NCBI GenBank assembly: GCA_039809265.1
Contig: JBDHUR010000005.1
Coordinates: 1 to 41,977 of the forward strand
Direction: 5' to 3'
From: Minisyncoccia bacterium
Lineage (GTDB): Bacteria; Patescibacteriota; Minisyncoccia; Phycocordibacterales; UBA9973
DNA: 41,977 bases
In this document: positions 1 to 41,977 of the stretch, one piece after another
Layout of the letters: each line of letters starts with the position of its first letter
Numbering within the stretch: position 1 is the stretch's first letter
Position numbers and translations under genes: made by a program
Notes under the pieces: generated by a model
The model's input: the letters and a program-made list of their open reading frames with translations, nothing else
Database searches by the model: none
Told to the model about the DNA's origin: nothing

Positions 1-429
1 ATGCCAACCATCAATCAGCTCGTAAAAAAGAGCAGGAAAAAAGTTAAGTATAAGTCTAAAGCGGTCGCCCTAGCCCGCGGCTTTAACGCTATTCACAACC
101 GACCGGTCTTTTACCCTGCGCCTTTCAAGCGCGGTGTTTGCTCCAAAGTGACTACTACAACTCCAAAGAAGCCTAACTCAGCCCTACGAAAGATTGCCCG
201 CGTCCGCCTGACAAACGGTATGGAAGTGACTGCTTACATACCAGGTATGGGTCACAATTTGCAGGAGCACTCTGTGGTTATGCTTCGCGGGGGCCGTGTG
301 AAAGACTTGATCGGTGTGCGTTACACTATAGTGCGTGGGCGTTTGGATGCGGCTGGTGTGGACAAGCGACGCCAAGCTCGCTCACGATACGGAGCAAAGC
401 GCCCAAAGGCAGGAGCAGATAAGAAGTAA
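1..429 (+). CDS. rpsL: 30S ribosomal protein S12
   Basis: MPTINQLV start, [24 protein letters not shown] motifs; first gene of str cluster. Confidence 0.99.
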
Positions 430-434
430 TATTT

Positions 435-902
435 ATGCGAAGAAAGATAAAGAAAAAGAATATAGTCAGGGCAGATATGGTGTATAACTCCGAGCGCCTT
501 GCAAAGTTTATAAACAACCTTATGTGGGACGGCAAGAAAGAAACTGCTCGCAAAGTAGTTTACTCTGCACTTACACTCATAAAGGAAAAAACAACTCTTG
601 ATCCGATAGAGGTTTTTGATCTAGCAGTAAAAAATGCCGGTCCTTTGACCGAGGTTCGCTCTCGCCGTATCGGCGGAGCAAACTACCAAGTTCCTCGCGA
701 AGTTCGTCCAGAGCGCCGACAAGCGTTGGCTTTCCGATGGATTTTGGCAGCTGCTCGCTCAAAGAAGGGTCAACCTATGCACATAAAGCTTGCTGAAGAA
801 CTTATCTTGGCTTCCAAGAATGAAGGCGCAGCGGTGAAGAAGCGTGAAGATACACACAAGATGGCAGAGTCAAACAAGGCTTTTGCTCACTTCGCTTGGT
901 AA
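435..902 (+). CDS. rpsG: 30S ribosomal protein S7
   Basis: RRIGGANYQVP and KREDTHKMAESNKAFAHF motifs; follows rpsL. Confidence 0.99.
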   Translation: MRRKIKKKNIVRADMVYNSERLAKFINNLMWDGKKETARKVVYSALTLIKEKTTLDPIEVFDLAVKNAGPLTEVRSRRIGGANYQVPREVRPERRQALAFRWILAAARSKKGQPMHIKLAEELILASKNEGAAVKKREDTHKMAESNKAFAHFAW

Positions 903-975
903 AAATTACTTTGTAATTTTTACCCTGATGGAATCGAAGGGCTATTTATTATAAGTAGGAATTTATTTTTTAAAT

Positions 976-3117
976 ATGGAAAGAGACTATCCACTAGAGA
1001 AAGTTCGAAATTTCGGTATCATCGCGCACATAGATGCGGGTAAGACTACTACTTCAGAGCGTGTTCTTTACTATACAGGTATGAGCCACAAGATCGGCGA
1101 AGTGCACGATGGCGAGGCTACTACAGACTGGATGGAGCAGGAAAAGGAGCGAGGTATTACTATAACCTCTGCGGCTATTACTTGCTTCTGGACACCTACA
1201 TATGCGCTCACTGACAAGACTAAAAAGCATCGTTTCAATATTATAGATACTCCTGGACACATAGACTTTACTGTAGAGGTGAAGCGTTCTCTTCGCGTGC
1301 TAGACGGCGCGGTGGTGGTATTTGACGGTGTGGCTGGAGTAGAACCGCAATCAGAGACGAACTGGCGCTATGCCGATGAAGCAATGGTGCCTCGTATCTG
1401 CTTTGTAAACAAGCTAGACCGCACGGGTGCGTCTTTTGAGCACTCATACAAGACCATTCTTGATCGTCTTTCTAAGAAAGCTATTCGAGCGCAAATTCCG
1501 ATCGGTGCAGAAGATAAATTTGAGGGAGTCATAGACTTGCTTGGAATGAAGGCTTACTACTTTGAAGGTGCGATGGGAGAAAAAGTTATAGAAAAAGAAA
1601 TCCCAGAAAACTTGAAAGCTGATGCAGAGAAATACCACGGAGAGCTAGTGGAAAAAATAGTGGAGCAAGACGATGTGGTAATGAATGCATATCTTGAAGG
1701 CAATGTGCCAGATGTTGGAACTTTGAAAAAACTTTTGCGCAAAGGCGTGATCGCAAACGAAATCTTCCCAGTATTTACAGGTACAGCACTGAAGAATAAG
1801 GGAGTACAGCTTGTGCTTGATGCTGTCGTGGACTATTTGCCTTCACCTACAGATATTCCTCCAGTAAAAGGTATAAACCCAGACACTGAAGTTGAAATAG
1901 AACGCAAGGCTTCGGATGCAGAACCTTTTTCTGCACTTGCTTTCAAGGTTGCTACAGACCCGTTTGTCGGACAGCTTATCTTCTTTAGAGTATATTCAGG
2001 ATCACTGGCTGCTGGCTCGTATATATACAACCCTCGTACAAGGAACAAAGAGCGTATTGGACGCATACTTCGTATGCATGCCAACGAGCGTGAAGAAGTG
2101 AAGAAAGTTTTTGCCGGCGAGATTGCTGCTGCGGTTGGGTTGAAAGACACCATAACTTCAGACACTTTGTGCGATGAGAACAATCCGATAGAACTCGACC
2201 GCATAGTTTTTCCAGAGCCTGTTATCTCTTTGCGTATTGAGCCGAAGACAAAGGCAGACCAAGAAAAAATGGGAATGGCTTTGAACCGCTTGGCGCAAGA
2301 AGATCCTACATTTCGTGTTACCTCAGATCAAGAGACAAACGAAACTATCATCTCAGGCATGGGAGAGCTTCACCTTGAGATTATTGTAGATCGCATGAAG
2401 CGAGAGTTTAACGTAGAAGCAAATGTTGGCAAGCCGCAGGTTGCTTATAGGGAGACTATCTTGGGAGAATCGGAAGCAGAAGGAAAATATATCAAGCAGT
2501 CTGGTGGTAAGGGTAACTATGGTCATGTGCGTATTCGAGTAAAGCCGATAGACTACTCAATACCAGTTGAAGACCTGCCAAAGTCTGTAAAGCGTGATGG
2601 ATTCTTTGAGTTCTCAAACACTATAAAAGGTGGATCAATACCACAAGAGTTTATCCCTGCTTGCGAGAAAGGATTTAAGGAAGGCTTGGACCGTGGCGTA
2701 GTAGCTGGATTCAAAATGGTAAACGTTTCTGTAGAACTTTATGACGGTTCTTATCATGAAGTAGACTCTAATGAAATGGCGTTCAAGATAGCTTCCTCCA
2801 TGGCTGTACAAGATGCCGCAAAACGCGCTCGCCCAGTTATACTTGAGCCGATGATGAAGGTAGAGGTCGTGACCCCAGAAAAATTCATGGGAGACGTGAC
2901 TGGCAACCTTTCTGCAAAGCGAGGACTTATAGAAGGCATGGAAGATCGAGGTATGAACAAAGTCGTAAATGCAGTTGTGCCTTTGTCTGAAATGTTTGGC
3001 TACATGACAAGCTTGCGCTCTATGACAGAAGGTCGCGCTGGGTTCACTATGGAATTCTTGCGTTACGATGTTGTGCCTCAAAATGTTGCAGACGAAATAG
3101 TAAAATCTCGCGGATAA
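976..3117 (+). CDS. fusA: Elongation factor G
   Basis: [31 protein letters not shown] motifs; 713 aa. Confidence 0.99.
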
Positions 3118-3129
3118 AAGATCAAATAA

Positions 3130-3166
3130 AATCCAGCCCCGCCTGCGTAGCAGGCGGGGCTGGATT
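3130..3166 (+). terminator. Perfect 17-bp GC-rich hairpin after fusA (probable intrinsic terminator)
   Basis: AATCCAGCCCCGCCTGC-GTA-GCAGGCGGGGCTGGATT followed by GTTT. Confidence 0.75.
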
Positions 3167-3215
3167 GTTTCTGTGGATTTGTTTTCTATATCTTGTGGTA
3201 TACTTGTAATACAAG

Positions 3216-6200
3216 ATGAAACATATCTGGAACAAAACTATAGCGATAGTGGCGGTTGTTGCTGGTATAGTGATTTTAGTTTTTAATGCAATATCTCCTG
3301 CTTGGGCGAGTTTTGCAGCAACAGATATTTTAGGACAGCTCAATGGAGTAGGTAACCCAAATTTTAATCAGTTTTCTATTAATTCTGGTCAAGCAGGAAC
3401 TGTTGATTATGGGCTCAATTCACCATCTGCGATTGTTTTAGACAAAGACAATCATAGGCTTTTTGTTGCAGATCGTAATAATAACAGAGTTTTAGTTTTT
3501 TTGTTAAATACCGATAATGATATTGTTAGTCATCATGCTGATTATGTTATCGGCCAGCCAGATTTTGTTTCAAGCGATGAAAATCAAGGTGGACTACCTG
3601 CTGCAAATACATTAAAAAATCCATCAGGTCTTTCTTATACTAATGGTGGGCAAAAACTTTTTGTTTCCGATACAGGAAATAATCGCGTTCTTATTTTTAA
3701 TGTTACCACCATAACAAACAATATGTCAGCATATGAAGTTATTGGTCAACCAGATTTTATTTCCAATACAGCGAACCAAGGTGTTAGCCAAAATGCTCAA
3801 ACTTTATATACTCCAGTAGGAATAGATTATGATGAGATTAAAAATTATTTATATGTTGCAGACTTTAATAATGACAGGGTCTTGGTGTTTGATCTTTCTG
3901 TGCCTGGAAATAATAGATCTGCTATTTATGTACTTGGCAAACCGACAATGACAACAGTTCAGCCTGGTTTTGCTTCCCAAACAAGGTTTAATAAACCTCG
4001 CGATGTTAGTTTTGATCCATTAAACGAGAGACTTTTTGTTGCAGATTATCAAAATAGAAGAGTTGTGGTGTTTGATGTTCGTGCAGCAGGATCTACTTCA
4101 AATGTACTGTGTCCGCTTATTCCACCAGCTCAGGCTACTACTGGTCTTGCAGATGGTATGCCTGGTTCTTGTCGTATCGGTCAGCCAAACTGGACTACAA
4201 ATATTGGCGGAAACACAGCCTACAATTTTCAGCATATTTTTGGGGTTGAATATGATGATAATAAACAGTTGCTATACACAGTGGACCAAACTAGCCGCCT
4301 GCTTGTGTTTGATGTTTCTACTATAGAAGATTATCCAAAGAATGCTGTTTCAGTTTTTGGTCAGCCAAACTTTACTAGTGCCGGTAATGTAGATCATTCC
4401 GCAACTGGTTTATATAACCCTTTAGGGGCTGTTCTGAATCCAGTAGATGGATCATTCTATATAGCTGATACCAGTAATCATCGTGTTCTAAAGTATGAAT
4501 TCGTATCTATTACAACAAACTCTATGCCAAATGGAACTGTCGGTTTTTATTACAGTGAACCCATAAGTTATATTGACTCCCAAGGAATTGTTTCTATGGA
4601 GATAGTTTCAGGGTCTTTACCTCCTGGACTAACACTTTCCGGTACATCTATAACAGGTACGCCTACTGTGCCGGGGGTGTATGATTTTTTTGTACGGGCG
4701 GTAGATGATTCTGGTGGCTCGGGTACTTTTTATTCACAAACAATAAAGTTTACAATAACCGTTGATTTACTGCCGGCAGGTGTAACTGTGGGTGCTGTAT
4801 CTGGAGATACGACAGAAGGGGGGAGTACTTCAACCTTCTCTTTAGTTTTAAATTCTCCAACATTAGCTGGACAAGATGTAACAATAAACCTTTCCTCAGG
4901 AGATCCAACGGAAGGCACCATTTCTCCTTCATCCGTCACATTCACTGCCGCAAACTGGGATATTCCACAGACTGTTACAATAACAGGTGTAGATGACTTG
5001 ATAGCTGATGGAAATGTTTACTACTCTATTATTACAGGCAATACTATCAGTACTTATTCTGAATATGATAATTTGGCTGTGCCTGATGTTTTTCTATACA
5101 ACATAGACGATGATATTCCAAATTATTTACCGTCTGCTATTTCAGGGCATACCACAGAAGCTCTAGGCACAGCGACATTTACTTTCAAACTAGCTACTCA
5201 GCCGACAGGAGATGTTGTAATCCCTCTGTCTTCAAGTGACCCAACAGAAGGAACTGTTTCTCCTTCATCTTTAACTTTTACAACTTCTAACTGGAACATA
5301 AACCAAACCGTTACAGTCACTGGTGTTGATGACAATATAGATGATGGAGATGTCCCTTATTCTGTTATCACAGGAACAGCTGTAACCTCAGATAGTGTAT
5401 ATGCAGCTTTAACTACACCTGATATAACAGTAATAAATGACGATGATGATGATACTGTCGGAGTAACGGTTAGTGAGATTTCAAATAACACCTCTGAATC
5501 AGGAGACGCTGCAACATTTTCTGTTGTATTAAATTCAGAACCACTAGATGATGTGACCATAAGTTTAATGTCTAGCGACACTTCTGAGGGAGTAATTTCT
5601 ATTTCTTCTCTAATTTTTACTACAACAAATTGGAATATCCCGCAAGTTGTAACTGTTACAGGTGTAGATGATTCTATATATGATGGAGATGTTTCTTATT
5701 CTATTATTACAGGAGATTCTGTAAGTTTGGACCCCGGCTATAGTGGTATGATTGTAGATGATGTTTTAGCTCTAAACCTAGATAACGATCCTCCGCCACC
5801 ACCAGGAGGAGGTGTGGTGATTATTGAAAATTTTGATTTGCAAGTTATACGCCAAACAACTCCAACAACTGCTGATTTACGATTTATAATTTCTTCGGCT
5901 GGCGGTGGAAGTAATACAACTTGGCTTATGGTTTATTCCACAGATTCAAGTGCTTTAGCGACTATGACAAAAGTGCCTTGGGTTCCGCAAATGTATAACG
6001 TGACAATACCGCGCGGAGCACGGTATGTATATGCACAGTACTTTGATGCAAATGATCCAAATCATAAAAGCCAAGTACTTAGTCGTCCACTACAAACATT
6101 TGAACAAACAAATACAGAGACGCAAAACTTTGATCCTTCTACTTGTACACCGTATATAAACTCATATATGAGTTTGGGTGGGGCAAATAACTCTTTAGAA

Positions 6201-6710
6201 GTTGTAAAACTTCAGACTTTTTTAAGAGACGAAGAAGGCTTTAGTAATGTGCGTGTTAATGGTGTATATGATAGAGCAACATACAATGCGGTTGTGAATT
6301 TTCAAGAAAGATATTTTAGTGATGTACTAGCTCCGTGGTTCAACCAGCATGGTACGGGCAGAGTGTTTGTAACAACCAAGAAAAAGATAAACGAGATACA
6401 TTGCGCTCGCATCTCCAAGCCGGTAAATGAATGCAGGTATTTTACGGAGTATGCACGTCTTGGTGGAGAAAATAACCCGGAAGAAGTGCAGAAAATTCGT
6501 TCCTTCTTGCAAAATGAGATGTTCTTAACAGGAGATTCTTCAACTTCTGGTCTATACGATGACTTGCTAAGCGATGCAGTACGCAGGTTCCAAGCAAAAT
6601 ACAGCGGAGATATTGTAGATCCATGGGGGCAGAGGAATGCCGAGTCCTCTGGCTGGTGGTACATAACAACTCAAGCAAAAGCGAACCAAATATACTGCTC
6701 AAGCTCCTAA
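3216..6710 (+). CDS. Large secreted/surface protein: signal peptide, NHL-repeat beta-propeller, He_PIG-like Ig domain, three Calx-beta/Ig-like repeats, two C-terminal peptidoglycan-binding-like domains
   Basis: N-terminal K+hydrophobic signal; repeated LFVAD-x-NNRVLVF and GQPDF/GQPNF motifs; GSLPPGLTLS-GT-ITGTPT; 3x TEG...FT..NW.IPQTVT.TGVDD; 2x V..LQ/I..FL...G.YD..T..AV..FQ. Confidence 0.85.
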   Translation: MKHIWNKTIAIVAVVAGIVILVFNAISPAWASFAATDILGQLNGVGNPNFNQFSINSGQAGTVDYGLNSPSAIVLDKDNHRLFVADRNNNRVLVFLLNTDNDIVSHHADYVIGQPDFVSSDENQGGLPAANTLKNPSGLSYTNGGQKLFVSDTGNNRVLIFNVTTITNNMSAYEVIGQPDFISNTANQGVSQNAQTLYTPVGIDYDEIKNYLYVADFNNDRVLVFDLSVPGNNRSAIYVLGKPTMTTVQPGFASQTRFNKPRDVSFDPLNERLFVADYQNRRVVVFDVRAAGSTSNVLCPLIPPAQATTGLADGMPGSCRIGQPNWTTNIGGNTAYNFQHIFGVEYDDNKQLLYTVDQTSRLLVFDVSTIEDYPKNAVSVFGQPNFTSAGNVDHSATGLYNPLGAVLNPVDGSFYIADTSNHRVLKYEFVSITTNSMPNGTVGFYYSEPISYIDSQGIVSMEIVSGSLPPGLTLSGTSITGTPTVPGVYDFFVRAVDDSGGSGTFYSQTIKFTITVDLLPAGVTVGAVSGDTTEGGSTSTFSLVLNSPTLAGQDVTINLSSGDPTEGTISPSSVTFTAANWDIPQTVTITGVDDLIADGNVYYSIITGNTISTYSEYDNLAVPDVFLYNIDDDIPNYLPSAISGHTTEALGTATFTFKLATQPTGDVVIPLSSSDPTEGTVSPSSLTFTTSNWNINQTVTVTGVDDNIDDGDVPYSVITGTAVTSDSVYAALTTPDITVINDDDDDTVGVTVSEISNNTSESGDAATFSVVLNSEPLDDVTISLMSSDTSEGVISISSLIFTTTNWNIPQVVTVTGVDDSIYDGDVSYSIITGDSVSLDPGYSGMIVDDVLALNLDNDPPPPPGGGVVIIENFDLQVIRQTTPTTADLRFIISSAGGGSNTTWLMVYSTDSSALATMTKVPWVPQMYNVTIPRGARYVYAQYFDANDPNHKSQVLSRPLQTFEQTNTETQNFDPSTCTPYINSYMSLGGANNSLEVVKLQTFLRDEEGFSNVRVNGVYDRATYNAVVNFQERYFSDVLAPWFNQHGTGRVFVTTKKKINEIHCARISKPVNECRYFTEYARLGGENNPEEVQKIRSFLQNEMFLTGDSSTSGLYDDLLSDAVRRFQAKYSGDIVDPWGQRNAESSGWWYITTQAKANQIYCSSS
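4779..5789 (+). repeat. Three tandem ~112-aa Calx-beta/Ig-like repeats inside the surface protein
   Basis: Aligned motifs SGxTTE, DVTI.LSS.DPTEG, NW.IPQ.VT.TGVDD..DGDV.YS.ITG, ending in acidic DDD; DNA diverged at wobble sites. Confidence 0.85.
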
Positions 6711-6741
6711 AATCCTTGTAAAATAAAGACGAAATTAAACA

Positions 6742-6770
6742 TTGACTTTATAGTTTATATATGATATACT
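6742..6770 (+). promoter_or_regulatory. sigma70-type promoter for the 64-aa gene
   Basis: TTGACT-17bp-TATACT with extended TG. Confidence 0.75.
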
Positions 6771-6799
6771 TTCCCTAGAAACTTCAAAAACATCATAAT

Positions 6800-6994
6800 A
6801 TGGCTAAATTTAAGAATTTCCGGATTGACTACATTTTGGTCCCTATCTTGGTTCCGGCAGTGTTTTACACAGTTACTATTATCTTTGCGGATATATTCAG
6901 CAAATCGCATTGCCCGCAACTGTTTACTGTGCTGATTGTTGCATTCTTTGTTATGCTTTGCTTGCGTTTTGGCAGGCATGAGAAAAAGGCTTAA
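6800..6994 (+). CDS. Small two-TM membrane protein (64 aa), unknown function
   Basis: Two hydrophobic stretches, basic termini; bracketed by its own promoter and terminator. Confidence 0.65.
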   Translation: MAKFKNFRIDYILVPILVPAVFYTVTIIFADIFSKSHCPQLFTVLIVAFFVMLCLRFGRHEKKA

Positions 6995-7009
6995 AATTAA
7001 GCAGAAAGT

Positions 7010-7042
7010 AAAATCCCCCATTTTCATAGATGGGGGATTTTT
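7010..7042 (+). terminator. Intrinsic terminator
   Basis: AAAATCCCCCAT-8nt-ATGGGGGATTTT plus T run. Confidence 0.8.
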
Positions 7043-7061
7043 GTGTAAACTTTATGCCCCC

Positions 7062-7090
7062 TTTACAAAAATTTTGCTATCTGCTACTAT
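7062..7090 (+). promoter_or_regulatory. Promoter for the tuf-rpsJ...rplB unit
   Basis: TTTACA-17bp-TACTAT with extended TG; ~155-nt leader to tuf. Confidence 0.7.
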
Positions 7091-7250
7091 GGCTTCAAGC
7101 GCTCTATGCGTTTTTTATTTAGGTTAGTAAGGAGGGTTGAGGGACAGTCTCGTATCTTCGCCTCTCATTATTAGCAAATTTATTTATAAGCTTAATTGTT
7201 CTTTGCTTAAGGTCCTTACCGGGACCCGCTGAGCTCGGAAAAAATTATAT

Positions 7251-8450
7251 ATGGCAGATGTATTTAAGAGAGATAAGCCTCACATCAATGTGGGCACAAT
7301 CGGTCACGTTGACCATGGTAAGACCACTTTAACAGCGGCTATTTTGAACGTTCTCGGCCGACAGGGCGGAGGATATTCTGCAAAAATAAAGGGTGTTGAC
7401 GGTATTGACAACGCTCCAGAAGAAAAAGCTCGTGGTATCACGATCGCTCTTTCTCACAATGAATATGAAACTCCTACTAGACACTATGCTCACATAGATG
7501 CTCCTGGTCACGCAGATTACATCAAAAACATGATTACTGGTGCGGCCCAGATGGACGGCGCTATCATCGTGGTAGCAGCTACAGACGGTGTGATGCCCCA
7601 GACCAGAGAGCACATCTTGCTTGCAAAGCAGGTTGGTGTGCCAAAGATTATCGTATTCTTGAACAAGTGCGACATGGTGGATGATCCAGATCTTATAGAT
7701 CTTGTGGAAGAAGAAGTTCGTGAACTCCTTACAAAGCAAGGTTTTGATGGCAAGGATGCTCCGGTTATACGCGGTTCAGGTCTCAAGGCTCTTGAGTCCG
7801 CAAACAACGATGACGAATGGGCAAAGAAGATACTAGATCTTGCAAACGCTCTAGATACTTATATCCCAGTTCCAGAGCGAGACACAGCAAAGCCTTTCCT
7901 TATGCCTATCGAAGACATCTTCTCTATTGAAGGACGCGGTACTGTGGTTACAGGTAAGATTGAGCGCGGTATCGTAAAGGTGGGTGAAGAAGTTGAAATT
8001 GTTGGTATCAAAGATACTTCCAAGACTACTGTTACAGGTATAGAAATGTTTAACAAGCAGCTTACAGAAGGTATGGCTGGAGACAATGCCGGTATCTTGC
8101 TTCGCGGCGTAAAGAAAGAAGATATTACTCGCGGACAGGTGCTTGCAAAGACAGGCACAGTTACTCCTCATTCAGAATTTGAATGTGAGGTTTACATCTT
8201 GAAAAAGGAAGAGGGCGGACGTCACACCCCATTCTTCAATGGCTACAAGCCTCAGTTCTATGTAAGAACTACAGATGTGACCGGTGAAGTAACTCTTGCT
8301 CAGGGTGTAGAAATGGTAATGCCTGGTGATACTGCTACTTTCGGAGTTAAGTTGGTTACACCTGTCGCTCTTGAAGAAAAGATGCGTTTCGCTATCCGCG
8401 AAGGCGGCAAGACTGTCGGCGCAGGAGTTGTTACAAAGATAGTAAAATAG
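7251..8450 (+). CDS. tuf: Elongation factor Tu
   Basis: [31 protein letters not shown] motifs. Confidence 0.99.
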
Positions 8451-8475
8451 TTTTATTATCTCGCTAAGCTAAAAT

Positions 8476-8847
8476 ATGGCAACTACAAAAGCTAAAAAAA
8501 CTACAAAAACAAAAGCTAAAGCAAAGTCTACTGAGGAAGGCGCTGTAAAGTTGCGCATACGAGTTCGGGCCTACGAGAACAAGATTTTGGATGCGTCGGT
8601 TAAGCAGATTATGGATACTGCGCTACGTCATGATGCCAAAATCATGGGCCCAACTCCGCTTCCCACAGAGATCAAGAAATACACTGTAAACCGCTCCCCA
8701 TTCATTTATAAAAACACTCGCGAGCAGTTTGAGATACGTACTCACAGGAGGGTGATAGATATCTTGAACCCAAGCGCAAAAACCATAGAGTCTCTGACAA
8801 ACATGAGCTTGCCTTCCGGTGTGGATATAGATGTGAAGATGATGTAA
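8476..8847 (+). CDS. rpsJ: 30S ribosomal protein S10 (K/T/A-rich N-terminal extension)
   Basis: LRIRVRAY, GPTPLPT, REQFEIRTHRR, LPSGVDI. Confidence 0.98.
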   Translation: MATTKAKKTTKTKAKAKSTEEGAVKLRIRVRAYENKILDASVKQIMDTALRHDAKIMGPTPLPTEIKKYTVNRSPFIYKNTREQFEIRTHRRVIDILNPSAKTIESLTNMSLPSGVDIDVKMM

Positions 8848-8871
8848 TTGTTGGAATTTAAGCAATACCGT

Positions 8872-9486
8872 ATGAAATTTATTCTTGGAACAAAACAGCA
8901 TATGACGCAATACTTTGACGAAGATGGACGAGCTTTTGCTGCGACTTTAGTTTCTGCTGGTCCAGTAAAGGTAGTCGCGTTGAAAAATGCGGACAAAGAT
9001 GGCTATGAAAGCGTGCAGGTTGCTTATGGTAACCAGAAAAAGGAACGTGTTGCCAAACCCCAAAGCGGTCTTTTCAAAGACATGGGTTCCTTCCGACACA
9101 TCAAGGAATATCGCTTGAAAAATGGCGACAAGTCAGAGCTTGCTGTCGGTGACACAGTAGATGCTTCTGTCTTTGCAACAGGAGACAAAGTAACTGTGAC
9201 TGCGGTCTCAAAAGGAAAAGGATTCCAGGGTGTGGTAAAGCGATATAACTTCGGCGGCGGACCTAGGTCACACGGACAGAAGCACTCTGAGCGCGAGCCT
9301 GGATCTATCGGCGGCGGTCTGCGTACTCGCGTACCAAAGGGTATGCGTATGGCAGGACGCACTGGTTCAGATACTATAACCATCAGAAACTTGAAAGTTC
9401 TTAATGTCGACACAGAGAACAATATGTTAGTTATCAAAGGCGCAATTCCAGGACGAAAAGGAACACTTGTGTCAATAAAAGCGTAA
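8872..9486 (+). CDS. rplC: 50S ribosomal protein L3
   Basis: SKGKGFQGVVKR, GPRSHG, MAGR; ATG at 8872 preferred over TTG at 8848. Confidence 0.97.
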   Translation: MKFILGTKQHMTQYFDEDGRAFAATLVSAGPVKVVALKNADKDGYESVQVAYGNQKKERVAKPQSGLFKDMGSFRHIKEYRLKNGDKSELAVGDTVDASVFATGDKVTVTAVSKGKGFQGVVKRYNFGGGPRSHGQKHSEREPGSIGGGLRTRVPKGMRMAGRTGSDTITIRNLKVLNVDTENNMLVIKGAIPGRKGTLVSIKA

Positions 9487-9487
9487 T

Positions 9488-10150
9488 ATGGAAGCAAAAG
9501 TATACAACCAAAATGGCAAAGACGCCGGAACAATATCGCTACCTGAGAAAGTTTTTGGCTTAAAGTGGAATGCAGACTTGGTGCATCAAGTTGTTGAAGG
9601 CATGCGCTCGAACAAACGTGCTGGCACTGCAGATACGAAAGGCCGCAGCGAAGTTGCGGGAGGCGGTAAAAAGCCTTGGAAGCAGAAAGGTACTGGACGT
9701 GCTAGGCATGGATCTATTCGCAGCCCTCTATGGAAAGGCGGTGGAACAACACATGGACCTCTTGCTGAGAAAGACTATTCAAAGAAGATAAACAAAAAGA
9801 TGCGTGCAAAGGCGCTATTTACGGTACTTTCAGAAAAGTATAGGAATGGCCAAGTGCTTTTTGTGGATTCTATTTCAATGAAAGCAATAAAGACGAAGGA
9901 TGCAAAAGCCATTGTTTCTTCCTGGTCTTCTGTTCCTGGATTTGAGAAGATAACAAGCCGCAAGAAAAATGCTATCCGCATAGCTTTGTCTGGTAAGAAC
10001 AACGAAGTTGAAAAGAGTTTCGCAAACCTTCCGACGGTGACTATGGAGTACGTTCAAAACCTAAATCCTTTGGATGTTCTTTCAAATACATACCTTATTA
10101 TCACTGAGCCGAAAGCAAGTATTGAGTTTTTGGAAAATAGACTAGCATAA
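9488..10150 (+). CDS. rplD: 50S ribosomal protein L4
   Basis: KPWKQKGTGRARHGSIRSP motif. Confidence 0.98.
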   Translation: MEAKVYNQNGKDAGTISLPEKVFGLKWNADLVHQVVEGMRSNKRAGTADTKGRSEVAGGGKKPWKQKGTGRARHGSIRSPLWKGGGTTHGPLAEKDYSKKINKKMRAKALFTVLSEKYRNGQVLFVDSISMKAIKTKDAKAIVSSWSSVPGFEKITSRKKNAIRIALSGKNNEVEKSFANLPTVTMEYVQNLNPLDVLSNTYLIITEPKASIEFLENRLA

Positions 10151-10154
10151 ATAT

Positions 10155-10457
10155 ATGGCAACAAATCCACTACAAAAAAAGACTGATCTCGGTGTTTACA
10201 TAACTCGTCCGCGTGTGACAGAGAAGGCTACGGATGTAGCAGAGGCAAATGTTTACACTTTTGATATATCTCCAAAAGCTACGAAGCTTGAAATAGCTCG
10301 CGAAATAAGGTCTTTGTATAAAGTCATACCTCTAAAAATAAACGTAGCTACTGTAAAGAACAAAAAGGTAATGTGGCGCGGCAAGCCAGGGGTAAAATCT
10401 GGCGGCCGCAAAGCTTATGTTTATCTGAAAAAGGGTGACAAGATAGACCTTGTATAA
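10155..10457 (+). CDS. rplW: 50S ribosomal protein L23
   Basis: P.VTEKA, ATK.EI, RKAYVYL. Confidence 0.96.
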   Translation: MATNPLQKKTDLGVYITRPRVTEKATDVAEANVYTFDISPKATKLEIAREIRSLYKVIPLKINVATVKNKKVMWRGKPGVKSGGRKAYVYLKKGDKIDLV

Positions 10458-10473
10458 TATTTAGAAACTTTTT

Positions 10474-11322
10474 ATGAAAAAATACAGACCAACAACACCA
10501 TCACGTCGCAACATGACCACGATAAACTATCGTGAAGTTTTGACAGCGTCTTCTCCAGAAAAATCTCTAACCAAGGGCCGAAAGCGAAGCGTGGGTCGCA
10601 ACAACCAGGGACGAGTAACTACACGTCACAAGGGCGGCGGCAACAAGCGTTTATATCGTGATGTTGATTTTGTCTACAACAAGTTTGATATACCAGCTAA
10701 ATTGACAACGATAGAATATGATCCGAACAGAAATGCTTTCATAGGACTTGCATCATACGCCGATGGCGAGAAACGCTATGTAGTAGTGCCAAAGAATATG
10801 AAGCCAGGTATGAAGTTTATAGTTTCCGAAAAGGCTCCTCTTGAAGTTGGAAACCGCATGCCTCTTAGGGTGATACCTGTTGGTACCTTTGTATATAATG
10901 TGGAAATAAAACCAAAAGGCGGCGCAAAGATCGGCCGGGCTGCAGGTATATTTGCTCAGGTTGTAGCAAATGACGGCGGTTATACGTCGCTTAAAATGCC
11001 TTCAACGGAGGTTAGAAAAGTTTCCGAGAATGCTTGGGCTTCTATCGGCGAAGTTTCAAATGCCGAGTACCAGCTTCAAAACTTTGGCAAGGCTGGTAAG
11101 AGTCGCTGGAGAGGTATCCGCCCAACAGTTAGAGGTAGCGTGATGAATCCAGTAGACCATCCATACGGAGGAGGTGAGGGAAGACAAGGACGCGGTACAC
11201 GCCGACCAAAGACACTATGGGGTAAGGTTACAGGAGGCCGAAAGACACGCACACCCAAAAAGTACTCAAATCTATTTATCGTTTCCCGACGAAAGACCGG
11301 CAAGAGCCGAAAATCTCAGTAG
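10474..11322 (+). CDS. rplB: 50S ribosomal protein L2
   Basis: EYDPNR, MNPVDHPYGGGEG. Confidence 0.99.
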   Translation: MKKYRPTTPSRRNMTTINYREVLTASSPEKSLTKGRKRSVGRNNQGRVTTRHKGGGNKRLYRDVDFVYNKFDIPAKLTTIEYDPNRNAFIGLASYADGEKRYVVVPKNMKPGMKFIVSEKAPLEVGNRMPLRVIPVGTFVYNVEIKPKGGAKIGRAAGIFAQVVANDGGYTSLKMPSTEVRKVSENAWASIGEVSNAEYQLQNFGKAGKSRWRGIRPTVRGSVMNPVDHPYGGGEGRQGRGTRRPKTLWGKVTGGRKTRTPKKYSNLFIVSRRKTGKSRKSQ

Positions 11323-11332
11323 TAAAAGAACC

Positions 11333-11360
11333 CATAAAACCGCCGAAAGGCGGTTTTATG
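11333..11360 (+). terminator. Hairpin/terminator between rplB and rpsS
   Basis: CATAAAACCGCC-GAAA-GGCGGTTTTATG, perfect 12-bp stem with GNRA loop. Confidence 0.75.
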
Positions 11361-11369
11361 CTATAAGAT

Positions 11370-11398
11370 TTGACAATAAAAACCAGTTTTGCTACTAT
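11370..11398 (+). promoter_or_regulatory. Internal promoter upstream of rpsS
   Basis: TTGACA-17bp-TACTAT with extended TG. Confidence 0.8.
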
Positions 11399-11435
11399 AT
11401 CCTCACTGGCTCTAAGAGAGCTATTTTATTTAGTC

Positions 11436-11783
11436 ATGACACGATCACTTAAAAAAGGTCCATATGTGGACGAAAGACTTCTAAAGAAGATTGAAGGCAA
11501 GAAACCTCTGGAGACAGGGGTTATAAAGACGTGGTCTCGCGCATGCCAAATAGCTCCTGAAATGATAGGCTTTACTTTTGGTGTACACAACGGCAAGACA
11601 CATGTAGAGGTCCTGGTAACAGAGGAAATGGTTGGTCATAGACTCGGTGAGTTTTCTCCTACTCGCAAGTTTATAAGGCATGGAGGTAAGATGCAAAAAG
11701 AGCTTGAGGCAAAGAAGAAGGAGGCCGAGATAGCAGCAGCCAAGGCAGCAAAGACAACTACAGATGACAAGAAAAAGAAGTAA
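11436..11783 (+). CDS. rpsS: 30S ribosomal protein S19 (K/A/E-rich C-terminal extension)
   Basis: [26 protein letters not shown]; start at ATG 11436. Confidence 0.98.
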
Positions 11784-11797
11784 TTTAAACTATATTT

Positions 11798-12214
11798 ATG
11801 AAGGCTATTCTTAAAAACTACAGACAGTCTCCGCGCAAAGTTCGTCTAGTGGCAGACGTTATAAAAGGCAAAAAAGTTGCTGATGCTAAGGTGCAGCTTC
11901 AGTTTTTGGTTAAGCGCGCAGCGTTGCCTTTTGAGAAATTGCTTGATTCGGCTCTTGCAAATGCAAGACAAAATTTCAATACTGATTCCGCTGATCTATA
12001 CATAAAGGATGTCCGTGTAGATAAGGGTGTAGTCCTAAAACGTATTATGCCTCGGGCTCGTGGTTCGGCTTCACGCATAAATAAGCGCACAAGCAACCTT
12101 GTGATAGTCTTAGAAGAGAAGGGTATCAAATCAGAAAAGAAGGCAAAAAAAGAGGTAAAGCCAAAAGCTGTAAAAAAAGTCGCAAAAGCAAAGAAAGCTG
12201 TTAAAAAGTCTTAA
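11798..12214 (+). CDS. rplV: 50S ribosomal protein L22 (K/A-rich tail)
   Basis: SPRKVRLVAD, PRARGSA.RINKRTS. Confidence 0.98.
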   Translation: MKAILKNYRQSPRKVRLVADVIKGKKVADAKVQLQFLVKRAALPFEKLLDSALANARQNFNTDSADLYIKDVRVDKGVVLKRIMPRARGSASRINKRTSNLVIVLEEKGIKSEKKAKKEVKPKAVKKVAKAKKAVKKS

Positions 12215-12222
12215 ATCATTTT

Positions 12223-12900
12223 ATGTCAAAAATAGTTCACCCATACGCACACAGATTAGTTATCTTAAGAGACTGGAAGTCTCGCTGGTTTGCTGTTGGG
12301 CAGAAATTTAACGACTTTTTGCGCGGTGATGTCCTTTTGCGCGAATATCTGGAGAAGAAGCTTAGAGGTTCTTATGTTTCTTCTATCGAAATGGAGCGCA
12401 GCCAGAAGTCTACAAGACTCATAATCCGTACTTCTCGCCCTGGTATGATCATTGGGAGAAGCGGTGAGGGTGCCACGAAACTTCGCGAAGATGTTTTGAA
12501 GTTCATGAAAAAGAGCAACATAAAAGTTCCTGAAGAATTAAAGATAGACATTGCTGAAGTAGTAAATCCAGATGCAGATGCTCGCATTGTGGCTTACTCT
12601 GTTGCTGAAGGCATAGAGAAGCGTTTGCCTTACCGTCGCGTATTGAAGACTACTGTAGAGAAAGTGATGCAGGCACGCGGAGTTTTGGGTGCTCGTATAG
12701 TCCTAGGTGGGCGTTTGGGCGGAGCAGAAATCGCTCGAGGTGAGGAGATAAAGCGTGGCTCTATTCCGCTCCAGACATTCCGAGCAGATATAGACTTTGC
12801 CAGAGAAAAAGCACACATGACATACGGAGATATCGGTATAAAAGTTTGGATCTATCGCGGTCAGATTTTTGATAAGAAGGAAGTTAATAACACTAAATAA
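12223..12900 (+). CDS. rpsC: 30S ribosomal protein S3
   Basis: RPGMIIGR, GRLGGAEIAR, PLQTFRADID, GIKVWI. Confidence 0.98.
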   Translation: MSKIVHPYAHRLVILRDWKSRWFAVGQKFNDFLRGDVLLREYLEKKLRGSYVSSIEMERSQKSTRLIIRTSRPGMIIGRSGEGATKLREDVLKFMKKSNIKVPEELKIDIAEVVNPDADARIVAYSVAEGIEKRLPYRRVLKTTVEKVMQARGVLGARIVLGGRLGGAEIARGEEIKRGSIPLQTFRADIDFAREKAHMTYGDIGIKVWIYRGQIFDKKEVNNTK

Positions 12901-12905
12901 ATTTT

Positions 12906-13325
12906 ATGCTATTACCAAAGAAAGTAAAACACAGAAAATGGCAGCGCTTGCGCCGGCACCCAGAGAGTATGCTAAAGCCAGATACTCGAGGTACCACTTT
13001 GTCTTTCGGTTCATATGGACTAAAGACAGAGACCTACGCTCGTATTACTTCCAACCAGATAGAAGCAGCCCGAAAAGCTATGTCTAGAAAGTTGACCAAA
13101 GTTGGCCGTATCTGGATACGCATTTTCCCCGATATGCCTGTCACTGCAAAACCGCCAGAAGTGGGTATGGGTAAGGGAAAAGGAGACCCGCAAGGTTACT
13201 GTAGTGAGGTAAGACCTGGAAGAATTATCTTTGAGGTGGACGGTGTGGACGAAGCTACCGCTCGCGAAGCTCTGCGCAAGGCAGGAACAAAGCTTCCGGT
13301 AAAAAGTAAAGTCATAAGCAGATAA
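12906..13325 (+). CDS. rplP: 50S ribosomal protein L16
   Basis: [21 protein letters not shown]. Confidence 0.98.
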
Positions 13326-13330
13326 ATTTT

Positions 13331-13579
13331 ATGAAAAAGATAGAGGAAAAAAGGAAAATTCACAAAACTCTCTCAGGAACTGTAGTGTCTGATAAAATGG
13401 ACAAAACAGTGGTTGTTCTCGTGGACAGATATGTGAAGCACTCAAAATATTTGAAATACCAGAAGATCAGTAAAAAATACAAAGCACACGACGAGAGCAA
13501 TTCGAAGAAAGTTGGAGACAGAGTCGAGATAGTGGAAACGCGCCCAATGTCTAAAGACAAGCACTTTATTGTTAAATAA
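13331..13579 (+). CDS. rpsQ: 30S ribosomal protein S17
   Basis: [25 protein letters not shown]. Confidence 0.98.
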
Positions 13580-13585
13580 AAAGCC

Positions 13586-13957
13586 ATGATACAAGACGGA
13601 ACAGTAGTAAAAATAACAGACAATGCGGGCGGAACTGTAGGAAAAGTTTTTAAAGTCCTGGGCAGTTCAAAGCGCCGCTATGCAGAGTTAGGAGACAAAG
13701 TCATCATCTCTGTCAAAGTTGCTCAGCCTCGCAAGGCCGTGAAAAAGAAAGATATTCTTCAGGCTGTTGTCGTGCGTACCAAGAATGCCTACCGCAGAAA
13801 AGATGGATCATACATCCGTTTTGACGACAATGCTGTCGTTGTTTTGGAGAAAGGCAAACAAGATCCAAAGGCTGGACGCGTGTTTGGACCTATTCCTCGC
13901 GAGCTCGCAGAGCGCGGTTATCAGAAAATAATTTCTCTAGCTCCAGAGGTGCTTTAA
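13586..13957 (+). CDS. rplN: 50S ribosomal protein L14
   Basis: MIQ start, DGSYIRFDDNAVV, RVFGPIPREL, SLAPEVL. Confidence 0.98.
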   Translation: MIQDGTVVKITDNAGGTVGKVFKVLGSSKRRYAELGDKVIISVKVAQPRKAVKKKDILQAVVVRTKNAYRRKDGSYIRFDDNAVVVLEKGKQDPKAGRVFGPIPRELAERGYQKIISLAPEVL

Positions 13958-13963
13958 TATTTT

Positions 13964-14269
13964 ATGAAAATCAAGAAAGGGGACAATGTAATAATTTCTA
14001 CCGGTAAAGACAAAGGTTCAAAAGGCAAAGTCTTGAAGGTTTACCCACTCTCAAACACCGTTGTGGTAGAGGGTGTAAATATTGCCAAGAAGCACAAGCG
14101 CGCAAACCGCCGAGATACAAAAGGCCAGATGGTGGAGATGCCTATGCCCATAAATGCTTCCAATGTTATGGTGGCTGACTCTAGCACGGGCAAGGGTGTG
14201 CGCGTTGGCAAAAAGGAAATTGGCGGCAAGATGGTCCGTGTTAGCAAGAAAACCGGAAACGAGATTTAG
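13964..14269 (+). CDS. rplX: 50S ribosomal protein L24
   Basis: IKKGD.V, GKDKG, VEGVN, PINASNVM. Confidence 0.98.
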   Translation: MKIKKGDNVIISTGKDKGSKGKVLKVYPLSNTVVVEGVNIAKKHKRANRRDTKGQMVEMPMPINASNVMVADSSTGKGVRVGKKEIGGKMVRVSKKTGNEI

Positions 14270-14286
14270 AATCTAATTTTAATATT

Positions 14287-14826
14287 ATGGAAACAACAAA
14301 GCAAAAAGAACAAAAGGCGTATGAAGTGATGAAAGCAAAGTTCAGTTACAAGAACAAGCTTGCCGCTCCTCGTATAACAAAAGTGGTCGTTTCTTCTGCG
14401 ACAGGCACAGGCATGAAGAAGGATCAAAAGCGCAACGAACACGTATTGGGACGCATTGCTCGCATAACAGGCCAGAAGCCTTCTCTAAAAGGAGCGAAAA
14501 AATCAGTAGCCTCTTTCAAAATTCGCCAAGGTGATCCGATCGGCGTTATGGTAACTCTCCGTGGCGCGAAGATGTATGCTTTTTTAGACAAACTTCTAAA
14601 CATTGCTTTGCCCAGAACCAAAGATTTCCGTGGTATAGAGCGCAAGATTGTGGACAATATAGGCAATGCTACTATAGGCATAAAAGAGCACACTATCTTT
14701 CCAGAAACAGCAGATGAAGATATCCGAGACGTATTTGGCATGGCTGTTACCATTGCAACTACAGCCAAGACCAAGGATGAGGCAACTGCATTCTTTGAAT
14801 TACTAGGCCTTCCTTTCAAGAAATAG
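14287..14826 (+). CDS. rplE: 50S ribosomal protein L5
   Basis: ITGQKP, VTLRG, LPRTKDFRG, IFPE. Confidence 0.98.
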   Translation: METTKQKEQKAYEVMKAKFSYKNKLAAPRITKVVVSSATGTGMKKDQKRNEHVLGRIARITGQKPSLKGAKKSVASFKIRQGDPIGVMVTLRGAKMYAFLDKLLNIALPRTKDFRGIERKIVDNIGNATIGIKEHTIFPETADEDIRDVFGMAVTIATTAKTKDEATAFFELLGLPFKK

Positions 14827-14840
14827 GCTTGCTAAAAAAT

Positions 14841-14869
14841 TTGACTTTCAAAAGGGCTTCTGCTAGTAT
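14841..14869 (+). promoter_or_regulatory. Internal promoter upstream of rpsN
   Basis: TTGACT-17bp-TAGTAT with extended TG. Confidence 0.75.
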
Positions 14870-14876
14870 GGTGGAA

Positions 14877-15001
14877 GTCCTTTTGTTTTGGGGTAATCCG
14901 CTTTTCTCCTTTAGTCCTGATCTGTGCCGCAGGGTTGGTCCTCTGCGCAGCGAAGTATTGAAGAAAAAAAGTGAGATATTCCTCAAAGGTTTAAAACGGA
15001 C
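14877..15001 (+). ncRNA. Candidate rod-shaped structured RNA / 5' leader of the rpsN-rpsH unit
   Basis: Nested complementary blocks GTCC/GGAC, TTTGGGG/CCTCAAA, CGCTTTT/AAAAGTG, CTTTAGT/ATTGAAG, CGCAG/CTGCG; begins at the predicted TSS. Confidence 0.5.
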
Positions 15002-15012
15002 GCAATTTATAT

Positions 15013-15198
15013 ATGGCGAAAACATCAGTAATAGCGCGCTCTCAGAAGAAGCAGAAGTTTAGCACTCGGGCAACAAACCGATGTTTTAAGTGTGGTCGAA
15101 AGCACGGATATATGCGGGACTTTGGCCTATGCCGTATCTGTTTCCGAGAGTTGGCGAACGAGGGTATGATTCCAGGAGTTCGCAAGTCTTCTTGGTAA
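15013..15198 (+). CDS. rpsN: 30S ribosomal protein S14, short zinc-binding (C+) type
   Basis: 61 aa, CFKC and CRIC zinc motifs, PGVRKSSW end. Confidence 0.98.
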
Positions 15199-15233
15199 GC
15201 TAACAAGTTTGCTAGGCCAATAAGCTAAAAATT

Positions 15234-15623
15234 ATGACAGACCCAATAGGATCAATGCTAATAATGTTGAAAAATGCTGGACTTGCAGAAAAGTCCGCTG
15301 TTACTGTGCCTTTTTCTAAGGTCAAAGAGGCTATTGCTTCTTGTTTGAAAGATCAGGGCTACGTAAGCTCTGTTTCAAAGAAAACACGCAAAGGTTTTCC
15401 GACGCTTGAGATAGCTTTGGCATACAAAGACGGCAGCCCAAAGATAAAGGATGTGGCTCGTGTTTCCAAGCCTTCTCGTCGCATGTACTTAGGCTACAAA
15501 GATATTCGTCCATACAAGAACGGTTACGGCATGACTGTATTTTCAACACCAAAGGGAATTTTGGGAGACAAAGATGCTCGAAAGGAGCAGGTCGGAGGTG
15601 AAGTGCTATTTCATATTTCATAA
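15234..15623 (+). CDS. rpsH: 30S ribosomal protein S8
   Basis: MTDPI, RVSKPSRR, STPKG, VGGEVL. Confidence 0.98.
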   Translation: MTDPIGSMLIMLKNAGLAEKSAVTVPFSKVKEAIASCLKDQGYVSSVSKKTRKGFPTLEIALAYKDGSPKIKDVARVSKPSRRMYLGYKDIRPYKNGYGMTVFSTPKGILGDKDARKEQVGGEVLFHIS

Positions 15624-15628
15624 ATTTT

Positions 15629-16165
15629 ATGTCAAGAGTAGGAAAACAACACATTGAAATACCAACAGGCACTACCGCAACTCTCTCCGGCAATGTTTTC
15701 TCTGTGAAAGGTCCAAAAGGAAACTTGAGCCGAGAGTTCAACACAGCACTTGTAGAGATAGTCGTAGCTGAGAAAGAAATCACTTTCAACCCGAAAGGTG
15801 AGGATAAGTTTGCACGTTCCCTTTGGGGCACCACCGCTTCACATGTGAAGAATATGGTGGAGGGTGTGAACAATGGCTATGCAAAAAAGCTTATACTAGA
15901 GGGTGTAGGTTTTAAGTCCGATGTTGCCGGCAAAAATTTGAACTTGGCTCTAGGTTTTTCTCACCCAGTTGTTGTTGCTATACCTGAAGGTTTGACGGTG
16001 ACGGCAGAGAAGAACAATATAACAGTTTCTGGCATAGACAAAGAACTTGTAGGTCAGTTCACTGCAAAAGTTCGCAGCTTGAAAAAGCCGGAGCCTTACA
16101 AAGGTAAGGGCTTCCGCTATGATGGTGAAGTTATACGCCGAAAGCAGGGCAAAAAGTCTGCATAA
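15629..16165 (+). CDS. rplF: 50S ribosomal protein L6
   Basis: MSRVGK, VKGPKG, LGFSHP, PEPYKGKG. Confidence 0.98.
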   Translation: MSRVGKQHIEIPTGTTATLSGNVFSVKGPKGNLSREFNTALVEIVVAEKEITFNPKGEDKFARSLWGTTASHVKNMVEGVNNGYAKKLILEGVGFKSDVAGKNLNLALGFSHPVVVAIPEGLTVTAEKNNITVSGIDKELVGQFTAKVRSLKKPEPYKGKGFRYDGEVIRRKQGKKSA

Positions 16166-16179
16166 TAATTTTTTGATAT

Positions 16180-16530
16180 ATGGCTACAAAGAATACAAAA
16201 ACTGAAAAGAGATTGCGGCTTAAAAAGAAAATCCGGACAAAGATTTTTGGTACTTCAGATGCCCCACGTCTTTCTGTATTTCGGTCAAATAACTTTATCT
16301 ATGCTCAGCTTATAGATGATGCGAAAGGTACGACGATTGCAAGTGCGTCAGACATAAAAGGTGCAAATGGAACAAAGAACGAGCGCGCAAAAGAAGTTGG
16401 TAAAGCTATCGCTTCTGCCGGTGTCGCAAAAGGTATTAGTAAGGTTATATTTGATCGCAACGGCTTCAAGTACACGGGACGCATCCAGGCTCTTGCTGAC
16501 GAAGCTCGCGCTGGCGGTTTGAAGTTTTAA
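16180..16530 (+). CDS. rplR: 50S ribosomal protein L18
   Basis: PRLSVFRSN, YAQLIDD, FDRNG.KY.GR, AR.GGL.F. Confidence 0.98.
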   Translation: MATKNTKTEKRLRLKKKIRTKIFGTSDAPRLSVFRSNNFIYAQLIDDAKGTTIASASDIKGANGTKNERAKEVGKAIASAGVAKGISKVIFDRNGFKYTGRIQALADEARAGGLKF

Positions 16531-16539
16531 TAAAAATAT

Positions 16540-17157
16540 ATGTCTACACAAACAGCACAACCAAACACACGTCTACAGGGAACAAGCGGCTTTCGCGGAG
16601 GTTCTTCACGCGGTCCTCGCCGTGACGGCGATGCTCGCGGCGGACGGCCTGCTCGTAGCTTTGCTGACAGACCTAAGCCAGATTTTGACCAAAAGATTCT
16701 TGTCATACGCCGTGTGACTCGTGTGGTTTCAGGCGGACGTCGTATGTCTTTTTCTGTGGCTATGGCCATCGGCGATAAAAAGGGTATGATGGGTGTAGGC
16801 ACCGGCAAAGCGCTTGATACTGCACTGGCTATCAACAAAGCTATCAAATCTGCAAAGAAAAATATGATACGAGTGAAGCTTACAAAAAACGGCTCCATTC
16901 CTCACCAAGTAAAGGCAAAGTATTCCACTTCTCGTATTATGGTTATGCCAAATCGTGGAAAAGGCACAGTGTCCGGTTCCGCAGTTCGTGATCTTTTAGT
17001 GCTTGCTGGCATAAAGGATGTTACAGGTAAAGTACTGTCCGGCAGCAAGAACAAGCTGAATATTGCTCGTGCGACTGTTAAAGCTCTTTCTGTTTTTGTG
17101 GCGCCAAAGACTACTGTTAAGGAAACTGCTCCTGTGGAAGAAAAAACTGAAGCGTAA
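16540..17157 (+). CDS. rpsE: 30S ribosomal protein S5 (R/G-rich N-terminal extension)
   Basis: RVTRVVSGGRRMSF, G.G.GKA, GS.N..N. Confidence 0.97.
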   Translation: MSTQTAQPNTRLQGTSGFRGGSSRGPRRDGDARGGRPARSFADRPKPDFDQKILVIRRVTRVVSGGRRMSFSVAMAIGDKKGMMGVGTGKALDTALAINKAIKSAKKNMIRVKLTKNGSIPHQVKAKYSTSRIMVMPNRGKGTVSGSAVRDLLVLAGIKDVTGKVLSGSKNKLNIARATVKALSVFVAPKTTVKETAPVEEKTEA

Positions 17158-17179
17158 TTTATAACTTTTTGAAAACTAT

Positions 17180-17620
17180 ATGCAACTGCACAACCTAAAA
17201 AGAAAAACAAAAAACAAAGCAAAGCGCGTAGTTGGTCGCGGTGGTAAGCATGCCAAGACTTCCGGACGTGGAACCAAGGGCCAGAGTGCTCGTGCTGGTA
17301 ACAAAAAGCGCCCAGAACTTCGTGATATTATCAAGAAGCTTCCAAAGATGCGCGGCCGTGGGAAAAATATCTTTCAAAGTTTTGAGATAAAGCCGGCTAT
17401 TGTCAATCTTTCTGACCTGAAGGGTGTTTTCTCTAAAGGTGACAAAGTTACCCCAGAAGTTTTACTAGAGAAGGGTTTGGTAAAGAAACTAAAGGGACGC
17501 ATCCCGGAAGTTAAAATACTCTCAGTTGGGGGATTGGACACGGCACTTACTTTCATAAACTGCAAAGTCTCTGCTTCTGCAAAAGAAAAGATTGAAAAAG
17601 CGGGTGGTATGGTAAAATAG
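17180..17620 (+). CDS. rplO: 50S ribosomal protein L15
   Basis: VGRGG, TSGRGTKGQSARAG, SA.EKIEKAGG. Confidence 0.97.
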   Translation: MQLHNLKRKTKNKAKRVVGRGGKHAKTSGRGTKGQSARAGNKKRPELRDIIKKLPKMRGRGKNIFQSFEIKPAIVNLSDLKGVFSKGDKVTPEVLLEKGLVKKLKGRIPEVKILSVGGLDTALTFINCKVSASAKEKIEKAGGMVK

Positions 17621-17645
17621 GGCAAGGAGCTAAGGCTTCAAACAT

Positions 17646-18917
17646 ATGAATACTTTTTTCTCAAAAATCAAAACAGTGTTTACAGACAAAACTATAAGAA
17701 AGAGGATACTTTTCGTTATTGCTATGCTTTTGGTTTTCCGTCTTCTGGCTATTATACCTATTCCTGGGGTAAATATTCCTCGCTTGCAAGGACTACTTGC
17801 AAGCAACCAGTTTCTAGGTGTTTTAAATATTTTCTCTGGTGGTGGACTTTCTAATCTTTCTATTATTATGCTTGGAGTGGGTCCATACATTACTGCATCT
17901 ATCATAATGCAAGTACTTACTGTCCTCGTTCCTAGATTCAAAGAAATGAGTCAAGAAGAAGGTGAGGCTGGGCGTAAGAAATATGCTCAATATTCCAGAA
18001 TACTATCTGTACCACTTGCTATATTGCAAGGTTTTACATTTCTTGTCTTGCTTGAACAACAAGGAGTATTAAACAATTTGACGGCTTTTGATAAAGTGAT
18101 AAATATTGCTCTTATGACAGGTGGTTCTATGTTGCTAATGTGGATAGGTGAGCTTATTTCTGAGTTCGGTATCGGTAATGGTGTGTCTATCATTATCTTT
18201 GCTGGTATCGTTTCTGCACTTCCAACAGAAGTTTCTCAGTTGTTGTTTACTTATGATGCTTCTCAGTTACCTGTTTATATAGCATTTATAGTGGCAGCAC
18301 TTGTTGTAATATCTGGTGTTGTGCTTATAACTGAAGCTGAAAGACCTATTTCTGTAACTTATGCCAAGCAAGTGAGGGGTCTTTCTGCTACAGGAGGAAC
18401 TTCTACATACTTGCCACTACGCTTGAATCAAGCAGGAGTGATTCCGATAATCTTTGCACTTTCTATACTACTTTTCCCGCAGATGTTTGCGAACTTTTTT
18501 GCAAACTCTTCTCATGTATGGCTATCAAATTCAGCTAAAGCTTTGACTACGTTTTTAAACACCACTTGGTTGTACGCTATAGTTTACTTTGTACTTGTAT
18601 TTATTTTTACTTATTTCTATACAGCTGTCACTTTTGATCCAGAGGCTGTATCTAAGAACTTGCAAAAAAACGGCGCTTTTATTCCAGGAGTACGTCCAGG
18701 AGAAGCTACTGCAGAATATGTGACGAAAGTTTTAAACCGTATAACTTTTGTGGGTGCATTATTCTTGGGATTGATAGCTATTCTCCCGCTTTTGGCAAGA
18801 GTTATAACTGGTATAACCGCTGTTGCTCTTGGGGGTACAGCAATGTTAATCGTTGTTTCTGTAGTGCTTGATCTTATAAAGAAAGTTGATGCACAGCTTT
18901 CTATGAGGGAGTACTAA
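17646..18917 (+). CDS. secY: Preprotein translocase SecY
   Basis: LGVGPYITASII, GIGNGVS, AGVIPIIFA, FIPGVRPG; multiple TM helices. Confidence 0.99.
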   Translation: MNTFFSKIKTVFTDKTIRKRILFVIAMLLVFRLLAIIPIPGVNIPRLQGLLASNQFLGVLNIFSGGGLSNLSIIMLGVGPYITASIIMQVLTVLVPRFKEMSQEEGEAGRKKYAQYSRILSVPLAILQGFTFLVLLEQQGVLNNLTAFDKVINIALMTGGSMLLMWIGELISEFGIGNGVSIIIFAGIVSALPTEVSQLLFTYDASQLPVYIAFIVAALVVISGVVLITEAERPISVTYAKQVRGLSATGGTSTYLPLRLNQAGVIPIIFALSILLFPQMFANFFANSSHVWLSNSAKALTTFLNTTWLYAIVYFVLVFIFTYFYTAVTFDPEAVSKNLQKNGAFIPGVRPGEATAEYVTKVLNRITFVGALFLGLIAILPLLARVITGITAVALGGTAMLIVVSVVLDLIKKVDAQLSMREY

Positions 18918-18933
18918 AATTTATTACACCGCT

Positions 18934-18966
18934 ATAAAAGATCTCCAAGTAATGGAGATCTTTTAT
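18934..18966. terminator. Bidirectional terminator between convergent secY and cmk
   Basis: ATAAAAGATCTCCA-AGTAA-TGGAGATCTTTTAT. Confidence 0.8.
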
Positions 18967-18978
18967 TTTTGCTAAGCA

Positions 18979-19563
18979 CTAGTTCTTTAACCATTCTTTA
19001 TATTTCTCCAAAATAATCCCCGCTACTTTTTGTGCATCGTTTTTTTCTGTATCTACTACAAGGTCAAAGTTTTTCGGGTCTGTGTGGTTGGCTATGCCGT
19101 ATAGCTCTTTGTATCTCTTGCGTTCGGAGGCAAGTCTTTCTTCTACAGACTTTGCCACATCTTCTACACTTTTTGGAGTCTCTTTGTGCTCGTGCGCTCG
19201 GGTTGGATTTTTTTGTAGGTCGGCAAGCATACGTTCAGCGCCTACTTGTGTTGGCAGGGAAAGAAAAACTTTGAAGGATTCCGGTATCCAATGGTAGGCA
19301 AGACGAGAATCTATCACGATTTTATTTTTATTTTCTATTTTTTTTACATATTCGTCTATCTCTCTGTCTATGCTCTCATCAGCTTCGGCTTCAGCAGAAA
19401 GTTCTGCAAGTGTGATTTTGCGCTCTTCAGCTATTTTCCTCATGAAGTCGCCAGAAGAATATCGCTTATATCCTAGTATTCCTGCAAGAATCTTACCTGT
19501 TGTGGACTTACCAGAGCCAAGATTTCCCGCTATTGTTATGATTTCTTTTTTTACATTGTTCAT
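18979..19563 (-). CDS. cmk: Cytidylate kinase (short, archaeal-like type 2 family)
   Basis: ITIAG..GSGKST P-loop, G..MR..A..R, DSRLA.H, SE.KRY..LYG, DL.VDT. Confidence 0.8.
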   Translation of the reverse strand: MNNVKKEIITIAGNLGSGKSTTGKILAGILGYKRYSSGDFMRKIAEERKITLAELSAEAEADESIDREIDEYVKKIENKNKIVIDSRLAYHWIPESFKVFLSLPTQVGAERMLADLQKNPTRAHEHKETPKSVEDVAKSVEERLASERKRYKELYGIANHTDPKNFDLVVDTEKNDAQKVAGIILEKYKEWLKN

Positions 19564-19639
19564 GGTTGTTTGATGCAGAAATTAAAGCATAAAAAAGTTA
19601 ATTTGCAAAGAAGTAATTTTTAAAGTATGATTGTTTTAC

Positions 19640-20233
19640 ATGATGCCTAAAGTATATATATTTATGGGGTCACAAGGCTCTGGTAAGGGTACACAAGTGT
19701 CTCTTTTAAAGTCAAAATTGGAAGAAAAGTTTTCAGAAATGAGCACTTTGTTTATAGATACTGGCCGAGGCTTCCGAATGTTGGCTTCTGAAGATACTTT
19801 TACTACTTTGAGAATGAAGGAAAGTTTGAATGCCGGAGACCGTCAGCCAGACGCTTTGGCTATATATATATTTATGTCAAAGTTGATATATGAAATGAAA
19901 GAAAATCAAAATTTGATCATAGATGGATCACCTAGAACTGTTTTTCAAGCTGAAGCACTAGATACCGTATTACATTTTTATAAATTTACAAAACCGATAG
20001 TTATAGTGCTCAATGTAAACAAAGATGAAGCAAAGAAGCGCATGTTGCTTCGCAAGCGTGTGGATGACTCAAAGGAGAGCATAGAAAAGCGTTTAGCTTG
20101 GTATGAGGACGATGTATTGCCAGCCATCGAATACTACAGAAAACATGATTATTATAATGTCATAGATATAGATGGTGAACAGTCGGTGGAAGACGTGCAC
20201 AAAGAAATCATTGCTAAAGTTGGTTTAGTTTAG
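19640..20233 (+). CDS. adk: Adenylate kinase-family NMP kinase, short-lid type
   Basis: GSQGSGKGTQ, IIDGSPRT..QA, R.DD, IDGEQ; precedes map; start ATG 19640 or 19643. Confidence 0.88.
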   Translation: MMPKVYIFMGSQGSGKGTQVSLLKSKLEEKFSEMSTLFIDTGRGFRMLASEDTFTTLRMKESLNAGDRQPDALAIYIFMSKLIYEMKENQNLIIDGSPRTVFQAEALDTVLHFYKFTKPIVIVLNVNKDEAKKRMLLRKRVDDSKESIEKRLAWYEDDVLPAIEYYRKHDYYNVIDIDGEQSVEDVHKEIIAKVGLV

Positions 20234-20239
20234 TTTGTG

Positions 20240-21004
20240 ATGATAATACTTAAAACAAAAAAAGAGATAGCGGACTTGCGCGAAGGCGGAAAAATACTCG
20301 CATCTGTTCATTCTGCGCTTGTAAAGCATGTGAAGATTGGAGTTTCAACAAAAGATCTGGATAATATAGCTATTGAGCTTATCAAGAAGGCTGGAGGTGA
20401 GCCTGCTTTTTTGAATTACAAACCGGAAGGAGTATCGACACCTTTTCCTGCAACTTTATGTGTTTCTGTGAATAATGAAATAGTTCACGGTATACCAAAA
20501 GAAAATAAAATCCTGAAAGATGGTGACATAGTTTCTCTTGACTTGGGTGTGAAGTATAAGGGTTTGTTTACGGATGCTGCGATAACAGTGCCAGTTGGTA
20601 AGATTTCCAAAGCAGATAAGAAGCTTTTGGATGTTACAAAAGAAGCTCTGAATGTAGGTATAGAACAAGCTAGGGTTGGTAATACTGTCGGCGATATTGG
20701 CTACGCTATAGAGAAATATATAAAACCATATAAATATGGCATAGTGAAGGATTTGTCTGGGCATGGGGTGGGTAAATATATACACGAAGATCCATATATT
20801 CCAAACTACGGTAAAGCTGGCAAAGGAGAGAAGTTGACTGAAGGTATGGTGATAGCTATAGAACCAATGATAAATGCCGGCACAAGTAGAATAAGTGTAG
20901 ATCGGGATGGGTGGACAATAAAAACAGCAGATGCTTCACGTAGTGCGCACTTTGAACATACGGTTGCTATAACAAAAAACGGACCAATCATTTTGACAGA
21001 GTGA
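20240..21004 (+). CDS. map: Methionine aminopeptidase type I
   Basis: SVNNEIVHGIP, GHGVG..IHEDP, AIEPM, SAHFEHT. Confidence 0.98.
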   Translation: MIILKTKKEIADLREGGKILASVHSALVKHVKIGVSTKDLDNIAIELIKKAGGEPAFLNYKPEGVSTPFPATLCVSVNNEIVHGIPKENKILKDGDIVSLDLGVKYKGLFTDAAITVPVGKISKADKKLLDVTKEALNVGIEQARVGNTVGDIGYAIEKYIKPYKYGIVKDLSGHGVGKYIHEDPYIPNYGKAGKGEKLTEGMVIAIEPMINAGTSRISVDRDGWTIKTADASRSAHFEHTVAITKNGPIILTE

Positions 21005-21046
21005 ATATTACAACACTCTTGTTGTAAACTGTGATACAATACAATC

Positions 21047-21373
21047 ATGGCTATCTTAAATAACGAAGATGCAAATAATCTAATAAACAACCATGTTGAA
21101 GTTGTGTCTGTTTTGGAACAGCACTCTGATGTGATGGAGTCTGATCCAAAGAAAACTGTAAACTTTGTGCGTGAATACCAGACTTTCCAACAAAAAGTGC
21201 TTGCTAGGCAGGAATCCGAGCGGTCTTTGATAGAGCAGAAAGCTCATACCTTACGACAGCGATTAAGCGAACTTTATATGGCAGAGAAGCAATACGTCTC
21301 CACTGTTTCTTCAGAAGATGCAGTCAATAATGTTATAAACAGGATAGATCATTATAGGTTTGGTAGTAATTAA
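21047..21373 (+). CDS. Hypothetical helical/coiled-coil protein, 6 nt upstream of the VirD4-like gene
   Basis: 108-aa ORF filling the gap; TGaTACAAT -10 element 6 nt before ATG. Confidence 0.65.
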   Translation: MAILNNEDANNLINNHVEVVSVLEQHSDVMESDPKKTVNFVREYQTFQQKVLARQESERSLIEQKAHTLRQRLSELYMAEKQYVSTVSSEDAVNNVINRIDHYRFGSN

Positions 21374-21379
21374 AGTTGT

Positions 21380-24109
21380 ATGGAAGGTTCTTTGGAAAAT
21401 TTGCCAAAATTTGGAAGCGCAGAGGAAGAGTTGGTGTATTTGCGCGAGCATGTTGCGCGCCGCGAGCGTGAGCTCGCGGCGCAAGGGCGCGAATCAAAGC
21501 CGGAGCAAATAGCTCGGGAAACTCTACGTGAGTATAAAACTGTACCAAAAGAGTCTGTGCTGTCTGCTTCAAACCTTGTAAAAGAGGAAGAAGCCGCCGG
21601 TCTTGTACTGCGCTTGAAACCAGAAGTGCACGATGACAAGATGGCAGAAATGCTGCACGTCATAGAGACAAAGGGTATAAAGAACGCTATGAGCTTGGTA
21701 GAAAGCATGAACAATCCGCACTTGGATGATGACTTGCACAGGTTCTTGGTGCAGTATCTTGTGGCAAAGAAAACAGACGGTGGCTTGCGCGAGAAGTCCC
21801 CGCTCGCAAAGTCTTTGCACATGAGGCTCTTTGAGGTCTCTTTGCCAGAGAAAGAAAAAGATGATGCTCGCGGATACAAGGAGATGGTGTCTGTGATGGA
21901 GCAGTTTTTCTCCGGCATGCAATCTGTTTCAGACGGCAGAGATAATATGGGCAAGAATTATTTTACTCTAGAAATAGCCTTGTCAAATCAGTCCAGCCAA
22001 GTAGTTTTCTATGTTGGAGTGCCTGCATCAAAGGCAGATCTTTTTGAGAAGCAGATTCTGGCTTCGTTTCCAGATGCGAAATTGAATGAGACAAGCGACG
22101 ATTACAATATTTTCTCCGAGAGCGGAGTTTCTGCAGGAGCGTACGCAAATTTTGAAACTCATCAAGTATATCCTATAAAAACATACGACACACTGGACCA
22201 CGACCCTATGAATACTATCCTCAACGTCTTCTCCAAGCTTGAAGGACACGGCGAGGGTGCAGCAATACAGTTTGTCATCTGTCCGGCAGGGAACAATTTT
22301 ATAGAAAAATACAACCAAGTTTTGGATAAAGTAAAAGAGGGCGAAAGCGTAAAGCGAGCTTTGTCTTTGTTTGGATCTATTGCTCCTGCATTTATGGAAG
22401 CGGGTAAGACTTTGATTTTCGGCCATGATAATAAAGAAAAAGACAAAAAGGTGGACGACAATGCTGTAAGTCGGATAACAGAAAAAATGAAGTCCACTAT
22501 CGTGGCAACAAATATCCGCGTTATGGCTTCCTCTGGTAGCAAAGAGCGGGCAGAGGCCATACTTTACGACATAGAGTCTGCGTTCAACCAGTTCTCGGAA
22601 GCAAACAGCAATGCTTTTGTATTTGAAAAACTGAAAGGCAATGATCTGGCAAAACTTTTCCATGAATTTTCATACAGAATGTATAACGAAAATCATGCTT
22701 TATCACTGAACTTCAAAGAACTGGCAACTGTTTTTCATTTTCCATTCGGCGTTTCAAATGCTCCGCAGCTAAAACAAGCTACAGCTTCCACTGCGCCAGC
22801 ACCAATGGATATGAAAGAAGATGGGATTTTCCTTGGCTACAACGAGTACAGGGGCGAGAAGAGAAAGGTTTTCTTCGGCCGCGAAGACCGTATGCGGCAT
22901 TTCTATGCTATCGGCCAGACTGGTACAGGTAAGACTACAATCTTGAAGAATATGATAATCCAAGATATAAAGAATGGCGACGGTGTTTGCTTTATAGACC
23001 CGCACGGATCAGACATACAAGACTTGCTCGCACATATCCCCCCCGAGCGTTTGGATGATGTTATTTATTTTGACCCAGCCTACACTCCACGGCCTATGGG
23101 ACTTAACATGCTGGAATACGATATAAACTACCCAGAACAAAAAACTTTTGTGGTGAACGAGCTTTTAGCTATTTTCAATAAACTTTTTGATATGAAAACT
23201 GCCGGCGGGCCGGCCTTTGAGCAGTACTTCAGGAATTCTGCATTGCTTGTTATGGAAGATCCGGATTCCGGTATGACATTGCTAGAGATCGGCCGCGTAC
23301 TGGCAGATAAAGCTTTTCGAGATTTAAAAATATCTAGATGTAAAAATCCGATAATCAAGCAGTTTTGGGAAAATGCGGAGAAAACTTCCGGAGAGCAATC
23401 CCTGGCGAACTTCGTGCCGTATGTTACAAACAAGTTTGACGTTTTTGTTTCCAACGACATTATGCGTCCTATAATAGCGCAAGAAAAATCCGTTTTTAAT
23501 TTCAGGGAAGTCATGGACAAGAAGAAAATCTTGCTCGTAAACTTATCCAAAGGAAGACTGGGTGATATAAACGCAAACCTTATCGGCCTTATCCTCGTGG
23601 GCAAGATAACCATGGCAGCGCTTTCGCGCGTTGACATACTTGGCAAAGGCAAGGTAAACGACTTCTATCTGTATATAGACGAATTCCAAAATGTGACCAC
23701 AGACTCTATTGCCACCATTCTTTCCGAAGCACGAAAATACCGTTTGTCTTTGAGTATCGCGCATCAATATGTAGAACAGCTGGAAGAAAATATTCGCAAT
23801 GCCGTTTTTGGCAACGTAGGCTCTATGGCTATACACAGAGTTTCTCCTGAAAATGCGGATATTTTTGCAAAACAGCTTGAGCCGACTTTTGGTGCAAGCG
23901 ATATAATAAAACTTGAAAATCTGCACTGCTATGTGAAGATGCTTGTCGGCGGAGTGCCTGCAAAACCTTTCAATAGTCATACTCCATTCCCGTCTGAGGG
24001 CAATAAAGAGGTCGTAGACGATATAAAAGAGCTTTCGTACCTAAAATTTGGCCGCCCTCGCGAAGAAGTGGAAGAAGAAATAATGTTCAAGTATAAGATG
24101 ATAGGGTAG
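21380..24109 (+). CDS. VirD4/TraD/TrwB-like (type IV coupling / HerA-FtsK superfamily) ATPase with long N-terminal domain
   Basis: RMRHFY.IGQTGTGKT Walker A, FIDPHG, LYIDEFQ Walker B, SEARKY.L....AHQ, A.FGNVGS. Confidence 0.88.
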   Translation: MEGSLENLPKFGSAEEELVYLREHVARRERELAAQGRESKPEQIARETLREYKTVPKESVLSASNLVKEEEAAGLVLRLKPEVHDDKMAEMLHVIETKGIKNAMSLVESMNNPHLDDDLHRFLVQYLVAKKTDGGLREKSPLAKSLHMRLFEVSLPEKEKDDARGYKEMVSVMEQFFSGMQSVSDGRDNMGKNYFTLEIALSNQSSQVVFYVGVPASKADLFEKQILASFPDAKLNETSDDYNIFSESGVSAGAYANFETHQVYPIKTYDTLDHDPMNTILNVFSKLEGHGEGAAIQFVICPAGNNFIEKYNQVLDKVKEGESVKRALSLFGSIAPAFMEAGKTLIFGHDNKEKDKKVDDNAVSRITEKMKSTIVATNIRVMASSGSKERAEAILYDIESAFNQFSEANSNAFVFEKLKGNDLAKLFHEFSYRMYNENHALSLNFKELATVFHFPFGVSNAPQLKQATASTAPAPMDMKEDGIFLGYNEYRGEKRKVFFGREDRMRHFYAIGQTGTGKTTILKNMIIQDIKNGDGVCFIDPHGSDIQDLLAHIPPERLDDVIYFDPAYTPRPMGLNMLEYDINYPEQKTFVVNELLAIFNKLFDMKTAGGPAFEQYFRNSALLVMEDPDSGMTLLEIGRVLADKAFRDLKISRCKNPIIKQFWENAEKTSGEQSLANFVPYVTNKFDVFVSNDIMRPIIAQEKSVFNFREVMDKKKILLVNLSKGRLGDINANLIGLILVGKITMAALSRVDILGKGKVNDFYLYIDEFQNVTTDSIATILSEARKYRLSLSIAHQYVEQLEENIRNAVFGNVGSMAIHRVSPENADIFAKQLEPTFGASDIIKLENLHCYVKMLVGGVPAKPFNSHTPFPSEGNKEVVDDIKELSYLKFGRPREEVEEEIMFKYKMIG

Positions 24110-24181
24110 TAAGTCGGGCTTTATAAAAAAAGCTTTTTCTGCTATAATAGTAAGTACTTTATAAGTTATTTATTTTTTTGT

Positions 24182-24649
24182 ATGACATACGAACAATCGC
24201 TTATTATCTTTAAACCAGATACAATACAACGGAATCTTGTTGGAGAAATCATGAACCGTTTTGAGCGTAAAGGTCTTAAAATTATTGGTTTGAAAATGAT
24301 AAGTCTACAAGATACTCTTATAGAAGAACATTATGCTCACATAAAAGACAAGCCATTTTTCCCTGGTATTCGTGATTTCATGAAGGCTACTCCAGTGATT
24401 GTTATGGCTTTAAGAGGTGTAAATGCTATTTCTGTGATCAGGCTTTTAGTTGGTCCAACAAAAGGTTATGAGGCAGATGCGGGAAGTATTCGCGGTGATT
24501 TTTCTATGAGTACTCAATCAAATATTGTCCATGCTTCTGATTCTGTAGAAAATGGTGAAGTAGAAGTAAATAGGTTTTTTAAAAAAGAAGAACTATTTGA
24601 ATACGAAAAGATTGATACAGATTTTGTGTACGCAGAATATAAAAAATAA
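24182..24649 (+). CDS. ndk: Nucleoside diphosphate kinase
   Basis: KPD, EEHYAH..KPFF, GSIRGDF, NIVHASDS (catalytic His). Confidence 0.98.
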   Translation: MTYEQSLIIFKPDTIQRNLVGEIMNRFERKGLKIIGLKMISLQDTLIEEHYAHIKDKPFFPGIRDFMKATPVIVMALRGVNAISVIRLLVGPTKGYEADAGSIRGDFSMSTQSNIVHASDSVENGEVEVNRFFKKEELFEYEKIDTDFVYAEYKK

Positions 24650-24757
24650 ATTTCCTAAAACCATACTCTTCATCAAAGTTTTATTATTATTGAAATTAAA
24701 AAACAGAAAAAAGTTTCGTCTATATTGTGTAAATTTGTGAGACGAGTATACTTTAAG

Positions 24758-24919
24758 TACGGTTATTTGGAATATTACCTAGAAACAAATATTACCAGGG
24801 AGCAAAAACCGTAACATATTGCTTTGGCATGTTGTTCAAGCGCCCACTTAGCTTTATTGCTAAAGGTAATATCTGCCAGATAGCCGTAAAAAGCTCATCC
24901 GCGTGCGGGTGATTTTTTT
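24758..24919 (+). ncRNA. Candidate independently transcribed rod-shaped ncRNA (6S/SsrS-like architecture)
   Basis: TTGTGT-16bp-TATACT (24725-24752) upstream; 5' TACGGTTATTTGG pairs with CCAGATAGCCGTA; ATATTACCT pairs with AGGTAATAT; terminator 24895-24919. Confidence 0.55.
24895..24919 (+). terminator. Intrinsic terminator closing the candidate ncRNA
   Basis: TCATCCG-CGTG-CGGGTGA then T7. Confidence 0.7.
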
Positions 24920-24947
24920 ATGCCCGCATTTCTGCTAGTATAAACTT

Positions 24948-25373
24948 ATGAATAAGAAGCTTATAAACCGCATAGCACTGCTAATACTCGTCATATTTTC
25001 CCTAAACTTGCTTGCGTCCAAGTTCTATTGGTATTCTGCGCTTTGGTGGTTTGACATGCCTATGCATTTTTTGGGCGGAGTGTGGCTTGGGCTCGCCTCT
25101 GTCTGGTTTTATTTCTTTGGCAGGAAACATAAGCCGATGCCAGAGATAAATGTTTCAAGAATTGTAAAAATATCCATCATATCTTCGTTTGTTATAGGTT
25201 TCGGCTGGGAAATATACGAATATATTGTGCAAATGCTAGTGCCTGCAGCCAACATTGCTAGCCCGCTGGATTCTGTTTCCGATCTATTTTTCGACACAGC
25301 CGGCGGCGCAGCAGCGGCTATTTATCTGCTTTCACAGATTTCTTTTGGAGAAAACAGCAAAAGTGATATATAA
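24948..25373 (+). CDS. Multi-TM membrane protein, DUF2238/VanZ-like (D..MH..GG, WE..E, DS..DL)
   Basis: Four hydrophobic segments carrying conserved-looking D/H/E residues. Confidence 0.7.
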   Translation: MNKKLINRIALLILVIFSLNLLASKFYWYSALWWFDMPMHFLGGVWLGLASVWFYFFGRKHKPMPEINVSRIVKISIISSFVIGFGWEIYEYIVQMLVPAANIASPLDSVSDLFFDTAGGAAAAIYLLSQISFGENSKSDI

Positions 25374-25382
25374 TATTTTTAT

Positions 25383-26795
25383 ATGTCCGATAAAAATTCA
25401 AAGAAGCTGCGACTTACTTTTTGTGCCGGTACTGGTACTGTGACGGGCGCAAACTTTTTGCTCGAGGGGCCACTTGATGAGAATGGAAACTTGCTGGAAG
25501 GTGAGGCTGGAAAAAAGTTTCTGATAGATTGCGGTTTGACTCAGGGTACAAAGCTTGCAGACGATGTAAACTGGCAAGATTTCCAATATGACCCAGCTAG
25601 CATAGATATACTTTTCATAACTCATGCGCACATAGACCACATAGGCCGCATACCCAAGCTTGTGCACGATGGCTTTAGGGGAAAAATAGTTTCTACCAAG
25701 GCTACAAAAGACCTTGCTTTGCCGATGCTCATGGATACTGTCGGTATTTTAGGTAGGGATACTGCAGATGGCTTGGATGAAATATATAACGAAGACACTG
25801 TAAAAAAGATAATGAATTTGTGGGAAGGCATAGATTATCATCAAAAGATGAACATCGCAGGAGGCTTCCAAATGTCATACAAAGATGCTGGACATATACT
25901 CGGCTCCGGTATGCTGGAAGTGGTTTTCAATGGCAAGAAGATAGTTTTCACCGGAGACCTTGGCAACTCTCCTTCGCCTATATTGCGTGATACAGAGGTG
26001 GTAGACGATGCGGACTACCTAGTAATGGAGTCTGTGTATGGAGACAGAAATCACGAAAGCCGAGATGAGCGCAATAAAATGCTTGAAAGAGCGATAGAAG
26101 AAAATTATAAAAACAAAGGAGTTCTTATTGTGCCGACATTTTCACTAGAGCGTAGTCAGGAACTTTTGTACGAGATAAACAACTTTGTGGAGAACAAGCA
26201 GATACCTCGTATGCCTATATACTTTGATTCGCCGCTTGGGATACATTTGACTGAAGTTTATAGAAAGCACACAGAGTGCTTCAACGAAAATGCAAAGAAG
26301 CTTATTGCCAGTGGGGATGATATTTTTACTTTCCCTGGGCTTCATGTCACTTTGTCTACAGAAGATTCAAAGGCTATCGCCGAATCTTCAAATCCAAAGA
26401 TCATCATTGCCGGCTCTGGCATGAGCAATGGTGGGCGTATCATCCACCACGAGCAGCGCTTTCTGCAGCATCCAGAAAATACCTTCCTGCTTACTGGGTA
26501 CCAAGCTGTCGGTACTATGGGTAGAATGATAGAAGATGGTGCAACACATGTCATGATAAACGGCGTAGATACGAAGGTGCGCGCACGTGTGGTAAAAATC
26601 GCAGGGTATTCCGGACATAAAGACTCAAACCACTTGCTAGAATTTGTCTCACATATGGCGGACAAAGTGAAACAGATATTTGTGGTTATGGGTGAGCCAA
26701 AGAGCTCTCTTTTCCTTGTGCAGAAAATACGCGACAACTTTGCTTTGAATGCAACTGCGCCAAGTGTGAACGATGTGGTAGAATTGGAAATGTAA
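25383..26795 (+). CDS. MBL-fold beta-CASP ribonuclease (Ysh1/CPSF73-like family)
   Basis: THAHIDHIG, AGHILGS, FTGDLG, MESVYG, GSGM..GGR, YSGH. Confidence 0.92.
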   Translation: MSDKNSKKLRLTFCAGTGTVTGANFLLEGPLDENGNLLEGEAGKKFLIDCGLTQGTKLADDVNWQDFQYDPASIDILFITHAHIDHIGRIPKLVHDGFRGKIVSTKATKDLALPMLMDTVGILGRDTADGLDEIYNEDTVKKIMNLWEGIDYHQKMNIAGGFQMSYKDAGHILGSGMLEVVFNGKKIVFTGDLGNSPSPILRDTEVVDDADYLVMESVYGDRNHESRDERNKMLERAIEENYKNKGVLIVPTFSLERSQELLYEINNFVENKQIPRMPIYFDSPLGIHLTEVYRKHTECFNENAKKLIASGDDIFTFPGLHVTLSTEDSKAIAESSNPKIIIAGSGMSNGGRIIHHEQRFLQHPENTFLLTGYQAVGTMGRMIEDGATHVMINGVDTKVRARVVKIAGYSGHKDSNHLLEFVSHMADKVKQIFVVMGEPKSSLFLVQKIRDNFALNATAPSVNDVVELEM

Positions 26796-26805
26796 TAAAA
26801 CTTTT

Positions 26806-27390
26806 ATGGGAGACAATGAAAAGCACAGTCATAGAAAAATAAAGATCGGAGTTTCTGGTGCAGCAGAGACAGGCACTTGCGGCGTGAAGGCTTTTGAGCA
26901 AGCGAAAGAACTTGGCAGAGAGATCATACGCCAAGATGGCATACTCGTCACCGGTGCAACTACAGGCTTTCCACTTTGGAGCGCTATGGGCGCAAAGGAA
27001 GAAAGAGGAATTTCCATTGGACTGTCTCCTGCTGCCAGCGAAAAGGAGCACCTGGAGAGCTACCGCTTGCCGGTAGACTATATGGACCTGATAGTATACA
27101 CAGGGTTTGGATTTCCTGGGAGAGATTTGCTGTTTACGAGGTCTTGCGATGCTATCCTTATCGGCTGCGGACGCATAGGCACAATACACGAGTTTACAAT
27201 CGCCTTTGAAGATGGCAAACCGATAGGAGTTTTAGAAGGCGAGTGGACTATGGATGAGACTATCCGCGAGATACTTGCCCGTGGAAACCGCCCGAACGAC
27301 AAGATAATATTTGACGAAGACCCAAAACGACTTATAGAGAAAATAATTGAACTTGTGAAAAAAGATAAACTTGCAGAGAAGAGCTTATAA
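26806..27390 (+). CDS. LOG/SLOG family protein (putative nucleotide monophosphate nucleosidase)
   Basis: IGVSG, LVTG..TG.P, GA, IG.SP, TG.G..GR, G..GT..E motifs. Confidence 0.8.
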   Translation: MGDNEKHSHRKIKIGVSGAAETGTCGVKAFEQAKELGREIIRQDGILVTGATTGFPLWSAMGAKEERGISIGLSPAASEKEHLESYRLPVDYMDLIVYTGFGFPGRDLLFTRSCDAILIGCGRIGTIHEFTIAFEDGKPIGVLEGEWTMDETIREILARGNRPNDKIIFDEDPKRLIEKIIELVKKDKLAEKSL

Positions 27391-27398
27391 ATAAAAAT

Positions 27399-27438
27399 AA
27401 GCAAAATAAAATCCCCTTATGGGGATTTTATTTTGCTT
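27399..27438. terminator. Bidirectional terminator between the LOG gene and rplT
   Basis: AAGCAAAATAAAATCCCC-TTAT-GGGGATTTTATTTTGCTT, perfect 18-bp stem overlapping the rplT stop. Confidence 0.85.
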
Positions 27439-27772
27439 TTGCGATAATACGAGAGAATGTATCTTTGTGTTTTTCAGCTAGAGTTGCAAGTATCTTGCGG
27501 TCCAGCTTTATATCTTTTTTCTTCAGTGCACCCATAAGCTTAGAGAAGGATATACCTTCTGCCTTGGCTGCTGCGCCTATCTTTGTCTGGAAAAGTCCGC
27601 GCTTGTCAGACTTTTTGTCTTTTCTGTGGGCAAAGGCATATGCACCGGCGTGTAGTAAAGCATCTTTTGCTTGGCGTTCCTTTGTGCCGCGTCCGTGGCG
27701 GAAGCCTTTAACCTGCTTCAATATTTTTCGTCTTCGCTTTAGAGCGATAGTTCCTCTTTTTACTCGTGTCAT
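27428..27772 (-). CDS. rplT: 50S ribosomal protein L20
   Basis: MTRVKRG, I.LDRKILA.LA. Confidence 0.98.
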   Translation of the reverse strand: MTRVKRGTIALKRRRKILKQVKGFRHGRGTKERQAKDALLHAGAYAFAHRKDKKSDKRGLFQTKIGAAAKAEGISFSKLMGALKKKDIKLDRKILATLAEKHKDTFSRIIAKAK

Positions 27773-27827
27773 GTTGGGGTAGCTACTAGCTTCGCGAGCT
27801 TAGTTAGCTTGTTAGCTTTTTAATAAT

Positions 27828-28013
27828 CTAAGCAAAAGGCATCAAGTGGCTTTTGTCTTTCGGCTTTATCTTAAATTCCTGACCTTTCCTGCCGGCAAGC
27901 TGCTTTGTGCGAGATTGCTTTGCATTGAAATGGTTGAACCCTGGTGTACGGCCGATAATCTTGCCATTTTTTGTAACCTTCAACCTTTTTGTATATGATT
28001 TGTTTGTTTTCAT
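27828..28013 (-). CDS. rpmI: 50S ribosomal protein L35
   Basis: MKTNKS..KR.KVT.NGK, NH; between infC and rplT. Confidence 0.93.
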   Translation of the reverse strand: MKTNKSYTKRLKVTKNGKIIGRTPGFNHFNAKQSRTKQLAGRKGQEFKIKPKDKSHLMPFA

Positions 28014-28014
28014 A

Positions 28015-28533
28015 TTATTGCTGTTTCTTGGTGTCCTTTTCTATGGTCACCATCAGACCTTTCGGGCCTCTTTTAAATGGTTCTGCTATCTTGTAATGCT
28101 CTGTGATAAGGTTTAGCACTCTTCCCAAACGTTCTTTTAGGAACGCTTCTTCCATGCCTTTGGCCCTGCCCGCCAGATACAGCTCTGCTTTTATCCGGTG
28201 GCCTTCCTTTAGCCATTTGGAAGCTGTTTTGGCTTTCAGCTCCAAGTCGTGGTCTCCTGTTCCGATCTTTATCTGTATAGACTTCGTCTCTGTACTGTGT
28301 GCATTAGCTTTCGCTTTCTTTTGCTTTTTATTCTTCTCGTATTGATACTTGCCGTATTCCATTATCTTGGCAATGGGCGGTGTCGCGGTCGGACCTATTT
28401 CTATAAGGTCCATATCTTGGTGGGAGGCTAGCTCCATGGCTTCTTTAAAGCTCATAACGCCAAGGTTGTTGCCTTCGCTGTCTAAGATACGAAGTTCGGA
28501 TGCTCTTATTTGGTTATTTATTCTTTCCTTCAA
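28015..28533 (-). CDS. infC: Translation initiation factor IF-3 (probable TTG start)
   Basis: INNQIRA, MDLIEI.P.A.PP.AKIMEYGKYQYE, HD...K. Confidence 0.97.
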   Translation of the reverse strand: MKERINNQIRASELRILDSEGNNLGVMSFKEAMELASHQDMDLIEIGPTATPPIAKIMEYGKYQYEKNKKQKKAKANAHSTETKSIQIKIGTGDHDLELKAKTASKWLKEGHRIKAELYLAGRAKGMEEAFLKERLGRVLNLITEHYKIAEPFKRGPKGLMVTIEKDTKKQQ

Positions 28534-28571
28534 ATGTTTTAGATAAAGATATCCGATAAACCGTCAGACAT

Positions 28572-28600
28572 ATAGTAGCCTATTTGCCGGTTTTTGGCAA
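28572..28600 (-). promoter_or_regulatory. Promoter for infC-rpmI-rplT
   Basis: Minus strand TTGCCA-17bp-TACTAT. Confidence 0.7.
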
Positions 28601-28633
28601 GTCTTATGGGTTTTGTGCTAAAGTGAGTTTTGT

Positions 28634-29395
28634 ATGCAAGAAATCCTTGTTTTGTATAAAGAAATAGGCGAAACACCGCTTGCTTGCATGGAGCGCTTTC
28701 GGGCAGAAAATGGCGAGTATTACAATGTCCCCATGACATATGCCGGCCGGCTGGACCCAATGGCAGAGGGGTTACTTTTGGTATTAGCCGGACGATCCGT
28801 ATATGACAAAGAAAAATATCTTCATCTGCAAAAGGTGTATGAATGCGAGATATTGCTTGGTGTGGAGACTGACACATACGACATGCTCGGCCTGCCAAGT
28901 GTTGGGGCAGATGTAAAGCTGGAAGAGAAATTTGTGAAAGAGAAACTTGCTGCGTTTGTGGGGAAATATATGCAAAAGTATCCACCGTATTCTTCTAAAA
29001 CTTTAGGTGGAATACAACTACACACGCTTGCAAAGTCTGGGATGGTGACGGAGAAAGACTTACCGATGCACGAAGTAGAGATAAGTCAGATTGATTTTGG
29101 CAAGATTGAAAAAATTTCTAAAAAAGAATTACAAGAGAAGATCTTTACAAAAATTGCAAAAGTGGAAGGTGATTTTAGGCAGACAGAAATACTTAAGGAA
29201 TGGGAAAATTTTTTTGTAAATGCAGGGTCGGCATTTCAAGTCGTATCTTGCACTATTTTTTGCTCTGGCGGAACGTATATACGTGTCTTGGCACGCGAGC
29301 TTGGCGCGGCGCTCGGCACGAGCGCCGCGCTGCTCTCCCTTAAACGCATTCGGGTCGGCGAGTATTCTCTCGCCGACCGTTATGCTAAACTTTAG
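28634..29395 (+). CDS. truB: tRNA pseudouridine synthase B-like (no PUA domain)
   Basis: K..G.T, YAGRLDPMAEGLL (catalytic Asp), G.ETDTYD..G, P.YSS, GTYIR.LA, L.R..VG. Confidence 0.85.
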   Translation: MQEILVLYKEIGETPLACMERFRAENGEYYNVPMTYAGRLDPMAEGLLLVLAGRSVYDKEKYLHLQKVYECEILLGVETDTYDMLGLPSVGADVKLEEKFVKEKLAAFVGKYMQKYPPYSSKTLGGIQLHTLAKSGMVTEKDLPMHEVEISQIDFGKIEKISKKELQEKIFTKIAKVEGDFRQTEILKEWENFFVNAGSAFQVVSCTIFCSGGTYIRVLARELGAALGTSAALLSLKRIRVGEYSLADRYAKL

Positions 29396-29397
29396 TC

Positions 29398-29838
29398 ATG
29401 TCTTTCACTGAGAACAGAAAAGCATATTTCAACTACGAGATCAAAGATCGATTTGAAGCCGGGATCGAGCTTCTTGGGCTTGAAGTAAAGTCTGTACGAG
29501 CAGGCAGGATTTCCTTGGACGCAAGTTATGTCATACTTTCTGCGGGGGAAGCGTATATAATAGGTGCGACCATACAGCCTTACCAAGCAAAAAATACACC
29601 TAAAGAGTATGATCCAGATCGTACTCGCAAATTGCTTCTTTCTAAAAAGGAACTTTCAGAACTCCAAAAAATTTCTGAAACGAAAGGGTTGACAATAGTG
29701 CCACTTTCGGTGTATAGTAAGGGTCGTCGTATCAAGCTTGAGATCGGTATCGGCAAGGGTAAAAAGCTTCATGATAAGCGCGAGAGTATAAAAAAGCGCG
29801 ACACAGACAGAGAGATACGAAGGGAAATGAAGTCTTAG
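29398..29838 (+). CDS. smpB: SsrA-binding protein
   Basis: NRKA..NY, EAGIEL.G.EVKSVR, RKLLL, KGKKLHDKR. Confidence 0.98.
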   Translation: MSFTENRKAYFNYEIKDRFEAGIELLGLEVKSVRAGRISLDASYVILSAGEAYIIGATIQPYQAKNTPKEYDPDRTRKLLLSKKELSELQKISETKGLTIVPLSVYSKGRRIKLEIGIGKGKKLHDKRESIKKRDTDREIRREMKS

Positions 29839-29857
29839 CACTTTGAAAATAAAATTT

Positions 29858-30245
29858 GGGGATGAATTAGCTTCGACAGGATGACCTTCATCTTCATGCA
29901 TGCAAAGCTCTGGTAACTTTTTAAACTGCCAGAACACGTAAATGCAAACGCATTTCGTTCAGTAAAATCTCCTTACGCTTTTGCGTCTGGAGCTTTTGCT
30001 CCCGCATTCGCCTAACGCGACGCGGGTGTCCAAGCTACCGATTCCTAATACGTAGTGCGGGCACAATATTTTTAGGATAGGGCGAGCAGAGTTCTTCGCT
30101 GTCAGCCTGAAACAATATGAAGATCGGCATATGCGCGTTTTGCTTGTTTAAAAACGCAGATGCTTAAAATGTTAAACAAGATAAGCATGTAGACTTGAAT
30201 GTGAAATCTTTCTGCACGCGAGTGCAATTCTCGCCATCTCCACTA
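29858..30245 (+). ncRNA. ssrA: tmRNA
   Basis: 5' GGGGATG...TTCGAC; 3' GCGAG-TGCAATT-CTCGC-CATCTCC-A; G3.U pair; tag ORF 29944-30015; directly after smpB; CCA not encoded (ACTA). Confidence 0.95.
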
Positions 30246-30284
30246 CTACCACGTTCTCACGTTTTCCTGTATAATGCATGGACG

Positions 30285-32207
30285 ATGAAGATAAAATTTG
30301 AGAAGAAAAATGAGAAAAAGGGGAAGTCTGGCAAGCCGAAAATCGGTAGCCAGATGGTTGTTGCGTTGCTTATTTTTATGCTTTTGACGGCAGCGTATAC
30401 ATTCCTTTCTGGATCCCAGAAGGACACGACAGAAATATCTATTTCTGAACTTGCGGCAGATGTGTCTGCCGGCACTGTGAAGTCTATAGTTGTGGAAGGA
30501 GATAAGCTTTCCATAAAATACGATGACGGGAAAGAGAAGGTTTCCAAGAAAGAAGCCGAAGCTTCTCTTTCAGAAACTTTAGCAAACTATGGAGTGACTC
30601 CAGAACAGTTTGCAAAGGCAGGGATTTCTATAAAAGATGACAAGGGTCTAGGGTACTGGATCCTAAATGTCCTGCCTGTGGCACTTCCAGTTTTCATACT
30701 CGTATTTTTCATTTGGATGCTGACAAGGCAGATGAAGGGCGCGGGCATGCAAGCTTTTACCTTCGGTCAATCCAAAGCCAAGATCACAGACCCGAGCGAC
30801 GTGAACAACAAAGTAACTTTCAAAGATATTGCCGGCAACAAAGAAGCAAAAGAAGAGTTGGTAGAGATAGTGGATTTCTTGCGCAATCCAAAAAAGTTCC
30901 TAGAGATCGGCGCGCGTATACCGAAAGGAGTTTTGCTCACTGGCTCTCCTGGTACGGGCAAGACTTTGCTTGCCAGAGCTGTGGCGGGGGAAGCAGGTGT
31001 GCCGTTTTTCCATTTGTCTGGCTCTGAATTTGTAGAAATGTTTGTTGGTGTTGGTGCTTCTCGTGTGCGAGACCTATTTGAAATGGCGAAGCGCGCTGCA
31101 CCTGCAATAATCTTTGTAGACGAGATAGATGCTGTTGGGCGTGTGCGAGGCGGAGGATATGGTGGCGGCAATGACGAACGTGAGCAGACCTTGAACCAGA
31201 TACTTGTAGAGATGGATGGCTTTGAGCCGAATGAAAAAGTTATAGTAATGGCAGCTACGAACAGGAGCGATGTACTTGATCCAGCACTTCTTCGCCCAGG
31301 ACGTTTTGATCGCCGAGTAGTGCTGGACCTACCTGACAGGAGAGACAGAGAAGAGATACTTAACATACATGCACGCAAGAAGCCTTTGGCGGAAGATATA
31401 AATATGAAAGTTATCGCCGAGCGTACCAGTGGTTTCTCTGGAGCTGACATATATTCCTTGATGAACGAAGGTGCGATACTTGCTGCTAGAGAGAATAGAA
31501 AAAAGATAGCACAGTTTGATCTGATACGCTCGATAGAAAAAGTCATGATGGGGCCGGAGCGTAAAAGCCACCTTATGACAAAAAAAGAAAAAGAAGTAAC
31601 CGCATATCATGAAGCTGGGCACGCGATAGTGGCTTCTGTCTTGCCTGATGCAGACCCTGTGCACAAAGTGTCCATAGTAGCGCGCGGCCGCGCGGGCGGG
31701 TATACTCTCAAACTTCCGCTGGAAGAGCGCAAGCTGCAGACGAAAAAGGAATTCCTAGACGACATAGCTATGGCGCTGGGCGGATATGTAGCAGAAAAGA
31801 TGGTGTTTGGCGACATTACTACCGGTCCATCAAACGACTTGCAGGTAGCTACAAATCTTGCGACAGCCATGGTGACACGCTGGGGCATGAGCGACGAGAT
31901 AGGTCCAGTTGCACTAGAGTCAGATGGCGGCAAGACTATGTTTGGGCAAGGTGTGTCCGGCAGAGAACATTCCGAGGCCGTATCTGCAAAGATTGGACAA
32001 GAAGTAAAGAAAATAATGGATAACTCTCGTGCCCGCGCAGAAGAAGTGTTGAGAGAGCACAAGAAAGCCCTCGATGCTGTAGCGCATAAACTTCTTGAAG
32101 TAGAAACGCTAGAGCAAGATGAATATGAAAAAGTAATAATTGCTTACGGTATATTGCCTAAAAAATTACCAGATAACAAAGAGCCTTCTTTGGAATTAGT
32201 AGGTTAG
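30285..32207 (+). CDS. ftsH: ATP-dependent zinc metalloprotease FtsH
   Basis: Two TM helices, [26 protein letters not shown]; start moved to ATG 30285 because the longer ORF overlaps tmRNA. Confidence 0.98.
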
Positions 32208-32219
32208 AGATCTATATCA

Positions 32220-32329
32220 AAACACCAAAAATTCTTTTGAAAAGCACGAGAATATTTGTCTGCTGGCAAATATTCTCGTGCTCGGCTCGTCAGCCTGCGC
32301 AAGCCTTTTTAAAAGTATTTTTGGTGTTT
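32220..32329. repeat. Nested palindromic element (25-bp outer IR, 16-bp inner IR) between convergent genes
   Basis: AAACACCAAAAATTCTTTTGAAAAG vs CTTTTTAAAAGTATTTTTGGTGTTT (2 mismatches); inner AGCACGAGAATATTTG/CAAATATTCTCGTGCT perfect. Confidence 0.75.
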
Positions 32330-32801
32330 ACTTGATTTTAGTTTTTGCCGCAGAGTGTAAGTAGTTTTGTGTGTGGGCGAGCAAGGCATCGTGGAAAGCA
32401 ATGTTTTCTTTTGCGTTCGCTGCCAGTGATTCGTATCTCAAAGCTTCTGCTGCTCCTTCTACAAGAGCCCAGTGTACTTTGGCTGCCCCAAGGAAAAATC
32501 CAGACCATTCTGCTATCTCCACTGGGTTGTCCCAAGCATCCTTCATGTACATGTCTCGCATGGCCTGCAATTTCTGAAATGTTGCTTCTTGTTTTGGTAT
32601 GGTTATACCTTCTACGTTTTCCCTCTTTGCAAAGTCGTCTACATAGGAAAGGGTTTTTTCGTGCATATCAAGTATCTCTCTAGTTTTGCTTTCACCCCAA
32701 AGCTCGCTGGAAGCCTTCATTCCTTTATCTAGAGTGTCCTTGCCCAAGGCGGCAAATGCACCTACTTCGCCCAGCTTTTTTGCTACAAATTCGTTGATCA
32801 T
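32328..32801 (-). CDS. Hypothetical all-helical protein (possibly ferritin-like fold)
   Basis: Start set to ATG 32801 (MINEFVAKKL), 7 nt downstream of tRNA-Ile; fold is a guess. Confidence 0.7.
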   Translation of the reverse strand: MINEFVAKKLGEVGAFAALGKDTLDKGMKASSELWGESKTREILDMHEKTLSYVDDFAKRENVEGITIPKQEATFQKLQAMRDMYMKDAWDNPVEIAEWSGFFLGAAKVHWALVEGAAEALRYESLAANAKENIAFHDALLAHTQNYLHSAAKTKIK

Positions 32802-32808
32802 ATAAGTG

Positions 32809-32882
32809 TCCACCCTCTTGGATTCGAACCAAGGACCCCAGAGGTATAAGCTCTGTGCTCTAACCAACTGAGCTAAGGGTGG
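32809..32882 (-). tRNA. tRNA-Ile (anticodon UAU)
   Basis: CCACCCT/AGGGTGG acceptor, TAGCTCAGTTGGTTAGAGC D-arm, CAGAG-CTTATAC-CTCTG anticodon arm, GGTTCGAATCC T-arm, discriminator A, no encoded CCA. Confidence 0.93.
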
Positions 32883-32891
32883 TATACTGCC

Positions 32892-32920
32892 ATTCTATCT
32901 TATTTGCTGTTTTTTTTCAA
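32892..32920 (-). promoter_or_regulatory. Promoter for tRNA-Ile
   Basis: Minus strand TTGAAA-17bp-TAGAAT. Confidence 0.7.
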
Positions 32921-32924
32921 TTTT

Positions 32925-35129
32925 TTACTCAAAATGTAAATCTTGCTTTTGGGTGGATAGGATTTGGAAAAGCATAGGGTAACTATGCAGAGATTTGTCT
33001 TCTTGGATCAATCTTGTGGCTTCTGCGCGGGCAGCTTCTACCATTTTTATGTTTTTTATCGCTTCCATGCCTAGGTCGGAAAGGCCCCATTGCTTTGTGC
33101 CGGCAAGCTCACCCGCGCCGCGAAGCGCCAAGTCAAGCTCGGAAAGTTCAAAACCGTTCTTGGCTGTTTTTAGGGCTTTTAGTCTATCCAGGGTTTTTTG
33201 AGTTTTTGTTTCAGCAAAAACATAGCAGTAGGCTTGGTGTGTACTCCTGATCACGCGCCCGCGCAACTGGTGCAGCTGGGAAAGCCCGAAGCGTTCTGCG
33301 CCTTCTATTATTATCATAGTGGCATTTGGCACGTTCACCCCGACTTCTACTACAGATGTTGCTACAAGTACATCTATCTTTTTCTGATAGAAGTCTTTCA
33401 TTACCTCTTCTTTTTTCTGTTTAGACATTTTAGAGTGCAATATGCCAATGTTGTATTCTGGGAAAATTTCTTTCTTTAAACGCCTTGCTTCAGAAGTTAC
33501 AGACTTAAGGTTTAGGGCAAGCTCTTTGTCTGGATCAGCGTCATTTATACGAGCACAGATCACATACAATTGCCGGCCTTGCTCCATCTCTTGTCGTACT
33601 TTCTCATAAACAATTTTTCTTTTATCTGGAGTTACTATTTCGGTTATTATCTGCTTGCGACCTTCTGGCATTTCGTCAAGTAGAGTCAGATCTAGGTCGC
33701 CGTATATTGTCAGCGCCAATGTGCGTGGTATCGGGGTGGCTGTCATAGAAAGCAGGTGGGGGAGTATTTGCCAGCTGGTAGATTCTTTTTTGGCAAGTTT
33801 ACCTCGTTGCAGAGTGCCAAAGCGGTGCTGCTCGTCTATAACTACCATAGCAAGGTGTTTGAAGGCAACAGATTTCTGGATCAGTGTGTGCGTGCCTATC
33901 AATATAGGGATTTCTCCATTTGCAACCCATTTCAAAAGCTGTGATCGAGAAATGTCTGTCCATCCGCCGTGGAGCGAGCTGGATGCAACTTTGGAAGGGA
34001 ATTTGCGGCAGCCCGAGCCGGTGATGAGTCCAATGTTTATACCTGTGTGCTTGAAGTATTTTATGAAAGATTCAAAGTGTTGTGTTGCAAGTATTTCCGT
34101 CGGAGCCATGTAGGCTATCTGCAAGTTGCCAAATGTTTGCTTTTTATCTTTCTCGTCTTTTTTGGGCGGTCGATTTTTTATGATAGCGTATGCTGCTGCA
34201 GCAGCTACTGCAGTTTTGCCGGAGCCCACATCGCCTTCTATCAGCCTGGACATCGGCCGCCCTTTCAAAAAGTCTGCCAGTATGTGCTGCACAGCTCTTT
34301 CTTGGCCATTGGTTGGGGTAAATGGAAAGCGAGACATAAAATCCGCAATATCTTTTTGATCCACATCCACAGTATAGCTCTCTAGGGCAGCTGCTTCGGC
34401 GCGGGTTTTCTGTTTTTGCAACTGTATAAAGAAAACTTCTTCAAAGGCAAAACGCTTGCGCGCAGCCAGACTGTCTTTTTCTTTTTTAGGATAGTGTATC
34501 CAAACAAGCGCGGTAGAGAGTTTCGGCAGGTTATATTTTTTCAAAATATCTTCCGGCAAATAGTCTTCCAATGTTTCGAGCAGACCACTTTTGAAAACTT
34601 TTTGCATAGCATGGAAAATCCATTTGGAAGTTATGCCTCGTGTTTCCTTGTACACAGGATAGCGTATATCCTCGTCTTCTTTACTACCTGCAAAAAGTGT
34701 CTCGTGGCTGTCTATCGGCATTGTCGGTGTATGTTCTACTTCCGGATTTGCGAGGTATAAACCTTGTTTGCCTTCGGTTACTTTGCCGGAAAGTCGAACA
34801 GACTCGCCATTTAGCACCATCTTTGCCATGTATGCTTGGTTGAACCAGATAACTTTTATTTTTCCAGATAAATCTTCTATCGTTGCTTCGCCCATAGGTA
34901 TCTTGCTTCTAAAACCCTTTTTTGTTTTTGCGTCAGAAATTGCCCCAAAGATGGTTGCATTTTCTCCTGCCAAAAGGTCGCGGATAAGCTTCACTTCGCT
35001 GATGTTGCTATACCTGACAGGGAAATAAAACAAAAGGTCGCGCACTGTCAGTATCTTTAGCCGCTTCAGTGCTTTCTCCTGGTTTGCATCTATGCGCATA
35101 ACTGTCTTTATCTCGGAGGAAAGTAGCAT
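32925..35129 (-). CDS. recG: ATP-dependent DNA helicase RecG
   Basis: GDVGSGKT, MAPTEILA.QH, DEQHRFG, MTATPIPRTL, QLHQLRGRV; N-terminal wedge domain. Confidence 0.98.
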   Translation of the reverse strand: MLLSSEIKTVMRIDANQEKALKRLKILTVRDLLFYFPVRYSNISEVKLIRDLLAGENATIFGAISDAKTKKGFRSKIPMGEATIEDLSGKIKVIWFNQAYMAKMVLNGESVRLSGKVTEGKQGLYLANPEVEHTPTMPIDSHETLFAGSKEDEDIRYPVYKETRGITSKWIFHAMQKVFKSGLLETLEDYLPEDILKKYNLPKLSTALVWIHYPKKEKDSLAARKRFAFEEVFFIQLQKQKTRAEAAALESYTVDVDQKDIADFMSRFPFTPTNGQERAVQHILADFLKGRPMSRLIEGDVGSGKTAVAAAAAYAIIKNRPPKKDEKDKKQTFGNLQIAYMAPTEILATQHFESFIKYFKHTGINIGLITGSGCRKFPSKVASSSLHGGWTDISRSQLLKWVANGEIPILIGTHTLIQKSVAFKHLAMVVIDEQHRFGTLQRGKLAKKESTSWQILPHLLSMTATPIPRTLALTIYGDLDLTLLDEMPEGRKQIITEIVTPDKRKIVYEKVRQEMEQGRQLYVICARINDADPDKELALNLKSVTSEARRLKKEIFPEYNIGILHSKMSKQKKEEVMKDFYQKKIDVLVATSVVEVGVNVPNATMIIIEGAERFGLSQLHQLRGRVIRSTHQAYCYVFAETKTQKTLDRLKALKTAKNGFELSELDLALRGAGELAGTKQWGLSDLGMEAIKNIKMVEAARAEATRLIQEDKSLHSYPMLFQILSTQKQDLHFE

Positions 35130-35140
35130 AGAATTTTGTT

Positions 35141-35686
35141 TTATTGGACGATGATGGTGCCAGTGTTGGCAATGTTGCGGTCGTTTTGGTAGTTGTATCC
35201 TCCTATTTCGGTGAAAGTAAAGCTATACATGCCGCCATTTAGTACCGCTCTCCTTTGGTTGAAAGATGGGTATCCAGAGTGTGAAGGGTAAGGAGCAGAG
35301 GCGACCCACATTGGCTGCTCGGTGTCGTTTATAAATGTTACAGTTGTACCTTGTTTTATGGTCAATGTATTTGGGGAAAATCCGCCATTGGTGTAGTGGA
35401 TAGTTTCAGATGCTGCTGCGGGCACTCCTACTGCTTGGGCTTTTGTTGCCGGCTTCGGTGCTGGTGTTTGTTCTGGCGTTGCCGCAACACTATCTCCAAA
35501 AGTCGGCAACGGTCCGGCAGAAACGGGTGTAGGCTCTAGTGTACTTTCTGGTGTTGTGTTTAGTTCAGGCGCGGGTGTTGGTATGTATTCCTCAGTATAT
35601 TCTTTATGCGTAAATATAATGTATGTTCCAGCCAAGATGACTAGTATAAGTATGGCCAGTATAGTGTTGTAAGTTGTCTTGGACAT
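35141..35686 (-). CDS. Membrane-anchored cupredoxin-fold protein with P/T/A-rich linker
   Basis: N-terminal TM; F.P.TLTIK.G.TVTF.N; YSFTF...G.Y.Y; TG.I.V. Confidence 0.75.
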   Translation of the reverse strand: MSKTTYNTILAILILVILAGTYIIFTHKEYTEEYIPTPAPELNTTPESTLEPTPVSAGPLPTFGDSVAATPEQTPAPKPATKAQAVGVPAAASETIHYTNGGFSPNTLTIKQGTTVTFINDTEQPMWVASAPYPSHSGYPSFNQRRAVLNGGMYSFTFTEIGGYNYQNDRNIANTGTIIVQ

Positions 35687-35687
35687 T

Positions 35688-36056
35688 CTATTTTACAAAT
35701 GTTGCTATTTTGGCGGAAACTTCGTCTAAAGTAAAGTTGGATTTTATCATGAACTCGTTTGCGCCAAGCTCTTTTGCTTTCTCTATGTCTTTCTCTTCAG
35801 CCAAGTTGGAGAAAACTATCACCGGTGTTTTGCTAAATTTCAAATTCTCCCGTATCTTTTTTAGGAATCCATAGCCGTCTGTTCCTGGGAGCACAAGGTC
35901 AAGTAGAACACAGTCCGGGCTCTCTTTCTCAAGTACTTCAGATGCAGTTTTCACATCTGGAGCGTGGGTTACGCTATACCCGTCTTTGGAAAGCTTTGTC
36001 ACCACAAGCCCGCCTAGGAAGTTGTCATCTTCTACCACAAGTATTTTTTTTGCCAT
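35688..36056 (-). CDS. Single-domain response regulator (receiver only)
   Basis: ILVVEDD, LLDLVLP..DG, PVIVFS, GA.EF.IK. Confidence 0.95.
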   Translation of the reverse strand: MAKKILVVEDDNFLGGLVVTKLSKDGYSVTHAPDVKTASEVLEKESPDCVLLDLVLPGTDGYGFLKKIRENLKFSKTPVIVFSNLAEEKDIEKAKELGANEFMIKSNFTLDEVSAKIATFVK

Positions 36057-36096
36057 AAGTATATGATACTACCCACATTTGCAGGTGTAAAGTGAA

Positions 36097-36843
36097 CTAT
36101 TTTGCTGCCATAGGCAGTGTGATGTAGAATGTTGTGCCGTTTTTTTCTGTGGATTCAAATCTTATTGTTCCCCCATGGTGTTCTACGATCCTCTTTGCGG
36201 TGAAAAGTCCAAAGCCAGAACCAACAGAATATTTTTCTTTTGCATTTCTGGCGCGGAAGAACTTTTCAAATATATGCGGCTGGTCTGCGGCTGTTATACC
36301 CATGCCTGTATCTTTTACCGATATTTCTATCTCTCTACCTTTTTCGTGTACAGATATGAAAACTTTCCCGCCATCTTCGCTGTACTTTATCGCATTTTCT
36401 ACCAAGCCCTGTATTACTACGCGTATTTTGGATACGTCTGCTGTTATCTTGGGCATAGGATGCTCGGGTTTTAGGAAAAGCAGTTCTATGCCGCGCTTAT
36501 AAGCTTCGCCGATGAAGTCAAAAAGGACTGTGTCTATAATGTCTTCTATAGAGGCCTGTTCTGTTTCGTAAGTCAGGTTTACTTCGTCTGAATGGTTTAT
36601 TGCAAGCATTTCATTTACAAGCCCTATCATGCGTTCGTTGGAGTCAAAAGCTTTTTTCATCAGGCTTTCTTGCTCGGCATTTATTTCCCCCACATCTTTA
36701 TCTAGGAACATTTTTAGTATCCACTTTAGCGCAGATAAAGATGTTCGCAGTTCGTGTGCGGAAATGGAAATAACGTCTGTTTTGAAAGCATTTTGTTTCC
36801 TTAGCTTGGCATTTTCTTGCTCTAGTGTCATGTCATTATCCAT
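36097..36843 (-). CDS. Histidine kinase, HisKA + HATPase only (no sensor domain)
   Basis: AHELRT H-box, NAIKYS, VKDTGMGI, IFEKFFR, GSGFGL. Confidence 0.95.
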   Translation of the reverse strand: MDNDMTLEQENAKLRKQNAFKTDVISISAHELRTSLSALKWILKMFLDKDVGEINAEQESLMKKAFDSNERMIGLVNEMLAINHSDEVNLTYETEQASIEDIIDTVLFDFIGEAYKRGIELLFLKPEHPMPKITADVSKIRVVIQGLVENAIKYSEDGGKVFISVHEKGREIEISVKDTGMGITAADQPHIFEKFFRARNAKEKYSVGSGFGLFTAKRIVEHHGGTIRFESTEKNGTTFYITLPMAAK

Positions 36844-36956
36844 GCAGTGATTATACCTTGTTATTATGATTTACGCCAAGATTTCCACTATGGACAAGTT
36901 TTTAAAAAGAGTATAATGTAGTCGGTCGCTATTATGAGATTTTCTTTTTACTAAAT

Positions 36957-36992
36957 ATGAGAAAAACACTCGGAGGCCACGGTGGGCACTAA
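36957..36992 (+). CDS. Candidate leader/micro-peptide MRKTLGGHGGH
   Basis: ATG in A/U-rich context downstream of TATAAT (36912-36917); immediately followed by two hairpins. Confidence 0.4.
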   Translation: MRKTLGGHGGH

Positions 36993-37039
36993 GAGCTTCG
37001 GCTCTTCAAAGGGGCTGCATTAGCAGCCCCTTTGCTTTT
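36991..37039 (+). terminator. Tandem hairpins (cUUCGg hairpin + terminator) upstream of the ATP-grasp gene
   Basis: AAGAGC-TTCG-GCTCTT then CAAAGGGGCTGC-ATTA-GCAGCCCCTTTG-CTTTT. Confidence 0.75.
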
Positions 37040-37051
37040 GTACTTAAAGCT

Positions 37052-38248
37052 ATGACAACAACCCTAGAACCACAAGCAAAAAAAATAAAATGCCAATATT
37101 GCGGTGACTCTCCGACAAACCACAAGTTGGAATACATAGGTACAATACTTGCTGTGCATGTAGAGTCTCGCACAGCAAAAATAACAGCTCGTGCGCCCAA
37201 ATTTGTGAAGAACTTAGTGGACAAGTTTCCAAACTTTTTTGTAGCTTGCTTGAAGTTTTTCGGCTTGGCGCATTTTGAAAATTCTATGGATAAGGTTGCA
37301 TCTTTCCGCTCGCGGATAGTTTGGGAAGAGGCAAATAGGAGGGGAATACAGATGCAGCAGGTCGCAGTCTTTGGCAAGCCGCTTGAGTTATATCGAGCAA
37401 AGATTAAAAACAAGTGGTTTTATTTTGAATCGTTGCCGGTGCCGCCAGAGTTTATGGATTCGGAAGTTGTTTGGGACGATAAAAAGATTTTGAAGAATTA
37501 TCTGAAAGATGCAGGAGTGCCTGTGCCAAAGTATGCTACGCTTTCGCAATTCCACCCGAAAAATTTGCAATCTGTGTTTGCAAATTTTTCGGGCCCCGTC
37601 ATTGTAAAGCCGCGCATCGGCTCGCGAGGTAGGCATACTACTACAAATGTGCATTCGTTTGAAGAGGTGGAGAAAGCTGTAAAGCTGGCGCACGCCATAA
37701 CTCCGTACGTCATGATAGAAGAGCATTTGAGCGGAGACATCTGCAGGGCAACACTGGTAAACGGCAAGCTGGCCGGCTTCTATCGAGCTTCTGCGCCAGC
37801 TGTGGTAGGCGATGGGGTACATACGGTACAAGAGCTGATAGAAGAAAATAATCGCACCAAGCCAGAGCGCGTGCAACCCATAGAAATGACACCCGAGCGG
37901 TACGAATACTTGGCGCGTTCTGGTATGACTTTGGAGTCTGTACCCAAAGTTGGCGAGCGAGTACAACTGACACATAGGACAGGCAGACTTTTTGGCGGCA
38001 GAACAAAGGAAATGATAGACGAACTGCATCCTTCGTTTGTGCCATTCTTGGAAAAAGCTGGGAAGACTGTCGCCTTGGCTGTTGCAGGCTTTGATGTGGT
38101 AGTGCCAGACCCGACGGCAGACCAAGCTTCCCAAAAATGGGGGATCATAGAATGCAACACTTTGCCTTTCATAGATTTGCATTACTACGCGCTGGAGGGC
38201 AAGCCGCGCAACATCGCTGGCATGATTTGGGATTTGTGGGAGAAGTAG
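37052..38248 (+). CDS. ATP-grasp ligase, cyanophycin synthetase / GshF C-terminal-like
   Basis: DDK...K..L..AGVPVP, P.IVKP..GSRG, IEE, P.VVGDG.HTV.ELIE..N, GFD, IIECN..P; N-terminal CxxC. Confidence 0.8.
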   Translation: MTTTLEPQAKKIKCQYCGDSPTNHKLEYIGTILAVHVESRTAKITARAPKFVKNLVDKFPNFFVACLKFFGLAHFENSMDKVASFRSRIVWEEANRRGIQMQQVAVFGKPLELYRAKIKNKWFYFESLPVPPEFMDSEVVWDDKKILKNYLKDAGVPVPKYATLSQFHPKNLQSVFANFSGPVIVKPRIGSRGRHTTTNVHSFEEVEKAVKLAHAITPYVMIEEHLSGDICRATLVNGKLAGFYRASAPAVVGDGVHTVQELIEENNRTKPERVQPIEMTPERYEYLARSGMTLESVPKVGERVQLTHRTGRLFGGRTKEMIDELHPSFVPFLEKAGKTVALAVAGFDVVVPDPTADQASQKWGIIECNTLPFIDLHYYALEGKPRNIAGMIWDLWEK

Positions 38249-38289
38249 TATAATCGGCAGATAGCAATTAGTTGTGTAATTAAAATAAT

Positions 38290-38991
38290 ATGAAAAAAAT
38301 AATTTCGATAATCATAGTTTTGGCAATCGTTGCACTCGGCGCATATTTTTATCTTACCCGCCCAGTGGCAGAGCCTACCGAAAACATCCAAGACCAAGTT
38401 ACACCCGTAACTGTAGACGATACAACTTCAGACACAGTCGGCGGTGCTAGTACGGGGGACTGGAAGACATACCGCATAGACTCTGTTTCCAAAGTTTCTT
38501 TTTCCATTAAGGAAGTTTTGCGTGAGAAGCCTTTCACTGCTGTCGGCACGACAAGCCAAGTAGCGGGAGAAATGAAAATAAAAGAAACTGGCGTGGCAAC
38601 AAAGCAATACACTCTTGCTCTCGGAGAAGTGAAAATAGATGCAAGAACATTCAAGACGGATGATGAGAAGCGCGACGGCATGATAGTGCGTGGAATACTT
38701 GTTTCTGAAAAAGCAGGCAATGAGTACATAACATTTACGCCAGCAGACAAAACTGTAACTTTTGAAAACGGCAAAGAGTTTACGCTAAATGGCACGCTTA
38801 AAGTTTCCAGCATTTCAAAGCCTGTGGTTTTGAAAATAACTGCAAATGTAGACGGCTCAAAAATAACAGGTAAAATGAGCGCAACCATAAAGCGTTCTGA
38901 CTACAGTCTCACTATCCCCGACGTGCCATTTGTAGCAAGTGTGGATGATGCATTTGACATTTCCGCAGACATATCAGCTTCTCAAAGATAA
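38290..38991 (+). CDS. YceI-like lipid/polyisoprenoid-binding protein, membrane anchored
   Basis: N-terminal TM; Y.ID..S.V.F, F.TD...RD, G.L.V....KPV, I.RSDY. Confidence 0.8.
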   Translation: MKKIISIIIVLAIVALGAYFYLTRPVAEPTENIQDQVTPVTVDDTTSDTVGGASTGDWKTYRIDSVSKVSFSIKEVLREKPFTAVGTTSQVAGEMKIKETGVATKQYTLALGEVKIDARTFKTDDEKRDGMIVRGILVSEKAGNEYITFTPADKTVTFENGKEFTLNGTLKVSSISKPVVLKITANVDGSKITGKMSATIKRSDYSLTIPDVPFVASVDDAFDISADISASQR

Positions 38992-38994
38992 AAT

Positions 38995-40140
38995 ATGTCC
39001 AATAAAAAAGATATTTCAAAAGAAGCTTTAGCGCTTCATAAAAAGCTTGGCGGTAAAATATCTGTCGTACCGGCAAAAGCTGTAAAAAACAGGGATGACC
39101 TTTCTCTTATATACACTCCTGGAGTAGGCGCAGTTTCTTCCTTTCTTGCAAAAAACAAAAAAGAGGCAGGCAAATATACAATGAAAGGCAAAACTGTGGC
39201 TGTGGTTTCGGATGGTTCTGCTGTTTTGGGGCTTGGGAATATTGGCCCCGAAGGTGCCTTGCCCGTCATGGAAGGCAAGGCAGTGCTTTTCAAGTCTCTG
39301 GCTGGAGTTGATGCTTTTCCCATAGTGCTGGATACTCAGGATGCAAAAGAGATAGTGAACACAGTGCTTCGCATCGCGCCAAACTTTGGCGGGATAAACT
39401 TGGAAGATATTGCTGCACCCAAGTGCTTTGATGTGGAGAGGGAGCTAAAGCAAAAGCTTGATATACCCGTGATACACGACGATCAGCACGGCACAGCCAT
39501 AGTTGTCCTTGCGGGACTGATAAATGCTTGCAAGGTGGCAGGTAAGAGTTTGAAGAAAATTTCTGTGGTTGTAAGCGGTGCCGGCGCAGCCGGCACCGCC
39601 ATCTCCAACCTACTTCTCTTGTATAGAGTAAAAGATGTGCGTGTACTGGACAGTGTAGGGCTGCTTTCTGCTTCCCGTAAAGACCTTTCTGCTTACAAGC
39701 TAGATTTGGCAAGGCGTACCAACCCCAAGAATATTTCCGGCGGTATGGATGAAGCTATGCAAAATGCAGATGTATTTGTGGGTGTATCCAAACCTGGAGT
39801 ACTTTTGCCAAAGTACATAAAGCTGATGAATGAAAAGCCGATAATTTTCGCCTTGGCAAACCCTGTACCAGAGATAATGCCAGATGCAGCGCTTGCTGCC
39901 GGAGCTTTTGTAGTAGCGACAGGTAGATCCGACTTTCCGAACCAAATCAACAACGCTTTAGTTTTCCCAGGACTTTTCAAGGGTGCATTGAAAAATAAAG
40001 TACAAAGTATTTCAGATAAAATGAAAATAAAAGCTGCGCAAAACTTGGCAAAAATGGTAAAGAATCCAAAAAAGAACAAAATAATCTCTGGAGTATTTGA
40101 AGCTGGTGTGGCTGATGCTGTTGCAAAAGCAATAAAGTAG
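38995..40140 (+). CDS. NAD(P)-dependent malic enzyme
   Basis: YTPGV, SDGSAVLGLGNIG, PVMEGKA.LFK, NLEDI, HDDQHGTA, GAGAAG, TGRSDFPNQINN. Confidence 0.96.
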   Translation: MSNKKDISKEALALHKKLGGKISVVPAKAVKNRDDLSLIYTPGVGAVSSFLAKNKKEAGKYTMKGKTVAVVSDGSAVLGLGNIGPEGALPVMEGKAVLFKSLAGVDAFPIVLDTQDAKEIVNTVLRIAPNFGGINLEDIAAPKCFDVERELKQKLDIPVIHDDQHGTAIVVLAGLINACKVAGKSLKKISVVVSGAGAAGTAISNLLLLYRVKDVRVLDSVGLLSASRKDLSAYKLDLARRTNPKNISGGMDEAMQNADVFVGVSKPGVLLPKYIKLMNEKPIIFALANPVPEIMPDAALAAGAFVVATGRSDFPNQINNALVFPGLFKGALKNKVQSISDKMKIKAAQNLAKMVKNPKKNKIISGVFEAGVADAVAKAIK

Positions 40141-40184
40141 TTGGATTAGAAAAAAACTTTTAAATATGGTAGTCTAAGAACAAT

Positions 40185-40274
40185 GGAGACGTGGCTGAGT
40201 GGTCGAAAGCACCTCACTGCTAACGAGGCAGGGCGTAAAAACCCTCGACGGTTCGAATCCGTCCGTCTCCGCCA
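40185..40274 (+). tRNA. tRNA-Ser (anticodon GCU)
   Basis: GGAGACG/CGTCTCC acceptor, G discriminator + CCA, CT-GCT-AA loop, long variable arm, GGTTCGAATCC. Confidence 0.96.
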
Positions 40275-41767
40275 AAATTGGAAATCGGAATCAGAGCCCG
40301 AAATGGGGTCGGCGCGAAGCGCCGACACTCCTCTCTTCCCCCCAAAAATTCTGAATCTGAAAGGATTTTCCACGCTCCGCGTGGCTCAAAAAGTACGGTT
40401 CGATCCTTAATTTGAAAGTTCGAACCGACTTTTTTGAACAAATGAAGTTTTTCTTCATTTGTTTCCTCGTTTGCCAATTCCATATTGTATTTCAAAAACT
40501 TTTCCGTAAGTTCGAACCGATTATTCGCTTTTTGCTCAAAAGCCGATAATTTCTCTTTGAGAAGCTGTTTTGAGGCAACGAGTGTACCCTTGGCATCACG
40601 ATATTCTTCAAGTGATAATGCGCTCTCTAGGTATGCTGTCATCAGCTTCTCAATTTTGGTATCAAGAAGAGAAATTTCGGCTTTCAAACCATCAGAAAAA
40701 AGCGTACTCGATTGGATTTCGGATGATTGGTCTTTTTGGTTCTCCTCAATCATCCAAGAAAGCCAATCGAGTGGCAAAGAAACTTTTTTGATTTCCTCCT
40801 GTATTTGAGAAGTGATGAGCTCCTCGCGGACATATTTCTGCTCACAAGGATTTTTCCGTTTTGTACAACGCAGATAGTTATGACCTTTTTGCGTTTCGGT
40901 GGTAACAAAGCACCCACATTCTCCGCAACGGAAAAATCCTCGGTAAAGATACGACTTTAACCCGCGAGACTTCGGTTTCGACTTTCGGCTCATCACTCCC
41001 TGAACAGAATCAAAAAGTTTCTTTGAGATAATCGGTTCGTGCTTGCCCTCAAAAATCTCTCCGTTGTATAACATCAAACCCGTGTAGATAGGATTTTTGA
41101 GAAGTTTTTGATAATTCGACACCGCAAGTTCCTTTCCGCTTTTTCGCTTCAATCCAAGTCCATTAAACTTGTAGCGAAGTTCGCGCAAAGTGAAGTTGCC
41201 TGTGGCGTATGCCTCAAATGTCTTTTTGATAAGCGGAGCAATCTCGCTATCAAGCACAATCTTGCCATTTTCATTGATGTATCCCAACGGAGACATTTGA
41301 GGCCATATACCTTCCTTCACTTTGTTGCGCTTCCCACGCTTGATATTCTCACTCAAGTTATCAACGTAGTACTTGGATTGCGAAAAAGCGATTGAGAGCA
41401 TGAATTTTCCTTGCGGTGTCGGATCAAACCAAAAAGTTGGAAATTTCATCTCACTAATTACGCCTGTATCAACGAGATAAATTATCTTTCCACCATCAAC
41501 GCTATTTCTCGCGAGTCTATCGGGATGCCACGCCAAAATACCAGTGGCTTCGCCTTTCTCCATTCGCTCTAACATTTCACCAAATACAGGGCGACCTGGT
41601 ATTTTGGCGGTCTGCTTCTCGACAAAGACATCTACCACTTCCAGCTGCTCTTTCAACGCCAAGTCCTTTAACTCCGAAAGTTGGTCAGCAATACTGCGGA
41701 CTTGTCTGTCTTTGTCGTCCGTAGACTTGCGAGTGTAGATGAAAAACTTATTGGTTTGATTATTCAT
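40220..41767 (-). CDS. Large serine recombinase (resolvase + recombinase + zinc-ribbon + coiled coil); 3' end runs into the antisense of tRNA-Ser
   Basis: YTRKST catalytic Ser, GRP.F..M, DRLARN, P.GY, L.NP.Y.G, HEPIIS..LF..VQ, CGECG...Y.RC...C. Confidence 0.95.
   Translation of the reverse strand: MNNQTNKFFIYTRKSTDDKDRQVRSIADQLSELKDLALKEQLEVVDVFVEKQTAKIPGRPVFGEMLERMEKGEATGILAWHPDRLARNSVDGGKIIYLVDTGVISEMKFPTFWFDPTPQGKFMLSIAFSQSKYYVDNLSENIKRGKRNKVKEGIWPQMSPLGYINENGKIVLDSEIAPLIKKTFEAYATGNFTLRELRYKFNGLGLKRKSGKELAVSNYQKLLKNPIYTGLMLYNGEIFEGKHEPIISKKLFDSVQGVMSRKSKPKSRGLKSYLYRGFFRCGECGCFVTTETQKGHNYLRCTKRKNPCEQKYVREELITSQIQEEIKKVSLPLDWLSWMIEENQKDQSSEIQSSTLFSDGLKAEISLLDTKIEKLMTAYLESALSLEEYRDAKGTLVASKQLLKEKLSAFEQKANNRFELTEKFLKYNMELANEETNEEKLHLFKKVGSNFQIKDRTVLFEPRGAWKILSDSEFLGGREECRRFAPTPFRALIPISNFGGDGRIRTVEGFYALPR
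40269..40387 (+). repeat. Left copy of 119-bp perfect inverted repeat (includes tRNA 3' CCGCCA; lies inside the recombinase 3' end)
   Basis: Base-by-base reverse complement of 41786-41904. Confidence 0.97.
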
Positions 41768-41785
41768 ATAGCATTGGCAAACGAC

Positions 41786-41904
41786 GAGCCACGCGGAGCG
41801 TGGAAAATCCTTTCAGATTCAGAATTTTTGGGGGGAAGAGAGGAGTGTCGGCGCTTCGCGCCGACCCCATTTCGGGCTCTGATTCCGATTTCCAATTTTG
41901 GCGG
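41786..41904 (-). repeat. Right copy of 119-bp perfect inverted repeat, 18 bp upstream of the recombinase start codon
   Basis: Base-by-base reverse complement of 40269-40387. Confidence 0.97.
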
Positions 41905-41977
41905 TGTTTGTTGGACAAAGTTCGAATGTATTTTGAGCAGAACCCTAACGAAGAATGAAATGCGCCTCGGACACGCT

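Follow-up and report, generated by a model that had tools for sequence, protein, structure and literature searches.

A serine recombinase gene enclosed by a perfect inverted repeat at a tRNA-Ser gene of a Minisyncoccia bacterium: a probable integrative element with a candidate attachment site inside its own integrase gene

We analyzed a window of 41,977 nt, which is the entire contig C5 of a Minisyncoccia bacterium assembly and ends within the element described below. A repeat search identified two inverted arms, 40269-40387 and 41786-41904, that were each 119 nt long, 100% complementary and separated by 1398 nt; the runner-up inverted repeat within 38000-41977 measured 27 nt at 85%. The left arm starts with the final 6 nt of tRNA-Ser(gct), which was placed by ARAGORN at 40185-40274 on the + strand, and the single long ORF between the arms (40220..41767, minus strand, 515 aa) encodes the recombinase, with its ATG 18 nt from the right arm and its terminus within the tRNA gene. 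These results bore out the original prediction that an exact 119-bp inverted repeat encloses only a recombinase gene, that the left copy begins in the last 6 nt of tRNA-Ser and encodes part of the recombinase C-terminus (residues 461-500 on the arm, as examined by tblastn), and that the right copy lies 18 bp upstream of the ATG of a gene that is antisense to the tRNA and ends inside it, as given in the ORF list. It had also been claimed that the ORF, if flipped, would run on beyond 41904, and this was the case for the frame as called (ORF 41681..41977, open at its 3' end). The features of the locus are as follows.

40185..40274, + strand: tRNA-Ser(gct) (ARAGORN; Rfam tRNA, 56.9 bits)
40269..40273, mirrored at 41900-41904, no strand: putative crossover core CCGC(C), common to all three junction types
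40269..40387, no strand: left arm R, candidate element-side half of attL, 119 nt, 100%; its minus strand encodes recombinase residues ~461-500 (tblastn)
40308..40326, mirrored at 41847-41865, no strand: GC hairpin in the arm with an 8-bp stem and GAA loop, conserved and with covariation
40344..40348, mirrored at 41825-41829, no strand: A-run one base short (alignments to loci L095, L172 and L009)
40220..41767, minus strand: ORF of the large serine recombinase, 515 aa in its assembled form (ORF list; Pfam), with its unique body at 40388-41767 and its final residues encoded by the arm and by antisense tRNA
41786..41904, no strand: right arm R', candidate R half of an intact inverted attP-like site, in the same position in related loci
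41905..41977, no strand: first 73 nt of conserved block U, a putative attP-type half-site (TTCGAA at a distance of 16 nt from the core); this flank is conserved among related loci
41905-41958, + strand: coding sequence for the C-terminal tail conserved in the family (...CLLDKVRMYFEQNPNEE followed by a stop; frame of ORF 41800..41958)

We characterized the recombinase by its domains. Pfam assigned Resolvase (PF00239, residues 9-154, E 4.2e-19), Recombinase (PF07508, 177-261) and Zn_ribbon_recom (PF13408, 274-326); only serine recombinase domains were detected, and no tyrosine recombinase fold was found. The N-terminus contains IYTRKS, which carries the Y-x-R-x-S motif, and R13, K14 and S15 were invariant in 21 aligned sequences. 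The closest solved chains were SPbeta SprA/YokA and the A118 integrase. By its domain set, the protein is a large serine recombinase (LSR) whose catalytic activity is predicted. A structure model of the natural full-length protein of related locus L101, obtained with a 21-row alignment, was of low overall confidence (mean pLDDT 58.4). In this model, helices 333-380 and 386-432 form a long helical hairpin, with block pLDDT of 67-86 over residues 350-410; residues 427-518 all had pLDDT below 50, and a helix at 494-512 was predicted without confidence.

The architecture was surveyed in 160 related loci, 80 from species-representative genomes and 80 from metagenome contigs. Arms were detectable in 123 of the 160 loci, and in 90 of these 123 block U was upstream and tRNA-Ser downstream, as in the window. 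A tRNA-Ser gene of any anticodon abutted the downstream arm in 90/160 loci, and the upstream arm adjoined U in 108 of the 123 arm-bearing loci. Arms of at least 110 nt were present in 110 loci; the two arms were 100% identical in 64 of these pairs and differed in 46, and the median arm identity between loci was 77%. This excess of identity within loci over that between loci argues for concerted evolution of the arms, as judged from the alignments. Of the 69 loci whose upstream sequence extended to 700 nt or more, 36 had a second, inverted copy of U that reached the core (median 204 nt); identity was 100% in 15 of these pairs and 99% or above in 13. The cargo between the two U copies measured 1.35-6.0 kb in the 36 loci, was different in nearly every locus, and comprised restriction-modification-like, Fic-motif/HTH and other accessory genes. 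A small HTH gene, divergent from the LSR gene and separated from it by a region of ~400 nt, was present in 46/74 loci. Tandem arrays occurred at a single tRNA gene (L118/L119), and loci with U on both sides resembled such arrays. Three loci (L007, L039 and L081) had a bare cassette with tRNA-Ser on both sides and no U, as would be expected if an internal attP had captured a second tRNA-Ser.

The layout extended to paralogs of the same class that were 40-69% identical. Here, a flanking inverted repeat of 41-158 nt was seen in 29 of 30 loci, a convergent tRNA gene (Glu, Leu, Lys, Ser, Pro, Gln, Val, Ala, Arg or Tyr) lay at the downstream arm in 24 of the 30, and several loci encoded a comparable tail solely on the upstream side. 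Homologs were present in 69/151 sampled genomes of one class, with at most 7 matches per genome, and relatives on metagenome contigs numbered more than 468. The putative element with its recombinase bracketed by inverted repeats is common in CPR bacteria.

We compared the junctions at which tRNA or U meets R (tRNA/R and U/R) and at which U meets the host (U/host). In this genome and the 36 loci, the three had in common only CCGC plus 0-6 nt, and the host sides of U/host were unrelated among loci. Candidate attL and attR, in direct orientation with a common core and a restored tRNA 3' end, were found in 36 loci, where both ends are present; in the present genome attR is on contig C7. In an analysis of left half-sites only, the distance between CCGC and a TTCGAA-like motif was 16 nt for the U side in 75 loci and 11 nt for the tRNA side in 74 loci. 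According to an excerpt of PMC3783163, the zinc-ribbon-domain motif of serine integrases is 5 bp further inward in attB than in attP, a shift that the spacings of 16 and 11 nt match. The 3' end of tRNA-Ser, from the T-loop TTCGAA to CCGCC, thus reads as the attB-type left half of a putative attL junction, and the three junctions can be taken for attL, for an intact attP in inverted orientation and for attR.

In the window orientation, the order of the element is tRNA-Ser ending in CCGCC and joined to R, the LSR gene (antisense), R' joined through GGCGG to U', the HTH gene and variable cargo, and finally U joined through CCGC to the host. The 119-bp inverted repeat consists of the R half of the putative attL (tRNA/R) and the R half of the candidate inverted attP (U/R), which is intact, and the second inverted repeat, U of ~200 bp, brackets the cargo and ends at the candidate attR. 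An excised circle would carry two inverted attP copies of ~320 bp each (U+R). We consider it probable that the end of the window falls within a small integrative element, of a kind belonging to Patescibacteria/CPR genomes, at the tRNA-Ser 3' end, and this assessment covers the whole explanation, that is, the architecture, the attP within the gene and the spare gene end. The original prediction had offered a minimal mobile element with one tRNA junction and one intact inverted attP-like site as a possibility; the two sites stood, whereas "minimal" did not, the element continuing through U, the HTH gene and cargo to attR on C7. No candidate for a directionality factor was identified besides the small HTH gene.

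The inverted repeat sits at an assembly break, because the final 77 nt of C5 (41901-41977) are the reverse complement of C7:1-77 and all contig joins of this assembly are 77-nt overlaps. Contig C5 terminates inside U, the end of C5 and the start of C7 converge on one 77-mer, and the C7 sequence differs after CCGC; the start of C7 is the predicted attR of this element. The remaining U and the cargo are absent from the bin of this genome, and since the middle of the element is missing, the adjacency of C5 and C7 is deduced from their convergence on the 77-mer and from the layout of the family. The host side of C7 opens with an R-like fragment, and in relative G008 such a fragment forms an inverted pair 1.6 kb apart. 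A DNA search of relatives with the C7 flank gave a single 450-nt stretch and otherwise just short R-like fragments; the relatives were too diverged for synteny. Among five such diverged relative genomes, the malic-enzyme gene was found in two, a same-genus contig ended at a differently oriented tRNA-Ser(act), and the DUF488-like gene of C7 (a label from reading the ORF) was found in none.

In four public sequencing runs, many short contigs covered the recombinase cassette including the start of U in 4/4 cases, and the neighbouring host gene was scarcely covered. This contrast speaks for mobility, as do the variable cargo, the tandem arrays and the three loci with tRNA-Ser on both sides; we did not count the uncovered flank as absence. 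Contigs in these runs were mostly shorter than the arm, so that linkage of flank to gene across 119 bp was out of reach. A run search returned no run with at least half of the words. Neither a circular junction, an empty attB nor a flipped molecule was observed for this genome in its assembly or in these short run contigs, and no circular contig was identified. Note that arm identities may be inflated by collapse of the short-read graph, since k = 77 is below the 119-nt arm; against such inflation, 46/110 loci have differing arms, and L040, a record titled as a chromosome, has arms at 100%.

We next turn to the reading frame of the recombinase gene. The native ORF of the family is 516-520 aa long, runs over the crossover core into U and stops in U. 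When the gene body was joined to the arm and U, a conserved in-frame tail appeared in 78/86 testable loci, or 83/86 with a variant motif, and these virtual ORFs were mostly of 516-520 aa, as against 38 distinct lengths as assembled, from 51 to 578 aa, ending in antisense tRNA. Tail entropy at codon positions 1, 2 and 3 was 0.47, 0.38 and 0.73, respectively, and natural full-length ORFs were found where U lies downstream (L101, L155 and L159). Because the native ORF crosses the core and stops in U, attP would lie inside the 3' end of the recombinase gene itself, and integration through it would swap the last ~18 codons for antisense-tRNA sequence. TTCGAA, the presumed DNA-binding motif, falls in the V-R codons of the tail, so that conservation of the tail may be partly at the DNA level. 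In the window, the arms were 119 nt long versus 120 nt in the nearest family arms (L095, L172 and L009), with a 1-nt deletion in both; the frame departs from that of the family after ...SEFLGG, and the tail at 41905-41958 is out of frame with the gene body. Given the deletion in both arms, the copy in this genome may already be decaying.

The arms also contain a conserved hairpin. In 27 aligned arms, three stem pairs had compensatory changes (33 cells), the covariation score was matched by 0/500 shuffles, and the peptide read from the arm also differs with these changes (ALRAD versus SRLRRD), which argues for selection on the arm hairpin at the nucleic-acid level. The Rfam scan of the sequence gave only tRNA above threshold, and a consensus scan of the arms for promoters and terminators gave nothing beyond shuffle expectation. 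Single-strand hairpins serve as att substrates in CTX phage and integron attC. We considered a single-strand hairpin attP model and dropped it, since a serine recombinase that cuts such a stem would cap the chromosome ends with hairpins, and junctions of this kind were not seen.

An integration of the kind proposed above would be "suicidal" or self-attenuating, and it is the integrated form that would persist in genomes, with the upstream inverted copy preserving a spare intact 3' end and attP. Recombination over the long arms would invert the 1.4-kb segment and restore the full-length gene directly downstream of the tRNA gene, and the restored gene would permit excision. The flip could be made by host homologous recombination, which would also explain the identical arms, or by the LSR acting on tRNA/R and U/R. 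A point against the reading as a whole is that canonical LSRs do not recombine attL with attP. A flip of the body alone was seen in 0 of the 123 loci with detected arms, 90 of which were in the window orientation. The original prediction had proposed looking for homologs at tRNA 3' ends in either orientation, and among the 160 loci there were 90 window-like ones and no simple flip. Of the suggestion that the gene swaps its own C-terminus, the coding potential was supported at the family level (78/86 loci), and active self-inversion stays hypothetical. Given that no simple flip was found among resolved loci, the switch is something that we infer. One locus, L159, was an isomer of another type; with arms of just 79% identity it is not a recent flip, and it is better explained by a presumed integration through the other attP copy. 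Furthermore, the family had neither both orientations nor the short inverted repeats and small invertase of invertible switches, its arms being ~120 bp and its LSR ~518 aa.

We weighed four other explanations. An assembly fold-back or chimera would be suspected because the feature lies within 192 nt of the contig end and its 119-nt arm exceeds the assembler k of 77, so that the graph alone cannot orient the segment. However, the outer junctions differ (tRNA versus U), both inner junctions are present, and 123/160 loci share the layout across many studies and assemblers; some of these loci lie in the interior of contigs of 420-990 kb, and two records carry the title of a chromosome. This artefact, which the original prediction had itself named in advance, is therefore ruled out by recurrence of the inverted repeat in independent assemblies (110 loci with arms of at least 110 nt, 64 of them at 100%), and we give it practically no chance. 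It is also very improbable that arm, gene and arm constitute an autonomous transposon of the IS-like type, bounded by terminal inverted repeats of 120 bp and inserting beside tRNA 3' ends, U and cargo being foreign. The bare cassettes of L007, L039 and L081 between two convergent tRNA-Ser genes without U are what such a transposon would leave, but these three exceptions are explained by an internal attP acting on a second tRNA-Ser; moreover, U adjoins the upstream arm in 108/123 loci, the flanks are inverted (CCGCC ... GGCGG) and part of the repeat without any direct target duplication, the native ORF requires U for termination, and resolved copies sit only at tRNA 3' ends or beside U.

The other two explanations concern what the inverted copy does. 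It might be kept for regulation, as an operator duplicate for LSR autorepression, or as a promoter or complementary sequence through which transcription from the tRNA side would run antisense to the gene or the 5' leader of the mRNA would pair with its 3' end, in line with its location in the ~400-nt region between the divergent LSR and HTH genes (HTH in 46/74 loci) and the covarying hairpin within the arms. Such a role appears improbable to us, given that the arms had no promoter-like site by the consensus scan and no match to an Rfam family, and that regulation needs neither 100% identity over 120 and 200 bp nor a U side that encodes a tail in frame and closes it with a stop. Alternatively, the LSR itself might recombine the inverted tRNA/R and U/R sites, and so act as an ON/OFF autoregulator that switches the orientation of its own gene along with the promoter context and the C-terminus. 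The right halves of both sites are identical, and the left halves have attB-type versus attP-type spacing (11 versus 16 nt), which is a permitted LSR pairing according to an excerpt of PMC3783163. Occupied tRNA/R sites have been used as targets (the tandem L118/L119, and the R-like fragment of C7 with the inverted pair in G008), and an enzyme that flips itself to a truncated state predicts a strong orientation bias, as seen in 90 loci versus 1. However, 0 of the 123 loci with arms was a body-only flipped isomer, and perfect identity over 120 and 200 bp is left unexplained because an LSR site is only about 50 bp and a site-specific crossover does not homogenise the flanks. We regard such an autoregulator as rather unlikely. 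Note that it is compatible with the integrative element and concerns only who flips the segment and how often.

Extending the integrative-element reading, one may picture a CPR serine integrase superfamily, using at least 10 tRNA types, with an RDF-free life-cycle switch. Integration through the attP in the gene would disable the enzyme; rare inversion over the repeats would rebuild it behind a strongly transcribed tRNA gene and lead to excision; the rebuilt enzyme could flip off again; and the exposed attP would drive chromosome inversions between tRNA isoacceptor genes and exchange of defence-cargo cassettes. We put this forward tentatively, as a picture that may well prove wrong in this full form. 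CPR/Patescibacteria have tiny genomes with few recognised mobile elements, and the elements described here would carry accessory genes into tRNA loci of these genomes. They lie outside the textbook picture of serine integrases in having a putative attP in the gene, a spare inverted attP, two nested perfect inverted repeats and a covarying hairpin in coding sequence. The layout suggests a way, open to experiment, in which directionality could be controlled with no additional factor, and would explain the frequent breaks of CPR assemblies at tRNA genes, and the family forms a large natural panel of integrases with defined candidate pairs of attP and tRNA attB.

Within the full texts searched, supplements aside, we found no description of a serine recombinase bracketed by inverted repeats at CPR tRNA genes. 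The element resembles the serine integrases Bxb1, phiC31, A118/LI and SPbeta SprA in its domain set and in the helical hairpin predicted at 333-432 in the model, and its short common core and 5-nt motif shift between putative attB and attP are also seen in those integrases. Unlike them, it would have attP inside the 3' coding end of the enzyme itself, a second intact attP, inverted and directly upstream of the gene, perfect inverted repeats that enclose the gene (~120 bp) and the cargo (~200 bp), and targets at the T-loop/CCA ends of tRNA genes. The yeast 2-micron plasmid encodes FLP and has 599-bp inverted repeats, and Hin/Gin-type systems have invertible segments; as in these, long or perfect inverted repeats with recombination sites would divide the inferred circle into two parts of unique sequence, with the recombinase gene in one of them. 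Here, however, there are no replication genes, an LSR takes the place of FLP or of a small serine invertase and its enhancer, and a mixture of isomers would be hypothetical.

Among tRNA-associated islands, tycheposons had tyrosine recombinases in 910/937 elements, as given in an excerpt of bioRxiv 10.1101/2020.12.28.424599. As far as that excerpt describes them, they and other tRNA cargo islands are similar to the present element in being small and tRNA-specific, with variable cargo including defence-type genes and tandem accretion, and differ in having direct repeats at their ends without an inverted attP or an integrase bracketed by inverted repeats. In the archaeal "suicidal" tyrosine integrases of the SSV type, the site lies within the integrase ORF and integration into a tRNA gene disrupts the gene, according to an excerpt of Badel et al. 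2020 (PMC7253208). The present family differs in its serine recombinase and bacterial (CPR) host, in that just ~18 C-terminal codons would be displaced, and in the spare inverted copy that stays beside the gene. It is like the SSV type in that attP appears to lie inside the integrase ORF and integration would truncate the gene (78/86 loci; 83 with the variant motif), and also in its tails of mixed origin, those of L118 and L122 in tandem arrays resembling the U-side tails of other clades.

The original prediction of a perfect 119-bp inverted repeat (IR) enclosing a recombinase gene at tRNA-Ser was borne out. A repeat search returned two arms of 119 nt, here R and R', which are exact reverse complements (100% complementary) at a spacing of 1398 nt. 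No comparable other IR was found in 38000-41977, where the runner-up was 27 nt long at 85%. The features are as follows.

40185-40274, plus strand: tRNA-Ser(gct), ARAGORN
40220..41767, minus strand: recombinase ORF of 515 aa, the sole long ORF between the arms
40269-40387: left arm, R
40308-40326 (mirror 41847-41865), unstranded: GC stem of 8 bp with a GAA loop, from covariation in a 27-arm alignment
41786-41904: right arm, R'

Because ARAGORN places the tRNA at 40185-40274, the left arm starts within its last six bases. The recombinase gene begins (ATG) 18 nt away from the right arm, and the 3' end of the ORF traverses the left arm and terminates within the tRNA in antisense. The product, a large serine recombinase (LSR), carries the Pfam domains Resolvase (residues 9-154), Recombinase (177-261) and Zn_ribbon_recom (274-326); among solved structures, SPbeta SprA/YokA and the A118 integrase are the closest to it. 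ARAGORN also reported a tRNA-Ile with anticodon TAT (UAU) at 32808-32882 on the minus strand; such a tRNA is an uncommon bacterial means of reading AUA.

Related loci were collected by a protein-seeded scan of species-representative genomes (200 relatives, of which 80 were retained, these at 74-92% amino-acid identity) and by a scan of metagenome contigs (at least 468 further relatives, 80 retained), giving 160 loci in total. By record name, nearly all relatives from species-representative genomes belong to Patescibacteria/CPR lineages. A flanking IR was detectable in 123 loci, the remaining 37 being mostly interrupted by contig ends. In recombinase orientation, the downstream arm specifically adjoins the 3' end of tRNA-Ser, whatever its anticodon (gct, gga, tga, cga or act), and a conserved block of ~200 bp, here U, precedes the upstream arm. 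Searching for homologs at tRNA 3' ends, a check proposed with the original prediction, revealed a strong orientation bias, with U upstream and tRNA-Ser downstream as the major class.

Classes of the 160 related loci (upstream side, downstream side; number of loci)
U, tRNA-Ser: 90
U, degenerate or other: 12
tRNA, tRNA: 3
tRNA, U: 1
One side lost to a contig end: 16 (five classes, the two largest of 6 loci each)
Both sides lost to a contig end: 1
No arms detected: 37

The same loci bear on whether the IR is an assembly artefact. The genome comprises 17 contigs (573,652 bp, estimated completeness 96.7%), and the window is one entire contig, C5. All contig joins are exact 77-nt overlaps, indicating k = 77, below the arm length; the contigs chain via these overlaps, e.g., rc(C1) -> rc(C17) -> rc(C14) -> C5. 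The sole converging pair among the contig ends is the end of C5 and the start of contig C7. C5 41901-41977 and C7:1-77 are reverse complements of each other, and the two contigs therefore converge on one 77-mer and are not consecutive; past the common ...CCGC, C7 runs into a T-run and unrelated sequence, and the reverse of C5 into the arm. This convergence could be read as a fold-back near a contig end, the danger named with the original prediction, or as a second IR with an unbinned middle. The related loci settled the matter: the IR recurs in 123 of them, the set includes loci internal to contigs of 420-990 kb, and two loci in the IR scan (L023 and L040) come from records titled as chromosomes. 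We therefore reject the fold-back, and the IR is genuine. C5 holds attL, the LSR gene and the inverted attP as far as 73 nt into U, and C7 opens with the terminal 73 nt of U and CCGC and then passes into host-side sequence, a layout that matches exactly the junction pattern of related loci; the remainder of U and the cargo are missing from the bin. In C7:78-125 (L004), on the host side of the attR-like junction, ~30 nt directly after the CCGC core are similar to the outer module found in R arms of other genomes, and two inverted copies of this 30-mer, 1.6 kb from each other, are present in a relative genome, G008 (C42:24-53 and 1638-1667). The resemblance suggests that the element inserted at a tRNA-Ser site which had kept a vestige of an earlier one.

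Flanks on the tRNA side are unrelated from locus to locus, and those on the U side are conserved over 200-600 nt. Upstream sequence of 700 nt or more was available for 69 loci, 36 of which have an inverted second U, 1.35-6.0 kb farther out and ending at the same CCGC core (median 204 nt; identity 100% in 15, and at least 99% in 13), a nested-IR architecture. The U copies enclose cargo, different at nearly every locus, and a small XRE-type HTH gene that is oriented divergently from the recombinase and occurs in 46 of the 74 loci with sufficient flank. From inspection of the ORFs, the cargo holds genes resembling methyltransferases or restriction enzymes, a gene for a protein with a Fic motif, a Ddl-like ligase gene, and a nitroreductase-like gene accompanied by an ArsR-like regulator. 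Cargo genes are almost always on the strand opposite to the recombinase (L040:4245-5586 and other loci), the first beginning ~300 nt past the inner U copy; in one locus, a Fic-motif protein (HPYSDGNGRTGR) lies beside the HTH gene. The arrangement is like that of integrons, with a conserved platform and a variable payload.

Three junction types, tRNA/R, U/R (inverted) and U/host, have only CCGC plus 0-6 nt in common, and we therefore read them as attL, intact inverted attP and attR. The alternative offered in the original prediction, a minimal mobile element with a tRNA junction and an intact inverted attP-like site, thus held for both sites but not for minimality, as the element continues via U, the HTH gene and cargo. 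In the left half-sites, which this comparison covers, a TTCGAA-like motif lies 11 nt ahead of CCGC in the tRNA (74 loci), where it is the T-loop, and 16 nt ahead of it in U (75 loci). For the A118-type integrase, PMC3783163 places the zinc-ribbon-domain motif 5 bp nearer the centre in attB than in attP; the spacing matches this shift, and the left halves therefore resemble a genuine attB/attP pair.

The LSR gene crosses its own attP. To every gene body we appended in silico the reverse-complemented upstream arm and U of the same locus, a join that reproduces what would follow the gene in an excised circle or once the segment had flipped. Of 86 testable loci, 78 gave a uniform ORF, mostly 516-520 aa, with the conserved tail ...FWR-C(V/L)L(D/N)(K/E)VR(M/T/N)YF(E/G)(Q/L)NP... 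and then a stop; 5 additional loci had a slightly variant motif. As assembled, the ORFs have 38 distinct end lengths, from 51 to 578 aa, within antisense tRNA. Tail entropy at codon positions 1/2/3 was 0.47/0.38/0.73, as expected of coding sequence, and DNA-level constraint contributes too, with TTCGAA lying within the V-R codons. Uninterrupted full-length ORFs occur naturally at L101, L155 and L159, where U is downstream. The joined and natural ORFs thus indicate that integration replaces the final ~18 codons. Tandem arrays of two elements at one tRNA-Ser occur in L118, L119 (metagenome contigs), L021 and L122; in such arrays the distal recombinase is full length because the next element's U is its downstream neighbour. 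The tails of L118 and L122 resemble U-side tails of other clades (compare L202/L204 and L193/L194), and the C-termini are hybrid.

In the window, both arms are one A short (run 40344-40348 and its mirror) of the nearest family arms (120 nt), and the ORF therefore departs after ...SEFLGG from the frame used by the family. At 41905-41958 the conserved tail is present, but in a different frame (ORF 41800..41958), and a flip of this copy would not yield the family protein. Perhaps the copy is in decay, or perhaps the C-terminal ~40 residues are not needed.

The self-inverting cassette of the original prediction would swap its own C-terminus by a flip. At family level the coding potential exists, as the joins demonstrate, but a body-only flip was found in none of the 123 loci with detected arms, which speaks against frequent flipping. 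L159 has the order tRNA-Ser, arm, full-length gene, arm, U, with arms 79% alike; sequence beyond its U resembles the cargo-distal end and not the HTH gene, and the locus is better read as integration via the other attP copy than as a flip. In the (tRNA, tRNA) loci L007, L039 and L081, the cassette lies without U between convergent tRNA-Ser genes of differing anticodons, the outcome predicted for recombination between the internal attP and a second tRNA-Ser gene, with inversion of the intervening chromosome segment. The arms themselves show concerted evolution: among 110 full-length pairs, 64 are identical at 100% and a further 15 at 99% or above, as against a between-locus median of 77% (5th-95th percentile 68-95%). 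Short-read graph collapse may inflate arm identity, yet 46 of the 110 pairs differ, and in L040, from one of the records titled as chromosomes, the arms are 100% identical. No site-specific crossover at the core can make flanks uniform, and the simplest cause is gene conversion or homologous recombination between arms; homologous crossovers would invert the segment. The tandem arrays (L118/L119) and the R-like fragment at the host-side start of C7 show that occupied tRNA/R sites still serve as targets, and LSR-catalysed inversion between tRNA/R and U/R could therefore still occur. On balance, an operating inversion switch seems rather doubtful.

The hairpin inside the arm is maintained through compensatory changes at three pairs (33 cells), and 0 of 500 shuffles matched the observed covariation score. 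These changes alter the encoded peptide (ALRAD vs SRLRRD), and selection here acts on nucleic acid. Loop closure is usually C-GAA-G within GCGAAGC (arm alignment A1, columns 42-60), the unusually stable DNA mini-hairpin motif; this hints at a role as single-stranded or cruciform DNA.

A paralog on contig C3 (193..1794; region C3:116-1806, L005/L175), 39% identical, runs into tRNA-Glu(ctc) and has an IR of 89 nt (116-204 and 1606-1694, 95.5%). Further paralogs in the genome are mostly at contig ends: a C-terminal fragment adjoining tRNA-Leu(taa) (C6:44-734), a copy 34-36% identical and 1.6 kb from tRNA-Ser(tga) (C10:9139-11888), and a 79-residue fragment at a contig start (C4:2-238). Among 151 genomes of the class, the C3 paralog had matches in 69 (E 1e-30 or better), up to 7 per genome. 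Of the 30 paralog loci retrieved, 29 are flanked by an IR (41-158 nt). In 24, the downstream arm meets a convergent tRNA (Glu, Leu, Lys, Ser, Pro, Gln, Val, Ala, Arg or Tyr), and in 1 the tRNA is upstream; the upstream flank, where long enough, often encodes a comparable tail ...(I/L)L..(A/V)RT(H/F/Y)F... and then a stop. These IRs, tRNAs and tails indicate that the layout is a property of a CPR LSR superfamily and not of this one locus.

The loci directly show the nested IRs, the three kinds of junction, attP within the gene, arms evolving together, changing cargo, specificity for tRNA 3' ends and the bias in orientation. As a mobile element, the locus would pass through an excised circle, integration would abolish or attenuate recombinase activity, and inversion across the arms, by the LSR or by homologous recombination, would restore it. 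We consider the mobile-element reading quite probable. The inverted repeats of the 2-micron plasmid are a parallel to the proposed circle. A full-text literature search found no published account of an LSR that lies between attL and an inverted attP. By its domains and att logic, the window enzyme belongs to the LSR class. The element works in the manner of tRNA-integrating cargo islands, and the closest concept is that of tycheposons (bioRxiv 10.1101/2020.12.28.424599). Loss of the tail on integration follows the same logic as the archaeal SSV-type 'suicidal' integrases (PMC7253208), whereas the enzyme here is a bacterial serine recombinase.
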